Shown: positions 1 to 64,000 of the stretch, one piece after another
Position numbering within the stretch: position 1 is the stretch's first letter
Layout of the letters: each line of letters opens with the position of its first letter
From: an uncultured Methylomirabilota bacterium
Lineage (GTDB): Bacteria; Methylomirabilota; Methylomirabilia; Methylomirabilales; 2-02-FULL-66-22
Assembly: GCA_963705305.1 (NCBI GenBank)
Contig: OY970067.1
Coordinates: 5,504,001-5,568,000, forward strand
Length of the DNA stretch: 64,000 bases
Direction: 5' to 3'
Translations under genes and position numbers: made by a program
The notes under the pieces: generated by a model
The model's input: only the letters and a program-made list of their open reading frames with translations
What the model was told of the DNA's origin: nothing
The model's database searches: none

Positions 1-2
1 AG

Positions 3-296
3 GTGAAGGCCTTCGCCGCGGCGACCGCCAAGGCCGTCAAGTATTCCATCGAGCATCCCGAAGAGACGGCCCAGATCATGGTGCGTTACAACCCGACCCT
101 GGATCTGGACACCACCCTGGCCCAGTGGAAGCAGTCCATCAAGGCCCTGAACACGGCCTATGTCCAGCAGCACGGCTACGGGGTGGCCACCAAGGATCGC
201 CTGCAGCAGACGGTTGACCTCGTGCAGCAGGCCTTCAAGTTGAGCGGCACCCTGACGCCCGACGACATTTACGCCAGCGGACTCGTGAGCCGCTAA
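3..296 (+). CDS. ABC transporter substrate-binding protein, NMT1/THI5-like (C-terminal part, truncated by window edge)
   Basis: C-terminal pattern (YSIEHPEETAQI...GYGVAT...TPDDIY) typical of NMT1/SsuA/TauA binding proteins; next to a NitT/TauT permease and ATPase. Confidence 0.7.
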   Translation: MKAFAAATAKAVKYSIEHPEETAQIMVRYNPTLDLDTTLAQWKQSIKALNTAYVQQHGYGVATKDRLQQTVDLVQQAFKLSGTLTPDDIYASGLVSR

Positions 297-358
297 GCGC
301 GGCCGGATGGCGGGGGCGTCCCTCGACGGGGGCGCTCCCGCACGGCCGTCGCCCTGCT

Positions 359-1135
359 TCAGCGCTTGCGCTGAGACGGGCGCCAGGCTAAGAGCAGCCG
401 CTCCAGCAGGGCCACCACGCCGATCACAACTGTCGTGAACAGGGTGATGGACATGAGGCAGGCGAAGACCAGGGGGGTGTCCAGGTTGAACTGGCCGGAC
501 AGGATCAGGTAGCCCACGCCGCTATTCCCGCCGATGAACTCCCCCACGATGGAACCCACCAGGGCCAGCGGAAAGGCCACCTTCAAGGCGTCCGTGATGT
601 AGGGGACGGCGTTTCGCAATCGGACCTTGGTGAAGATCCGGAATTCATTTCCCCCCGCCAGCCGGGCGAGATCCAGCATGTCCGGCTCGATCTCTCCCAG
701 CCCAGTGATCGAGTTTACGAAGACCGGAAAGAGCGCCAGGAGGAACGCCAGCAGCACCTTGGGCTCCGCCCCCAGGCCGAACCAGATCACGAAGAGCGGC
801 GCAATGGCAATCTTCGGGATGCTGTTGAACGCCGCCAGGGCGGGCAGGACGATCGACTTGACAAGGCGGATGTAGATGACGGCCAGCGCCAGCAGCACGC
901 CGACCACGAGTGCCATGGCGAGCCCCAGGGTGGTGGTCGCCGCGGTCACACCCAGGTGATGCAGCTGGACGAAGAACGTTTGCCAGAACCTCCGCACGAT
1001 CACCGAGGGGACAGGGAGGATGTACTCCGGCATGTGAATCCAACCAGCGCCGAATTGCCAGACCCCGAGAATCACCGCAAAGCCGACGACCGCTTCCCCG
1101 GCCCGGCGGATCCGCTCCAGACGTTCCCGTCGCAT
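359..1135 (-). CDS. NitT/TauT-family ABC transporter permease
   Basis: Hydrophobic helices, 'IPKIAIAPLFVIWFGLG' and 'IVGEF' motifs; start MRRERLE; the longer ORF upstream overlaps the ATPase. Confidence 0.9.
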   Translation of the reverse strand: MRRERLERIRRAGEAVVGFAVILGVWQFGAGWIHMPEYILPVPSVIVRRFWQTFFVQLHHLGVTAATTTLGLAMALVVGVLLALAVIYIRLVKSIVLPALAAFNSIPKIAIAPLFVIWFGLGAEPKVLLAFLLALFPVFVNSITGLGEIEPDMLDLARLAGGNEFRIFTKVRLRNAVPYITDALKVAFPLALVGSIVGEFIGGNSGVGYLILSGQFNLDTPLVFACLMSITLFTTVVIGVVALLERLLLAWRPSQRKR

Positions 1136-1146
1136 CTCCGACCCCC

Positions 1147-1920
1147 CTATTCCACCCACTGCGCCTCGATGTTGTCGCGCACGGCCGCGGTCAGCTCCAC
1201 GAATCGCGCATCCCTGAGAGTCCGGGCATCCCTCGGCCGCGGGAGATCCACCGGGATTGTCGCTTTCACCCGCCCGGGCCGGGCGGTCATCACGATGACG
1301 GTATCCGACAGCAGCACGGCCTCCGTGATACTGTGGGTGACGAACAGGACGGTGTTCTTGCTGACGCTCCAGATCTTCTGGAGCTCGAACCCCATCTTCT
1401 CCCGAGTCAGGATGTCCAGCGCGCCGAAGGGCTCGTCCATGAGGAGAAGCGAAGGGTTGAGCAGCAAAGCCCGGCAGATCGCCACCCGCTGCTGCATCCC
1501 GCCCGAGAGCTCGTGGGGGTACCGCTGCTCGAAGCCCTCCAGGCCCGCCAGATTGATCAGATCGAGCGCCCGCTGGCGAAACCCGTTGGGTCGCTTGCCG
1601 CACATCTCGGCCGGGAAAAGGATATTGTCGAGGGTGTGTCGCCAGGGCAGAAGCACCGGGGTCTGGAAGACCATGCCGACATCACTGATGGGGCCCGTGA
1701 CCTGGGTGCCGCGCAACGACACTTTCCCCGCCGTGGGGCGCACGAGTCCGGAGATCATGCGCAGAGCGGTTGACTTGCCGCACCCGCTGGGGCCCACCAG
1801 GGCGACAAATTCATTGTCCCCCACCTCGAACGACAGCCCTTCCACCGCCACCGCCGTTTCGAAGCTCTTTGTCAAGCCGCGTACCGTCAAGATTGTCGTG
1901 GCTGGCGTCATGATTCCCAT
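1147..1920 (-). CDS. NitT/TauT-family ABC transporter ATP-binding protein
   Basis: Walker A GPSGCGKST, signature LSGGMQQ, Walker B LLLMDEPF, FVTH. Confidence 0.95.
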   Translation of the reverse strand: MGIMTPATTILTVRGLTKSFETAVAVEGLSFEVGDNEFVALVGPSGCGKSTALRMISGLVRPTAGKVSLRGTQVTGPISDVGMVFQTPVLLPWRHTLDNILFPAEMCGKRPNGFRQRALDLINLAGLEGFEQRYPHELSGGMQQRVAICRALLLNPSLLLMDEPFGALDILTREKMGFELQKIWSVSKNTVLFVTHSITEAVLLSDTVIVMTARPGRVKATIPVDLPRPRDARTLRDARFVELTAAVRDNIEAQWVE

Positions 1921-2213
1921 CTCGATCTGTCAGGAGACCGGACGATAAACGGGCTACAGGGCGTTCGGGGACCTGCCGCGGGATCCTGGCGAGTCCGGAC
2001 CAACCAACAGGGTAGGAGGAGGAAATCGCCGCGACCCACCTCGGGGCGTGGCCGCCCTCCACGCGGGGCTCCTTTTTGTAGCGCGAAGAGACCGGCGGCG
2101 TCAAGGGAAAATGCCGGCTAGGACGCGTGCGGCGCCCTCTCACTCTCCCTGTCTCGCCGGATCCGTCGTGAGGAGATCTGCCCGGTCAGGCAGCGTCCTC
2201 GGCGACTTTGCCC

Positions 2214-2242
2214 TTGACACCTCCACGTATGCCGAATACCAT
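2214..2242 (+). promoter_or_regulatory. sigma70-type promoter for the ABC operon
   Basis: TTGACA-17 bp-TACCAT. Confidence 0.7.
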
Positions 2243-2271
2243 CCGCCCGCCTCTATTTGCTTGTCTTTTCG

Positions 2272-2445
2272 ACCCCCGGCGGGAGTGCGCCGGGGTGGAA
2301 GCCCGCAGCCCAGAGGCCCATGGGTGCATCGGGCAGCCGGGTCAGGCGGATCTCGAGGTCGGCTGGACACAGGTCTCGCGATGCTGCCCACGGCGGGGCG
2401 CGCATTCCTCGCGCCCGCGGTGAGAGTGCGCGACCAGAGGCCTTC
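2272..2445 (+). ncRNA. structured 5' leader, candidate cis-regulatory RNA (unassigned)
   Basis: Perfect 8-bp hairpin at 2274-2295, further stems, and twice-occurring GAGTGCGC...CCAGAGGCC motifs between the promoter and the ATG at 2462. Confidence 0.35.
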
Positions 2446-2461
2446 ACGAGGAGGGAGAGCC

Positions 2462-3433
2462 ATGCGCGTCAGGATGCACTGGATCGTGGGATTACTGGTG
2501 TTAGGAGTCTTCCTGGCCGGGTCGGCATCCGCGGCCGAGCCTATCAAGCTGGGGATGTCTACCTGGCTGGGCTATGCGCCGCTCTACCTGGCCAAAGAGA
2601 AGGGATTCTTCACAAAGCAGGGCATTGATGTCGAGATCGTGGTAATCGAGAGCCCGGCCGATCGGCGGGCGGCCTTTGCGGCCGACAAGATTCAGGGAAT
2701 GGCCACCACCGTGGACACCCACGTGATGACCGCGGCGGCCGAGAATCCCATCCCGCTCAAGCAGGTCCTGGCCATGGACGACTCCCACGGCGGAGACGGC
2801 ATGGTGGCCAAGAATGAGATCAAGACGCTCCAGGACCTGAAGGGGAAGACCGTGGCGGCCCAGCTCGGGGCCGGGGCGAGCTACTTCTGGCTCAATTACG
2901 TCCTGTCCCAGAACGGCATGAAGCTCTCCGACCTGAAGATGGTGGACATGAAGGCCGGGGACGCGGGGGCCGCCTTCGTGGCCGGCAAGGTCGATGCCGC
3001 CGTGACCTGGGAGCCCTGGCTCTCCCGCGCCAAGGCCACGACCTTCGGCCACGTGCTGCTCTCCAGCGACCAGACCCCCGGCATCATCGTGGACTCGCTG
3101 GCCTTCAAGCCCGCCTACCTGGCCAAGCACAAGGCCGAGGTGAAGAAGATCGTCGCCGGCTGGAACGAGGCGGTTGAGTTCGCCAACCAGCATCCCGCCG
3201 AGGCGGACGCGATCATGGCCAAGTTCGCCAACGAGAAGCCCGAGGAGTTCACCAAGGAGAAGACCGGGGTCCGCTTCTACGGGGAGAAGGAGAACAAGGA
3301 GTACTTCGGGACCCCCGCCAAGCCCGGCCTGCTCTACACGGTGACCCAGCGGGCGGCCGACCTCTGGTACGAACTGAAGCTGATCAAGACCAAGCCCAAA
3401 GCCGCCAGCCTGATCGACGGCTCGTTCCTCTAA
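2462..3433 (+). CDS. ABC transporter substrate-binding protein (SsuA/TauA-like)
   Basis: Signal peptide, 'STWLGYAPLYLA', 'DDSHGGDG' and 'AAVTWEPW'; RBS GGAGGGAG. Confidence 0.9.
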   Translation: MRVRMHWIVGLLVLGVFLAGSASAAEPIKLGMSTWLGYAPLYLAKEKGFFTKQGIDVEIVVIESPADRRAAFAADKIQGMATTVDTHVMTAAAENPIPLKQVLAMDDSHGGDGMVAKNEIKTLQDLKGKTVAAQLGAGASYFWLNYVLSQNGMKLSDLKMVDMKAGDAGAAFVAGKVDAAVTWEPWLSRAKATTFGHVLLSSDQTPGIIVDSLAFKPAYLAKHKAEVKKIVAGWNEAVEFANQHPAEADAIMAKFANEKPEEFTKEKTGVRFYGEKENKEYFGTPAKPGLLYTVTQRAADLWYELKLIKTKPKAASLIDGSFL

Positions 3434-3446
3434 TCAACTCGCACTG

Positions 3447-3481
3447 CCAGGGGACGGACGGCGAGGTTGTCCGTCCCCTGG
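3447..3481 (+). terminator. intra-operon hairpin after the binding-protein gene (mRNA stabiliser or partial terminator)
   Basis: CCAGGGGACGGAC...GTCCGTCCCCTGG 13-bp inverted repeat. Confidence 0.55.
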
Positions 3482-3508
3482 TGTTCATTCCTCGCATCTC
3501 GGACAGCC

Positions 3509-4336
3509 ATGAGCCCCGCCCCCGAGCGCCAGCCCGAGCAGCCCTCCCGCCGGCTCGCCGATTTCTTGAGCCCTCGGGAATCTCTGCCGTCGGGCCTGTA
3601 TCTCCTGCTCAGCCTGGGCAGCTTCGCCCTCCTACTGGTGATCTGGTCCATACTCACCTATGGCGGCCTTGTGGATCCGCTGTTTCTGCCCTCCCCCGGA
3701 CGGGTCTTCGAGTCCGGCCGCGACCTGTTCTTCGACCTCGGGTTCACCTACGACATCCTGAACAGCACCTACCGGGTGTTCGTGGGCTTCCTGGCGGCCG
3801 CCATCCTGGGGGTCCCCCTGGGGTTGCTCATGGGGACGTTCAAGGCCGCAGAGGCCGTGACAGAGCCCATCATCGGCTTCATCCGCTACATGCCCGCCTC
3901 CGCGTTCATCCCCCTTTTCATCCTCTGGCTGGGCATCGGCGACGTCGAAAAGATCGCCATCATCTTCGTGGGGAGCTTCTTCCAGCTGGTCCTCATGGTG
4001 GCGGTGGTGGCCAAGAACGTCCAGTCGGACATGCTGGAGACCGCCTACACCCTGGGCGCCGGGCGGTTTCAGGTCATCCGCAAGGTGCTTTTGCCGGCCA
4101 GCCTGCCGGGGATTCTGGACACCCTGCGGATCATCATCGGGTGGGCCTGGACCTACATCATCGTGGCCGAGCTGGTGGCCTCGGCCTCGGGCATCGGCTA
4201 CATGATCATCAGCGCCCAGCGCATGCTCCGCACGGGCAGCATCATCTTCGGGATTTTGACCATCGGCGTGATGGGGCTGATCACGGACTATTTTTTCAAG
4301 TGGCCGTATCGCAGGCTGTTCCCCTGGGTGGAGTAG
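3509..4336 (+). CDS. ABC transporter permease
   Basis: 'FLPSP', 'RYMPASAFIPLFILWLGIG', EAA-like loop 'ETAYTLGA', 'IVAEL'. Confidence 0.93.
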   Translation: MSPAPERQPEQPSRRLADFLSPRESLPSGLYLLLSLGSFALLLVIWSILTYGGLVDPLFLPSPGRVFESGRDLFFDLGFTYDILNSTYRVFVGFLAAAILGVPLGLLMGTFKAAEAVTEPIIGFIRYMPASAFIPLFILWLGIGDVEKIAIIFVGSFFQLVLMVAVVAKNVQSDMLETAYTLGAGRFQVIRKVLLPASLPGILDTLRIIIGWAWTYIIVAELVASASGIGYMIISAQRMLRTGSIIFGILTIGVMGLITDYFFKWPYRRLFPWVE

Positions 4337-4339
4337 GCG

Positions 4340-5122
4340 GTGGACGAGCCGGTCAAGCTGCACATCCAGCAGGTGTCCAAGACATACCGCGCGGACGGGC
4401 ACGAGACCCGGGCCATCGACGAGGTCAGCCTGGCCATCCGCAACAAGGAGTTCGCCACCATCCTGGGGCCCTCGGGGTGCGGCAAGTCCACCCTCCTCCG
4501 GATCGTGGCCGGCCTGGTCAGGCCCAGCCACGGCACCATTCGCCTGGACGGCCAGACGATCGAGAGGCCCGGCCGGGATCGCGGGATGGTGTTCCAGAGC
4601 TACACGCTGTTTCCCTGGCTCACGGTGCAGCAGAATATCCAGTTCGGGCTGGAACTCTCCGACGTGCCCCGGGCCGAGCAGGAGCGGATCGCCCTGGAGT
4701 TCGTCGAGAAGGTGGGGCTCAAGGGCTTCGAGCAGGCGTACCCCAAGCGGCTCTCCGGGGGGATGAAGCAGCGGGTGGCCATCGCCCGCGCCCTCGCCAA
4801 CAACCCCGCCATCCTGCTGCTGGACGAGCCGTTCGGGGCGCTGGACGCCCAGACCCGCTCGCTCATGCAAGAGCTCCTCACCCAGGTGTGGGAGGAGCTG
4901 CACAAGACCATCCTCTTCGTGACGCACGACGTGGAGGAGGCGATCTTCCTGTCCGATCGCGTCTTCGTCATGACCGCCAGGCCCGGCCGGATCAAGGCCG
5001 AGATCGCGATCCCCCTTCCCCGCCCCCGCAACTACGAGCTAAAGACCACCGAGACCTTCCTGCGCATGAAGAACCAGGCCCTCGCCCTCATTCGCGAAGA
5101 AGCCATCAAGGCCATCCAGTGA
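4340..5122 (+). CDS. ABC transporter ATP-binding protein
   Basis: GPSGCGKST, LSGGMKQ, LLLDEPF. Confidence 0.95.
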   Translation: MDEPVKLHIQQVSKTYRADGHETRAIDEVSLAIRNKEFATILGPSGCGKSTLLRIVAGLVRPSHGTIRLDGQTIERPGRDRGMVFQSYTLFPWLTVQQNIQFGLELSDVPRAEQERIALEFVEKVGLKGFEQAYPKRLSGGMKQRVAIARALANNPAILLLDEPFGALDAQTRSLMQELLTQVWEELHKTILFVTHDVEEAIFLSDRVFVMTARPGRIKAEIAIPLPRPRNYELKTTETFLRMKNQALALIREEAIKAIQ

Positions 5123-5372
5123 TCCCCGCCGGCCCCCTGAGGCTGGACTGCCGGCGGCGCCTCCTCCGCCGCCGCGGCCGAGCGGCATCCGCGCCCATCC
5201 GGCGATTTCAGTTGACGCGGTCCGGCATGATGGTACCATCCATTCGGCATCAGCGCCTCCCAGGCCTCCCCGGGCGCGGTGGGTGCTCGAGTGAATCCAT
5301 GCGAGCGTCGGAGCCGCCGCGCGGGTGTGAAGCCCCGAAAACGGCTTGACGAGTTCCGGGAGAGTTGATCCC

Positions 5373-7046
5373 ATGGACGCTCCCAGATCCGTCGTCTTCA
5401 GAATCGCAACCAAGCCCTCCGAATTCGAGCAGATCCACCGGCTGAACTACAAGACCTTCGTCCAAGAGATCCCCCAGCACACTCCCAATCCCGACGGACG
5501 GCTCGTGGACCCGTTCCACGATGAGAACACTTACTTCATCTGCCTGGACGGACCCCGCCTCGTCGGGATGATCGCCCTGCGGGGAAACCGCCCCTTCTCG
5601 CTGGACAGGAAGCTGGCCGACCTGGACAGCTATCTCCCTCCCGGCCGGTCCGTGTGCGAGATCCGCCTCCTGGCCGTGGAGCCAGCATACCGGAACGGGA
5701 TCGTCTTTCGCGGACTGGTGGATCTTTTGGCGCGGCACGGCCGCCAGCTCGGCTACGACCTTGCCGTCATCTCCGGAACCGTCCACCAGCAGAAGCTGTA
5801 TCGGCACCTCGGCTTCGTGCCCTTCGGACCCCTCGTGGGATCGGGGGAGGCTCGCTTCCAGCCCATGCAGCTGACGCTGGAGGCGTTCATGCAGCGCGCC
5901 GTGGCCTTCCGGGACTCCTCCCTGGACCGGCGGCCGCCCGACCGGGCGGCCAATTTCCTGCCCGGTCCCGTCAGCATCGCCCGTCCGGTGCGCCAGGCGC
6001 TCAACGCGCTGCCCGTTTCGCACCGCTCGGAGGAGTTCGCCCGCGACTTCCAGGAGACCCGCGCGGAGCTCAGCGCCCTGCTGGGCTGTCGCCGCGTGGA
6101 GATCCTGATGGGCTCCGGCACGGTCGCCAACGACGCCGTGGCGGCCCAGCTGTCCCTCCAGGCCAGCCGGGGAATCATCCTGGCCAACGGCGAGTTCGGC
6201 TACCGGCTGGCGGATCACGCCAATCGCTTCGGGCTTCGCTGCGACCTCGTGGAGGCCGGGTGGGGAGAGATCTTCGATCCCAGGCAGATCGAGTCGCTGC
6301 TGGCAAAAGGGGGGGCGGGGTGGCTGTGGGCGGTCCACTGCGAGACCTCCACGGGGATTCTCAACGACATCGCCCTGCTGCGGGAGGTCTGCAGGCGCCG
6401 CAGGGTCCACCTCTGCTTGGACTGCGTCAGCTCTATGGGAACGGTGCCGGTGGATTTGCGGGACATCTACCTCGCCTCGGGTGTGAGCGGCAAGGGTCTC
6501 GGAGCGTATCCGGGCCTGGCGCTGGTCTGCTACAACCACGCCATCGCCCCGTCCCCCCGGGCCCTGCCCAGGTACCTGGATCTCGGTCTGTACGCCGCCT
6601 GCGACGGGATCCCGTTCACCATCTCATCGAACCTGGTATCCGCCCTCCAGGCGGCCGTGCAGCGTGTTCGCTCTGCCCCGCCGTTCGAGGCATTGCGGCA
6701 GACGGCACTCTCGCTGCGCACCCGTCTCCGGGAGCTGGGCTTCTCCATCATTGGGCCGGACACCCACGCCTCGCCCGGGGTGGTCACGATCGCCCTGCCC
6801 CCCCATTTGCAGTCGGAGGAGATCGGCCGCGCCCTGCAGGACGCCGGATTCCTGCTGAGTTACCGCAGCAGCTACCTCCTCGCCCGCAACTGGATTCAGA
6901 TCGGCCTCATGGGCGAGTTCCCCAACGATCGACTGGCCCCGCTGCTCGCGTGCCTGATGGAGCTTTGCCCCCTCTCCTCCGCCTCGCAGCCCCCGTCGCG
7001 CGCGCCCCGCCCCTCTCTGCCCGCCCCGGCCAATCCACGCCCTTGA
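5373..7046 (+). CDS. GNAT/N-acyltransferase-like domain fused to a class V PLP aminotransferase
   Basis: N-terminal 'IHRLNYKTFVQEIPQH...CEIRLLAVE'; C-terminal 'FLPGPV', 'VHCETSTG', 'DCVSS', 'SGKGL' (PLP Lys). Confidence 0.85.
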   Translation: MDAPRSVVFRIATKPSEFEQIHRLNYKTFVQEIPQHTPNPDGRLVDPFHDENTYFICLDGPRLVGMIALRGNRPFSLDRKLADLDSYLPPGRSVCEIRLLAVEPAYRNGIVFRGLVDLLARHGRQLGYDLAVISGTVHQQKLYRHLGFVPFGPLVGSGEARFQPMQLTLEAFMQRAVAFRDSSLDRRPPDRAANFLPGPVSIARPVRQALNALPVSHRSEEFARDFQETRAELSALLGCRRVEILMGSGTVANDAVAAQLSLQASRGIILANGEFGYRLADHANRFGLRCDLVEAGWGEIFDPRQIESLLAKGGAGWLWAVHCETSTGILNDIALLREVCRRRRVHLCLDCVSSMGTVPVDLRDIYLASGVSGKGLGAYPGLALVCYNHAIAPSPRALPRYLDLGLYAACDGIPFTISSNLVSALQAAVQRVRSAPPFEALRQTALSLRTRLRELGFSIIGPDTHASPGVVTIALPPHLQSEEIGRALQDAGFLLSYRSSYLLARNWIQIGLMGEFPNDRLAPLLACLMELCPLSSASQPPSRAPRPSLPAPANPRP

Positions 7047-7064
7047 AAGCCGGGCGCCGGCCCC

Positions 7065-7265
7065 TCAGGCGGGGCCTGCCTCCTCCGGCGGCTTGACCCG
7101 CCGAAAGCCGGCAAGCAGTCCCAGGTCGTAGACGATCTTCAGGCCGCCGGCCAGGAAGCCGTAGCCGAACATCCGGGCCATGCGGGCCGCGAACAGCAGA
7201 CGGGCGTCCCGATCCAGGTCGCGCAGGGTGGGGGGAATGAGAAAGGGTCTGGAGAGCGGCGTCAC
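7065..7265 (-). pseudogene. MFS transporter relic (N- and C-termini joined, middle deleted)
   Basis: 'DARLLFAARMARMFGYGFLA' (MFS first helix) runs directly into 'GGLKIVYDLGLLAGFRRVKPPEE*' (MFS C-terminus). Confidence 0.65.
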
Positions 7266-7280
7266 CGTGTCACCGCGTCT

Positions 7281-7476
7281 AACAGGCTGCTGAAAAAGCC
7301 CCATCTGCGGAGACCCATCTTTCGGACGGGTGCCCCCCGTTCCCGCGGCGCTGCAGCGTACGGTCTAAGTACGCCTCCGACCCACCTGCGGTGGGTGCCC
7401 CGCGGATCACGTGGCGCCTTGCATCTGAGCCTTTTTGAGCAGCCTGACCCAACATGAGTTTTTCAGCATTCTGCTA
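7281..7476 (+). repeat. MITE-like dispersed repeat, copy 1
   Basis: Ends AACAGGCTGCTGAAAAA / TTTTTCAGCATTCTGCT, inner CTTTTTGAGCAGCCTG, central CGTAC...GTACG hairpin; related copies at 7640, 12734 and 13805. Confidence 0.8.
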
Positions 7477-7639
7477 AGCGCGCCCGCGGACCTCGCCCCG
7501 CAAGTTCGGAATCCCGGCAGGCGTGTCGATGGCCATACCTCCGGGGACTGTGGCGCGCTGCGAGATGTATGGATCCGACCGCCCGAACGGGACGGCGGCC
7601 CGGCCGGAGCCGGCCGGGCCGCCGCCGGTTCACCCTTTC

Positions 7640-7820
7640 AGCGGGATGCTGAAATACCCACTTTCCCCGGGCTGGTCAAAAAGGTCCAGATGCAACGCGG
7701 CGCGCGATGGGCGGGGCACCCGCCGCAGGCGGGTCAAGGCGTACTTCTGGTACGCCGCAGCGAGTGCCCGAGCGGGCGGGGTACCCGTCCGAAGGATGGG
7801 TCCCAGCAGGTGGGCCTTCT

Positions 7821-7833
<13 letters not shown>
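7640..7833 (-). repeat. MITE-like dispersed repeat, copy 2 (supplies the acnA stop codon)
   Basis: Same architecture as copy 1 in reverse orientation. Confidence 0.8.
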
Positions 7834-10526
<2,693 letters not shown>

Positions 10527-10643
10527 GGCTTCCCCCGCCTCCTCTGTGCGCCCTGTCCCGGACGCGACTTCACGATGGATGTGTCGCCGGCGCCCCGGTC
10601 CACTCCGGTCCACGGCGGCCCCGAGATCATAATCCAGCAGGCG

Positions 10644-12086
10644 TCATCGAACAAGCCGGCGCGCGGCGCCTCCCGCGTCATCCCCCGCCGTGACGGCCGT
10701 CCCTTCCGCGGAGAGAAACCGCGCCACGCGGGCTTCCACCTCAGGGTGGTCCACGTACCCGTTGTGGCGAGAGCAGACCGTCAGTGTGCTCAGCCCCGGC
10801 GAGGCCGGCAGGTCCAGGGCGCTGGCAGACGTCACGATCCCGTCGCCCGGAGCCACGGCGCGCGCATAGAATGGATCGCCTGCCTGGTTGCGGGCGGGGA
10901 ACTTCAGCCCCCCATCCGTCACGACCGCGCCCACCGGGGTCGGCCAGCAGTCGCTCCCCACCAGGAGACGCGGAACGGCCTCCTCCGCCGCATCCGGGCC
11001 GGCAAGGGCCTGCTGGAGCTTCCCAGCCCGCTCCAGCATGGCCGACGCAAAGCGGACCTGGTCGGGTCCGTCATCCTCCCCGGGGAGCCAGCCCCGATCG
11101 ATCCAGGTCCGAAGCTGGAACAGCGGCACGCGCGCGGCCCGGCCATCCGTCACCAGGACGGAGACCTGCCCGTCCGGTCCGGCGAACGGCAGCAGCTCCC
11201 ACGCCATCGGCATGGAGAAGACCGCTCGCCGCAGGCCCAGCTCGAAGATGCCGAACAGCCGGAAATCCTCGGTCAGCGCCTGGAGGGCTAGAGCGGATCC
11301 GCGATTGGGCGCCCCCAGGGTAACCAATCCCGCCACCGATCGGGCACCCGGCTGATTGAGGGAGGCGGCCGGCGCCCCCTGAGCCAGCGGACAGCTCCGC
11401 CCGTCCAGCACATCCTCTCCGCCGTAGCGCAGGTAGTATCGGGCCACCAGCCCTCCCAGGCTGTGACCGACCACCAGCACGCGGGGCGCCCCGGCCGTCT
11501 CGCGGATGCGGGCGATCTCCTCCGCGACCACACAGGCGCTCGCCGCCAGGTCGCGCCGCCAGTCGTAGTACAGCACGAACAGCGAGGCCGGGCGGGCCCG
11601 GTCGTGACGCTCTGCCTCGGGGTTTTCCGGATAGTCCTTGTCCCGGGGATTGTCCGGATTGCCGCGAACGTATCCCTGGTCGCGGATGAGCCGGTTGATG
11701 AGGGGCTGAAGTCCGCGGACGTTGGTCCCGCGCAGCGCGGCATTCAGACGCGGGGGGATGCCCAGCGGGTCCGCCCCACCCGCGGGAAATCGCGGATCAC
11801 CGAGATGCGCCAGCGCCTCGCCGTCCGTCCGGAGCGCGAGCGCCGAGAAGGATGCGAACGAGCCGCCGCGCAGGACATGGCCGACCTCGCGATTCACGCC
11901 GGGCAGCAGGACGATCGGCGCTCGTTTCAGGCCCGGCGGCCATTGCGCCTCCCGTTCCGGCCCCTGGCCCGGCCGATGGCCGCAGCCGCAGAAGAGCGCC
12001 ACGAGGCCGAGGACGGCCAGGAATCCTCCCGCGCGTGCCCCCTGCCGGAAGCGGCACCCAGCCTCCCGTTCAGTCCCTCCCCGCAT
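10644..12086 (-). CDS. alpha/beta hydrolase (LCAT/lipase-like), probable lipoprotein
   Basis: 'YYDWRR', GHSLGG nucleophile elbow, 'GAPNRGS', 'PGDGIV'; hydrophobic signal ending in Cys. Confidence 0.8.
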   Translation of the reverse strand: MRGGTEREAGCRFRQGARAGGFLAVLGLVALFCGCGHRPGQGPEREAQWPPGLKRAPIVLLPGVNREVGHVLRGGSFASFSALALRTDGEALAHLGDPRFPAGGADPLGIPPRLNAALRGTNVRGLQPLINRLIRDQGYVRGNPDNPRDKDYPENPEAERHDRARPASLFVLYYDWRRDLAASACVVAEEIARIRETAGAPRVLVVGHSLGGLVARYYLRYGGEDVLDGRSCPLAQGAPAASLNQPGARSVAGLVTLGAPNRGSALALQALTEDFRLFGIFELGLRRAVFSMPMAWELLPFAGPDGQVSVLVTDGRAARVPLFQLRTWIDRGWLPGEDDGPDQVRFASAMLERAGKLQQALAGPDAAEEAVPRLLVGSDCWPTPVGAVVTDGGLKFPARNQAGDPFYARAVAPGDGIVTSASALDLPASPGLSTLTVCSRHNGYVDHPEVEARVARFLSAEGTAVTAGDDAGGAARRLVR

Positions 12087-12204
12087 ATCGGTCCCGCCCC
12101 GGTCATGCTTTGGAGATGTCATCCCTCGCTTGCTGAAGTATAGTCTCCCAACAGGACCGCTTCTAGCGGCTTCTTCGGGGCTGCGCGCCCAAAGGAGGGG
12201 AATC

Positions 12205-12699
12205 ATGAAGCTGAACGAACCGCTGCTCGCCGAGCTTTCCCGCGAGGCCGCCACCGCCCGCCGGATGCTGGAGCGCCTTCCCCAGACCCAGTTCGCCTGG
12301 AGGCCCCACGAGCGGTCGATGACGCTGGGCCGCCTGACCACCCACATCGCCGAGATTCCAGGGTGGGTCGGAAGCTGCCTGGACAAGGAGGGCTTTGACT
12401 TCAGCGGAGACCACGCGCCGCGCACGATACAGACCGGGGCCGAGCTTTTGGCCTTCTTTGACCAGAACGTGGCGACCGCAACCCAGGTGGTGAAGGGCCT
12501 GAGCAACGAGCGGCTGCTGGGCAACTGGCGGCTGACCAGGCAGGGGCAGCTCATCGTCGAGATGCCGCGCATCGGGGTGGTGCGCGCCCTGCTCTTGAAT
12601 CACTTCATCCATCACCGGGGCCAGCTCTCCGTATACATGCGGCTGCTAAACGTGCCGGTGCCGTCCATCTACGGCCCCAGCGCCGACGAGCCGATGTGA
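12205..12699 (+). CDS. DinB-family (metal-dependent thiol transferase-like) protein
   Basis: 'WRPHERSMTLGRLTTHIAE' and 'HFIHHRGQLSVY...PSIYGPS'. Confidence 0.9.
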   Translation: MKLNEPLLAELSREAATARRMLERLPQTQFAWRPHERSMTLGRLTTHIAEIPGWVGSCLDKEGFDFSGDHAPRTIQTGAELLAFFDQNVATATQVVKGLSNERLLGNWRLTRQGQLIVEMPRIGVVRALLLNHFIHHRGQLSVYMRLLNVPVPSIYGPSADEPM

Positions 12700-12733
12700 A
12701 GGGCGCAGCCAGACCGCCCGCGCAGGGGAGCCT

Positions 12734-12891
12734 TAGCAGGCTGCTGAAAAGGCCCATCTGCGGCGTTGGCGCGCTCGCGTGGCGCTGCGACGTACGAGCC
12801 GAGTACGTCTCGCACCGCCCATCGCGCGCCGCCTTGCATCCGGACCTTTTTGAGCAGCCTGGGCGAAAACGGGTAGTTCAGCAGCCTGCTA
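12734..12891 (+). repeat. MITE-like dispersed repeat, copy 3 (minimal form)
   Basis: TAGCAGGCTGCTGAA ... TTCAGCAGCCTGCTA terminal inverted repeats; overlaps the methyltransferase stop codon. Confidence 0.85.
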
Positions 12892-13641
12892 CGCCGCCGC
12901 GACCGCGACCAGCCGCCGCGCCAACCGGTCGTAGGGCGCTCCGTCCAGGCTTCCGTAGAGCGTGACGCGCACGAAGCCGGCTGCCCGCAGCGCCGCCCGG
13001 AGCTCTGCGCCCGAATAGAGGCGCAGCCCGAACGTGTAGACGGTGGACCGGCCGCCGCGGGTCAGGGTCCACCGGTTCTCAACCCAGCTCCCCCCGGCAC
13101 AGACCGTTCGCTCTTCGAGCAGGGTGGCCGAGCCGTCCGGGAGCCGATGCTGCTCTCGCGGGCGGAAGTCGCGGCGGAACAGCTCCTTCCCCAGCATCTC
13201 CATCAGCAGCAGTCCCCCCGGCTTCAGGCAGGCGCGCAGGTTGCGGAGCACCTGGAGGTCCTCCTCGGAATCCTCGAAGTACCCGAACGAGGTGAAGAGG
13301 TTCAGGGCCAGGTCGAACGCGGCCGGCCGCATGAAGCGACGCATGTCCTCCAGGACGAATTCGACCCGGAGTCCTAGGGCGGCGGCACGGGCTCGGGCGG
13401 CCTCCAGGTAGCGTGCCGTCCGGTCCACTCCGGTGACCCGGAAGCCGCGGCGGGCCATCTCCAGCGCGTGCCTGCCCTGCCCGCAGCACAGATCGAGCAC
13501 GGAGGCGCCGGGCGACGGGGCGAGCAGGCGGAGGAACTGCTCTACCTCGTTCACCGTGACCTCAGGCGGACGGTGGCACGCGAAGAGAAACGGCTCCACG
13601 GCCTCCCACAAGCCCTCATCCTCGTACCAGCGTCTTGCCAC
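12889..13641 (-). CDS. class I SAM-dependent methyltransferase
   Basis: 'VLDLCCGQGRH', 'NLFTSFGYF', 'LKPGG'; GTG start after GGAGG. Confidence 0.9.
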   Translation of the reverse strand: MARRWYEDEGLWEAVEPFLFACHRPPEVTVNEVEQFLRLLAPSPGASVLDLCCGQGRHALEMARRGFRVTGVDRTARYLEAARARAAALGLRVEFVLEDMRRFMRPAAFDLALNLFTSFGYFEDSEEDLQVLRNLRACLKPGGLLLMEMLGKELFRRDFRPREQHRLPDGSATLLEERTVCAGGSWVENRWTLTRGGRSTVYTFGLRLYSGAELRAALRAAGFVRVTLYGSLDGAPYDRLARRLVAVAAA

Positions 13642-13804
13642 GTCTCGACCTCCCCGTCCCGATGGATAGGTCTTTACGCCCCCCCCACCCAGAGTGTATT
13701 TTAGCTCGCTATACGCAGGGTGATCATCCGTCATCCGCCGCGGTCCCCGGAGGGTGTATGATTGGGATTGCCTTCTCGAATCGCCGCAGTGTGCTCCTAC
13801 GTTG

Positions 13805-14058
13805 TCAGGATGCTGAAGAACTCACTTTGCGCCAGGCCGCTCAAAAAGGTCCAGATGTCCCTCGACTTCGCTCGGGACCGTGAGCCTGTCGAACGGCAAG
13901 CCGGCGTCACCCACCCTTCGGGATGGGTACCCGGGGCGGGGCACCCGCCACAGGCGGGTCAAGGCGTACTTCCGGTACGCCGCAGCGAGTGCCCGAGCGC
14001 ACGGGGCACCCATCCGAAGGATGGGTCTCGGCAGATGGGCCTTTTTCAGCAGCCTGCC
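13805..14058 (-). repeat. MITE-like dispersed repeat, copy 4 (carries a nested 39-bp palindromic insert)
   Basis: Closely similar to copy 2 plus an extra segment at 13858-13896. Confidence 0.8.
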
Positions 14059-14121
14059 AATCCTTGCCGCCGGGATCCGGCCACAGACCCGGAGCCCGGC
14101 GCCTTCGAGCCGAGGCATAAC

Positions 14122-15096
14122 ATGGGAAGCGAAGTGTTGTTCGCGCTCGACGAGATCAGGACTGTCGCCGTGATCGGGGCCGGGGTGATGGGGAGCGGGA
14201 TCGCCCAGACCTTCGCCCAGGCCGGTTATAGCGTCCGTCTGGCGGCCCGGCGCCCGGAGACGCTCGAGGCCTCCCTCCGGCGGATCGGCCGGAACCAGGA
14301 GGCCATGATTCAGGCCGGGCTGCTGGGCGAAGCGCTCGCCAGGGAGGCGCTGGCCCGCATCCATCCCACCGCCGACCTGGCGGAGGCGGTGCGGGACTGC
14401 CAGTTCGTGAGCGAGAGCGTGCCCGAAGATCCGGCCGTGAAGCGGGAAGTGTTCGCCGCCCTGGATCGGCTAGCCCCCCGCGGGGCCGTCCTCAGCACGG
14501 ATACGTCCGGCCTGCCCATCAGCACCATCGCATCCGCCACCGCGCGCCCCCAGGCGGTGGTGGGATTTCACTGGATGAACCCGCCCCACCTGATGCCGCC
14601 GATCGAGGTAATCCGCGGCGAACGCACGTCCGAGACGGCCATGCGCCTCGCCTGCGATCTGGCCCGCCGCCTCGGCCGGGTCCCCATCCGGGTCGAGAAG
14701 GACGTGCCCGGGTTCCTCTGGAACCGGTTGCAGCTGGCGTTAATTCGGGAGGCTCTGCACGTGGTGGAGCAGGGCATCGCCGCCCCGGAGGCCGTGGATC
14801 AGGCTGTCACGGTCGGCCTGGGCCTGCGCTGGGCCGCCGTGGGCCCCTTACGCCTCATGGACCTGGGCGGCCTCACTACCTTTCACGCCATCGCGGAGTA
14901 CCTGTACCCAGACCTCTCGGCGGCGCAGACGCCCCAGCGCCTCCTGGCAGAGAAGGTGGCGTCGGGCGAGACCGGCCTGCGGGCCGGCCGCGGCCTGTAC
15001 GACTACCCGCCCGGAAGCGGCGATGCCACCCTCCAGGCGCGGGACGCGAGACTCTTCGGCCTCCTGAGGCTCCTCCAGCCCCCGGCCGCTCGCTAG
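14122..15096 (+). CDS. 3-hydroxyacyl-CoA dehydrogenase family protein
   Basis: GAGVMGSGIA, 'ESVPE', 'HWMNPP', 'PGFLWNRLQ'. Confidence 0.92.
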   Translation: MGSEVLFALDEIRTVAVIGAGVMGSGIAQTFAQAGYSVRLAARRPETLEASLRRIGRNQEAMIQAGLLGEALAREALARIHPTADLAEAVRDCQFVSESVPEDPAVKREVFAALDRLAPRGAVLSTDTSGLPISTIASATARPQAVVGFHWMNPPHLMPPIEVIRGERTSETAMRLACDLARRLGRVPIRVEKDVPGFLWNRLQLALIREALHVVEQGIAAPEAVDQAVTVGLGLRWAAVGPLRLMDLGGLTTFHAIAEYLYPDLSAAQTPQRLLAEKVASGETGLRAGRGLYDYPPGSGDATLQARDARLFGLLRLLQPPAAR

Positions 15097-15249
15097 ACGC
15101 GCCCCCAGCCTCCCTCCCTCTGGGTCGAGCAGGCCGCAGAGGCGTCGAGGCGCCAGGGCGCGGAGGCGAGCCTTGATCTTTGCCTCTCTGCCTTGCCGCC
15201 CCTCCACCCTTGTTGCTCGGGGCAGCGAGCCGGCTGGATGCGACCACGG

Positions 15250-16362
15250 CTACGAGGTGTGAGAGGTCGTCCGGCGCGGATTCTCTGTGACCTTTGGATT
15301 GACCAGATCGCGGGTCGGCGGCCACTCGCCGACGAGCGCATTGGCGATATTGCGTGCCGTGCGGCGCCGCACGGCGACCTGGCTGGAGTCGGATACGCCC
15401 GCCGTATGGGGCGTCAGGAGGACGTTGTCCATGGTCAGGAGCGGACTGTCGGGCTCTAGCGGCTCCCGCTCGAACACATCCAGCCCCGCGCCGGCAATCC
15501 GGCGTGCCTGCAAGGCGGCGACAAGGGCGGCCTGGTCGACGACCGGCCCGCGCGCCGTATTGATGAGGGAGGCCGTGGGCTTCATCAGCCCCAGCTCGCG
15601 CTCGCCGATCAGACGGAACGTTCCCTTCGTCAGCGGGGCGTGCACGGAGACGATGTCGGACTGCGCGAGCAGTTCGTCCAAGCCGACCATCCTCACCGCA
15701 TAGGGATCGGCCGTCTGTTGGTCGACGAACGGATCGCAGGCGAGCAGTGTGAAGCCGAAGGGCCGGGCGCGGATTGCCACCTCACGGCCGATCTCGCCGA
15801 GCGCCACGAGGCCGAGGGTCATCTCGTACGTCGCCGGCATCGGGGATGAGAGCCCGCGCTCGTAGATCCCCCGGCGAAGGATACTGTTCAACATCGGCGC
15901 CTTGCGGGCCAGCGCCAGCGCCATCATCAGAGTATGGTCCGCAACCTCGCGGGCGCAGAAGCCCGGCGCGCTGAAGACGGCAATCCCGCGCGCGGTGGCG
16001 GCCTCGACGTCGACGATGTCGTAGCCGATGCCCGGCCGGCCGATGACCCGCAGCCGCGGCATCCGGTCCATGGCCTCGGCGGCCACCGGGGCCGACGTGA
16101 CCATGACGGCGTCGGCGTCATGCGCCATGCGCTCGATGACGTCCACCGTGTGCTTCGCCCGGGGCACGTAGGCGATGCTCACCCGACTCAGCTGCTCGAC
16201 CGAGAGGCCGAGACCTGCGAGAACGGCATCCGGTTCTTTCGATGCGCCAAGCCGGGCCCAGCCGACCAGGGCCTCCCCGTCGATCCTGGAGAGCTCTTCC
16301 TGCTCGATGCTGGGAAGAAACCACGCCGGCCGGTCGAGCAGAACGACCTTGTATTTTCCCAC
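15250..16362 (-). CDS. D-isomer-specific 2-hydroxyacid dehydrogenase (PGDH/CtBP-like)
   Basis: 'GIGYDIVD', 'VSVHAPLT', 'INTARG', 'LDVFEREP', 'LTPH'. Confidence 0.9.
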   Translation of the reverse strand: MGKYKVVLLDRPAWFLPSIEQEELSRIDGEALVGWARLGASKEPDAVLAGLGLSVEQLSRVSIAYVPRAKHTVDVIERMAHDADAVMVTSAPVAAEAMDRMPRLRVIGRPGIGYDIVDVEAATARGIAVFSAPGFCAREVADHTLMMALALARKAPMLNSILRRGIYERGLSSPMPATYEMTLGLVALGEIGREVAIRARPFGFTLLACDPFVDQQTADPYAVRMVGLDELLAQSDIVSVHAPLTKGTFRLIGERELGLMKPTASLINTARGPVVDQAALVAALQARRIAGAGLDVFEREPLEPDSPLLTMDNVLLTPHTAGVSDSSQVAVRRRTARNIANALVGEWPPTRDLVNPKVTENPRRTTSHTS

Positions 16363-16409
16363 TCGATTCCTCCTTCCCGTGTTGGATAACCCTGCGGTGG
16401 GAGCCCTCG

Positions 16410-18029
16410 TCACCACCCCATGGCGTAGCCGTCCCGCCGCGGATCGGCCCCGCCCGCCAGGGCGCCGCTCTCGGGGTCGCGCCACACCCCCTGCCCGCCG
16501 CCGACCACCCAGGACCACTCCGGCAGCTCGCGGATCACATGGCCTCGCGCCGCCAGCGCGGCCCGGACCTCGGCCGGGATCCGGCTCTCCACATCCACCG
16601 CGCGATCCGCGTACACCCGCACCCGCGGCGCCTCGATGGCCTCCTGGATATTCATCCCGTGCTCCAGGACGTTCAGCAGCATCTGCGTGGTGGTCTGGGG
16701 AATCCCGTAGCTGCCCGGCGTTCCGATGGCCAGCAGCAACACCCCCTTGCGGAACACCTGGACCGGCGCCATCCGGGTCTCCACGGGGCGATGGGGCAGC
16801 AGGGCGTTGGGGCTCTTCGGGTCCAGGTCGTTCCACATGAGCAGATTGTTCAGCAGGATCCCGGTGTCCCCGGCGATGAAGCCCGAGCCCAGCGGGCTGC
16901 CGAGGGTCTGGGTGATGGAGGCCGCATTCCCCTCCCCGTCCACGACGCTCAGGTGCGTGGTGTGCTCCCGCTGGTAGCCGTACGGGTCGCCGGGCGACAC
17001 CGCCCCGGCCGGAACGTCGGCGCTGTACCGCTCGCCCCCGGAGACCGCGGCACGCCCGGGATCGATGCGGGCGCGCTGCGCCCGGGCGTAGTCCTTGCTC
17101 AGCAGGCCGGCCACCGGACAGTCGGGCCGCGTCTGGAAGGCGATGCGGTCGGCCATGGCCAGCTTCACCGCCTCGATGACGGCGTGCAGGCTGTCGGCGC
17201 TGTTATGGCCGAGCGCCGGGAAGTCATAGCCCTCCAGGATGTTGAGGGTTTCGAGCACTTGCACCCCGGCGGCCGGCGGCGGCACGCTGGCCACCTCGTC
17301 GCCCCGGAACGTCGAGACGATCGGCGCAATCCATTCGGCCCGAAACGCGCCCAGATCCTCCATGCACAGCCACCCTCCCGCCGCCTGGTCCGCCTCGCAC
17401 AGCCGCCTTCCCAATTCTCCCCGGTAGAGGAGGTCGGGGCCCTCGGCCGCCAGTCGCCGGAGGGTGGTGGCCAGCGCGGGATGCCCGAGCAGGGCTCCCG
17501 GGCGCGGCACTTCCCCCGCCGGGCAGAAGAGCCTCGCCGCGTCCGGCGCAAGCCGCGCGCGATGCTCGCCCAGGAACGCCGCCCCCCGGTGGGTGAGGGG
17601 AAAGCCCTCCTCGGCCAACCGGATGGCCGGACCGAAGACTGTCCCCGGCGGCAGGGTTCCGTGCGCCCGCAGCATCTCCCACCACCCGGCGAAGTTTCCC
17701 GGCACCAGGCACGACTTCGGCCCTTTCGCCAGCTCCTCCGCGGTGCACTGCTCGTAGTGGGCCGCCGATGGGGTGCGGCCCATGAAGTTGAGCACCTTCC
17801 GCTCGCCGGAGCGGCCCAGGTGAAGAAGGAGCAGCCCGTCGCCCCCGATTCCGGACATGAACGGCTCGACCACGTTGAGGGCGGCCGCGGCGGCGGCCGC
17901 CGCATCCACAGCGTTCCCGCCCCGCCACAGCATCTCCATGCCGGCGGCGCTGGCCAGGGGATGGGCGGTGGCGATCACGCCGTGCCTGCCCATGACGGCG
18001 GGTCGGTGGGCTCGATGTCCGGGAGTCAT
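16410..18029 (-). CDS. ggt: gamma-glutamyltransferase
   Basis: 'GGNAVDAA', 'EPFMSGIGGD', 'HTTHLSVVD' (autoprocessing Thr), 'GTPGS', 'ADPRRDG'. Confidence 0.93.
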   Translation of the reverse strand: MTPGHRAHRPAVMGRHGVIATAHPLASAAGMEMLWRGGNAVDAAAAAAAALNVVEPFMSGIGGDGLLLLHLGRSGERKVLNFMGRTPSAAHYEQCTAEELAKGPKSCLVPGNFAGWWEMLRAHGTLPPGTVFGPAIRLAEEGFPLTHRGAAFLGEHRARLAPDAARLFCPAGEVPRPGALLGHPALATTLRRLAAEGPDLLYRGELGRRLCEADQAAGGWLCMEDLGAFRAEWIAPIVSTFRGDEVASVPPPAAGVQVLETLNILEGYDFPALGHNSADSLHAVIEAVKLAMADRIAFQTRPDCPVAGLLSKDYARAQRARIDPGRAAVSGGERYSADVPAGAVSPGDPYGYQREHTTHLSVVDGEGNAASITQTLGSPLGSGFIAGDTGILLNNLLMWNDLDPKSPNALLPHRPVETRMAPVQVFRKGVLLLAIGTPGSYGIPQTTTQMLLNVLEHGMNIQEAIEAPRVRVYADRAVDVESRIPAEVRAALAARGHVIRELPEWSWVVGGGQGVWRDPESGALAGGADPRRDGYAMGW

Positions 18030-18121
18030 GGTGTGCCTCCAAAGCAGTACAGGGGTGAGGGGAATATGCAGGATTTGCGGTGGTATCGAATCCGCCTGTC
18101 TGGAAGTTCTGCCGGGCGGGT

Positions 18122-18195
18122 TGGCTGGGGGACCAGGATTCGAACCTGGATAAGCAGATCCAAAGTCTGCTGTCCTGCCGTTGGACGATCCCCCA
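18122..18195 (-). tRNA. tRNA-Gln (anticodon TTG), CCA encoded
   Basis: TGGGGGATCGTCCAACGGCAGGACAGCAGAC-TTTGG-ATCTGC...GGTTCGAATCC...CCCCCAGCCA folds as a cloverleaf. Confidence 0.96.
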
Positions 18196-18348
18196 AGAGA
18201 GTTGGATGGGCCGGAACGGCGCCCATTCTAGCCTTCCCGGGCACCGCGCGCAAGCCGGAGGGCGCGGAAGCCGCGGTCTTGATGAAGAGGCGTGCCCCGG
18301 CGGCGGACCATCGCCGGGGCCATGGGGGATGGCAGGATCGGGGACGGC

Positions 18349-18684
18349 TCAGTCGCCCGCTTCCTCGACCAGCTTCGAGAGCAGGAGGCGCTCCACCGGC
18401 TTGCCGCCGACGACATGCTGGTCCATGATCTCCTCGACGTCCTGGACGCCCACCTTTCCGTACCAGATGCCCTCGGGATAGATCACCACGGAGGGTCCAG
18501 TGGCACAGGGACCCAGGCAGGTCGTGCCGCTCACGGCGACCCGATCCCAGAGCTGGCGCTTCTCGGTCTCTTCCTGGAACTTCTGGAAGACCGCCCGGGA
18601 CTGCTTCGAGGAACAGTCCCCCTTGGGGTGTCCAGCCGGGCGCTGGTTCACGCAGATGAAGATATGGTGGGTGTACTTGAACAC
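18349..18684 (-). CDS. thioredoxin-like [2Fe-2S] ferredoxin
   Basis: 'HIFICVNQR...GDC', 'CLGPC...GPSVVIYPEGIWY'. Confidence 0.93.
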   Translation of the reverse strand: MFKYTHHIFICVNQRPAGHPKGDCSSKQSRAVFQKFQEETEKRQLWDRVAVSGTTCLGPCATGPSVVIYPEGIWYGKVGVQDVEEIMDQHVVGGKPVERLLLSKLVEEAGD

Positions 18685-18767
18685 GGGGCCGCCTCCTCGT
18701 TCGAAGTGGAAGGGTGTGTCTCGATCGCCCCTTTTCTATACCCGACCTACCCCCGAATTTCCAGCCC

Positions 18768-20222
18768 TCATTTGCCGGGGCTCCCGGTGAGCCCCAGCTT
18801 GTCCTCCAACTCCACGATCTTGGTCTTCACGGCCCCGACGTTGGGGGCCTGGGGGGCGAGGCGGACGTAGGTCCGGAGGGCCTGGAGGGCGTTGGCGGTC
18901 GCCCCGGTGAAGTCGTAGACGAGGCCGAGGTTGTAGTAGGCGTCCGTGAGCCAGGGGGCCGCGGCGAGGGCCGCCTCGAACTCGGTGACGGCCTCGGGGT
19001 AGCGCTTCTGCTCCACCCGGACGATCCCGAGGCGGTAGTGGTGGTCGGCGGCGTCGGAGACGGGGAGCTTCGCCCGCTGGGCGAGGGCGACCAGGCGGCT
19101 CACGGCCTCCTGCCGGTCGGCGGGGGCGAGGAAGCCGCGGGCCGCCTCCTGGTACGCCTGGACGGCCGCCGCCGGCTGGCCCGCCTGCTCCACGAGGAGG
19201 GCGGCGTTGTAGCTCGCCTTGGGGACGAGGCCGGGGGCCTCTTCCCGGGCGGCCCGGAACTTCGCGAGGGCCTCGGGGAGCCGCTGGGCCCGGGCCAGGG
19301 CCACCCCCTCCCGGTTGAGGGCCTGGGCCTGGCAGAGCTTCGGGTCGGGGGTGAGGCCGGTCCCCGCCAGGGCCGCTTGGAGGGCGGGGTCGTCGGGGTG
19401 GGCCTTCGCGACCGGCGCCCCCAGCTCCTTGGCCCCCTCGGGGTCGCAGAGCCGGTGGAGGAGGCGCACCGCGGCGGCGACCGGGGCCGGGGCCGTGGGG
19501 GCCGCCGCGAGGGCTTGGCGGAGGGCGGCCTGGGCGGCGGCGTAGTCGCCTTTCGCCTCGGCGGTCTCGGCGGCGGCAACCTGGGCCTGGGCACGGATGG
19601 CGGTGATCGCCGGCGAGGGCGGGGCGCCCGTCATGGCATACTTTCTCACCTGAGGAGAGGCGGCAATCGCTTCCACGGCCCTCTGCGAAGCCTCGGCCAC
19701 CACCTCGGCAGCCGCCTTGCCCAGAAGATCTATCCCGCTGGCCATCGGGGACCCATCGGTTTCCGTCTTAAACGAATTGACCGTGGTATCCCACACCGGC
19801 GAACCCTTGGGATCCAGCAAGGTGATCGTAAACGATCCGAGCAGATCTATCCGGCAGCCAAGGATCCCGCAGTACGGCATGGTGGGGACAAGGTCCTTGG
19901 GGCGGACCGACAGGATGGCGTTGGCCTCTGGAGGGTACTGGGTCCCATGCACCACCGTCGCCTTGTCGAAGGCGGGTAGAAGGATGTCCTGCGCAGCCAC
20001 CTTCAATAGGCTGCCGATGGGGATGACGCCTATCATGCCCGGTTGCACTTCTGCCGAGACTGTCTGGGCCTCCTCGGGCACCGAGATGGCGACATCCAAC
20101 GGTACCTTCTCCGCCACTTGCGTCGGAGGCAGGCCCAGCTTGATGAAGGGCACCTGGTACTGGACATCGCAGCCGACGATCACGAACATGAGCAGGCCGA
20201 GGGCCGCGAGGCGTGCTTTCAT
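18768..20222 (-). CDS. lipoprotein with C-terminal TPR repeats
   Basis: Lipobox 'IVGC'; TPR motifs 'ASYNAALL', 'AYYNLGLVY'. Confidence 0.8.
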   Translation of the reverse strand: MKARLAALGLLMFVIVGCDVQYQVPFIKLGLPPTQVAEKVPLDVAISVPEEAQTVSAEVQPGMIGVIPIGSLLKVAAQDILLPAFDKATVVHGTQYPPEANAILSVRPKDLVPTMPYCGILGCRIDLLGSFTITLLDPKGSPVWDTTVNSFKTETDGSPMASGIDLLGKAAAEVVAEASQRAVEAIAASPQVRKYAMTGAPPSPAITAIRAQAQVAAAETAEAKGDYAAAQAALRQALAAAPTAPAPVAAAVRLLHRLCDPEGAKELGAPVAKAHPDDPALQAALAGTGLTPDPKLCQAQALNREGVALARAQRLPEALAKFRAAREEAPGLVPKASYNAALLVEQAGQPAAAVQAYQEAARGFLAPADRQEAVSRLVALAQRAKLPVSDAADHHYRLGIVRVEQKRYPEAVTEFEAALAAAPWLTDAYYNLGLVYDFTGATANALQALRTYVRLAPQAPNVGAVKTKIVELEDKLGLTGSPGK

Positions 20223-20247
20223 GATGCCTCCTGCCACAAGAGCGTGG

Positions 20248-21135
20248 CTATTCCTTGAAAGGTGCTGGGGCGGGCGCCTCCCTGCCTTTCGTCCCGCCAC
20301 CCCCCCGGACGAGCTTCTCGAGCCCCCGGATCTTCACCAGGATGCCACGTCCGGGATCCAGCACGTAGAGGGCATCCCCACTATGCCGGAGGACACCGGC
20401 CAGCCCTCGCAGGATCGAGACCGCCACCCCGGCCCGCATGGCATACACGGCATCGTCCGCAGCGTAGCACAGCATGCCCGAGACGGGATCGGCGGCCAAC
20501 GAGCGGATCTCCTTATGGCCGGCGGCGATGAAGAGGACCGCCGGCGGCTGGCCGGCGGCGGCGGTATAGATCGTGTTCCCCACGGCAAAGAAGAGCCGCT
20601 CGCCGATGGTCGCCAGGGCCGAGATCTTTCCGTTTGGAATCTGGGCCAGCAAGCCGGCTTTCCCGTTTTCCAGCAGGTAGATCAGCGAGCCGTTGGTCCC
20701 GGCGCCGTACAGGTAGATGCGCTGCTTGTATCCCGCCACGACGGAGAGGCCGGTCTGGGGGAGCTGGATGCGGTCCACAACCCGTCCCCGCTCGTACCAG
20801 CCGAGCCGCTGACCCCGCACCGTGATCAACAGGCCATGGTCCGACGTGAACGAGCTGACCCGGAGGGGGCTCGTCGCCGGGAGCAGCTTCCGCGCGGTGA
20901 GGTCGAACAGGTCGCCGGCCGCTGTCAGGGCGACGATGTGGCCGTCGGGCAGGACTTCGAACTGGCGGGCCAGGGTGACGCCGAGTTCTTGGGAGACGGA
21001 CGGGGTAAGGAGGGGGATGGCGGTCGCCTGTCCCCACACCCACACGCCGCCGGGAGGGGCCCCCGCCGCCGAGCGCGCGCACCATACCAGGACCAAGACA
21101 AGAGCAGCCGTGCTGACGCGCCGAGCCATGGTCAC
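20248..21135 (-). CDS. secreted hypothetical protein (beta-propeller-like)
   Basis: Signal peptide and repeated short beta-strand segments; translationally coupled to the upstream gene. Confidence 0.65.
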   Translation of the reverse strand: MTMARRVSTAALVLVLVWCARSAAGAPPGGVWVWGQATAIPLLTPSVSQELGVTLARQFEVLPDGHIVALTAAGDLFDLTARKLLPATSPLRVSSFTSDHGLLITVRGQRLGWYERGRVVDRIQLPQTGLSVVAGYKQRIYLYGAGTNGSLIYLLENGKAGLLAQIPNGKISALATIGERLFFAVGNTIYTAAAGQPPAVLFIAAGHKEIRSLAADPVSGMLCYAADDAVYAMRAGVAVSILRGLAGVLRHSGDALYVLDPGRGILVKIRGLEKLVRGGGGTKGREAPAPAPFKE

Positions 21136-22475
21136 TCGCTCCGGTAGGGCTTCCGGAGCCAGTGGTCGATCACCTCACCCGAGGCGCGCGCCCCTTCCTT
21201 CTCCCACTCCGGGCCGCGCAGGAGATCCGGCAGCTTGTCTTTCAGGACGTCCGCCGCCGTTTCCTTGGCCTTGTCCAGGAAGGCGGACCCCGCCTCGTCC
21301 CCGGCCCCCCGCCAATCCCCGCTCAAGATGAGGCGCGACATCTTGTACTCCGACAGGAGGCTGTCCTTCACGCTCTCCCCGATGTTGTCGCTTTCTTCCA
21401 GCGCCTCCTCCCACCGCCCGGCGAAGGCATCCGACATCACCTGGAAGGTCTGGTTGAGGACCGTCTCCGCCACCTGGCGGTAGATGCCGCGCCCTTCCTT
21501 CGCGATCTCGCGCTGCATGCCGGGGAGCGCGGCCTGCGCCCACACCGTCGAGCCGAAGCTGGCGATCTCGATCTGATCCGCCTCGGCCGTGGGATAGCCC
21601 GTCGTGCCGCCGAAGCGCTGATCCACAGCCCATACCATCCGGTCCCCCATCTCGTGGGTTTCGGACGCCACCGATCCGACGTTGGGAACGGTCATGGCAG
21701 GGGGCGTTGCGGTCCCCGGGTCCGGCGGGGGAATCGTCCTGATCGTGACGGCCGGTGCCCCCGGCGGGAAGGCGCAGAGCTGGCCCATGCACTGGATGGG
21801 CTGCTCCTGCGCGGGCGGCTGCCCCAGGGACTGGTTGCCGATGGGGATCGGCTGCGACCCGGCCGCTGGCGGGGACGCATCGGCGGCCGGCGGGGAGTAC
21901 CACGGGTCGTCCACATTCATCCAGGTGTCATCGGGAGAGGTCAGGGCGTTCCCATCGAAGGGGGCGCCAGCCTCGGCCCGCATGGGTTCCATGACCGTCA
22001 GGTCCTGCGTCCCGCCGATGATCTGGCTGGCCGGGCGATCCTTGAGCTGGGACAAGAGCTTGTCCTCGCGCTCCTGCTGGATCCTCTGCTGTTCCTGGAT
22101 CGCCTTCTGGAACGCCTGGATGCGCGCGGCCTCTGCCTGCGCCTGGGCACTCTGCGCGGCCTGCTCTCCTGCTGCCGGTGCATCCGGGCCCGATGTGAGG
22201 GCATCGATCAACATCGAGCCCACAATCGTTCCCATCATCCCGCCGAACATGCCCCCGCCCGAAGCCATGCCTCCACCCATGGTCGGCGTGGGTGGGTGCA
22301 GGGCGTTGATGCAGCCAGCCCCCATGCCCGCTGCGCCGCAGAGCTGGTTCAGCGCCATGCCGGCGTGCGCGGCCTTTGGAGTGGCGACAAGAAGAAGAGG
22401 AAGCAACAGGAAGATATGGAAGATGGCTCGGGGGGCCGACCGCCGTTCGTCCGGGACATCCAGACTTCCGTCCAT
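21132..22475 (-). CDS. secreted hypothetical protein (Gly/Met-rich segment, coiled coil, Pro-rich linker)
   Basis: Long ORF with RBS GGAGG and a signal peptide ending AHA; no recognisable family. Confidence 0.65.
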   Translation of the reverse strand: MDGSLDVPDERRSAPRAIFHIFLLLPLLLVATPKAAHAGMALNQLCGAAGMGAGCINALHPPTPTMGGGMASGGGMFGGMMGTIVGSMLIDALTSGPDAPAAGEQAAQSAQAQAEAARIQAFQKAIQEQQRIQQEREDKLLSQLKDRPASQIIGGTQDLTVMEPMRAEAGAPFDGNALTSPDDTWMNVDDPWYSPPAADASPPAAGSQPIPIGNQSLGQPPAQEQPIQCMGQLCAFPPGAPAVTIRTIPPPDPGTATPPAMTVPNVGSVASETHEMGDRMVWAVDQRFGGTTGYPTAEADQIEIASFGSTVWAQAALPGMQREIAKEGRGIYRQVAETVLNQTFQVMSDAFAGRWEEALEESDNIGESVKDSLLSEYKMSRLILSGDWRGAGDEAGSAFLDKAKETAADVLKDKLPDLLRGPEWEKEGARASGEVIDHWLRKPYRSE

Positions 22476-22799
22476 AACCAAGGCCTCCTTCGTCGGCAGA
22501 GGACACTTCGGAACATCCGGAATCATTCCCGCGGCCGGGCGGAAAGATAGTGGCCGGATCTTGTGCTGTCAAGAAAACTGCCGGCTGGATGGCCCGGTTG
22601 TCGATTCAAGCGACACCGCAACGGGTTCGGTGAGAAAGGATCAATCAAGGCCGGCAAGCGCCAGGTCGGCGCCACGAACAGAAGGACGCGGAGTCCCGTG
22701 GAAGGACCGCCGTCCGAAATCAGGACTGGCGCTCGCGGCAACGGAAATAATAGCCCTCGGGGGCGGAGAACATATTGCACAACGTTCGGGGACGGGACA

Positions 22800-23966
22800 C
22801 TAGCGGGGGGGTGCCTGCCGGAGACGGGAGACCTCTTCCGCCAGGCGGGCGCACACGTAGTCCACCTCTTCCTCAGTGTTCCCTCGTCCCAGGCCGAAGC
22901 GGAGGCTCCCCAGGGCCATATCCCCGCGCACCCCCATCGCCCGCAGGACGTGGCTGGGCTCGAATGAGCCGGAGCTGCAGGCCGAGCCGGCGGAGACCGC
23001 CACCTCCTTCAGGGCCATCAGCAGGGCCCCGCCGTCCACCGACCCGAAGCTCACGTGGAGATTCCCCGGGAGGCGCTCGCTGGGATGCCCGTTCATCTGG
23101 ATGTGATCCAGGCGGGCGGCCAGGCCGGCCCACAGCCGATCGCGGAGCGCGGCGAGCCGCGCGGCTTCCGGTGCCATGATCTGCTCCGCCAGCTCGCAGG
23201 CCTTGCCCAGGCCGACGATGCCCGGCACGTTCAGGGTCCCGCTCCGCCGGCCGCGCTCGTGGCCGCCCCCGTCCATCTGGGGGACCAGCTTCACCTGCGG
23301 CTTGCCCATCCGGACATACAGGGCGCCCACGCCCTTCGGACCGTACAGCTTGTGGGCGGTGATCGACATCAGGTCCAGTCCGAGAGCGTCCGCCCGCGCC
23401 GGAATCTTCCCGACGGCCTGCACCGCGTCACTGTGAAACAGCACGCCGTGCGCCTTGCAGATCTTCCCGATCTCCGCCAGAGGCTGGACCGTTCCCACCT
23501 CGTTGTTCGCCAGCATGATGGAGACCAGGATCGTCTGCGGAGTGATGGCCCCGGCCACGTCCGCCGGATCCACCCGGCCGTATCGGTCCACCGGCAGGTA
23601 GGTGAGCCGAAAACCTTCCTTCTCCAGCCGCTTGCAGGGGTCCAGGACGGCGTGGTGCTCGACCTGCGAGGTGATGAGGTGGGCGCCCTTGTCGCGGTAG
23701 GCGTAGGCCACCCCCTTCAGCGCCAGGTTGTCGGCCTCGGTGGCCCCGGAGGTGAACACGATCTCCATGGGCTTGCAGCCGATCAGACGAGCCATCTGGC
23801 CCCGGGCGGCCTCGACAGCCATTTCGGCCTCGCGGCCGAAGGCGTGGGTGCGCGAGGCGGCGTTGCCGAAGGTGTCCAGGAAGTAGGGCCGCATGGCCTC
23901 GAATACCTCCGGGGCCACCGGCGTCGTTGCGTGATGATCCATGTAGATCGGCAGCTTCAATGCCAT
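22800..23966 (-). CDS. iscS: cysteine desulfurase (IscS/NifS type)
   Basis: 'YMDHHATTP', 'HKLYGPKG', 'RSGTLNV', '[10 protein letters not shown]'. Confidence 0.93.
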
Positions 23967-24567
23967 GAGGGATGCCTCCCAGCGCGAGTGTTTTGCGGCG
24001 ACTCGTCGGCTCTCCGTGGAGGGATTCTACCCGACCTACGCGCAATGTCCAAGAGGCACCGGGCGCCTTCAGCCGGGCAGGGCGCACGCAATGCAATGTC
24101 CGCCCCCTCCTGGTCGGTTCCGGGGGTGACGGCCCATGAATTTGAATTCAGCGGGCTATGCCTGATTCGGCCTGCATATGGCGTGTGCCCGGATCCGTTG
24201 GCGCCGGTGGGGAAATGAGCACCTACTCCCGTAGAAAGGAAACGCCCAGGAGGCCGGCCACCTTCCATCTCGTTCTCCGTGGTTCCCGTCGAGTGCACCT
24301 TCGGGAAATGTCAAGGAGCCTGCAGAGGCAAAGACCCGTTTATTGTCAAGCAGTTATCCATTTGCGCCCCGCCCCCTGCAGTTCCTTCCTGCCCCCCTGG
24401 CCGCACACCGATCCGCAGGAGGGCCTCAGGGTCCTCGCCCGGGATCGGACCGACGAGACCCCTTCCGTGAAACGAGGGGGCGAGGGAGCCCGTACTATGT
24501 GAAAGAGCCCGGAAAATGGTTGGGTACCAAGGAGAGTAGCCTTTTTCTCTCACAAAAGGAGCACGGT

Positions 24568-25221
24568 ATGACAACAGGCAAGGGATTCAGGCATCGGGGT
24601 TGGGTGCTGGGAGGAGCGCTCCTGATCGGCTTGACGATGGGCGGCGCGGGCGCCGCCCTGGCCCAGCAGGCGCCCGGGCCCGGTCAGCCCCCCCACAAGG
24701 AATGGCATCCCGGCCCGCGGGATCGCGCCGCCGACGGACAGATGTTCTTCCACCGCATCCAGAAAAAGCTGGGGCTCAACGATCAGCAGGCGACCGAGAT
24801 CCAGGCGCTGCTTCAAAACCAGCGCACTGCGGCCCAGGCGGACTTCCAGGCCCTGCGAGCGGCCCGGAAGCAGGTGCGCGATCTCTTGGCCGACCCGAAG
24901 TCCGATCCGGCCGCCATCCAAGCCGCGGCTGGCCAGTTGAAGTCGCAGATAGACAAGCTGGTCGATCAACGCCTCCAGACCCAACTGGCTCTTCGCGCCA
25001 AGCTGACTCCCGAGCAGTGGCAGCAATGGACCAGGATGCAAAAGAAATTCATGTCGCACCGCTGGAGCCATCGCGGGCACGGGCATCGGTGGGCCCATCG
25101 CCGCGGACACCGGTGGAGTCGCCACCATGGGCATCACGGGCACCGCTGGAGCCATCGCGGGCATGGGCATCGGTGGGGCCATGGAGATCGAGATCGCGGT
25201 GCCGGCGTGGGGGCCTCCTGA
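24568..25221 (+). CDS. Spy/CpxP-family periplasmic protein with His/Trp-repeat tail
   Basis: Signal peptide, LxxxQ/LTPEQ motifs ('LGLNDQQ', 'LTPEQ'), C-terminal HRW repeats. Confidence 0.8.
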   Translation: MTTGKGFRHRGWVLGGALLIGLTMGGAGAALAQQAPGPGQPPHKEWHPGPRDRAADGQMFFHRIQKKLGLNDQQATEIQALLQNQRTAAQADFQALRAARKQVRDLLADPKSDPAAIQAAAGQLKSQIDKLVDQRLQTQLALRAKLTPEQWQQWTRMQKKFMSHRWSHRGHGHRWAHRRGHRWSRHHGHHGHRWSHRGHGHRWGHGDRDRGAGVGAS

Positions 25222-25376
25222 GAGCATTCTCTTCCGGTTGTGCAGTGTGAACCGGCCATTCCTGGGGGCGGCGCAGGCTGCCGAACGTCCGGAGGGCCCC
25301 CCGGGAGTGGCCAGGCGTTTATGGGGCCGTTGAGCATGTCCTCTCCATCGTGGCTCAGCAAGCAGGAAGGTGAATC

Positions 25377-25685
25377 GTGAGAACGCACCGCCTCACCGCA
25401 GGAATCATCGTTCTTTCGATCCTGGGGCTCGTCCCGGCGGCGAGGGCTGCCTCCGACAACGAGCCGGCTGGCGGGCGCCGGTCTGGACCTTCCCAGGCCG
25501 CCATCGATGCCTGCAAGGACAAGAACGAAGGAGCAGCGGTAGAATTCACGAGCCGGCACGGCCACACCATCAAAGCCGTCTGCAAGTCCGTGAACGGCCA
25601 GCTGGCGGCCGTCCCCCAGGGCGGGTTCCATCACCAGCGCGGGGCCCCTCCCGGGGGCGCAGCGAATGGGGACAGCCACCAGTAA
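25377..25685 (+). CDS. small secreted hypothetical protein with two Cys
   Basis: Signal peptide; 'AIDACKDKNEG...KAVC'. Confidence 0.65.
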   Translation: MRTHRLTAGIIVLSILGLVPAARAASDNEPAGGRRSGPSQAAIDACKDKNEGAAVEFTSRHGHTIKAVCKSVNGQLAAVPQGGFHHQRGAPPGGAANGDSHQ

Positions 25686-25730
25686 TCCTGCAGGAGCAGC
25701 TTGAAGGCGTATCAGGATGAGGAGACACCC

Positions 25731-26342
25731 ATGCTACGTGTCCGCACGGTGAGGATGTCCGGCAGACCACTCATGGCGGCGGCGCTGGCGGCGGCCCTGC
25801 TGCTGTCCGGCACGAGCCCGTCCTTTGCCCAGCTTGGAGAAATCATCATCAGAGAGCTTCCGCCGGGCTATGCGACCATTCGGGTGGGCCATGACAGGTA
25901 CTTCTTTCACAAGGGTCGCTTCTACGTGCGGCGCCACGGCGGCTACGCGGTGATCCCGGCGCCCATCGGCGCCGTCGTCCCCGCCTTGCCGCTCGGCTTC
26001 GTCACGGTGATGGTGGGCGGGGCAAGCTACTACGTCTTCGAGGGAGTCTATTATCGACAGGTTCCCGAAGGATTCATGGTGGTCGCGCCGCCGCCCGCCG
26101 TGCCGCCGCAGCCCGCTCCACCCCAGGCGACCTCGGGCGTAGCCGTCGTCCAGACGCCGCTGCTCAACATCCGCTCCGGACCGGCAGGCACGTATCCGGT
26201 GATCGGCCAGGCGCGGATGGGCGAGCGGCTGCGCATCATTGCGAGCGTGCCCGGCTGGTACCAGGTGCAGCTGGCGGATGGAAGATTCGGCTGGGTCATG
26301 ACGCAGTTTACCGTCCTGGAGCAGCCCGTCCCTCAGGGGTAG
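25731..26342 (+). CDS. secreted DUF6515-like protein with C-terminal bacterial SH3 domain
   Basis: 'APIGAVVPALP...YYVFEGVYY'; SH3_3 'LNIRSGPAGTYPVIG...GWY...GWV'. Confidence 0.75.
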   Translation: MLRVRTVRMSGRPLMAAALAAALLLSGTSPSFAQLGEIIIRELPPGYATIRVGHDRYFFHKGRFYVRRHGGYAVIPAPIGAVVPALPLGFVTVMVGGASYYVFEGVYYRQVPEGFMVVAPPPAVPPQPAPPQATSGVAVVQTPLLNIRSGPAGTYPVIGQARMGERLRIIASVPGWYQVQLADGRFGWVMTQFTVLEQPVPQG

Positions 26343-26382
26343 AGCCCGCGCCGGGCACGACAATCGACGGCGGGGGGAGGGG

Positions 26383-27171
26383 TCAAATTGCAGCCCGGCG
26401 AGACCCCCCGTCCACGATCACCAGGCTGCCGGTGATGTAGCTGGCGCGCTCGGAGGCCAGAAAGGCCACCACGTCGGCGACCTCCTCGGGGCGCCCCATC
26501 CGCTTCAGCGGGATCGCGCCCGCGGTCTCCCGCTCCGCCGCTTCAACGGTGACCCCCTTGGCCCGGGCCGCGTCCTGGAGGAGCTGCGCCTGCCGCTCGG
26601 TCCGGATCGGTCCGGGACAGACGGTCGTCACCAGAATGTTGTTTCCGGCCTCGGCATCGGCCAGCGCCTTCATGACGTTCAGGATGCCGGCATTGTTCAG
26701 GCCCAGCGGCATGGTCAACGGGCCGGGCTGCAGACCCGCCAGTCCGGCGATATTCACGATGCGACCCCACCCGTTCCGGCGCAGATGCGGCAGGACCAGC
26801 CGCGCCATGCGGAGGTAGCCGAAGAGCTTGAGCTTGAGATTTTCCTGCCACAACTCCTCCGTCAGATCGTCGAACGGGATGCCCCGGGCCGCCCCTGCAT
26901 TGTTCACCAGGATGTCGATCCGTCCCCAGGCCGCCGCCGCCGCCACCACCCGCTCGGCTGCGCCTGCTGCGGTGAGATCCGCCTCCACCCCCAGGACCTT
27001 GCCGCCGCCGAGGGTCTCCAGGGCATGCTGCGCCTCGGCCAGCGACTCCCGATTCCGCGCGCACAGGACGACGCTCGCCCCCTCACGACAGAGCCGTTCC
27101 GCCACGGCCCGGCCGATGCCGCGGCTCCCTCCGGTGACGATCGCCACCCGCCCGGTGATCCCCAAGTCCAT
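26383..27171 (-). CDS. short-chain dehydrogenase/reductase
   Basis: 'TGGSRGIG', 'LVNNAG', 'CPGPIRT', 'ASYITG'. Confidence 0.92.
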   Translation of the reverse strand: MDLGITGRVAIVTGGSRGIGRAVAERLCREGASVVLCARNRESLAEAQHALETLGGGKVLGVEADLTAAGAAERVVAAAAAWGRIDILVNNAGAARGIPFDDLTEELWQENLKLKLFGYLRMARLVLPHLRRNGWGRIVNIAGLAGLQPGPLTMPLGLNNAGILNVMKALADAEAGNNILVTTVCPGPIRTERQAQLLQDAARAKGVTVEAAERETAGAIPLKRMGRPEEVADVVAFLASERASYITGSLVIVDGGSRRAAI

Positions 27172-27260
27172 GGCTGTCCCCCCTGTAACGCAACCCCTCT
27201 TCCCAAGAACAACGTTTGAAGACCGGCCCCCCCTCTGCAGGATGCGCTCCAGCACAGCCG

Positions 27261-28293
27261 TCATGACTGCATCAAGAGGTTGAGATTCCCCAGGCCCTGC
27301 TTCAGCTCGCCGGCCTCGACGCGCTTGGCGACCTCGACAATCGCCTCGTTCATGGGGGTGGGCAGGCCCACCTCCCGGCCCTTGCGGACCACATAGCCGT
27401 TCAGGAAGTCCACCTCGATGCGGCGGCCCTTCATGACGTTCTTGCAGCAGGGAGGGCCGTCCCGTTCCGAGGGCCCGCCCGGCCTCCTCCCAGCGGCTCC
27501 GCAGCTCGTCCACGCCCACCCCCCGCGCGGCATCCAGGTAGGCGGCGGCGGGGATGCCGCCCACTGCCTCCACCTGCACCCCCAGCGCCTGCGCCACGGC
27601 CACCGCCTCGGCGGCCACTCTGGTCACGATTGCGAAGACGTCCTGGTTTCTGCGCAGCTCGGCGCTGCCCAGGCCGGTGATCCCGGCAATCGCGTTGGCC
27701 ATGCTGTTGGTGGTCAGCTTGGCCCAGCGCTCGCCCCACAGGTTGCTGGTGACGCGCGTCGGCCCCACAGGTGCCAGCATCTTTACCAGCTCCTCCACCC
27801 GGGAGGTCAGCATGCCGTTCAGCTCGCCCACGGCCAGGGAGGGGCGCGAGGGCGCGCTGGTCCGCAGGACGTGTCCCGGCTCGTACAGGCCGGCGCCGAG
27901 GGTGACCACGCAGCCGAGGACCCGCGTGAAGCCGAAGATCGGGGCCACCTGGTCCTCGTTGATCCCGTTCTGCGCGGACACGAGGACCCCCGCCGGCTTG
28001 AGGTACGGCTGGATGAAGGTGGCCGCCCACACGCTGTCGTAGGACTTCACCGAAAGGAAGACCGCGTCGAACTGCACGCGCAGGCCGCAGACATCGGCCA
28101 GGTGCACTGCCTTCACCGCGACCGTGAACTCTTCATCTCCGGCCGTCACCGTGAGGCCGCCGCGCCGCATTGCCTCCACGTGTGCCGGCCACATGTCGAT
28201 CAGGGTGACGTCCCGTCCGGCGCGGGCCAGGTATGCCCCGATGGTGCTGCCGATCGCCCCCGCACCCATCACTGCCAGCTTTTCGAATGCCAC
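27261..28293 (-). pseudogene. panE: ketopantoate reductase (PanE/ApbA family) with a 1-nt insertion near 27440 (or a sequencing error)
   Basis: GAGAIG, 'SVKSYD', 'QNGI', 'WAKL..N'; the 'PSLLQ' to 'DVMKGRRIEVDFLNG' junction is restored by removing one base. Confidence 0.8.
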
Positions 28294-28498
28294 GGCCACC
28301 TCCTCTCTCGGGAAGTCGAATACGCCCTGCGAAAATGCGAAACACGGGACAGCGGTTGGGTATGCTACCCTTGATGGAGGAATCTGGCAAGAATTCGGAT
28401 GGGGAACTCGGTCCGCTGGACGGCCGCATGCCGGAGCCCGCTTCCGCCCGGCCTGCCAGCCGGGCGGGCAGGATCGCCGCATCACCGGACGGCGGGGG

Positions 28499-29065
28499 TC
28501 AGCCCAGCAACTGCCCCTTGGCCGCCACGAAGCGGGGGTCGCGCAGGCGGTCCAGGTCGGCGCGTACGTAGCCCAGGCCGTACACGCACAACTCGAAATT
28601 CTCGGACAGCTTCTTGAAGAACGGAGCCTTTTCGGCGTAGCTCCCGTAGCGGTACTCCGACACGATCCAGTAGGAGCGCTTCCCTACCTGGACGAAGTCG
28701 AGGAGGGCGTCGGATGAGGTGACGCTCCGCGAGGCGCGGAGGCGGCGGACGAACTCCGGAAAGATTCCCGTCATGAACAGGGTGTAGTCGCCGATATGCT
28801 TGTGCACCTCCCGCTCCCGGTCCACGGACTGCGCCCCGTGCAAGAGGTCCCCCTCGGCCAGCATCTCCGCGATCGCCTCCACCCGCCGTCCCTGCGCGGT
28901 GCGGATCTTGTACAGCCGGTCCACGTGGACAAAGTCGATGAGAACCCCCGCCAGGTATCGGATCACATCACCATCCGGCCATCCCAGGTGGACGGCGAAA
29001 TTCCGCTCGGTGAGGCCGGCCAGCAGCCGCACCAGCGGATGTCCGTGTGGGACGTCGGTCGCCAT
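28499..29065 (-). CDS. conserved hypothetical protein
   Basis: Globular-looking ORF ('REVHKHIGDYTLFMTGIFPE', 'GKRSY') with an RBS. Confidence 0.75.
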   Translation of the reverse strand: MATDVPHGHPLVRLLAGLTERNFAVHLGWPDGDVIRYLAGVLIDFVHVDRLYKIRTAQGRRVEAIAEMLAEGDLLHGAQSVDREREVHKHIGDYTLFMTGIFPEFVRRLRASRSVTSSDALLDFVQVGKRSYWIVSEYRYGSYAEKAPFFKKLSENFELCVYGLGYVRADLDRLRDPRFVAAKGQLLG

Positions 29066-29181
29066 GGCATTCCCCTTCACGCGTCCCCGGGAGGCGGGAA
29101 TTCGCCGCCCGGGCACGGAAGAGAGTATAGCAACAGGACGCGGCCGGGAAAAGACGAGACGGGGGGATCGCCGGTCGGGAA

Positions 29182-30426
29182 TCAGCGGGGGGTCTTCCGC
29201 CCGCGGCGCGGATTGGTGACCCGGCCCGGTCTGCGCGCCGCCGGTCGGGCAAGGAGCGAGGCCCGCGTGATGGCGCCTCGCCCGAACCGATCCTGGATCT
29301 CATCCATCGTGCGGGCAAGCATCCGCCTCGGGTCGGTCCGGGCGGGAAACAGCGGCAGCTGCTGGGAGGCGTCCCCGGCGGTCGGCAGGAGGCGCGTGGT
29401 CGTGATCCCCAGGAGGCGAACCCGCACCCCGCTCCACCCCAGCCGCTCCAGGAGGCGCCAGGCGGCCCGGAAAAGGTCGTCCCCCACATCCGTTGGGCGG
29501 TCCAGCACATCGGCCCGGGTGAGGGTGTGGAAGTGCTCATCCCGGAATTTCAAGGTCACGCCCCCCGCCAGCATGCCTGCCCGGCGCAGGCGGCCCGCCA
29601 CCTTGTCCGAGAGGCCGAGGATGGTCCGGCGAATCTCCTCCCGATCCGCCGTGTCCTCCCCGAAGGTGGTCTCGGCCCCGAGCGATTTGCTCTCCTGATC
29701 CGGCTCGACCGTGCGATCGTCCCGGCCGTTGGCCAGCTCCCACAGATCGCGTCCGGCATTGCCCAGCAGCCCTTCCAGGTCCTGGGCGCGCATCCGGGCG
29801 ATTTGGCCGATGGTTCGCATGCCCAGCCGCCGCAGGCGGGCTTCGGTCATCGGTCCGACGCCCCACAGGCGCGAGATCGGCAGGGGATCCAGGAACTCGC
29901 GCTCCTGGCCGGGGGAGACCACGACGAACCCGTCCGGTTTTCCCAGGTCCGAGGCGACCTTGGCCAGGAACTTGTTAGGGGCGAGGCCGATAGAGGCAAC
30001 GAGGCCCAGTTCCGACCGGATGCGCGCCTTCAAGGTCCGGCCGATCGTCTCCGCCGATCCGTGCAGGCGCTGGCTGGCCGTGACATCCAGGAAGGCCTCG
30101 TCGATCGAGAGTGGTTCGACCAGGTCCGTGTACTCCCGGAGGATCGCGAAGATCCGTTCAGACATCTCGGCGTACCGATCCCCCCGGGGCCGAACGTAGA
30201 TGGCCTGGGGGCACAGCCGATAGGCTTGGGAGATGGGCAAGGCTGAGCGGACGCCGAAGCGTCGCGCCTCGTACGAGCAGGCGGCCACCACGCCCCGCCC
30301 GGCGCCGCCCCGCGGATCGGCGCCCACGACCACCGGCTTGCCGCGATAGGCCGGATGGTCGAGTTGCTCCACCGAGGCGTAGAATGCGTCCATGTCCAGG
30401 TGGATGATATCTCTCGGCGGCGCCAT
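29182..30426 (-). CDS. dinB: DNA polymerase IV
   Basis: 'HLDMDAFYASVE', 'SYEARRFGV', 'SIDEAFLD', 'KPDG'. Confidence 0.95.
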   Translation of the reverse strand: MAPPRDIIHLDMDAFYASVEQLDHPAYRGKPVVVGADPRGGAGRGVVAACSYEARRFGVRSALPISQAYRLCPQAIYVRPRGDRYAEMSERIFAILREYTDLVEPLSIDEAFLDVTASQRLHGSAETIGRTLKARIRSELGLVASIGLAPNKFLAKVASDLGKPDGFVVVSPGQEREFLDPLPISRLWGVGPMTEARLRRLGMRTIGQIARMRAQDLEGLLGNAGRDLWELANGRDDRTVEPDQESKSLGAETTFGEDTADREEIRRTILGLSDKVAGRLRRAGMLAGGVTLKFRDEHFHTLTRADVLDRPTDVGDDLFRAAWRLLERLGWSGVRVRLLGITTTRLLPTAGDASQQLPLFPARTDPRRMLARTMDEIQDRFGRGAITRASLLARPAARRPGRVTNPRRGRKTPR

Positions 30427-30499
30427 CCGCTTCCGGGCACTCCCGTCGAGTCTCACGCGGCCGGACCCGACCGGAAGCCCGCCTCCTTTTCCCGGCAGA

Positions 30500-31435
30500 T
30501 CACGGATTTTTCGGCCGTTCTCCCACGGGGCCGGGGTGTGCGGGGAAACTGCCCGCGGGCACCGGACTGGCGGAGTGCCTCGCCAGATCGCCCACCAGCT
30601 CGTCGAGCGTGGCTGGCAGATAGTCCTCTGGATTGACGGGGCTGCCCTCCCTGCGGACTTCGAAGTGCAGATGCGGGCCGGTGGCGTGCCCTGTCTCCCC
30701 CACTCCCCCGATGGCCTGCCCCTGACGGACCGTGTCCCCCTCGTGCGCGATGATCACCGAGAGATGGGCGTACACGGTCTGCAGTCCGTGACCATGCCGG
30801 ATGACGACCACGTTCCCCAGACCGTTCCCGCTGGCCCTGGCGTAGACGACCTCGCCGTCGGCAGCCGCCGTCACCTCGCGGTAGGATGAGGCGCCGATGT
30901 CTATGCCGGCATGAAACTTCCCCCAGCGGGGTCCGAACGGGGAGGTGATCGGCCCAAGCAGCGGCCAGGTCAGCTCGGCATTCGTCCGCACGTGGGGACG
31001 AGGCGGCGCCGGAGAGGCCGGCGGGACGGGCAGCTCCTCTCGCAGGGATTGCTCCAGTGTCTGCCGCTCCTGTGGCTGCAGCGGCCGGAAGACCTCGACC
31101 CGCTTGGCGGCCTTCGCCCCGGGGATGAACAGCCGCTGCCCGATTGCGAGCGGTGCGGAAGGCTTTAGGTGGTTCGCACGGATCAGGACAGCCACAGGAA
31201 CCTCATACGCCTGGCTGATGCGAAAAAGCGTCTGCCCACCGGTCACGATGTGGAAGATTCCTTTCGGTTTCTGCGTGCCCGGCCGGTTTCGCGATGCGGC
31301 GGCATGGCCGGCGGGGGAAAGCGCGAGCGCGAATCCGATCATGAAGCAAAGCACCAGACGAATGAGGCGGGAAGGAATGCGGCGGGGTGCGCTAAGAGCT
31401 CTTCGGCAGGGTGTTTGTTGTCGCTGCGCATACAT
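30500..31435 (-). CDS. LysM + M23 peptidase (NlpD-like); start uncertain
   Basis: LysM 'HIVTGGQTLFRISQAY'; M23 'HAGID', 'YAHL', 'GPHLHFEVR'. Confidence 0.88.
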   Translation of the reverse strand: MYAQRQQTPCRRALSAPRRIPSRLIRLVLCFMIGFALALSPAGHAAASRNRPGTQKPKGIFHIVTGGQTLFRISQAYEVPVAVLIRANHLKPSAPLAIGQRLFIPGAKAAKRVEVFRPLQPQERQTLEQSLREELPVPPASPAPPRPHVRTNAELTWPLLGPITSPFGPRWGKFHAGIDIGASSYREVTAAADGEVVYARASGNGLGNVVVIRHGHGLQTVYAHLSVIIAHEGDTVRQGQAIGGVGETGHATGPHLHFEVRREGSPVNPEDYLPATLDELVGDLARHSASPVPAGSFPAHPGPVGERPKNP

Positions 31436-31655
31436 CGTGTAGGAATATACTCGGCGGAACCCCATTGGTCAACAGGGCGGGGGGCCGGGCAGCCCGCCGG
31501 GGGATGTCCGTTCCCGGAGTCACCCGCCATCCCGGCGCCCGCCCGAAATTTCCGGAGAGGCGAATCATCCTCTTTCTTCCTATCACCTAATCCAGTAAGG
31601 TTGAACTTCGGGGGCGCCGCCCCCGTCCCGTTCGCTCATCACTGCGGAGGAATTC

Positions 31656-33053
31656 ATGGGCTGGTTGTGGCTGCTCCTGTGCTGCTACGGGGTGGGAATG
31701 CTGTACGTCGCCCCCCGCTCCTCCGACATCAAGGGCTTTTTCTGGGGATACGACCGCCAGGGCCGGGAGGCGAAAACCTGGATGCTGACCGGCAGCATCG
31801 TGATGGCATGGATCTTCGCCAAGTCGGTGACGAACGCCGCCAATCTGGGCGCGGCCTTTGGCGTGGTGGGCGGTCTGGCGTATGCCGCCTATTATCTCTC
31901 CATCCCGGTGGCAGGCTTCACCATTGCCTCGATCCGGAAGCGGCACGGCGTCGGCAGCCTGGCGGAATTCTTGATCCTGAAGTACGGCCGGACGGCCACC
32001 ATGGCGTTTTTGGTCGTGATCTTCATCCGCCTGTTCAACGAGGTGTGGAGCAACACGGCCGTCGTCGGGTCGTATTTCGGCGAGCAGGGTTCGCTTTCCT
32101 ATTACGCCGCCGCTTTCATCTTCACCGGCTTCACTCTCCTGTACTGCCTCAAGGGCGGACTGCGCAGCTCCATCTTCACCGACGTGATCCAGTTCTTCCT
32201 GTTCGGATTCTTCGTGTTCTTGGTGCTGGGCATGGTGCTTCCGCATAGCGGTTTGAAGCCCATTCTCTCGGCGGGCCGCTTCACCCTGGCGGGCGGAGTG
32301 GACTTGCTTCTGGTTGCCCTGCTGCAATGCCTGAGCTACCCCTTCCACGATCCGGTGCTCACCGACCGCGGTTTCCTCACCGAGCGAAAGGCGATGCAGC
32401 GGGCGTTCGTGCTGGCCGGCATGGTCGGCTTCGGGTTCATCTTTCTCTTCAGCTGGACCGGGATCTACGTCTACCTGAACGGTCTCCCCTTTTCCGACGA
32501 CGCCCCACGCGCGGTCGCGTCCGCATTCGGTTTCGCCTCGCTCTTCAGCATGAATCTCATCATGCTCTCCTCGGCGGGCTCCACCCTGGACTCAACGTTC
32601 TCCTCCTTCTCCAAGTGGGGGGCGCTGGATGTGCCCCGGGCCTTTGCCAAAGAGCCGCGGAACCTCCCGCTGGGCCGGGTCATCATGGCCGGCATGGCGA
32701 TCCTCGGAAATCTGCCCCTGTTCGCAGGGGCCTCGATCCTGAAGGCCACCACCGTCTCGGGCACCATGGTGATGGGTCTGGCCCCCGTTTTTCTGTTCCA
32801 CGCCATGAAGGGGGTGCCCCGCATCTCCTTCCACCTGGCATTCTGGCCGGGCATCTTCCTGGGAACCCTGTACGCTTTTTGGCCGGTCCCGGCCTCCCTG
32901 ACTATCGGCGCGGGGACGTACGCCGGCCTGCTGGGAATCAACCTCTACGGCCTGATGTTGTGCACGGCCCTGTACCTGCTGCCCGTGGCGGTCGCTGGAC
33001 TCCTGCCCAGGCGGCTGGCCCCGGACGTCTCGCTCGAGGGGAGCCCGCGATGA
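31656..33053 (+). CDS. sodium:solute symporter family transporter
   Basis: Many TM helices; 'WIFAKSVTNAANLG', 'KGGLRSSIFTD', 'AGSTLDS'. Confidence 0.88.
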   Translation: MGWLWLLLCCYGVGMLYVAPRSSDIKGFFWGYDRQGREAKTWMLTGSIVMAWIFAKSVTNAANLGAAFGVVGGLAYAAYYLSIPVAGFTIASIRKRHGVGSLAEFLILKYGRTATMAFLVVIFIRLFNEVWSNTAVVGSYFGEQGSLSYYAAAFIFTGFTLLYCLKGGLRSSIFTDVIQFFLFGFFVFLVLGMVLPHSGLKPILSAGRFTLAGGVDLLLVALLQCLSYPFHDPVLTDRGFLTERKAMQRAFVLAGMVGFGFIFLFSWTGIYVYLNGLPFSDDAPRAVASAFGFASLFSMNLIMLSSAGSTLDSTFSSFSKWGALDVPRAFAKEPRNLPLGRVIMAGMAILGNLPLFAGASILKATTVSGTMVMGLAPVFLFHAMKGVPRISFHLAFWPGIFLGTLYAFWPVPASLTIGAGTYAGLLGINLYGLMLCTALYLLPVAVAGLLPRRLAPDVSLEGSPR

Positions 33054-33907
33054 GCGTCCCCCTGGCCCCGTTCTCCCATCTGGCCAGCCTGTGGATCCAG
33101 GTCACGGGGACGTGGTGCAATCTCCAGTGCACGCACTGTTTCAACGCCAGCGGCCCCCGGGACCCATGGCTCAAGAGCCTGGACGCGGGGACGGTCAAGC
33201 GCTCCATTCAGGAGGCGGAGGAGCTGGGGGTCAAGGAGATCTATTTCACAGGCGGGGAGCCCTTCCTGCACCGGGACATCCTGGAGCTGCTGCAGGCGTC
33301 GCTGGAGGCGGCGCCGACCACGGTCCTGACCAACGGGACCCGGATCACCCCACGGGTGGCCGACGCGCTGGCGGCGATGGCAGAAGAGTCTCCCTACTCC
33401 CTGGAGATCCGGGTGAGCGTGGACGCCATCGACCCCGAGACAAACGACCGGATCCGGGGAAAGGGGGCCCTGGCCAAGGCCGTCCGGGCGATGCGCCTGC
33501 TGGATGCCCGCGGGCTGCTTCCCATCCTCACGGCCACCGAGATCCTCGACCGTACAGATGCCGAGAGAGACGGGATGTACGATCGCTTCCGGGATTTTCT
33601 GCTGGCGCAGGGGATCCGAAAGCCCCGGGTCAAGATCATCCCGGTCTTCCCCATCGGCCGCACGGCCAAAGCCGGCGCCCCCTTGCTCACTGAAGAGATG
33701 CTGCGGGGCTTCGACTTTTCCCTGCTCCAGTGCACGGAGACGCGGGTCGTGGCGGAGGGGGGAGTGTACGCCTGCCCCATCCTGGCCGGACTGAAGGGCG
33801 CCCGGCTCTCGGAGGGCAGCCTGCGGGAGTCGTTCGGTCCCTGCCGCCTTTACCACGCCTCCTGCGCCGTCTGCTACGAGACGGGGATGACCTGCAAGAA
33901 CTTCTGA
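33050..33907 (+). CDS. radical SAM protein with C-terminal Cys cluster
   Basis: CxxxCxxC 'CNLQCTHC', 'FTGGEPF', 'LTNG'; C-terminal C..C..C..CxxC..C; ATGA overlap with the symporter. Confidence 0.92.
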   Translation: MSVPLAPFSHLASLWIQVTGTWCNLQCTHCFNASGPRDPWLKSLDAGTVKRSIQEAEELGVKEIYFTGGEPFLHRDILELLQASLEAAPTTVLTNGTRITPRVADALAAMAEESPYSLEIRVSVDAIDPETNDRIRGKGALAKAVRAMRLLDARGLLPILTATEILDRTDAERDGMYDRFRDFLLAQGIRKPRVKIIPVFPIGRTAKAGAPLLTEEMLRGFDFSLLQCTETRVVAEGGVYACPILAGLKGARLSEGSLRESFGPCRLYHASCAVCYETGMTCKNF

Positions 33908-33920
33908 GGAGATCGATCGA

Positions 33921-34745
33921 GTGGACGCAGCCTCCGCTGGAATCCAGTCGCACGAGAGCCCCCGCTATCGGCGGATCGCCGTCCTCGGCGGGGTGTACAA
34001 CAACGCACCGGCACTCGAGGCGGCGCTCGCCGATGCCGGACGCCGGGGTGCGGAGGCGATCTTCTGCCTGGGAGACCTGGGAGGATTCGGCCCCCATCCG
34101 GACCGGGTGTTTCCCCTCCTGCGCGACGCGGGCGTCCTGACCATCCAGGGGAACTATGACGCATCGCTGGCCGGCGGCAAGGATGATTGCGGCTGCGGCT
34201 ATACCGATCCGCGCGACAATCGCTTCGCCCGGATCAGCTACGAGTATACCTTCCGCAAGACCTCGGCGGCGCACAAGGCGTGGCTAGGGACGCTGCCGGG
34301 ACAGCGCCGCATCCGGCTGGGCCGGCTGGAGGTCCTCATGTGCCACGGCTCCCCCCGCATGGTGAACGAGTTCCTCTGGGAGTCGGCGACGCCCAACGGC
34401 CTCCTGGCGAAGTTCCTGCGAGACTTCCGGGCTGATGTCATCCTGTGCACCCACACCGGCATCAAGTGGCACCGCGTCCTGGCCGGGAATAAGCATTTGG
34501 TGAACGTGGGGGTCATCGGCCGTCCGGAGAACGACGGGACGACCAATGTGTGGTATGCCCTGCTGACGGCGGAAGATGAGCTCACGGTGGAGTTCATCCC
34601 CGTCCGCTTCGACCACGAGCGGCTGGCCCGGGAGATGGAGCTGGAAGGGCTGCCCGGGGAATTCGTCGAGACCATCCGCACGGGATGGTGGACGACCTGC
34701 ATGGAGATCCTTCCCGCCAAGGAGCGGGCGCGGGGCAAGTACTGA
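33921..34745 (+). CDS. calcineurin-like metallophosphoesterase with CGC motif
   Basis: 'CLGDLGGFGP', 'QGNYD', 'HGSP', 'CTHTG', 'DDCGCGY'. Confidence 0.88.
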   Translation: MDAASAGIQSHESPRYRRIAVLGGVYNNAPALEAALADAGRRGAEAIFCLGDLGGFGPHPDRVFPLLRDAGVLTIQGNYDASLAGGKDDCGCGYTDPRDNRFARISYEYTFRKTSAAHKAWLGTLPGQRRIRLGRLEVLMCHGSPRMVNEFLWESATPNGLLAKFLRDFRADVILCTHTGIKWHRVLAGNKHLVNVGVIGRPENDGTTNVWYALLTAEDELTVEFIPVRFDHERLAREMELEGLPGEFVETIRTGWWTTCMEILPAKERARGKY

Positions 34746-34754
34746 GGGGAGACG

Positions 34755-35561
34755 ATGCGCGCGCTGCGGGAGCCGGCCAACCGGTTGCTGGTTCAACTCT
34801 TCAAGCATGCGCCCCGGCTCGCCTCCGTATGGGCGAGACGGTATCGCGCCGTGGAGGCCGCCGGGATTCCCTGGACCCCCGTACGAAAGCCGCTGGGGCA
34901 GTCAACGGTGGCCCTGCTCACCACGGCCGGTGTCCACCTGCGGAGCCAGGCGCCGTTCGTCATGGACGATCCGGACGGGGACCCGAGCTTCCGGATCATC
35001 CCGGTCGAGGCGGCGAAGGACCAGCTGGTCATCACGCACAAGTACTACGACCATACGGCGGCGGACCGGGACATCAACGTGGTCCTCCCGCTGGACCGGA
35101 TGCGCGAGCTGCAGGCCGCAGGGCGGATCGGCACGCTGGCTCCGTTGGCCTACGGCTTCATGGGGCACATCGACGGCCCGCACCTCCGCACGCTTCTGGA
35201 GGTGTCGGCACCCGAAGTGGCCCGCCGCCTCCGGCAGGACGGGGCGGAGGCGGCGGTTCTCACCCCCGCCTGAGGCCTCTGCAACCAGACCGTGGGTCTG
35301 GTCCAGCGCGCCATCGAGGCGGGGGGCATCCCCACCATCGGGATCAGCCTCCTGAAGGAGATCACCGAGAAGGTCCGGCCGCCGCGGGCCCTGTATCTGC
35401 GATACCCTTTCGGGCATCCCCTGGGAGAGGCGCACCGCCTCGCCCAGCAGCGCGCAATTCTGTTGGCGGCTCTCCATGGGCTGGAGACGATCACCACCCC
35501 CGGAACGATCCTGGAGCCCGGTTTTCGGTGGCGCCGGACGCGTTTCGAGGGAGAGCCGTGA
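34755..35561 (+). CDS. GrdB/PrdB-like selenoprotein (Sec at TGA 35271-35273)
   Basis: 'ALLTTAGVH', 'DINVVLPLDR', then 'VLTPA-U-GLCNQTVGLVQRAIEAGGIPT' continuing in frame; SECIS-like hairpin follows. Confidence 0.88.
35274..35312 (+). promoter_or_regulatory. putative bacterial SECIS element
   Basis: ACCAGACC-GTG-GGTCTGGT hairpin (35284-35302) starting 11 nt after the UGA. Confidence 0.7.
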
Positions 35562-35592
35562 GGTTGCCGCTCGTCCGGCCCCGCGGAGGCCT

Positions 35593-36297
35593 ATGATGCC
35601 GAGAATCTCCTCGAACAAAGCGAAGCTCCTCCTCTGGGCGCTGGCGATCGTCGCCGTGCTGGTCCTGGGCCGGGAGGTGAATGCTCCTGTATTGCTCAAG
35701 ACCGCCTTGGACTGGATCCAGGGGCTGGGGGGCTGGGGGGCGGCCATCTTTGTCGTCCTCTACATCGTGGCTACCGTCTGCTTCCTCCCCGGCTCCATTC
35801 TGACCCTGGGCGCCGGCGTGGTGTACGGGGTGGCCCAGGGGGCGATCCTGGTCTCCCTGTCGGCGACCCTGGGGGCTACCGCCGCCTTCTTCGTCGGCCG
35901 CTATGTCGCCAGGGGCTGGGTGGTCGGCCAGATCGAGCGGAGCGCCGCCTTCCGGGCCATTGACGACGCGGTCGGTCGCGAGGGGTGGAAGATCGTAGGG
36001 CTGACCCGCCTCTCCCCGGTCTTTCCATTCAACTTGCTCAACTACGCCTTCGGGGTGACGCGGGTGAGACCGCGGGACTATATCCTGGCGTCCTGGATCG
36101 GCATGATCCCGGGAACGCTCATGTACGTGTACCTGGGCTCCCTCGCGGGCAGCCTGGCCACGCTGGGAGCCGGCCGGCAGGCCCGGACGCCGACCGAGTG
36201 GGCGCTGTACGGAACCGGGCTCGTCGCCACCGTGGCGGTGACGCTGTATGTCACCCGAATCGCTCGAGCGGCGCTGAAAAAGCGAATCGCCGACTGA
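35593..36297 (+). CDS. TVP38/TMEM64 (DedA/VTT domain) membrane protein
   Basis: 'LPGSILTLGAG', 'RLSPVFPFNLLNYAFG', 'IGMIPGT'. Confidence 0.92.
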   Translation: MMPRISSNKAKLLLWALAIVAVLVLGREVNAPVLLKTALDWIQGLGGWGAAIFVVLYIVATVCFLPGSILTLGAGVVYGVAQGAILVSLSATLGATAAFFVGRYVARGWVVGQIERSAAFRAIDDAVGREGWKIVGLTRLSPVFPFNLLNYAFGVTRVRPRDYILASWIGMIPGTLMYVYLGSLAGSLATLGAGRQARTPTEWALYGTGLVATVAVTLYVTRIARAALKKRIAD

Positions 36298-37853
36298 TGC
36301 GGGAGGGAGATGTCGTGTTGCGGACCCTCGAGCATACCCCGGAAGGATTTGTCCTTGAGCCCTGGGATGAGCACAACCAGGCGCTGCTGCACAACGTCCA
36401 CCCCGCCGACTGGGTCAACCCGGAGCCCGCCGGCCGGTACAACCTGGTGGTGATCGGCGCCGGCACAGCCGGCCTGGTGAGCGCGGTGGGGGCCGCGGGG
36501 CTCGGGGCCAAGGTGGCTCTGGTGGAGCGGGAGCTGATGGGTGGCGACTGCCTGAACGTCGGCTGCGTCCCCTCCAAGGCGCTGATCCGCGCGGCGCGGG
36601 CCTGGGCCGATGTCCGGGACGCCGGGGAGTTCGGGGTGATGGTCCCGCCGGGAGCCCGGGTGGACTTTCCGGCCGTCACAGAGCGGATGCGGCGGCTGCG
36701 GGCGCGAATCAGTCGGACCGACTCGGCCCGGCGGTACCGGGAGCTGGGCGTGGACGTGTTCCTGGGGGCGGGACGTTTCGCCGGACCGGACACGGTCGAG
36801 GTGGCGGACAAGATGCTGCGCTTCCGGAAGGCCGTCATCGCCACGGGGGCCCGGGCCTTCGCACCCCCGATCCCCGGCCTGGCGGAGGCCGGTTACCTGA
36901 CCAACGAGAGCGTGTTTTCCCTGTGCGAGCTGCCCCGTCGTCTCGCAGTCATCGGGGCCGGCCCGATCGGCTGCGAGCTGTCGCAGGTCTTCGCCCGGTT
37001 CGGGAGCCAGGTGTACCTGATCGAGGCCACGCACGGCATTCTGCCCAATGAGGACCGCGATGCGGCGGAGATCGTTTGCCGCTCCCTGCTGCGCGACGGC
37101 ATCACGATCCTGTGCTGCGGCGCCGACCTGAAGGTCGGCAGGGAGCACGGGGGCAAGCGCCTGTCGGTCGACTCCCACGGACAGCATTACGACCTCAGCG
37201 TGGACGAGATCCTGGTCGGCGTGGGGCGACAACCCAACGTCGATGGGCTGAACCTCGAGGCGGTCGGCGTCGCCTTCGACAAGACCGGGGTGACCGTCAC
37301 TGATCGGCTGCGAACGACCAATCCCCGCATCTACGCCGCCGGGGATGTCTGCTCCCGTTATAAGTTCACGCACAACTCGGACTTCCAGGCCCGCATCGTC
37401 ATCCAGAACGCCCTGTTCCTCGGGCGGGCCCGGGCCAGCGCCCTGAAGATCCCGTGGTGCACCTACACCGACCCCGAGATCGCTCACGTCGGCCTCTCCG
37501 AGGACGAGGCCAAAGGGCGCGGACTCCGCGTCCGGACGTTCCTCCAGACCTTCGAGGACGTGGACCGCGCCGTGTTGGACGGGGAAGCGGAAGGATTCGC
37601 CAAGGTGCACGTCCGGGAGGGCACGGACACGATCCTGGGCGCCACCATCGTGGCGCGCCACGCCGGCGAGATGCTCCCGGAGCTTACCCTTGCCATGACC
37701 AGCCGGATCGGCCTGGGCGCGCTGGCCCGGACGATCCATACCTACCCGACCCAGGCCGAGGCGATCCGTAAGCTGGGGGACGCCTACAACCGCACCCGGC
37801 TGACCCCCTTCGTGAAGGGGCTCTTCCGCAGGTGGCTGGCCTGGACGCGGTAG
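36297..37853 (+). CDS. FAD-dependent pyridine nucleotide-disulfide oxidoreductase (MerA/Lpd-like)
   Basis: GAGTAG, 'GGDCLNVGCVPSK', GAGPIG, 'HTYPT'; no HMA domain and no C-terminal CC. Confidence 0.9.
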   Translation: MREGDVVLRTLEHTPEGFVLEPWDEHNQALLHNVHPADWVNPEPAGRYNLVVIGAGTAGLVSAVGAAGLGAKVALVERELMGGDCLNVGCVPSKALIRAARAWADVRDAGEFGVMVPPGARVDFPAVTERMRRLRARISRTDSARRYRELGVDVFLGAGRFAGPDTVEVADKMLRFRKAVIATGARAFAPPIPGLAEAGYLTNESVFSLCELPRRLAVIGAGPIGCELSQVFARFGSQVYLIEATHGILPNEDRDAAEIVCRSLLRDGITILCCGADLKVGREHGGKRLSVDSHGQHYDLSVDEILVGVGRQPNVDGLNLEAVGVAFDKTGVTVTDRLRTTNPRIYAAGDVCSRYKFTHNSDFQARIVIQNALFLGRARASALKIPWCTYTDPEIAHVGLSEDEAKGRGLRVRTFLQTFEDVDRAVLDGEAEGFAKVHVREGTDTILGATIVARHAGEMLPELTLAMTSRIGLGALARTIHTYPTQAEAIRKLGDAYNRTRLTPFVKGLFRRWLAWTR

Positions 37854-37909
37854 GATCGAGGGCGCGGCGCCGCGCGGAGCCAGGAGGCGCCTGAGGGCGA
37901 GGTGGGAGC

Positions 37910-38644
37910 GTGAGCATACCGATGCTGAGTGTCATCGTCCCCGTCCTGAACGAGGCGGAGAATATCCCCCGGCTGCTCTCGGCCCTCCAAGAGGCATGCC
38001 CGCAGGCCGAGGCGATCGTGGTCGACGGGGGAAGCCAGGACGGGACGCGGGAGGCGGTCCGCCGATTCTCCGGCGTGCGCCTGATCCTGAGCCGGCAGGG
38101 CCGGGCGCACCAGATGAATGCCGGCGCCGCCGAGGCCCGCGGGCGGATCCTGCTCTTTCTCCATGCCGACACCTGGCTTCCCCTCGGCGCCGCCGAGGCC
38201 GTTCAGGAGGCCTGCCGGAACCCATTGGTGGTGGGGGGGCGCTTTGACGTCCGCTTCGACAGTCCGCGGCCGGCCTTCCGTGTCATCGCGGCGTTCATGA
38301 ACATTCGCTCCCGTGTGAGCGGCATCTTCACCGGGGATCAGGCCATCTTCGTCCGGCGCGAGGCCTTCGAGGCGCTGGGCGGCTTTCCCGAGATTCCGCT
38401 GATGGAGGACGTGGAGTTCTCGCGCCGCCTGAAGCGGGCGGGACAACTCGCTTGCCTCCAGGTGGAGGCGACCACGTCCGCCAGGAAGTGGGAGCGGGAG
38501 GGGGTGGGTCGAACCGCCCTCCTGATGTGGAGCCTGCGCCTGCTGCATGCGCTCGGTGTCTCTCCGGAGCGCCTGCACCGCTGGTACTATCCCGACCTCC
38601 GACCGCCCGAGACGACCGAAGGGCCGTCGCCCCCGGGGGGCTGA
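37910..38644 (+). CDS. family 2 glycosyltransferase, TIGR04283-like (rSAM/selenodomain-associated)
   Basis: 'SVIVPVLNE', 'VDGGSQD', 'GRAHQMNAGA', 'LFLHADT', 'GDQAIF', 'PLMEDV', 'TSARKW'. Confidence 0.9.
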   Translation: MSIPMLSVIVPVLNEAENIPRLLSALQEACPQAEAIVVDGGSQDGTREAVRRFSGVRLILSRQGRAHQMNAGAAEARGRILLFLHADTWLPLGAAEAVQEACRNPLVVGGRFDVRFDSPRPAFRVIAAFMNIRSRVSGIFTGDQAIFVRREAFEALGGFPEIPLMEDVEFSRRLKRAGQLACLQVEATTSARKWEREGVGRTALLMWSLRLLHALGVSPERLHRWYYPDLRPPETTEGPSPPGG

Positions 38645-38787
38645 CGGTTCGGTCGTCCCTGGCTCCCCGCACGCGCCGGGGTCGTCGGACGGTCTTCCGG
38701 TTGGGCTTGACCATGCCGGCTTTTCCGTCTAGGCTACCCGGAAATACCGGGCCATCCGGAAGATTCGAAGCCTGCAGAGGCCTCGCC

Positions 38788-40284
38788 ATGAATCAAGATC
38801 AACAGGCTACCCGCATCGAGAAGCTGACGGCGCTCCTGGACGTCGGCAAAGCTATGGCCTCCGAGCGCAACCTGGACCGGCTCCTCCAGCTGATCATGGA
38901 GGAAGTCACCAAGGTCATGGAGGCGGATCGAAGCTCTCTGTTCCTGGTGGATCCCGAGCGCAACGAGCTCTGGTCCAAGATCGCCCAGGGGCTGGAGGTC
39001 CGCGAGATCCGCATCGAGATCGGAATGGGGATCTCGGGCTATGTCGCTCAGACCGGCAACATCGTCAACATTCCCGACGCCTACGCCGACTCGCGCTTCA
39101 ACCAGGAGATGGACCATCGGACGGGCTATCGGACCCGCACCATCCTCTGCGTCCCCATGCGCAATACCCGGAATGAGGTCATCGGCGTCATCCAGGTGCT
39201 GAACAAGCGGGAGGGCGCCTTCACCGCCGAGGACGAGGAGCTGCTGCTGGCCCTCTCCAGCCAGGCGGCCGTCGCCGTTGAGAATGCCATCCTCTATGAG
39301 GACATCCAGCATCTCTTCGAGGGGTTCATCAAAGCCTCCGTGTACGCCATCGAGTCGCGAGACCCCACCACCTCCGGCCACTCGGAGCGCGTGGCCATCC
39401 TGACGGTGGGCCTGGCGGAGAACGTGGATCGGACGGACTCCGGCCTCTACGCCGGGATCAGCTTCTCGGCCGAGGACATGCGAGAGCTCCGCTACGCCTC
39501 GCTCCTGCACGACTTCGGCAAGGTGGGCGTCCGTGAGCCGGTGCTGGTAAAGGCCAACAAGCTGTACGAGTCCAACCTGGACCTGATCACCAGCCGCTTC
39601 AAGTTCATCAAGAAGGCCCTGGAGAACGAGTTCCTGCAGCGCAAGCTGTCTCTCGCGCTGACGATGGGGCAGGCGGCGAGGGCGGACATCGAAGCCCTGG
39701 ACGAAGAGCTGGCGCGCCGGCTGGCCGAGCTGGACGAAGAGCTGAATCTCATCGTCACCGCCAACACACCGACCATCTTGCCCTCTGTCGGCTTCGAACG
39801 AATTCTGGAGATCGCCGCCAAGAGTTTCGTGGACGGGGACGGCTCGCGGCACCCCTACCTGACCACCCGGGAGGCGGAGAACCTGTCCATCGCCAAGGGC
39901 AGCTTGAATGTCCAGGAGCGCCTGGAGATCGAGTCTCACGTCACCCACAGCTTCCGGTTCCTGCGCCAGATTCCGTGGACGAAGGATCTCCGCCGCATTC
40001 CCACCATCGTGTATGCCCACCACGAGAAACTGACGGGGGTCGGCTACCCCAATAACCTGCGGGGCGATGACATCCCCTTCCAGGCCAAGATGATGACGGT
40101 CTGCGACATCTACGACGCCCTGACTGCCGCCGACCGTCCCTACAAGCGGGCGGTGCCCGCCGAGCACGCGCTGGACATCCTGGGAGCGGAGGTGAAGGAC
40201 GGGCACCTAGACGCAGAGCTGGTCCGCATCTTCACCGAAAGCCGGACCTGGGCTCTCACCGATGGCATGCGGACAGCCAGATAG
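38788..40284 (+). CDS. GAF + HD-GYP domain phosphodiesterase
   Basis: GAF with NKFDE motif; 'GHSERVA', 'LHDFGK', 'HHEKLTGVGYP', 'DIYDALT...RPYK'. Confidence 0.9.
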   Translation: MNQDQQATRIEKLTALLDVGKAMASERNLDRLLQLIMEEVTKVMEADRSSLFLVDPERNELWSKIAQGLEVREIRIEIGMGISGYVAQTGNIVNIPDAYADSRFNQEMDHRTGYRTRTILCVPMRNTRNEVIGVIQVLNKREGAFTAEDEELLLALSSQAAVAVENAILYEDIQHLFEGFIKASVYAIESRDPTTSGHSERVAILTVGLAENVDRTDSGLYAGISFSAEDMRELRYASLLHDFGKVGVREPVLVKANKLYESNLDLITSRFKFIKKALENEFLQRKLSLALTMGQAARADIEALDEELARRLAELDEELNLIVTANTPTILPSVGFERILEIAAKSFVDGDGSRHPYLTTREAENLSIAKGSLNVQERLEIESHVTHSFRFLRQIPWTKDLRRIPTIVYAHHEKLTGVGYPNNLRGDDIPFQAKMMTVCDIYDALTAADRPYKRAVPAEHALDILGAEVKDGHLDAELVRIFTESRTWALTDGMRTAR

Positions 40285-40396
40285 GGGCGTGCGCCCCGGC
40301 CCGCAGGCCGGCTGCCACTCCATCCTGTCCGGACGGAAGCGATCCAGAAAAAGCAAAGGCTGGGAGAGACCCGCAGGGAGAGGGAGCCGACCGCGG

Positions 40397-41056
40397 CTAG
40401 CCGCGCCAGCCGGCGACCTGAACGATCTCGCGCCCGGGGAGCTTCAGGCAGGTGAGCTTGCCGCCGTAGACGCAGCCGGTGTCGATCCCGATGCGGTCCT
40501 CGCCCATCATCACCTGGCGCAGCGGAGTGTGGCCGAACACCACTGGCTTGGGGAAACGGCCGCGGAACTGGAAGAATTCCTGGCGGATCCAGATGAGGTC
40601 GCTCACCTCCTGCTGGGCCAGGGGGACCATGGGCCGGATGCCGGCGTGGACGAAGACGCAGTCGGCCGTCTCGTAGATCGTCCGCAAGCTCCGAAAGAAG
40701 GTGAGGTGCGACTCCGGGATATCGTCCGGGTCGCCGCCGTAGCTTCGCAGGGTGGCCCGGCCGCCGTTGGCGAGGAACAGATCCTCGTTTTCACCCGCCA
40801 GGAAATCCAGCAGCATCCGCTCGTGGTTTCCCATCAGGAAGACGCATACGAACGGGAGCGCCAGGACGTAATCCACCACCTCCCGGGATTGGGGGCCCCG
40901 GTCGATGTAGTCCCCCACGAAGATCAGCCGATCCCGCGGATTCGGTCTGACCTTTTCCACCAGCCGCTGCAACGGCCGGAGGCATCCGTGAATATCGCCG
41001 ATGACGTAAGTCGCCGAGCCGTTCGCGTCGGCGGCCCGCTCCCGGAGCCGGTTCAC
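40397..41056 (-). CDS. PPP-family metallophosphatase (PphA-like)
   Basis: GDIHG, GDYIDRGP, GNHE, FVHAG, GHTP, IDTG. Confidence 0.92.
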   Translation of the reverse strand: MNRLRERAADANGSATYVIGDIHGCLRPLQRLVEKVRPNPRDRLIFVGDYIDRGPQSREVVDYVLALPFVCVFLMGNHERMLLDFLAGENEDLFLANGGRATLRSYGGDPDDIPESHLTFFRSLRTIYETADCVFVHAGIRPMVPLAQQEVSDLIWIRQEFFQFRGRFPKPVVFGHTPLRQVMMGEDRIGIDTGCVYGGKLTCLKLPGREIVQVAGWRG

Positions 41057-41646
41057 CGCGCCACCTCATCCACCGGGCGGCTACCTCCCGGCGGGTCGGC
41101 TGCGGCCGCGGCCTGCTCCCACGCGGCCCAGAGCAAGGCAAGCTTGGTGAGACCGCACGCGATCCGGTCGTCCTGGGCCATCGCGACAGCCTCCCGGAAA
41201 GGAAACTCCCGCCGCTCCAGGGCCTCGTCCTGATCGGGGGGCAGCGGGTCCGGTGACAGATCCTCCGCCACGAAGACGTGGATGATCTCGTCCAGGAAGG
41301 CGTTGTTGGGCCAGAAACCGCCCAGCCGCCGCAGTCGGGCCGCTCGGTAGCCGGCCTCCTCGCGCAGCTCGCGCTGCGCGGCCGCCTCGGCTGCCTCCCC
41401 GGCCGCCACGGCGCCCCCCGGGATCTCCCAAGAGAAATCGTTCGTCACGTGCCGGTACTGTCGGACCAGGAGCACCCGATCCCCGGGAAGAAAGGGCAGG
41501 ATTCCCACGCTGGCGCCGAGGTGGAGGATTGGATACGTCCGCCGGCTGCCGTCCGGCAGCTCCAGGACATCCTCCCGCACCACCACGTGCTCCCGCTGGT
41601 GAAGGATTCGCGATTCCACCCGCCTCCATGCTTTCAGCTCATCCAC
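41053..41646 (-). CDS. NUDIX hydrolase (ADP-ribose pyrophosphatase-like)
   Basis: Nudix box 'PGG...E...AAQRELREEAG'. Confidence 0.92.
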   Translation of the reverse strand: MDELKAWRRVESRILHQREHVVVREDVLELPDGSRRTYPILHLGASVGILPFLPGDRVLLVRQYRHVTNDFSWEIPGGAVAAGEAAEAAAQRELREEAGYRAARLRRLGGFWPNNAFLDEIIHVFVAEDLSPDPLPPDQDEALERREFPFREAVAMAQDDRIACGLTKLALLWAAWEQAAAAADPPGGSRPVDEVAR

Positions 41647-41700
41647 CGCACCCCTCGCCCAATGCCGGCCGGCCCGCTGCCGGCTCCGACGCGTCCCGTC

Positions 41701-42402
41701 TCAGGAGAACAGCGCCAGGGGATCCTCGACCTTCAGGGGATCCTGAACATAGAAGCCCTGCCCGAATTTGGCGCCGACCTGCGCCCCCAGGTAGCTGGCG
41801 AAGGCCTCCAGCCTGGTGGGGAAGTGCCTCGGCCGATCCGGTCGTTCGAACTGCGACTTGTGGTTGGCCAGCGCCTGGATCGCCTGGGGAAACTCGTCGT
41901 CCACCGGCACGATGAAGGTGGGCTTCATGAAAGGGGGCAGAAAGTAGTAGAAGATCTTCTTGACGGCGTGCGCGGCTCCCTCGGCCGGGTACTTCTCCAG
42001 GTGGGCGAAGTTCGTTCCATGGGTGACCACGTGGCCGCAGGTGATGTGATCCGCGTGACCGCGCCCCCGCCCAGGCTCCAGGCCGTAGTAGGGCGCCAGG
42101 ACGATGTCGGGCCGGTACTTCCGCACCAGCGAGGCCACAGCCCTCCGGTTGGCCTGGGAATCCTCCAGGCGCGTATCGCCCATATCGAGGATCTCGAGGG
42201 CGTCCAGCTTGAGGTCGCGAGCGGCTCGTTCGGTCTCCTGGCGTCGGATCTCGGGCGTGCCGCTGCCCATGTCCCCCTCGGTCAGAAGAACCATGCCGGT
42301 CCGGTAGCCTCGATTCTTCATCTTCAACAGGAACGCCCCCGTCCCGATCTCGGCATCATCCGGGTGCGGGCCGAAGGTGAGAAAATGCAGTCGCTCCGTC
42401 AT
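41701..42402 (-). CDS. bshB1: PIG-L family deacetylase, BshB1-like
   Basis: 'PHPDDAE', 'LTEGDMGSGTPEIRRQE', 'HADH', 'HKSQF'. Confidence 0.7.
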   Translation of the reverse strand: MTERLHFLTFGPHPDDAEIGTGAFLLKMKNRGYRTGMVLLTEGDMGSGTPEIRRQETERAARDLKLDALEILDMGDTRLEDSQANRRAVASLVRKYRPDIVLAPYYGLEPGRGRGHADHITCGHVVTHGTNFAHLEKYPAEGAAHAVKKIFYYFLPPFMKPTFIVPVDDEFPQAIQALANHKSQFERPDRPRHFPTRLEAFASYLGAQVGAKFGQGFYVQDPLKVEDPLALFS

Positions 42403-42600
42403 GCCGCATCCTTTCTCCCGATCCACACCATGGACCGGGTCGTCGCAACCTCGTCGCCCGTCTCGAGTCCCTCCCCGGGCCGGTCGTCACCGACGGTTCC
42501 GTTCCCCGCAGCCTGCCGGTCGGGCGCTGAATCCGGCGCCGCCGGGGAGGAAGGCCTGGGAAACACAGATTAGGAGGGCAGGCAGAAAAAGTCAATCCGC

Positions 42601-44072
42601 CTAGACCCGCACGAACTCGCCCAGCATCGGCACCTGCACATCGGGAATCCCCATGGACGTGAGCCGGTCCGCCAGGGGCAGCATCTGCTCCTCTTCCCCG
42701 TGGACCAGCAGAACCTTCCGCAGGCTGCCGCGGCAGCGGCCGACGAAGTCCACGAGATCGTCCCGATCCGCGTGGGCGCTGAAGGCGTCCATCACCACCA
42801 CCTCTGCCTCCAGGGGGTGCGTCACGCCGAAGATGCGCACCTCGGACTGCCGCTCGGCGATCCGCCGCCCCAGGGTATGCTGGGCCTGGTAGCCGATGAT
42901 GAGGACGGTGTTGCGCTGATCCTCGATGCCGTTGCGCAGGTGGTGAACGATGCGTCCGCCCTCGCACATTCCCGAGGCGGCGATGACCATGAGAGGCCCC
43001 TCGCGCTCGTTCAGCGCCTTGGACTCCTCCGCGCTGGCCAGGTAGGTCAGGTCCTCGAATCCGAAGGGGTCGCCGTTCTTGCGCATGAAGGCCAGTGTGT
43101 CCGCGTCGAAGCACTCCGGATGCAGTTTGAATATCTCGGTGATGCGGACGGACAGTGGGCTGTCCACAAGGCCAGTGTGTCCGCGTCGAAGCACTCCGGA
43201 TGCAGTTTGAATATCTCGGTGATGCGGACGGACAGTGGGCTGTCCACATAGATGGGAATCTCCGGGATGGCCTGGCGGAGGGTGAGCCGGTGCAGCGCGT
43301 ACACGAACTCCTGCGTGCGCTCCAGCGAGAAGCTGGGGACCAGGATCTTGCCCTTGCGGGCGGCAGTTCGCTTGACGACCTGCGCCAGCTGCTCCTCCAT
43401 CCCGGTCATGGGCGCATGGAGCCGGTCGCCGTAGGTGCTCTCCAACAGCAGGACGTCCGGCGACTCTGGAATCTCCGGGTCGCGCAGAATGGCCATGTTC
43501 CGCCGCCCCAGATCGCCGCTGAACACCAGACGGAGGTGATCCGGCGCCCAATCGACGTCCAGCTGCACGATGGCCGATCCCAGGACGTGGCCGGCATCCA
43601 GAAAGGTGCAGGCGGCGCCCTGGACGATCGGGGCTGGCCGGTGGTACTCCACCACTTGGAACAGTTTGAGCGCCTCCAGGACATCCGTCTCGTCATACAG
43701 GGGGACCACCGGCTGGTCCAACTGGTCCGCGTACTTCCGGTTCAAGAAATCGGCGTCCGCCTGTTGGATGTGAGCCGCATCCCGCAGCATGACGCTGCAG
43801 AGATCTCGGGTGGCCGGGGTGCAGAGGATGGTCCCGCGGAATCCCTGCTTGACCAGAGTCGGGATGTTCCCGGCATGGTCGATGTGTGCGTGAGAAAGGA
43901 TCATGGCATCCACCTGTCGGGGGTCGAAGGGCAGGTGGCGGTTCCGCTCGCCGGCCTCGCGCCGCCGCCCCTGGTAGAGGCCGCAGTCCAGCAGGACCCG
44001 GCTGTCATGGAATTCGAGCAGGTGCTGCGATCCGGTCACAGTCCGCGCGGCGCCGACGAAGTGGATGCGCAT
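42601..44072 (-). pseudogene. beta-CASP metallo-beta-lactamase (RNA-metabolising) gene, frameshifted by an 80-bp tandem duplication
   Basis: 'GAARTVTGS', 'SHAHIDH', 'AGHVLGS', 'ESTYGDR' in one frame; 'ASGMCEGGR', 'FSAHAD', 'VHGE' in another. Confidence 0.85.
43088..43247. repeat. exact 80-bp tandem duplication
   Basis: 43088-43167 is identical to 43168-43247. Confidence 0.95.
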
Positions 44073-44107
44073 CTTCAGCCTCCCCGAAGGGTCAATGGAT
44101 CAATCGC

Positions 44108-45331
44108 TCAAGCGGCCAGTGCAGCGAGGGTCTCGGTGAGGACCTCGGCCCCCCGCAGGATGTCCTCCGGCCTGGCAGATTCGTCGGGATTGTGGCTGAT
44201 CCCCCGCCGGCAGGGGATGAAGATCATCCCCGCAGGAGCCAGCTTTGCCATGTTCATGGCATCGTGTCCGGCGCCGCTGGGCATGCGGCGGTAGGGAATC
44301 TTCAGCCGGCGACAGGCGCCCTCGATCGTTTGGATGATGCCGGAGTCCATGGAAACGGGCCGTTCGGTGGAGAGGACCTCGGCCTGCACCCGCGTACCCT
44401 CCCCCTCGGCGACCCGTCGCGCGGCCGCACGGACGGCCTCCGCGGTCTCGGCCAGGTTGGCCTCATCGATGCCCCGGATGTCCACCCACATCTCCACCCG
44501 GCCCGGCACGACATTCATGGCCCCCGGGTGGACCCGCATCACCCCCACCGTGCCGACGATCCGCCGGTCGGCGCGCTGCCGGGCCTCTTCCTCGACAGCC
44601 AGCACAATTCGGGAGGCGCTGACCAAGGCGTCGTGCCGCTTGCCCATGGGAGTCGTCCCCGAGTGGGCGGCCGTCCCCTCCACCGTCAGCTTGAGGCGGA
44701 TGGGGGCGGCGATCGCCTCCACGACACCGATCGGCACACCCGCCTCTTCCAGCACAGGGCCCTGCTCGATATGGGTTTCCACGAAGGCCTTGAACTCTTG
44801 GGGACGTCGCGCGGCCTCGGGCAGCCTCTCCAGATCCAGGCCGTGCCCGGCCAGCGTCTGCGCCAGCGTCGCCCCGCCCAGATCCTTCACACCACGCCAG
44901 GCGGCCAGATCGGCGGCCCCCGCCACGACCTTGCTGCCCATGGTGGCGACCCCGAAGCGGCTGGACTCCTCCCCCCGGAAGACGATGAACTCGAGGGGAT
45001 GGCCGAGGCGGCCCCGGGCTCTCAGTTCTCGGACCGCCGCCAGCCCGGCGACCACGCCTACCACCCCGTCGAAGTTCCCCCCCTCTGGAACGGTGTCGAG
45101 GTGGGATCCGGTGGCGACGGCCGGGGCGCCGGGCGTCGCGCCCTCCAGGCGCCCGATGAAGTTTCCGAAGGCGTCCGTCCGAACGGCGAGCCCGGCCTCA
45201 CGCATGAGGCCGCCGACGTACTCACAGGCGGCCCACTCCGGCTCGCTGAACACCAGGCGGCTGAAGCCCCGCCCTCCTTTTCCAAAGCGGGCGACGCCCT
45301 CCAACCCCGCGACGATCCAGGTGAGGTCCAT
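44108..45331 (-). CDS. M20 Zn-dependent amidohydrolase (hydantoinase/carbamoylase family)
   Basis: 'GSHLDTVPEGGNFDG', 'EESSRF', 'ETHIEQGP', 'SGAGHDA', 'SHNPDE'. Confidence 0.93.
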   Translation of the reverse strand: MDLTWIVAGLEGVARFGKGGRGFSRLVFSEPEWAACEYVGGLMREAGLAVRTDAFGNFIGRLEGATPGAPAVATGSHLDTVPEGGNFDGVVGVVAGLAAVRELRARGRLGHPLEFIVFRGEESSRFGVATMGSKVVAGAADLAAWRGVKDLGGATLAQTLAGHGLDLERLPEAARRPQEFKAFVETHIEQGPVLEEAGVPIGVVEAIAAPIRLKLTVEGTAAHSGTTPMGKRHDALVSASRIVLAVEEEARQRADRRIVGTVGVMRVHPGAMNVVPGRVEMWVDIRGIDEANLAETAEAVRAAARRVAEGEGTRVQAEVLSTERPVSMDSGIIQTIEGACRRLKIPYRRMPSGAGHDAMNMAKLAPAGMIFIPCRRGISHNPDESARPEDILRGAEVLTETLAALAA

Positions 45332-45445
45332 GGCCGTTCACTCCTTCCGGCCGGCTGCAACGCGCTTTGCCGCAGCTCCTACCGTGCTATACTTCCCCCG
45401 TTGATTGCCGGCTGCTCTTCACCTTCGCCCCCGACTGGACAGGGC

Positions 45446-46108
45446 ATGGCCCGAACCGTCACCGAGATCAATCGAATCGTCCGGGACCTGACCGCTGCCA
45501 GCCGCGGCTGGAACCCGACGGCCGTCGAGACGGTGGCCAGAGACTCCCGGGATCCGTACCGCATCCTGGTGTCCTGCCTCATCAGCCTGCGGACCAAGGA
45601 CGAGGTGATCGCCGCGGCGGCCGCCCGGCTGTTCCGGCTGGCCCGGACTCCCCGGAGCATGTGCGCCCTGCCGGCGGCCGCCATTGCCCGGGCCATCTAC
45701 CCCGCCGGGTTCTACCGGACCAAGGCCCGCACCATCCGCGGGATCTCCCGCACCCTGATCGTGCGGCACGGCGGGAAGGTACCCGATACCATGGAGGCGC
45801 TCCTAGCCTTGAAGGGTGTCGGCCGAAAGACCGCCAATCTGGTCATCACCGTCGGCTTCGGCAAGCCCGGCATCTGCGTGGATACCCATGTCCATCGCAT
45901 CAGCAATCGGCTCGGCATTGTCGCCACCAGAACGCCCGAGCAGACCGAAGCCGTCCTCCGCCAGGCGCTGCCGCGCCGCCACTGGATCCCGTACAACGAT
46001 CTGCTCGTGGCCTTCGGCCAGAACATCTGCCAGCCGGTTTCCCCCTGGTGCAGTCGCTGCCCCGTCGCCCCCCTCTGTCCCCGAATCGCCGTGGACCGAT
46101 CCCGCTAG
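45446..46108 (+). CDS. nth: endonuclease III
   Basis: HhH 'LKGVGRKTAN', 'VDTHVHR', 4Fe-4S motif C-x6-C-x2-C-x5-C. Confidence 0.93.
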   Translation: MARTVTEINRIVRDLTAASRGWNPTAVETVARDSRDPYRILVSCLISLRTKDEVIAAAAARLFRLARTPRSMCALPAAAIARAIYPAGFYRTKARTIRGISRTLIVRHGGKVPDTMEALLALKGVGRKTANLVITVGFGKPGICVDTHVHRISNRLGIVATRTPEQTEAVLRQALPRRHWIPYNDLLVAFGQNICQPVSPWCSRCPVAPLCPRIAVDRSR

Positions 46109-46387
46109 CCTCGATCCCGGCCCCGCCGTCCCCCCCCGAACAGGCGAAGGCCTCCTGCGTGCTCCTCTCCGAGAGGGGTCAACGCGCGGCACACAGGAGG
46201 CCCGCAATATGGGGTGGAGAATATCCAGACTCTGCCGGGTTGTCAAAGCGGATCGCCGGAGGTGTCCATGCGGCAGCACCTTGTGATCTGAACACCCTCT
46301 TCCACACACAGACCACCGGCCGGAAGTCTATCCGGATACCCTGGCGCCGCCTTTCGCGAGCGGACACGCGCCCGCGTCCTACAAGAA

Positions 46388-46414
46388 GGCCCGGCAGGAA
46401 ATTCCTGCCGGGCC
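46388..46414. terminator. hairpin between convergent nth and livF
   Basis: GGCCCGGCAGGAA-A-TTCCTGCCGGGCC perfect inverted repeat. Confidence 0.65.
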
Positions 46415-46465
46415 CTGTGACTTCATCGACCACCGCGCCGGGTCGATCTCGAGGATAGGCGTCTC

Positions 46466-47233
46466 TCAGGCAGGCGCGCCTCGCCCTTCACGCCGGCGCT
46501 GGCGCGCCTCCCGCACATGGGCGTGCGCCCCCAAGTAGTGGGCCTTCATCTCCTCATTGTTGAGCAGGTTGCCGGCCGTATCGCCGAGCATGACCCGGCC
46601 CGTTTCCAGGACGAACCCGCGGTTGGCGATGAGGAGCGCCATACGGGCGTTCTGCTCCACCAGCAGGATGGTGGTGCCCGCCTTGTTGATCGCCTTGATG
46701 ACCTTGAAGACCTCTTGCACCAGGACCGGCGCCAGGCCGAGCGACGGCTCGTCCAGAAGCAGGAGCTTCGCCGCCGACATCAAGCCGCGGCCGATCGCCA
46801 GCATCTGCTGCTGCCCGCCGGACAGCTGCCAGCCCAGGCGGTCTTTGAACTCCTTGAGGATCGGGAACAGGCTGAAGATGCGTTCCAGGTCCCGCTCGAG
46901 ATCGGCTTTGGGCGGATTCTTCCGGGGCGTGGCCCCCAACATCAGGTTGTCGATCACAGACAGGCCGGGGAAGATGTGGCGCCCCTCGGGCACGCAGGCG
47001 ATCCCCGCCTCGGCAATATCCTCGGCCTCCTTGCCGGTGATCTCCTGACCCAGGAACTCGATCCGGCCCTTGGCGGGCGAGAGCAGGCCGGTGATGGTCT
47101 TGATGGTGGTGCTCTTGCCGGCTCCATTGGCGCCCAGCAGGGCCACGATCTCTCCCTGCTTGACGTCCAGCGAGACCCCCTTCAGGGCCTGGATGGCTCC
47201 GTACCAGGTTTCGATCCCTTCGACCTTAAGCAT
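46466..47233 (-). CDS. livF: branched-chain amino acid ABC ATPase
   Basis: GANGAGKST, 'VPEGRHIF', LSGGQQQM, 'DEPSLGLAP'. Confidence 0.9.
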   Translation of the reverse strand: MLKVEGIETWYGAIQALKGVSLDVKQGEIVALLGANGAGKSTTIKTITGLLSPAKGRIEFLGQEITGKEAEDIAEAGIACVPEGRHIFPGLSVIDNLMLGATPRKNPPKADLERDLERIFSLFPILKEFKDRLGWQLSGGQQQMLAIGRGLMSAAKLLLLDEPSLGLAPVLVQEVFKVIKAINKAGTTILLVEQNARMALLIANRGFVLETGRVMLGDTAGNLLNNEEMKAHYLGAHAHVREARQRRREGRGAPA

Positions 47234-49058
47234 TGCCCACCTCCGTGCCCAGGTAGGCGTCGATGACCTCCTGGTTCTTCTCGATCTCTTCGGCAGGGCC
47301 CTCGGCGATCTTCCTGCCGAAGTTGATCACGGTGAGGTGGTCGGAGACGTTCATCACCAGACTCATGTCGTGTTCCACCAGCAGGATGGTGATGCCCCGA
47401 TCGCGGATCTGGAAGAGCAGATCCACCAGGGCCTCGGTCTCGGCGGCATTCAGGCCCGCGGCGGGCTCGTCCAGCAGCAAGAGTTTGGGGTCCGAGACGA
47501 GGGCTCGCGCCAGCTCCAGCAGCCGCTGCTGCCCGTAGGGAAGGCTTCTGGCCTCGGCGGATTCCTTCCCTCCCAAACCGACGAACGCCAACGTCTCCAC
47601 GGCCCGCTGTCGCATGGCCGCCTCTTCGTTCCGCTGCGAAGCAGGCCGGAACACGCTGGCCAGCAAGCCCGCGTGCGAGCGGCTGTGCTGGCCGATCAAC
47701 ACGTTCTCCAGGACCGTCAGATCGCCGAACAGCCGGATATTCTGGAAGGTCCGTGCCACGCCATGGGCGGTGATCACATGGGGTTTCCGCCCGGCGACGG
47801 GCGTTCCGTCCAGTGTGATCTCGCCGGCCGTGGGGACATACAGACCGCTCAGCATGTTCAGGATGGTGGTCTTGCCCGAGCCGTTCGGTCCGATGAGCGC
47901 CTGGATCTCCCCGCGGCGGACCGCCATGTCCACGCCGTCCACCGCCTTCAGGCCGCCGAAGTGCTTGGCCAGGCCCCGTACGGACAGGAGGGTCCCGTCG
48001 CCGTTCCCCGCTCCACCTGCAACCGGCGGAAGCGCCCCGGTTGTCGAGCCACCGCCTCCCGCCTCCGTCGCGATTCGGATCGCAGCCGTCCTGCCGGTCC
48101 CCCACCATTCCCGCAGGCGCCGGCTGATCGGGAGGGTCCAGACCAGGCCCGCGATGCCGCTCGGCATGAAGATCATGACGGCCACGATGCCGGCCGCATA
48201 GACCATCATGTAGTAATCCTTGAGGAACCGGAGCACCTCCGGCAGCAGCGTCAGCAGGATCGCCCCCACGACGGAGCCGACGGCGGAGCCGTTGCCGCCC
48301 AGCACGGCCATGGCCAGGAGGACCACCGACTCGTCGAACGAGAACGTGTCGGGGCTGATGTAGTGCGAGCCGCTGTGGGCGAACAGCCATCCCCCGATGC
48401 CTGCGTAGCCCGCCGAAAGGGCAAAGGCCATGATCTTGAAATAGGTGGAGTCCACCCCCGCGGTCTCGGCCGCCATCTCATTGCCCTGGATGGCCATGAA
48501 GGCGCGACCCACGCGGGAGTCCTTCAACCGGATGGATGCCCAGGTGAGGAGGATCAGCGAGACGGCCGCCAGATAAAAGAACGTGCCGGGATCCTTCAGC
48601 TCGACGGCTCCGATCGACGGGGAGGGAATCTTGGCGATGCCGTCCGATCCGCCGGTGAGCCAGATGGCATTGATCAAGACGAGCTGGACGATAATCCCGA
48701 AGCCGATGGTGGCCATGGCCAGATAGTGGCCGGAAAGTTTCAAGGTCGGGATGCCCAACAGCACCCCCACCAGGCTCGCGATGACGAAGGCGGCGACCAT
48801 GCCCGCCCACACGGGCCCCCCGAACCGGGTGGTCAGGATGGCCGAGGTATAGGCCCCCACCCCCCAGAAGGCTGCCTGGGCCAAGGACAGTTGGCCGGCG
48901 TACCCCAGGACGATATTCAGGCCCAGGCACGCCACGGAGAAGCTGATCGCCAAGTTGACCAGATTGAGCCAGTAGCTGCTGCTAATCATCCAGGGAAATG
49001 CCGCCACTCCTACCACCAGGACGGCAAGGATGAGACGCTTGGCCGCTCGGGGATTCAT
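47226..49058 (-). CDS. fused LivM permease / LivG ATPase
   Basis: 'GYAGQLSLAQ', 'YLAMATIGF' followed by GPNGSGKTT, 'LPYGQQR', 'DEPAAG'. Confidence 0.92.
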   Translation of the reverse strand: MNPRAAKRLILAVLVVGVAAFPWMISSSYWLNLVNLAISFSVACLGLNIVLGYAGQLSLAQAAFWGVGAYTSAILTTRFGGPVWAGMVAAFVIASLVGVLLGIPTLKLSGHYLAMATIGFGIIVQLVLINAIWLTGGSDGIAKIPSPSIGAVELKDPGTFFYLAAVSLILLTWASIRLKDSRVGRAFMAIQGNEMAAETAGVDSTYFKIMAFALSAGYAGIGGWLFAHSGSHYISPDTFSFDESVVLLAMAVLGGNGSAVGSVVGAILLTLLPEVLRFLKDYYMMVYAAGIVAVMIFMPSGIAGLVWTLPISRRLREWWGTGRTAAIRIATEAGGGGSTTGALPPVAGGAGNGDGTLLSVRGLAKHFGGLKAVDGVDMAVRRGEIQALIGPNGSGKTTILNMLSGLYVPTAGEITLDGTPVAGRKPHVITAHGVARTFQNIRLFGDLTVLENVLIGQHSRSHAGLLASVFRPASQRNEEAAMRQRAVETLAFVGLGGKESAEARSLPYGQQRLLELARALVSDPKLLLLDEPAAGLNAAETEALVDLLFQIRDRGITILLVEHDMSLVMNVSDHLTVINFGRKIAEGPAEEIEKNQEVIDAYLGTEVGNA

Positions 49059-49070
49059 GGCCGCACCTCC

Positions 49071-49952
49071 CTACGCCTTCTCGGCGATCTTCTCGCCGAA
49101 GAATCCCTGCGGGCGGAAAAGAAGAACGAGAATCAGGAGGATGAAGGCAAAGGCGTCACGGTAGGCGCTGGAAAGATAGTAGGCCCCAAACACCTCGACG
49201 ATACCCAGGAAGATCCCGCCCAGAATGGCGCCGGGGATGCTGCCGAACCCCCCCACGATGGCAGCGCAGAAGGCCTTCAGGCCCAGCATCCCCCCCATCT
49301 CTTTGGTGACATAGAAAATCGGCCCGATCAGGATTCCGGCCGCCGCGCCCAGGACGGAGCTGTAGACAAAGGTGATAACGATCATCCTGGCCACCCGGAT
49401 GCCCAGCAGCCGCGCCGTCTCCTTATCCTGCGCGGTGGCCTGCATCTTCTTCCCCAAGGAGGTCTTCTCAAAGAAGAGGTACTGAAAGACCAGCAGGGCC
49501 ACGGTCGCCAGGATGATGACAATATACTGCGGATCCACGAAGACGCCCGCCAGCTTCAGCACGTCTGGCGGGGTCGGCCGGGTCATGAGCAGCGGCTCGG
49601 CCCCGAAGACGACCTGCGCCGCGTTCCTCAGGAAGATCGACACCCCGATGGTGCTGATCACCACCGGCAGGAAGCTCCGATTCCGCAGGGGATAGTAGGC
49701 GATGCGCTGGAAGACGATGCCGAAGACGGCCATGAAGAGGGCGGTGATCAGGTAGGTCAGGGGAAACGGGATCTTCAGGACGTCCATCAACCACACCGCC
49801 ACGAAGGCGGGGACCATGACGAACTCACCCTGGGCGAAGTTGACGACATACACCGCATTGTAGATGAGGACGAAGCCCAGGGCCACCAGGGCGTAGATGG
49901 ATCCCATGGCCAGTCCCGCGGTCAGCATCTGGAGGTTGGTTGAGAGGTCCAT
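49071..49952 (-). CDS. livH: branched-chain amino acid ABC permease
   Basis: 'GSIYALVALGFVLIY', 'NFAQGE', 'RPQG'. Confidence 0.9.
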   Translation of the reverse strand: MDLSTNLQMLTAGLAMGSIYALVALGFVLIYNAVYVVNFAQGEFVMVPAFVAVWLMDVLKIPFPLTYLITALFMAVFGIVFQRIAYYPLRNRSFLPVVISTIGVSIFLRNAAQVVFGAEPLLMTRPTPPDVLKLAGVFVDPQYIVIILATVALLVFQYLFFEKTSLGKKMQATAQDKETARLLGIRVARMIVITFVYSSVLGAAAGILIGPIFYVTKEMGGMLGLKAFCAAIVGGFGSIPGAILGGIFLGIVEVFGAYYLSSAYRDAFAFILLILVLLFRPQGFFGEKIAEKA

Positions 49953-50036
49953 TGCCGGGATGCTCCATCGGCCGCCCGGTCCCCGGCGATGGCCGGGGCC
50001 GGGCGGCCCCAATCCGGAGATGGAATCGCGAGCGGG

Positions 50037-51188
50037 TTACTTCGCCCCGACGTTGACGATCTTCACCAGCTTCGGCTTCCCCTGCTCGATCTGGACGACA
50101 CTCACCTCGTGCAAGCCGTCTCCGTTGGGAGAGAACGAGAAGGTCCCCAGGACCCCTTTGTAGCCCTGGGTCGCCAGGATGGCCTCCCGGATTTTGGCGC
50201 GGTCCTGCCCGGCTTTCTTGATGGCGTTGACCAGGATGTTCAGCCCATCGTAGGTCCAGGCCGAGGTCGTATCGTAGTCCTCGTGGTACTCCTTCTGGTA
50301 ATCCGCGGCATACCGCCGGTTCACCTCGCTCTGCCCGGGCACGAAGTCGGCGACGGCCATGAGGCCCTCGGCCGCTTCCTTGGACAGGTTCAGGGCGTCC
50401 TTCATCTGGCTGGAGGCAGAACCGATGTACTTGAACGGCGAGCCCAGCTGCCGGTACTGCCGCTGGATGATGGCCACGTCCTCGGGGTTGGTCCCGTAGA
50501 GCACCATGATCTGGGCGCCGGCGTTCTTCAGGGACAGCAGCTGGGCGGTGAAGTCCTTGTCCTTGGTGGTGTACTTCTCGCGCTTCACCACCGTCAGCCC
50601 GACCGCCTTGGCCCCCTGTTCGACCAGGTCGGCCCCGCCGGATCCGAAGGCGTCGGAGTCGTTGAGGATGCCGATCTTGGTGAACTTCGTCTCTTCCTTT
50701 ATGTACTTGACCATGGCCGCGGCGGCGATGGAGTCGTCCGGCCGGACACGGAACAGCCAGGGATTGCCCTGTCTGGTGAGGGTGGCGTTCGTTCCACCGA
50801 TGAACGTCGGCACGCCGTAGTTCTTGATGGCGTCGGACATCGCCAGAACCTGGGTGCTCTTCACGACGCCGATCAGCGCCAGCACTTTCTCCTGCTCTAC
50901 CGCTTTCTGCAGGGCGGCCAGGGCGCCAGGATTGGTGGACTGATTATCCACGATGATCAGGTCGATCTTCGTGCCGTTCACTCCGCCGGCCTCGTTGATC
51001 TGCTTGAGGGCCAACTTGATGGCTTTGATTTGCAGGGCGCCCTCCGCCGCCGACGCGCCGGTGACGGGCGGGGTGAAGCCGATCCGGATCTCGCCGCTTG
51101 CCGCCATGGCCGGCGCGCTCATGAGGAGGCTCGCGAATAAGACCGACAAGAGACCGATGCACTTCCAGCTCTTCAGGGTCAGCATCAT
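50037..51188 (-). CDS. Liv-type ABC substrate-binding protein
   Basis: Signal peptide, 'INEAGGVNG', 'WLFRVRPDD'. Confidence 0.9.
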   Translation of the reverse strand: MMLTLKSWKCIGLLSVLFASLLMSAPAMAASGEIRIGFTPPVTGASAAEGALQIKAIKLALKQINEAGGVNGTKIDLIIVDNQSTNPGALAALQKAVEQEKVLALIGVVKSTQVLAMSDAIKNYGVPTFIGGTNATLTRQGNPWLFRVRPDDSIAAAAMVKYIKEETKFTKIGILNDSDAFGSGGADLVEQGAKAVGLTVVKREKYTTKDKDFTAQLLSLKNAGAQIMVLYGTNPEDVAIIQRQYRQLGSPFKYIGSASSQMKDALNLSKEAAEGLMAVADFVPGQSEVNRRYAADYQKEYHEDYDTTSAWTYDGLNILVNAIKKAGQDRAKIREAILATQGYKGVLGTFSFSPNGDGLHEVSVVQIEQGKPKLVKIVNVGAK

Positions 51189-51293
51189 TTCCTCCCTCTG
51201 TTCCCGCTCGACCGCAAGGACAAATGGATTCCTGGCCCAGGCGTGCCGGAGGCGGTCGACAGCATTCCTGGTATGGCTTTGTCCGGCAAAGCC

Positions 51294-51326
51294 GTCTAAT
51301 GTTAGACAGAGCAGTGTGGCGGTCAA
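51294..51326 (-). promoter_or_regulatory. promoter with overlapping palindromic operator
   Basis: TTGACC-16 bp-TAACAT on the minus strand; GTCTAA-N2-TTAGAC palindrome at 51294-51307. Confidence 0.5.
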
Positions 51327-51462
51327 GGAGCCGACCGAGGCTGTTGCGATGCCGGTCACATCATCCTGAAAAAGGGACAATTCGTTCGATACCGGAGTTT
51401 TCGCTGGATTTTTCGGCCAGAGACGAGACGGTTTTCCCGGAACCGGTCAGTTCGCCGGTATC

Positions 51463-51927
51463 TTACTCTTCGGCCGCGGGCGTGCGCTCGATATCTCCAT
51501 CGTCCTGCTCCTCCAGCACGCGGCCGTGAAGCAGCGAGAAGTGGCGGTACCGCCCCGGCATGTGGGAGCCCACCGAGCCAAGGATGACCACCAGGATCAG
51601 GAGCGGCACCCGCTGGTCCCACCAGATCCCCGCCGCCGCGACGAGCGCCAGCTTGATCCAGACCATGACCCCCATCCCCTGGTAGGCCCACCGGCAGGAG
51701 CGATACAGCTCGAGACCCATGAGGCCCATGCCGCTCGCAATGGTGAGCACCAGCCAGAGGATCAGTCTTTGCGGCGCCACATCGAAGGCGTGGCCGCCCA
51801 GCAAGATGCCCATGGTGCCGAGATGCAGCGTGCGAAGCGCGATGCTGATCGCGCGCTCGCAGGGAAATCGGCGCGGCGCCACCGGGAAGAGGACATCGGA
51901 AATGGTCGCCTTCTTGGCTCTGTCCAT
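51463..51927 (-). CDS. hypothetical membrane protein
   Basis: About 4 TM helices; 'LRTLHL...GGH', 'SHMPGRYRH'. Confidence 0.75.
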   Translation of the reverse strand: MDRAKKATISDVLFPVAPRRFPCERAISIALRTLHLGTMGILLGGHAFDVAPQRLILWLVLTIASGMGLMGLELYRSCRWAYQGMGVMVWIKLALVAAAGIWWDQRVPLLILVVILGSVGSHMPGRYRHFSLLHGRVLEEQDDGDIERTPAAEE

Positions 51928-51995
51928 GCGTATCAGAACCCCCCGACGGGTCGCCGCGAGGAACGCCGCGCGGGAGACGTGTGATGTCGGGCGCC

Positions 51996-52568
51996 TCAGG
52001 CCGGTGGGAACGCGGGGTGGGCCTTGATCCGACGAATCTGTTCGAGATGTTTGGTCTCGTGCGCGCCTTCCAGGGCCAGCCACTGGTAAAAGCCCAGCTC
52101 GCCGAGCTGAAAATGGAAGATCGTTACGTTCCCCACAACCTGTCCATCGGCACGTGCCGTGACCTCCTCCAGACGCTCCCGGCTCTGCTCCAGGCCGACG
52201 AGGAGACGCTCCAGCGGACGGTCGGGGGATGGCTGGACCGAGTCAGGCGCCTGCGCCGGGAGCTTGTAGGCGTCCAGATCGATCTGGTGTAGGGGCGCGG
52301 CCATGGACCCCGGCTCGCCGATCTGTCCCAGCCCGGCCGCCTGCTGCAAGAGGCGCGAAATGGTCCGGGTGATGCTGCGCTCCGCCAGGCACAGGTGATC
52401 CAGGACCTCTCCGATGGACCAGGCGCCGGCCGCGGACCGGAACGCCAGTTGGGCATCGCCCAGGCCTCGGACTTCCACCAGCAGAGCATCCCGGGCCGCT
52501 TGGTTGGCCTGCCAAATGTCCCGGAGGAGCGGCGATACCCACTTCCGAGCTTCGCTGTCGGCCACCAT
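51996..52568 (-). CDS. DinB_2 family protein
   Basis: 'WSIGEVLDHLCLAE', 'HETKHLEQI'. Confidence 0.85.
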   Translation of the reverse strand: MVADSEARKWVSPLLRDIWQANQAARDALLVEVRGLGDAQLAFRSAAGAWSIGEVLDHLCLAERSITRTISRLLQQAAGLGQIGEPGSMAAPLHQIDLDAYKLPAQAPDSVQPSPDRPLERLLVGLEQSRERLEEVTARADGQVVGNVTIFHFQLGELGFYQWLALEGAHETKHLEQIRRIKAHPAFPPA

Positions 52569-52634
52569 GGGTCATTCCCCCGCACATCCGCCCCGGGCCG
52601 GCACCGCCGGCTCGCAGGACTCAAGGGTGGAACG

Positions 52635-53423
52635 CTACCGCTTCCAGTAGCTGAGTAAGCCCCGGTCCACCAGTCCCGGCGCCAGGGCGTTCAGGATCAC
52701 CAGAAACCGCGTCGGAGGGTAGATCAGGACCTCCGGGCGGGGCCTGCGGACGCACCGCAAGATCTTGGCCGCCACCTGCTCGGGCGTATAGATGGGACCG
52801 GTCGGCTTGTACGTCATCGGAGACCGGGCGCCGGCCGTGTCGAAGAACTCGGTGGCAGTCCCCACCGGACAGATGTTGCTCACGTGTATTCCGGCCTCCT
52901 GGAGCTCTACCCGCAGCGCTTCGGAGAGGGCCGACACGGCGAACTTGGTGGCGGCATACATCCCCGCCACCGGGGTCGCCCGCTTGCCCAGGATGGAGGA
53001 GATGTTGATGATGTGGCCGGACCGCTGGCGCCGCATCAGCGGGACCACAGCCTGGATGCCGAAGACCGTCCCCAGCACGTTCACCTCGAGGAGGCGCCGC
53101 ACGTCGGCCTCGGGCATGGACTCCACCGGCCCGAAGTAGCCGACACCGGCGTTGTTCACCAGGATGTCCACCCGGCCGAAGCTCGTCTCCGCCTCTTCCA
53201 CCAGCCGGCGGACCTCCTCGGCGCGGGTCACGTCGGTGCCCCTGGCGCTTGCCTGGCCCCCTGCCTGCCGGATCTCTTCCACCAGGATTTGGAGGCGGTC
53301 CGCGCGCCGGGCTCCCAGGACGACCCGGATGCCGGCCCGGGCAAAGATCCTGGCGGTGGCGCGCCCGATGCCGCTGGATGCGCCGGTGATGACCGCCACC
53401 CTGCCCTTCGGATCCGGGGACAC
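52635..53423 (-). CDS. short-chain dehydrogenase/reductase
   Basis: TGASSGIG, NNAG, YAATK. Confidence 0.93.
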   Translation of the reverse strand: MSPDPKGRVAVITGASSGIGRATARIFARAGIRVVLGARRADRLQILVEEIRQAGGQASARGTDVTRAEEVRRLVEEAETSFGRVDILVNNAGVGYFGPVESMPEADVRRLLEVNVLGTVFGIQAVVPLMRRQRSGHIINISSILGKRATPVAGMYAATKFAVSALSEALRVELQEAGIHVSNICPVGTATEFFDTAGARSPMTYKPTGPIYTPEQVAAKILRCVRRPRPEVLIYPPTRFLVILNALAPGLVDRGLLSYWKR

Positions 53424-53442
53424 GCCGCCCTTCCCGTGCCGG

Positions 53443-53684
53443 TCACACCAGCCGCGCCGCCGCGCGGCCCGCCTGGATCTCCACCAACGCGCCGCTGCCG
53501 CCTCGCCCCAGCGTGCAGTTCACCACCGTCGTCCGTCCGGGGACAGCCACGCCCGGGGACTCATGACAGTGGCCGCACAGCACCACCAGCGGCTGGAGCC
53601 GGTCCACCGCCTCCCGGTGTACCGGGAGCCCGATGTGCCGCCCGCCGCCGCCAGCAGCCGGATGGGCCCTCCGTTTTTCGCCAT
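53443..53684 (-). pseudogene. metallophosphoesterase relic (internal deletion)
   Basis: ATG 'MAKNGGPIRLLAAA' joined out of frame to 'HIGLPVHREAVDRLQPLVVLCGHCHESPG...TTVVNC...LV*'. Confidence 0.55.
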
Positions 53685-53742
53685 GCCCCGACCTGTCGCC
53701 GGCGGAGATCCCCCACCGGAACTTCCCGGATGCCCCCCGTCC

Positions 53743-54948
53743 TCAGGCGCCGAACTTGGTCAATCGCTCGGCATGCGCCATGACGATCGGCATCATCTCG
53801 GCGGCCCGCAGGTGGCCAAGGCCCCCGAAGCGGCACTCCCGCTCCGCGAACCGAGGTGCGCCGTCGGGGCGGCACCACTTGGACCAAAGCAGCACTGGCA
53901 CCGGATGCCAGCTGTGGGCCCTGAACATTGCCGGCGTCGAATGGTCCCCCGTCACCACCAGGACATCGGGCTTCAGCGCCAGGAGGCGCGGGAGCGCCCG
54001 GTCCGCCTCCTCGATCACGGCCACCTTTCGATCGAAGCTCCCGTCTTCGCCGAAGCTGTCCGTTTTCTTCACGTGGATGAAGAAGAAATCGAACTGGCTG
54101 TACGCCGCTTCCAGGGCCGCGAATTCGTCGGCCACCGTATCGGCCGTCTTCACCACTTGCATCCCCACCAGCCTGGCCAAGCCCCGGTACATGGGGTAGA
54201 CGGCGATGACGGCGGCCCGCACCCCGTAGGTGTCGGTGAGCTTGGGCAGGCTGGGATGCTTGGAGAAGCCGCGCAACAGCACCATGTTGGCCGGGTGCTC
54301 GGCGGCCAGCACCGCCTTGGCCTCGCCGACGAACCGGTTGGCGACCTCGGCGGCCCGTTGGGCTTTCGGCTCCTCCGCGTGGACGGAATGCGGGGGCTTG
54401 CCGGTCTCCTGGGGATCGGTCTCCGTGAGGCCTTCCTCCAGGCCGTCTCCTCGGAACAGCACCACAAAACGATGCTCGCGCACCGGCCGGACGATCAGCT
54501 CCACGCCGGGGATGCGGATCTGCTCCAGCAGGCCGCTCAAGCGTGCGCAGGTTTCCGTCGGGATCCGGCCGGCGCGACGATCCGTGATCAGCCCCTGGCG
54601 GTCCACGCTGCAGAAATTGCCGCGCGCCGCCAGGTCGCGCTCGGTCAGGTCGAGATCGATGCCGACCGCCTCTAGGACGCCGCGGCCGATCCGGAACTCC
54701 AGTGGATCATACCCGAAAAGTCCGAGGTGCCCCGGCCCGCTGCCGGGGGTGATCCCCGGGCTCACGGGCTCCAAAAAGCCCAGGTTCCCCTGGGACGCCA
54801 GCGCGTCCAGATTGGGGGTGCTGGCCGCCTCCAGCTCTGTCTTGCCGTCGCCGGGGCGGGGAAGTCCGCCCAGGCCGTCCAGCACCAGAAGAACAATCTT
54901 GGTCTGGTTGGGGTGCGCCAGCGCCTTCAGGTCGTGGAGGGATACCAT
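53743..54948 (-). CDS. apgM: 2,3-bisphosphoglycerate-independent phosphoglycerate mutase (ApgM type)
   Basis: 'LDGLGG', 'TPGSGPGHLGLFGY', 'KKTDSFGEDG', 'TGDHSTP', 'HSWHPVP'. Confidence 0.92.
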   Translation of the reverse strand: MVSLHDLKALAHPNQTKIVLLVLDGLGGLPRPGDGKTELEAASTPNLDALASQGNLGFLEPVSPGITPGSGPGHLGLFGYDPLEFRIGRGVLEAVGIDLDLTERDLAARGNFCSVDRQGLITDRRAGRIPTETCARLSGLLEQIRIPGVELIVRPVREHRFVVLFRGDGLEEGLTETDPQETGKPPHSVHAEEPKAQRAAEVANRFVGEAKAVLAAEHPANMVLLRGFSKHPSLPKLTDTYGVRAAVIAVYPMYRGLARLVGMQVVKTADTVADEFAALEAAYSQFDFFFIHVKKTDSFGEDGSFDRKVAVIEEADRALPRLLALKPDVLVVTGDHSTPAMFRAHSWHPVPVLLWSKWCRPDGAPRFAERECRFGGLGHLRAAEMMPIVMAHAERLTKFGA

Positions 54949-55066
54949 GGTGACTCCTTCCGTCGCATCGACACTCGATATTCTCGCGTCGATCGTCATG
55001 ATAACAGCCCTGGCCGGACACCGTCCACCCGGAGGGATTCCCCGTATGGGGAATGTCCGGCAATGC

Positions 55067-55549
55067 CTACCCGATGTCCATGGCCATGATGATGGCGGGC
55101 TCGTCCGGATCCTGGTAGTAGCCTTCGAACCGTCCGCGGATCCGGAAGCCGCTGCGATGGTAGAAGCGGCGGGCGGCCTGGTTGGACGCCCGCACCCGCA
55201 GCCACAACAGCGGCACTCCCTGCCGCCGGCAGTGACGGATGATCCACTCGATCAGGCGTCCCCCGGTCCCCTGCCGGCGACGGCGGGGATCCACGGCGAT
55301 GTTGATGATGTCCATTTCGCCGCGGAGGGCGCTCACCTCCACCCCCGCGTACCCCAGCAGGACGCTCGCCGCGGGATCCTCCGCCACCCACAGGCTCCCC
55401 CTCGTGGGAGAGGCCTGGGCGAAGGCGGCCAGGACGTCCCTGAACGTCTGCAGGGGCCAGGCCTCGACCCCGAAGCACTCGGCCTCCAGGGCGGCGACCT
55501 GCGGGAGATCGTCCAGATGCATCGGTCGGATGCGCAGGGTGGGAGACAC
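55067..55549 (-). CDS. rimI: RimI-like N-acetyltransferase (start uncertain)
   Basis: 'INIAVDP..RRQGTG', 'VRASNQAARRFY..GF', 'YYQDPDEPA'. Confidence 0.75.
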   Translation of the reverse strand: MSPTLRIRPMHLDDLPQVAALEAECFGVEAWPLQTFRDVLAAFAQASPTRGSLWVAEDPAASVLLGYAGVEVSALRGEMDIINIAVDPRRRRQGTGGRLIEWIIRHCRRQGVPLLWLRVRASNQAARRFYHRSGFRIRGRFEGYYQDPDEPAIIMAMDIG

Positions 55550-55559
55550 GTCTTCGGCC

Positions 55560-56612
55560 TCAGAGGGGCCAGGCCACGCCGAATTCGGCGCCGATAGCTC
55601 GGACATCCTCCAGCACTTCCGGGCTGGCCGGAAAACCCTCGGCAAGGAAGGCCTCCCGCCGGCGCCATTCCAACTCGCCCGGCAGGTAGATCTCCTCCAC
55701 CCCCTCCGCCCGGGGACTGGCCTTGATGTCCTGGATCATCCCTTCGACCGCCTGGAAGAACTCGGCCGGAGGGCAGCAGGAGGCAATATCCAGCGCCATA
55801 ATCAGGTGGCCCAACCGCTGCGGCCGGGTCATGTCGAAGATGTCGCCCAGACCGGCGCCGAACGGGACGCCGGCCAGCAGACCGCCCAGGATCCCGATGA
55901 TCACTGCCAGCCCGGATCCCTTGTGCGCGCCGACGGGCATGAGAGACCCCCGCAGGCCCGCGTTAGGGTCGTCGGTCGGGCGGCCCCTGTCGTCCAGCGC
56001 CCAGGTGAGGGGAATCGGCTTCCCCAGACGGGAGGCCAGAATGAGGTTCCCCCGCGCCACCTGGCTGCAGGCCATGTCCAGGATGATGGGCGGCCGCCCT
56101 CCCGCCGGGACCGCCACTGCCAGAGGGTTGTTGCCCAGCTTGGGGGTCGTGCCTCCCCAGGGGGCGATCACCGGGTTGGTAATGCTCATAACGATGCCGA
56201 GCATTTGGTCGGGCAGCGCCATGGCGGCGATGTAGGCCAGAGCCCCCAGATGATTGCTGTGACGGATGGCGCACAGCCCGATCCCCGCTTCCCGTGCGAC
56301 CGCTCGGGCCCGCCGCATCCCTTCCGCCCCGACGACCTGGCCGAAACCGTTGTCCCCATCCAGCACCAGCGTGGCCCCCGTCTTCCGCAGCAGGCGAAAT
56401 TCAGGCTTGGGATTGATGAGGCCGCGCCGGAGGCGGGCAACGTAAATGGGAAATCGCACCAACCCGTGGGTGGAGACGCCGCGCAGATCCGCGTCGATCA
56501 GCGCGTCGGCCACCAGGAGGGCATCCGGCGCCGGAAGCCCCGCCCGCTCGAAGACGTGTCGGCAGAAGTCGCGCATGGCCTCGGCCGGCACCCGGATACG
56601 ATCCTCGTCCAT
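55560..56612 (-). CDS. Ldh_2 family oxidoreductase (malate/L-lactate/L-sulfolactate dehydrogenase-like)
   Basis: 'ADLRGVSTHG', 'DGDNGFG', 'SNHLGA', 'GNNP', 'HKGSGL', 'LPGE'. Confidence 0.9.
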   Translation of the reverse strand: MDEDRIRVPAEAMRDFCRHVFERAGLPAPDALLVADALIDADLRGVSTHGLVRFPIYVARLRRGLINPKPEFRLLRKTGATLVLDGDNGFGQVVGAEGMRRARAVAREAGIGLCAIRHSNHLGALAYIAAMALPDQMLGIVMSITNPVIAPWGGTTPKLGNNPLAVAVPAGGRPPIILDMACSQVARGNLILASRLGKPIPLTWALDDRGRPTDDPNAGLRGSLMPVGAHKGSGLAVIIGILGGLLAGVPFGAGLGDIFDMTRPQRLGHLIMALDIASCCPPAEFFQAVEGMIQDIKASPRAEGVEEIYLPGELEWRRREAFLAEGFPASPEVLEDVRAIGAEFGVAWPL

Positions 56613-56641
56613 GCGGTCCCTTTCCTCCCGGCGCCCGCAGT

Positions 56642-58381
56642 TCAGCGAACGATGGGCAGGCTGAAGCGGAAGGTGGAGCCCTTGCCCGGCTCGCTCTCGA
56701 CGATGACGCGGCTGCCGTGGGCCTCGAGGATCTGCTTGACGACCGCCAGGCCGATCCCCACGCCCCCATACTGCCGCGTCGCCGAGTTGTCCACCTGGTA
56801 GAAGCGCTCGAAGATCCTTTCGTGGAGGTCCGGGGGGATGCCCGGACCCGTGTCCCGCACCGCGATCTCCACCATCCGGCCACCTTGGTCGTCCGGCAGC
56901 AGGCCGGCGCGCAACTGGACCGCGCCGCCGACCCGGTTGAACTTGATGGCGTTGTCCACCAGCTGGGCGAGGGCCATTCGGAGCTCCTGGACATCCGCCA
57001 CCACCGGCGGCAGATCGCCGGGAACCTCTATAGTGACGACGAGCTTCCGCTCGCCGATCCGGCCCTCGAAGCCCGCCATGACTTTTTCGAAGAGGGGAGC
57101 GACCGGCACCGTCTCCCGGTGGAGGGCCACCTCGCCTTGGTCCAGGCGCACGAAGGCCAGGAGGCTTTCGATCAGGCCCATGAGCCGTTTCCCCCCTTCG
57201 GCGATGGCCTGGATTCCGCGCTGGCAGGGGGGAGGCAGTTCCCCCAGGCGCCCCGAGAGCAGCATGTCCGTGTAGCCGATGATGGGCGCCAGGGGAGTGC
57301 GGAGCTCGTGCGAGACCGCGTTTAGGAAGTTGGATTTCATGCGGTCGAAGACCTTGAGGTCGGCATAGCTCTTTTGCAGCTCCTCGTACAGCCGGGCGTT
57401 TTCCAGGGCCACGGCCGCCTGGGAGGAGAGCGTGAAGAGCAGCTCCTCGTCCTCGGCGGTGAAGGTCCTCTCCTGCTTGTTCAGGACCTGGAAGACCCCC
57501 AGGATCTCCCCCTGGGGGTTCCGCATCGGCACGCACAGGATGTCCCGCGTCCGGTAGCCGGTGCTCCGGTCCACATCGGGATTGAAGCGGGGGTCCGCAT
57601 ACGCGTCCGGAATCCGCACCGCCCTGCCATTGGTGGCCACGGCGCCCGCGATGCCGCGGGTCAGCGGGATGCGGATCTCCTGCTTCTCCAGTCCTTCCGC
57701 CACCCGCGACCACAGCTCTCCCTTGGCGCGGTCCACCACGAACACCGTGCTGCGCTCCGCTTGAAGCAGGTGCGACGTCGTCTGGGAGATGACGCGCAGG
57801 AGGGCGTCCAGATCCAGCTCCGAGCTGATGGCCGCCCCCACCCGCATGAGCCGGGCCAGCCGGTCCAGATTCTTTCGCAGCCCTTCGGCCGCCTGGGCGT
57901 TGGCCAGGGCGGCGGCCACCTGCAATCCCAAAAGCCTCAGCGCCTCCTCGTCCGCCGGTACGAAGGTGCCGCGCCGCTTGTTCACGAGCTGCAGGATTCC
58001 CAGCACTTTCCCCCGCTGGTCCTGAATAGGAACCGCCAGTGCGTTCCGTGTCTTGTCGCCAGTGACGTCGTCCCCCTTAAGGACGAAGCGGGGATCGGTC
58101 GAGGCGTCGGGCAGGAGAACGGGCCGTCCGCTCGCAGCCACCAGATCGGCGAGCTCCAGCTCCCCGACGGATTGGACCCTCTGGGTCGCGAAGTTCGAGC
58201 CGGCTGGTCGCAGCACCCCGCTCGTGCTGTCCCGTAGGAACAGGGTCCCTCGATCCGCCCCCAGCAGGACACAGGCCTCTCGCGGGATCAGGCCGAGCAG
58301 GCGGTCTAGGTCCCTTTCGCTGTTCGCGGTGTAGGCGATCTCCAGGATAGCGCGCAGCGTTTCGCTCGAGATGTCCGTCAT
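56642..58381 (-). CDS. soluble GAF-GAF sensor histidine kinase
   Basis: Two GAF domains; 'SHELRTPL', 'LVDNAIKF', 'DTGPGI', 'GVGIGL'. Confidence 0.93.
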   Translation of the reverse strand: MTDISSETLRAILEIAYTANSERDLDRLLGLIPREACVLLGADRGTLFLRDSTSGVLRPAGSNFATQRVQSVGELELADLVAASGRPVLLPDASTDPRFVLKGDDVTGDKTRNALAVPIQDQRGKVLGILQLVNKRRGTFVPADEEALRLLGLQVAAALANAQAAEGLRKNLDRLARLMRVGAAISSELDLDALLRVISQTTSHLLQAERSTVFVVDRAKGELWSRVAEGLEKQEIRIPLTRGIAGAVATNGRAVRIPDAYADPRFNPDVDRSTGYRTRDILCVPMRNPQGEILGVFQVLNKQERTFTAEDEELLFTLSSQAAVALENARLYEELQKSYADLKVFDRMKSNFLNAVSHELRTPLAPIIGYTDMLLSGRLGELPPPCQRGIQAIAEGGKRLMGLIESLLAFVRLDQGEVALHRETVPVAPLFEKVMAGFEGRIGERKLVVTIEVPGDLPPVVADVQELRMALAQLVDNAIKFNRVGGAVQLRAGLLPDDQGGRMVEIAVRDTGPGIPPDLHERIFERFYQVDNSATRQYGGVGIGLAVVKQILEAHGSRVIVESEPGKGSTFRFSLPIVR

Positions 58382-58411
58382 AAGCGCTTGGATGCGTCGG
58401 CCGACGCCGGC

Positions 58412-59307
58412 CTACCGGTAGAACTCGGCCCGATCGACGCTCTCTACCTCCACGGTGAGGCGCTCGTTCCCGCGCAGGAGGCCGAGGCGCACGAGGGTTC
58501 CCGCCGGCTGCCTCCACAGCTCCCGATACAGCTCCGACCTGGTGGCGACCTCGCAAGAGTTCACCGCCAGGATCACATCCCCTTCGCGAAGCCCGGCCCG
58601 ATCCGCCGGCGCATTCGGCACCACCCCGATCACCACCACGCCCGTTGCCGCCGGCTCGGGGTACACCCCGACCCAGGCCCGCGGGGGTCGCCCAGGCATC
58701 CGTCCGAACCGCAGCAGGTCGGCTCCGCGCTCCGCGTATAGGTGGATCGGGATCGCCAGGCTCATCCGGCCCATCTGGCCCAGGCTGAGCGACGTGATGC
58801 CCATCAGCCGTCCCCGCAGGTCGAAGAGGGGTCCGCCGCCGAAGCCCGGATTGGCGGCGGAGGTCTGGATGGCGCTCTCCAGCATGTATTCCCAGTAGGC
58901 GTCGAAGGGTCCGAGGTCGGTGACGACACCGCCGCTGGCCCGGCGCTCCGTCGGCCCGGCGCTGGCCAGGATGAACGTCTCCTGGCCCCGGGACAGCCGG
59001 CGCGAATCTCCCATGACGGCGGTCCGCAAATCCGGCGAGGGGATCCGGAGGATCGCCAGCCCCGTCTCGAAATCCTGGGCCGCGACCTTCGCCTCCAGCT
59101 GCCGGCCGTCGGGAAAGGTCGCCTGCACCCGCCGGGCCCCGAGGACGATATAGTTCACCGTCAGCAGGACCCCCCCGCCACCACCACCCCCGAGCCCATC
59201 CGCTCGTCCCCCAGGATCGCCACCGAGGGATGCCCGTCCTGCACCTCGACGTGGAGGGCGGCCGTCAGGGGGACCAGGCCCCGGGCCAAACCGATGTGAG
59301 CATCCAT
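58412..59307 (-). pseudogene. trypsin-like S1C protease-family + PDZ protein, frameshift at G7 run 59170-59176
   Basis: 'MDAHIGLARG...ERMGSGVVV' in one frame; 'VLLTVNYIV...NPGFGGGPL...PDZ' in another. Confidence 0.75.
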
Positions 59308-59412
59308 ATCGACAACCGATCAGGTTGACAATGCGGAAGCCGGGCCGTCCGGGCAGCCGCGACGCGGGTCCCCGGTCCCCCGACTACCGAGTCGCCGAAC
59401 TCCCAACGACCG

Positions 59413-60336
59413 TCAGTGACCCTCGTGCTCCAGAAACCGCTCGCCATCGATGGCCGCCATGCAGCCCGAACCCGCCGCCGTGATGGCCTGCCGGTAGACA
59501 TGGTCCTGAACGTCGCCCGCCGCAAATACCCCCGGGACGCTGGTCTTGGTCCCGTCGTGCGTCTTGATGTAGCCGACAGCATCCATCTCCAGGATCCCCC
59601 GGAAGATCTGGGTGTTGGGCGTGTGGCCGATGGCGATGAAGACCCCGTCCACCGGCCGCTCGGTCCTCTCGCCAGTCTTGACATTCCGGAGGCGGACGGC
59701 CGTCACCTTCTGCTGGGCGGGATCCAGGATCTCGTCGATGGTGGAGTTCCAGAGGAAGTCGAGCTTCGGATTCCGGCGGGCCTTGTCCTGCATGATCTTG
59801 GAGGCGCGCAGCTCGTCCCGCCGGTGCACGACCGTCACCTGCGTGGCGAACTTGGTCAAGAAGAGCGCTTCCTCCATGGCGGAGTCGCCGCCGCCCACGA
59901 TGATCACTTGCTGGTCCTGGAAGAAGAACCCGTCGCAGGTGGCGCAGGTGGATACCCCGTGCCCCATCAATTTCCGCTCCGACTCCAGCCCCAGCAGCTT
60001 GGCGGACGCGCCGGTGGCGATGATGAGCGCCCGGCACTGCTCCTCCTGATTGTCGATGGTCACCCGGAACGGACGGCGGTCCAGCATCACCGCGCTGGCG
60101 CCTCCCGTCCGGAACCGGGCCCCGAACCGCTCGGCCTGCCGCCGCATGGCCTTGATGAGGTCCGGCCCCATCAGCCCGTCCGGAAAGCCCGGAAAGTTTT
60201 CCACCACGGTCGTCAGGGTGAGCTGTCCGCCGGCCTCGTGGCCCTCCACCACCAGCGGCTCCAGGTGCGCCCGCGCGGCGTACAGGGCGGCCGTCAGTCC
60301 CGCCGGCCCGGATCCGAGGATGATGATTTGATGCAT
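59413..60336 (-). CDS. trxB: thioredoxin reductase
   Basis: GSGPAG, 'VENFPGF', CATC, GGGDSA, '[10 protein letters not shown]'. Confidence 0.96.
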
Positions 60337-60521
60337 ACCCGAAATCCTCCTCCGCCTCCAAGTAGCCGCCGCTATTCCAGCGCGCAATCGCGGCGGCGAA
60401 ACCGCCGTCCAGCTCGTCCATGATGTTCCTGGCGTCCCGCCACGCCGGCCTCCGTGCACCAGTCCCGTTCCGGCCCGACGGTACCAGACCCCGCCCTCGC
60501 CCGTCAAGGAGAGTCGCCGGA

Positions 60522-62042
60522 CCCTAATCTCCGGCTAAGCGGTGGCCAGCCGGGCGATCTTGCGCCGCGCCCGGACGAGCAAGGCGTGCTGCAGGGCGCC
60601 CGAGAGCCGCAAGAGCGTCCGTCGGGCATGCGCGACGACCTTCCCGACGGTGTTGAACAGCAGGAACCGGAGACGCTTCGGCCGGGCGGTCCGGAGATCT
60701 CCGGGTAAGGTCAACCGCTTGAGCGCGGTGAGCAGGTTGTAGGTGAGCACGTTCAGCCGGAACCAGGCGGCGTTCGCCCCGAACTTCCCACTGGGCAGCG
60801 CGGCGGCCGCCAGCTCGGTCTTGAGGACGTGATGGGTGTGCTCGATGGTCCCTGCTTTCTCCCGGTGCCACCGGAGGATCGTGAGCCCATCCTCCGGCCG
60901 ATTGGTGACCACGGCGAAGTACTGCACGCTACTCCCGTCGGCGAAGAGGCTCCCCTGGCGTCGCTGGATACGCACCGCGAGGTAGCGGCGAACGCACGGC
61001 CGCGCCTTCCGGTGATCGCCATCCTCGGGGACGTAGGGGACTTCGGCCCAGGCCCGGATCGCCTCGGGCTCCTCCCGCTCGAGCTGCCAGGCGGCCGCGG
61101 GGAGGCGCCGGATCTCGGCCTGGAGCTGCGCGGACATATCGGCGCTAATCGCGTAGGCGATTTTCTTCTCCTCGCACCAGCGGAGGACCTCCGTCTCGTA
61201 GAGGGCGCTGTCGGCCCGCAGGGAGATGCGGTCCACGCCCTGGGGCAAGTTGGCCACCGCCTGTTCGAGGACGCGCACGTTGCCGCACCCGGCGGGCACC
61301 TGGCCATCGCGGAACTGGTCGTGCACGATGACATCGTGCTCGGCCCAGAGGACCACGACGGGCTGGTAGCCCCGGGTCCCGTCGTAGGCCACGGTCGCCG
61401 CGTCCTTGTGGCTCTCGACGAGCGTCGCGTCCACATCCAGGGTGGCCGTCGCCGCCCGGGCCCCGCGCTGGACGCCCGCGACCAGCGTCCGGTTCGCCTG
61501 TCCGAGGCCCGCCAAGGGGGCGGACTCCAGGGGGACCGTGGCCGCGGGCCCGGCCACCCAGAGCGGCCCGTCCTCCACGTGGAAGGCCTCGAGGAAGTCC
61601 CGGACCGTGGTCGCGGCCGGCAGGGGGTAGCCGAGCAGCGTGGCCAGGGCCTGATCCTCCCGGAGCGTCGTGAGGTCCTGGCAGCGGTCCCCGCCGCTCG
61701 TCCACAACGCGACGAGACTCTCCACGAGCTGCGAGGGGGGTAATCCGCGCTGCCGCTGCTTGACCGCAACGTGGGTGTCGACGGCCTGGGCCACCCCGAG
61801 CTGGCGGAACAGCTCGATCACGAGCGGGACCCCGGCCCGGCCCGTGACCAGCGTGGGGTCGATCGCGTCATCGATTCTCGAACGGCAACCGGGGCGAGGT
61901 GTCGGGCATCGCTCTCCTCCTTGTGGTGTTTGCACCCACTGGGTGAAACCAAGCAAGGCCGATGCCAACCCCGCGGGCCGCGCGCACTGCGGGCCGCTGC
62001 GTGATTCGCGATCCCCCTCAACTTCTTAGCCGGAGATTAGGG
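60522..62042 (-). mobile_element. IS1380-family insertion sequence (1521 bp)
   Basis: Perfect 18-bp TIRs CCCTAATCTCCGGCTAAG (60522-60539 / 62025-62042); 5-bp flanking duplication CCGGA; DDE transposase. Confidence 0.92.
60535..61909 (-). pseudogene. IS1380-family transposase, 1-nt frameshift at codon ~12
   Basis: 'TLDVDAT', 'GYQP', 'LRADSA', 'E..H..LK', 'FGANAAW'; RBS AAGGAGG + ATG gives MPDTSPRLPFE, out of frame with IDDAIDP. Confidence 0.8.
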
Positions 62043-62087
62043 CCGGATCGGCGCATCGCCCCCGGAAGAACGATCGGAAAATACCGC

Positions 62088-62116
62088 TTGACACTCCCAG
62101 GGCGGCGGGCTATTCT
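62088..62116 (+). promoter_or_regulatory. sigma70-type promoter for the cold-shock gene
   Basis: TTGACA-17 bp-TATTCT. Confidence 0.7.
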
Positions 62117-62267
62117 CCCTCCGGTTCGGGCGTCGCATTGCCGTTGGTTGATTCCGCAGGGAAGCACCGCAGGGGCAGCAGACACCGCTCCTGCGGTTTT
62201 TTGTTTCTGCGGGGATCTCGCCTCATGGGGAGGCGGGACCTCATTTTACACGAAGGAGGGAGTCGCA

Positions 62268-62474
62268 GTGCGCAGCAAAGGAACGGTGAAGTGGTTCAAC
62301 GATGCAAAGGGATTCGGCTTTATCGAGCGACCGGACGGTGAGGATGTGTTCGTGCACTATTCCGCCATCCAAGCCGATGGCTTCAAGACCCTGAACGAGG
62401 GACAGGCCGTCGAGTTTGACGTCGTGAAGGGTCCCAAGGGCCTTCAGGCGGCCAACGTGACGCGGGCAGTCTGA
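62268..62474 (+). CDS. cold-shock protein
   Basis: '[16 protein letters not shown]', 'DVFVHYSAI', '[10 protein letters not shown]'. Confidence 0.96.
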
Positions 62475-62489
62475 GGCGCATCGTCAACG

Positions 62490-62528
62490 CACAAAGGCCC
62501 CCGGGATGTGTTCCGGGGGCCTTTGTGT
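62490..62528. terminator. bidirectional intrinsic terminator
   Basis: CACAAAGGCCCCCGG...CCGGGGGCCTTTGTG between convergent genes. Confidence 0.8.
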
Positions 62529-62544
62529 ATGTGCCACCCGCGGG

Positions 62545-62814
62545 TCAGGCCGCCTCCGACATCTTCTTGCCGCAGGAGGAGCAGAACACCGCATCCGCCG
62601 GCACGCCCTTGCCGCAGTGGGGACAGAACTTCCCCCCGACTACCTCGCCCCTGGACTCCGGCCGTTCCGGCGCATCCGGCTTGTCCGCGGCCTCCTTGAA
62701 TCCTTTGATCGCCTTGCCCAGCGAACTCCCGATCTCCGGCAGCTTCCCCGCCCCGAACACTAGCAGGGCGATCACCAGAATCACCAGAAGTTCCGGCATC
62801 CCCAGCCCGAACAT
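62545..62814 (-). CDS. tatA: TatA/E translocase subunit with C-terminal zinc ribbon
   Basis: '[38 protein letters not shown]'; CPHC...CSSC. Confidence 0.9.
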
Positions 62815-62915
62815 AGTGCCCCCTTTCGCCACTCTGCGGAAGACCGGCTCCGGCCACCCCGCCTTTGGGTTATGATATCACTTCTGGCCGCCGGCGTGTG
62901 GGGAAATCGCCGGGG

Positions 62916-64000
62916 TCAGAATGTCAGCATCATCTCCCGATAGATTGCCGCCGCCTTCATCACCTGCGTGAGCTCCACGTACTCCTGGCTGGTGTGGGCC
63001 TGCTGGATATGGCCGGGGCCCAAGACCACACACGGGATTCCGGCCCCCGACAGGCACGCGGCATCGGTCCCGAAGGGAACACCGCGGGCGGGATGGTCTC
63101 CGTCCACCCGCCGGACGGCCTGCCGGGCCGCCCGCACGACGGCGGCTTCCAGCGGCGCCTCCATGCTTTCCCCCAGCTCGAACGGCTCGTCGATCACCAC
63201 CCGGAGGTCGGGATCCTCGGCCGCCAGGGTCGACAGCATCGCTTCCAGCTCCGCCCGGACGTCGACCCAGCTTTCGCCGGGCAGCAGCCGCCGGTCCACC
63301 TCGATGCGGCAGCGGTCCGGCACGACATTGACCTGGAGCCCTCCTTCGATCCGTCCCACGCTGAGTGTCGGCGACCCCAGCAGCGGGTGCGAGCGCTGCC
63401 GCAGGCGGGGGGCCAGCCGCTCCTCCAGGCCGCGAATCACGCCGGCCATCTTGACGACGGCGTTGATCCCCGCCGGGGGGTTGGAGCTGTGCGCCGCCCG
63501 TCCCAGGGTGGTCATCCGCCAGCGCGCGATCCCCTTATGGGCCACGACCACATCCAGTCCCGTGGGCTCGCCGACGACCGCGGCGTCTGCCCGGAATCCC
63601 GATGCCACCAGGTGCCTGGCCCCTTCATAGCCGGCCTCCTCCCCCATGGTGAACGCCACCGAGATGGTGGATCGAAGGTCCCTCCGGGAGAGCACGCTCT
63701 GGAGGGCCAGCAGCATGGCCGCGATGGAAGCCTTGGTGTCGCAGGCCCCGCGTCCGAAGAGGCGGTCCCCCTCCGATCGCGGCGTGAAGGGATCGACCTG
63801 CCCATCCGACGGGGCGACCGTGTCCAGGTGGGCCTCGAACAGGAGGTGGCCGCCTCCGCCTCCCCCGGGGAGCCGGGCCACCACGTTGGGTCGCCCCGGC
63901 TGCACCTCGGTGACCGTCGGGACCAGGCCCATGGCGCGGAGCCGCCCTGCCAGGACGTGGGCCAGTTCACCCTCGCCCGGGCCGCCGCCCATCCGCGGGT
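62916..64000 (-). CDS. M20 peptidase / ArgE-DapE-like deacylase (5' end beyond window)
   Basis: 'EAHLDTV', 'GRGACDTK', 'EE', 'GEPT', 'AHSS', 'GPG..QAHT'. Confidence 0.9.
   Translation of the reverse strand, partial: PRMGGGPGEGELAHVLAGRLRAMGLVPTVTEVQPGRPNVVARLPGGGGGGHLLFEAHLDTVAPSDGQVDPFTPRSEGDRLFGRGACDTKASIAAMLLALQSVLSRRDLRSTISVAFTMGEEAGYEGARHLVASGFRADAAVVGEPTGLDVVVAHKGIARWRMTTLGRAAHSSNPPAGINAVVKMAGVIRGLEERLAPRLRQRSHPLLGSPTLSVGRIEGGLQVNVVPDRCRIEVDRRLLPGESWVDVRAELEAMLSTLAAEDPDLRVVIDEPFELGESMEAPLEAAVVRAARQAVRRVDGDHPARGVPFGTDAACLSGAGIPCVVLGPGHIQQAHTSQEYVELTQVMKAAAIYREMMLTF

Follow-up and report, generated by a model that had tools for sequence, protein, structure and literature searches.

The window, that is the whole 64,000-nt stretch of DNA analysed here, carries a run of seven genes spanning positions 31656–38644, all on the + strand. 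Their description as co-oriented genes with short or overlapping junctions was confirmed, each lying at the coordinates given below. An ATGA overlap (33050–33053) joins the first two genes, encoding a carrier and a radical SAM enzyme, and a TGATG overlap (36295–36299) joins the fifth and sixth, encoding a TVP38 protein and a flavoprotein.

The first gene (31656–33053) encodes a divergent membrane carrier of 465 residues resembling SSS-type Na+/solute symporters, with a match to PF00474 of 31.7 bits (cut-off 22.8) confined to residues 36–197, and 38.6 bits on TIGR00813 (cut-off 184). The next three encode the radical SAM enzyme (rSAM), a metallophosphoesterase-fold protein (MPE) and a PrdB-like selenoprotein. 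These are followed by a TVP38/DedA-family membrane protein of 234 residues (35593–36297; 97.6 bits on PF09335), homologues of which occur in clusters of both the ArsS type and the rSAM/MPE type, and by a 518-residue FAD-dependent pyridine-nucleotide disulfide oxidoreductase (36297–37853) scoring 818 bits on NF004991 (cut-off 620), with the redox motif GGDCLNVGC. As a MerA (TIGR02053) this flavoprotein reached 373 bits, below the cut-off of 454; it ends in ...RRWLAWTR and has no C-terminal Cys pair. The last gene (37910–38644) encodes a GT2 glycosyltransferase of 244 residues. Its proposed TIGR04283 type was upheld by a score of 275.5 bits (cut-off 182) over model positions 1–221 of 221, and no other gene of the genome exceeds the TIGR04283 cut-off.

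Related loci were counted among the best 80 of at least 592 rSAM matches; these loci and their genomes are not mutually independent, and many of the genomes are incomplete MAGs. The full set of seven genes was present in 2 of these 80 loci, and the set minus the carrier in a third; the seven genes are not a single conserved unit. Least conserved of all is the carrier, a homologue of which stands beside rSAM in 5 of the 80.

The rSAM–MPE pair

The rSAM (33050–33907; 285 residues) belongs to an uncharacterised, twitch/SPASM-like family of radical SAM enzymes, and scored 84.9 bits on PF04055. Its best NCBIfam match was the Rv1681 family with 114 bits (cut-off 380), followed by the mycofactocin maturase MftC with 90 bits (cut-off 265); of the 62 NCBIfam families matched, the top 25 included no ArsL model. 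The GT2 likewise has a mycofactocin protein, MftF, as its second-best NCBIfam match (61 bits, cut-off 280). Both scores lie far below their cut-offs, and the mycofactocin precursor and chaperone families gave no match among the scanned ORFs of the cluster or its flanks.

Eight cysteines of rSAM were invariant in 16 of 16 sequences, namely C23, C27 and C30 of the CxxxCxxC motif and C228, C242, C272, C275 and C282, the latter five bearing out the extra Cys cluster reported in the preliminary description. The combination of CxxxCxxC with C-terminal auxiliary cysteines is that of the SPASM/twitch branch, and the nearest solved folds were SkfB, BlsE, anSME and SuiB, as judged from a low-confidence model (pLDDT 65.7). 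The suspicion that this enzyme is not a canonical ArsS proved correct. On the ArsS model TIGR04167 it reached 52 bits (cut-off 300), over model positions 7–147 only, and it lacks the C-terminal Cys-rich domain PF12345 (DUF3641), on which the ArsS of relatives scores 182.8 bits.

The MPE (33921–34745; 274 residues, GTG start) is a member of PF12850 with 37.6 bits (cut-off 27), and matched no family in NCBIfam. Its predicted model (pLDDT 85.4) gave as best Foldseek matches SapH (3qfm), 3rqz, 1nnw and 2gju, each with probability 1.00 and TM-scores of 0.65–0.79. Calcineurin-like metallophosphoesterases with a complete set of metal motifs carry DxH, GD, GNH, H and GHxH. This complete set was not found in MPE, in which the motifs are degenerate: motif I reads GGVYNN and motif III GNY, with GD, H142 and H178 retained. 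The fold is shared, at 23–27% identity, with small metallophosphoesterases of the YfcE/SapH type (3qfm, 3rqz) and with two Pyrococcus proteins (1nnw, 2gju); DxH is missing from motif I of the latter two, as it is from that of MPE. What sets the MPE family apart is an invariant DCxCGYTDPRDN insert, a GWWTTC motif at the C terminus and extra cysteines beside motifs II and IV, together with its constant pairing with, or fusion to, a radical SAM enzyme. C90, C92 and C260 are invariant, and C49 and C141 occur in at least 90% of sequences; the CGC motif noted earlier (C90-G-C92) was conserved in 30 of 30 aligned homologues. One may ask what purpose a phosphoesterase fold lacking its metal ligands, but with conserved cysteines, serves beside a radical enzyme.

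The pair of rSAM and MPE is the conserved core of the cluster. Among the best 80 of at least 592 loci, rSAM is followed within 300 nt by an MPE gene in 67, drawn from many phyla, and in 6 more an inserted gene comes between the two; loci with the pair are filed under at least 10 phylum-level names. Furthermore, the two proteins are fused in the order rSAM–MPE in P0244, P0245 and P0250, and in the opposite order in P0263 and P0387. The predicted rSAM–MPE complex gave an ipSAE of 0.92, the best of three controls giving 0.00; 116 of 157 solved complexes passed the threshold for this score, as did 2 of 215 mismatched pairs, and the use of own alignments makes these counts approximate. At least 93% of the contacts were common to the runs, with a partner pLDDT of at least 92. 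One rSAM–ArsM fusion (G044) had no MPE within the 14 kb searched. In many phyla the pair is accompanied by other genes, among them a Pyr_redox_3 flavoprotein in 20 of the best 80 loci and hopanoid or HDAC-like genes in a few. Our literature search found no paper describing the pair, which offers a clear, expressible target for testing.

A PrdB-like selenoprotein

The fourth gene (34755–35562) encodes a PrdB-like UxxC protein of 268 residues, in which an in-frame TGA (35271–35273) is read as Sec173 within a U-G-L-C motif. That this is a real selenoprotein, as had been proposed, is borne out by several observations. The genome encodes tRNA-Sec, SelB and SelD, and the TGA and the reading frame downstream of it are conserved in 8 of 8 orthologues. 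Folding placed a SECIS-like hairpin directly 3′ of the UGA (35268–35320, + strand; apical stem 35286–35300), with an MFE of −40.8 kcal/mol (z = −3.1) that 1 of 200 shuffled sequences equalled. A consensus hairpin was also obtained for the 8 orthologues, with double changes at 3 of 19 pairs and a covariation term of about zero. Most database homologues are 172 residues long, ending at the TGA.

The protein scored 37.9 bits on PF07355, the family common to PrdB and GrdB, and 170.3 bits on the PrdB model TIGR04483, below its cut-off of 300, with model positions 20–229 of 238 aligned. PrdB and GrdB share with it the placement of Sec in a U-x-x-C motif. Unlike these reductases, the protein has no PrdA/GrdE partner in its operon and its neighbour is an rSAM or an ArsS; the single genomic match to PF09338 (PrdA/GrdE type) lies outside the window, at C1:3560897 (3.56 Mb), beside a full-length GrdB. 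By hand count, 22 genomes of the phylum sample encode a close orthologue; its neighbour is the new rSAM in 14 of them and ArsS in 6. With the present finding, the large family of short PrdB-like selenoproteins gains a first functional setting.

Exchange with ArsS and association with ArsM

Relatives carry ArsS-type clusters built on the same frame. In L101, L102 and L104 the gene order is TVP38, ArsM-like, ArsS (435–439 bits), PHO4-family carrier, PrdB-like Sec protein (62–64% identical to that of the window), TVP38, DUF3047, TIGR04283 and MerA-like, and the ArsM-like and ArsS genes occupy the position held in the window by rSAM and MPE. The shared PrdB-like, TVP38, TIGR04283 and MerA-like genes agree with the earlier placement of the cluster in the ArsS-linked set. 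As also noted earlier, ArsM and TIGR04282 were absent from the window in Pfam and family scans; both are encoded elsewhere in the genome, which in a profile search contained ArsM, TIGR04282 and TIGR04283 and lacked ArsS. The TIGR04282 gene has BshC and a GT4 as neighbours, and the operon has a BshB1-like gene 3 kb away.

Hand tabulation of 151 phylum genomes gave rSAM in 50, TIGR04283 in 77 and ArsS in 13. TIGR04283 was present in 48 of the 50 rSAM-positive genomes, within 10 kb of rSAM in 35, as against 29 of the 101 that are rSAM-negative. Likewise, 55 pair-bearing genomes from other phyla contained, each over its cut-off, TIGR04282 in 48, TIGR04283 in 43 and ArsS in 1, whereas each of the three occurred in only 1 of 14 control genomes; in most pair genomes outside the phylum TIGR04282 and TIGR04283 are distant from the pair. 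ArsS, which works with ArsM in the arsenosugar pathway of cyanobacteria, and rSAM have near-mutually exclusive distributions. They have in common a CxxxCxxC radical SAM domain, with 24–28% identity over about 140 N-terminal residues, and the partners TIGR04283, TIGR04282, TVP38, MerA-like, PrdB-like Sec protein and ArsM-like; they differ in that rSAM appears to need a second protein, MPE. G107 was the only one of the 151 phylum genomes to carry both enzymes, G182 also carries both, and in L015 a true ArsS (390.7 bits, cut-off 300) lies within the same cluster as rSAM and MPE. ArsS and the pair may therefore perform different steps instead of replacing each other, and a one-for-one replacement is not proven.

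A link between the pair and arsenic is supported, and is strengthened beyond the preliminary description by fusions and insertions that join ArsM-family proteins to the pair. Ten of the best 80 loci (of at least 592) have a same-strand ArsM-family gene no more than 3.3 kb away; in L046, L052, L054 and L060 it separates rSAM from MPE. Seven of 12 long rSAM homologues are fusions with a methyltransferase; the 4 of these that were checked all had ArsM families as their best match, with 195–238 bits on NF008823 (cut-off 263). Moreover, MPE is fused to a methyltransferase in P0315 and P0351, the former 46% identical to the ArsM of the source genome. All ArsM-like proteins of the clusters and fusions score under the curated NCBIfam cut-offs, and the methyltransferases retain the GCG, CV(L/I)N and C(I/V)(S/A)GA motifs, the cysteines of which we take to bind As(III). 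ArsM family members occur in 114 of the 151 phylum genomes, so their presence alone is uninformative. Coupling of a radical SAM enzyme to an ArsM-family protein is also seen in arsinothricin biosynthesis, where the non-canonical radical SAM enzyme ArsL transfers ACP to As. The arsinothricin ArsM model NF040538 was the best for cluster-type ArsM-like proteins (345–385 bits, cut-off 500), whereas the other gene partners of the ArsL system differ from those found here.

Possible roles of the cluster

We favour, with moderate confidence, the reading that the cluster is a variant of the ArsS/TIGR04282/TIGR04283 set for organo-arsenical (arsenosugar-type) biosynthesis, in which a two-protein module stands in the place of ArsS and probably takes over its function. 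The chemistry that we infer would begin with the compact twitch/SPASM-like rSAM in complex with the Cys-rich, catalytically degenerate MPE-fold protein. Trivalent (methyl)arsenic, produced by the ArsM encoded elsewhere in the genome, would be held on thiolates, and the complex would carry out radical SAM-dependent C–As bond formation or an equivalent step. Reducing chemistry, likely to keep arsenic trivalent, may come from the PrdB-like Sec/Cys protein, with the NF004991 flavoprotein recycling it. TIGR04283, the distant TIGR04282 nucleotidyltransferase-like gene and TVP38/DedA could perform glycosyl or carrier-lipid and membrane steps, and the SSS-like carrier might transport substrate or product. 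Against this reading stand the genomes and the locus that have both ArsS and the pair, the different gene company that the pair keeps in many phyla, the distant position of TIGR04282 and TIGR04283 in most pair genomes outside the phylum, the fusion without MPE in G044, the sub-cut-off scores of the ArsM-like proteins and the naming of TIGR04282 and TIGR04283 by co-occurrence. Neither the later stages of arsenosugar synthesis nor the parts played by TIGR04282, TIGR04283, TVP38 and the MerA-like reductase are known to have been tested.

An unlikely alternative is that the native substrate contains no arsenic, the system building or repairing, for example, a Se-, Te- or S-containing nucleoside, a glycolipid or a redox cofactor, with arsenic as a side activity. 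The sub-cut-off scores of the ArsM-like proteins are compatible with this, as are the nearest families of rSAM (Rv1681 and MftC), the MftF relationship of the GT2, and the BshC, GT4 and BshB1-like genes near TIGR04282 and the operon. In addition, the "arsenosugar" names of TIGR04282 and TIGR04283 derive from co-occurrence with ArsS alone, selenoproteins are common in such clusters, and the system is widespread among soil lineages. However, the methyltransferases fused to or inserted into the pair have only ArsM types as best family matches and keep the Cys motifs, and ArsS, with which the pair swaps, forms the C–As bond in arsenosugar synthesis according to 10.1101/2024.02.01.577332.

The preliminary description had instead proposed an uptake route, in which an organo-arsenical or similar modified sugar or nucleoside enters the cell, undergoes reduction by the Sec protein (itself recycled by the flavoprotein) and is then remodelled or broken down. 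The carrier gene does stand first in the operon, a PHO4-family carrier holds the equivalent place in the ArsS-type clusters of relatives, the PrdB and GrdB relatives are reductive selenoenzymes, and the operon itself has no ArsM. Against this, the carrier accompanies the pair in only 5 of the best 80 loci (of at least 592), the genome has ArsM and TIGR04282 at other sites, the associated ArsM, ArsS and TIGR04282/04283 families are biosynthetic, and a Pfam scan of the window's other ORFs found no arsenic-resistance or C–As lyase family. Import and breakdown is thus unsupported and, in our view, very unlikely; a biosynthetic role as an alternative to ArsS fits the data better. That rSAM and MPE, possibly with the carrier and Sec protein, are mere chance neighbours of TVP38, the reductase and the GT2 is extremely improbable, for although the pair usually lacks these three genes nearby outside Methylomirabilota (best 80 of at least 592 loci), TIGR04283 accompanies rSAM in nearly all rSAM-positive genomes of the phylum, mostly at close range, TIGR04283 and TIGR04282 recur in the pair genomes of other phyla, and the two gene overlaps are consistent with translational coupling.

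If the module replaces ArsS across many soil and marine phyla, genome-based prediction of organo-arsenical production would change; at present Methylomirabilota, Acidobacteriota, Entotheonella and Planctomycetota count as arsS-negative, yet the rest of the pathway is present. Only two radical SAM routes to C–As bonds, ArsS and ArsL, are described (10.1101/2024.02.01.577332). A further and more tentative suggestion, about which we remain doubtful, is that the pair is a third kind of radical SAM C–As bond-making system, previously unrecognised and widespread. Were this so, the pair could supply the enzyme that is missing for organo-arsenicals of unexplained biosynthesis, and the PrdB-like selenoprotein and flavoprotein would form a dedicated selenium-dependent reductase for arsenic species. 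Acidobacterial operons with an acyl-activating/ACP/acyltransferase fusion, a gene that stands beside the pair in 9 of the best 80 loci (of at least 592), would then suggest arsenic-containing lipids as a product.

Organisation of the operon and its conserved core

Seven open reading frames on the forward strand, with the high third-position G+C content of real genes, occupy positions 31656–38644 of the window, which has a G+C content of about 68% and belongs to a single 5.65-Mb contig. They encode an SSS-like carrier (31656–33053, +), a radical SAM enzyme (rSAM; 33050–33907, +), a metallophosphoesterase-fold protein (MPE; 33921–34745, +), a PrdB-like protein (34755–35562, +, one TGA read through), a TVP38/DedA protein (35593–36297, +), a flavoprotein disulfide reductase (36297–37853, +) and a GT2 glycosyltransferase (37910–38644, +). 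The gene overlaps reported in the preliminary description, ATGA at 33050 and TGATG at 36295, are present, and every family call was upheld by Pfam and NCBIfam. The glycosyltransferase, which had been called TIGR04283-type, matches that family over its full length (275.5 bits, cut-off 182). The reductase is a member of NF004991 (818 bits, cut-off 620); assignment to MerA was rejected, the score of 373 bits lying under the cut-off of 454. The rSAM falls under all curated cut-offs, its best match being the Rv1681 family (114 bits, cut-off 380), followed by MftC (90 bits) and ArsS (52 bits, cut-off 300), and no NCBIfam family was matched by the MPE. The selenoprotein aligns with most of the PrdB model, yet reaches 170 bits (cut-off 300).

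The flanking genes are unrelated, with a Pol IV-type gene and an M23/LysM peptidase on the opposite strand upstream and a GAF/HD protein downstream. Scanning the operon for promoters and terminators gave no more sites than shuffled controls. A BshB1-like deacetylase gene (169 bits, cut-off 182.5) lies 3 kb downstream at 41704–42486 (−), and a DDE transposase gene (PF13701) at 60538–62025 (−), 22 kb past the 3′ side of the operon.

The conserved core is the rSAM together with the MPE, and not the seven-gene set. Related loci were surveyed with one genome per species, taking the best 80 of at least 592 matches and placing neighbouring genes by tblastn with the proteins of the window. Record titles span Methylomirabilota/Rokubacteria, Entotheonella, Acidobacteriota, Eisenbacteria, Gemmatimonadota, Planctomycetota, KSB1, Calditrichia, Ignavibacteria, Verrucomicrobia and others. 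Among these best 80, the MPE lies within 300 nt downstream of the rSAM in 67, follows it past an inserted gene of 0.8–1.5 kb in 6 and lies elsewhere within the locus in 1; it was not found in the remaining 6, of which 4 are cut off by a contig end less than 500 nt away. The rest of the operon's genes accompany the pair far less often: the carrier in 5/80 loci, the PrdB-like gene in 3, TVP38 in 11, the reductase in 6 and the GT2 in 12. Treating all seven genes as one conserved unit does not hold, the full set occurring among the 80 loci in L013 and L015 only, with a third locus, L016, lacking just the carrier. Conservation is higher for the MPE (56–78% identity) than for the rSAM (39–76%), and MPE homologues with E-values of 1e-30 or better form 348 representatives when clustered at 50%.

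Exchange with ArsS and distribution across genomes

ArsS (TIGR04167) is the radical SAM enzyme of the arsenosugar-type gene set; background on ArsS, ArsL and ArsM comes from 10.1101/2024.02.01.577332 and from NCBIfam names. In three related loci (L101, L102 and L104) the gene order is TVP38, ArsM-like, ArsS (435–439 bits), PHO4-family carrier, PrdB-like selenoprotein, TVP38, DUF3047, TIGR04283 and MerA-like reductase, and their PrdB-like proteins are 62–64% identical to that of the window. These clusters and the operon have a common frame, in which the positions of the ArsM-like gene, ArsS and the carrier are taken in the window by the carrier, rSAM and MPE. The carrier of the ArsS-type clusters stands between ArsS and the selenoprotein, whereas the SSS-like carrier of the window stands at the front; in L101 this intervening gene (9648–10934, −) encodes a PHO4/PiT-family, phosphate-type carrier. 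Close orthologues of the selenoprotein occur in 22 of 151 genomes and, counted by hand, 14 lie beside the new rSAM, 6 beside ArsS and 2 (in genomes G020 and G074) beside neither.

Across the 151 genomes of the phylum, tabulated by hand, the new rSAM was present in 50, TIGR04283 in 77 and ArsS in 13. TIGR04283 was found in 48/50 rSAM-positive genomes, against 29/101 rSAM-negative genomes; in 35 of the 50 it shares a contig with the rSAM and is no more than 10 kb away. The two rSAM-positive genomes lacking it are G058, unpublished and split into 580 contigs, and G061, with a completeness of 86%; leaving out G058 the count becomes 48/49, and none of the conclusions depends on unpublished genomes. 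Likewise, 12 of the 13 ArsS-positive genomes carry TIGR04283, ArsS and the new rSAM coincide in a single genome (G107), and 18 genomes have TIGR04283 with neither type of radical SAM enzyme. ArsM was discarded as a profile, family members being present in 114/151 genomes and so too common to inform, with a search threshold that missed the cluster-type ArsM-like genes of two genomes (G005 and G007).

Outside the phylum, 55 pair-holding genomes (5, then 50), many of them incomplete MAGs and, where related, not independent of one another, were compared with 14 controls not matched by phylum. TIGR04282 exceeded its cut-off in 48/55 pair genomes and 1/14 controls, TIGR04283 in 43/55 and 1/14, and ArsS in 1/55 (G182) and 1/14, the sole control positive for all three being Synechococcus elongatus. 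The genome of the window matches this pattern, with single copies of TIGR04283 (within the operon), TIGR04282 and ArsM; a profile search of it found no ArsS. Its TIGR04282 gene, at 3.48 Mb, directly adjoins BshC and a BshA-like GT4, in a stretch at 3475099–3477934 of the contig (L100 5099–7934). The single ArsM that exceeds its cut-off (292 bits against 263), at 2.20 Mb (2203004–2203777; L099 6981–8306), is a fusion with a C-terminal GNAT acetyltransferase domain and is preceded by a MarR-family regulator gene.

The PrdB-like selenoprotein

The PrdB-like protein of the operon is a genuine selenoprotein. Reading through the TGA at 35271–35273 yields U-G-L-C, and conservation of the frame persists beyond it; database relatives are mostly 172 residues long, being gene calls cut at the TGA. 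Both the TGA and a hairpin about 13 nt 3′ of it are kept in all 8 aligned orthologues, and folding of the hairpin in the window beats 199 of 200 shuffles; the stem doubles as coding sequence, which leaves covariation weak. The genome carries tRNA-Sec, SelB and SelD, the SelD gene having a TGA of its own. P0005 and P0010, both full-length homologues from the database, were considered as cysteine forms and rejected, the Sec position being W and R, respectively; the W could reflect a TGA read with a different code. No solved structure was found in a search for the PrdB/GrdB family.

PrdB-like paralogues occur in 108/151 genomes of the phylum, with an in-frame TGA in all listed matches. The phylum shows two expanded selenoprotein families, and the short PrdB-like proteins are often multi-copy within a genome; one in-frame TGA is also present in many below-cut-off ArsM-family matches of the phylum sample. 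A separate, full-length GrdB-type gene (379 bits, PF07355) adjoins the only PF09338 (GrdE/PrdA-type) gene of the genome, at 3.56 Mb (3559570–3562084 of the contig), and the selenoprotein of the operon therefore has no adjacent pyruvoyl partner. The pairing at 3.56 Mb suggests a glycine/betaine-type reductase locus, a kind unusual outside fermenting anaerobes.

The rSAM–MPE pair and its proposed role

In an alignment of 30 MPEs, motif I reads GGVYNN, with its Asp and His lost, and motif III GNY. Residues D52, N78, H142 and H178 are invariant, as are the cysteines C90, C92 and C260, with C49 and C141 close to invariant. Among proteins of known structure the closest by sequence are 1nnw and 2gju, which similarly lack the DxH but also lack the cysteines. 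The AlphaFold model of the MPE (pLDDT 85.4) has the small-MPE fold of SapH, 3rqz, 1nnw and 2gju. For the rSAM the model reached a pLDDT of only 65.7, with cluster-binding parts below 50, and its fold matches would place it broadly with SPASM/twitch proteins; a sequence search for a close solved structure found none, the best being SkfB (47.6 bits).

The rSAM and the MPE are likely to function together in a complex. Fusions occur in both orders, rSAM–MPE in the homologues P0244, P0245 and P0250 and MPE–rSAM in P0263 and P0387. Complex prediction, which supports binding without demonstrating it, scored 0.92 for the pair and at most 0.00 for three controls. Among 157 solved complexes, 116 reach the pass mark, compared with 2 among 215 mismatched pairs, counts that hold only roughly since our own alignments were used. 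At least 93% of contacts are shared between runs, the partner pLDDT is at least 92, and on the rSAM side the predicted interface comprises helix-to-strand loops together with the C-terminal tail. No comparable complex turned up among solved structures.

An ArsM-family methyltransferase is the gene intervening between rSAM and MPE in four loci (L046, L052, L054 and L060), scoring 377–385 bits with NF040538 (cut-off 500) and 195–208 bits with NF008823 (cut-off 263), and a same-strand ArsM-family gene lies within 3.3 kb in 10/80 loci by tblastn. The 12 long rSAM homologues comprise 7 rSAM–methyltransferase, 3 rSAM–MPE and 1 rSAM–flavoprotein fusions and 1 rSAM domain alone, and the best families of the methyltransferase fusions are ArsM in 4 of 4 checked. 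MPE–methyltransferase fusions are found in P0315 and P0351, the methyltransferase half of P0315 being 46% identical to the ArsM of the window's own genome. Furthermore, in G044, a genome from the same order, an rSAM–ArsM fusion (L105, contig C4, 8211–10022, −), whose parts share 41% and 38% identity with the query proteins, precedes a PrdB-like gene and TIGR04283; the 14 kb searched there gave no MPE, TVP38 or reductase match.

On balance, we favour the view that the operon is an ArsS-type cluster for organo-arsenical biosynthesis, in which the rSAM–MPE complex would carry out a radical, SAM-dependent arsenic–carbon step or its equivalent. A substrate with trivalent arsenic, or else an extra cluster, could be bound by the MPE cysteines, and a redox relay made up of the Sec/Cys protein and the CxxxxC flavoprotein may keep arsenic species reduced. 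TIGR04283, TIGR04282 and TVP38 would process an intermediate that is nucleotide-activated or linked to a lipid. Genes for bacillithiol biosynthesis lie near the operon and beside the TIGR04282 gene, and this thiol might serve the pathway. A native substrate other than arsenic, handled by a pair that recurs fused or adjacent to ArsM-family enzymes, appears unlikely. Import and degradation of an organo-arsenical by the seven genes, as the preliminary description proposed, is improbable. Chance juxtaposition of two modules is rejected because of the co-occurrence counts.

Open-access papers and bioRxiv yielded no description of the pair or of an operon of this type. The pair is uncharacterised, and the operon built around it is best regarded as a variation on a system type already known. 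The new elements are the gene-by-gene swap with ArsS around a common PrdB-like selenoprotein, the TIGR04282/TIGR04283 profile across phyla, the supported model of a predicted rSAM–MPE complex and a counter-example locus carrying both enzymes. In that locus, L015 from Methylomirabilota, a true ArsS (390.7 bits; 12861–13961) lies between the PrdB-like gene and TVP38, with rSAM and MPE in the same cluster. None of the other 79 loci has both, and G107 and G182 combine ArsS with the new rSAM or pair at the genome level. Given these cases and the other gene contexts of the pair, its step within an ArsS-type cluster may be parallel, and not identical, to that of ArsS.

The pair may also feed different end products in different lineages. 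A fusion of AMP-binding, ACP and PlsC-type acyltransferase domains (∼900 residues) lies directly upstream of it in 9/80 loci, all from Acidobacteriota (L035, L036, L038, L040, L041, L045, L048, L053 and L056), and may point to a product linked to a lipid. In 5 of these 9, a QueC-like gene follows on the opposite strand; a sixth QueC-like match falls in L077, which lacks the fusion. A Pyr_redox_3-type flavoprotein is encoded near the pair in 20/80 loci, and a few loci have QueC-like, hopanoid, HD and HDAC-like genes.
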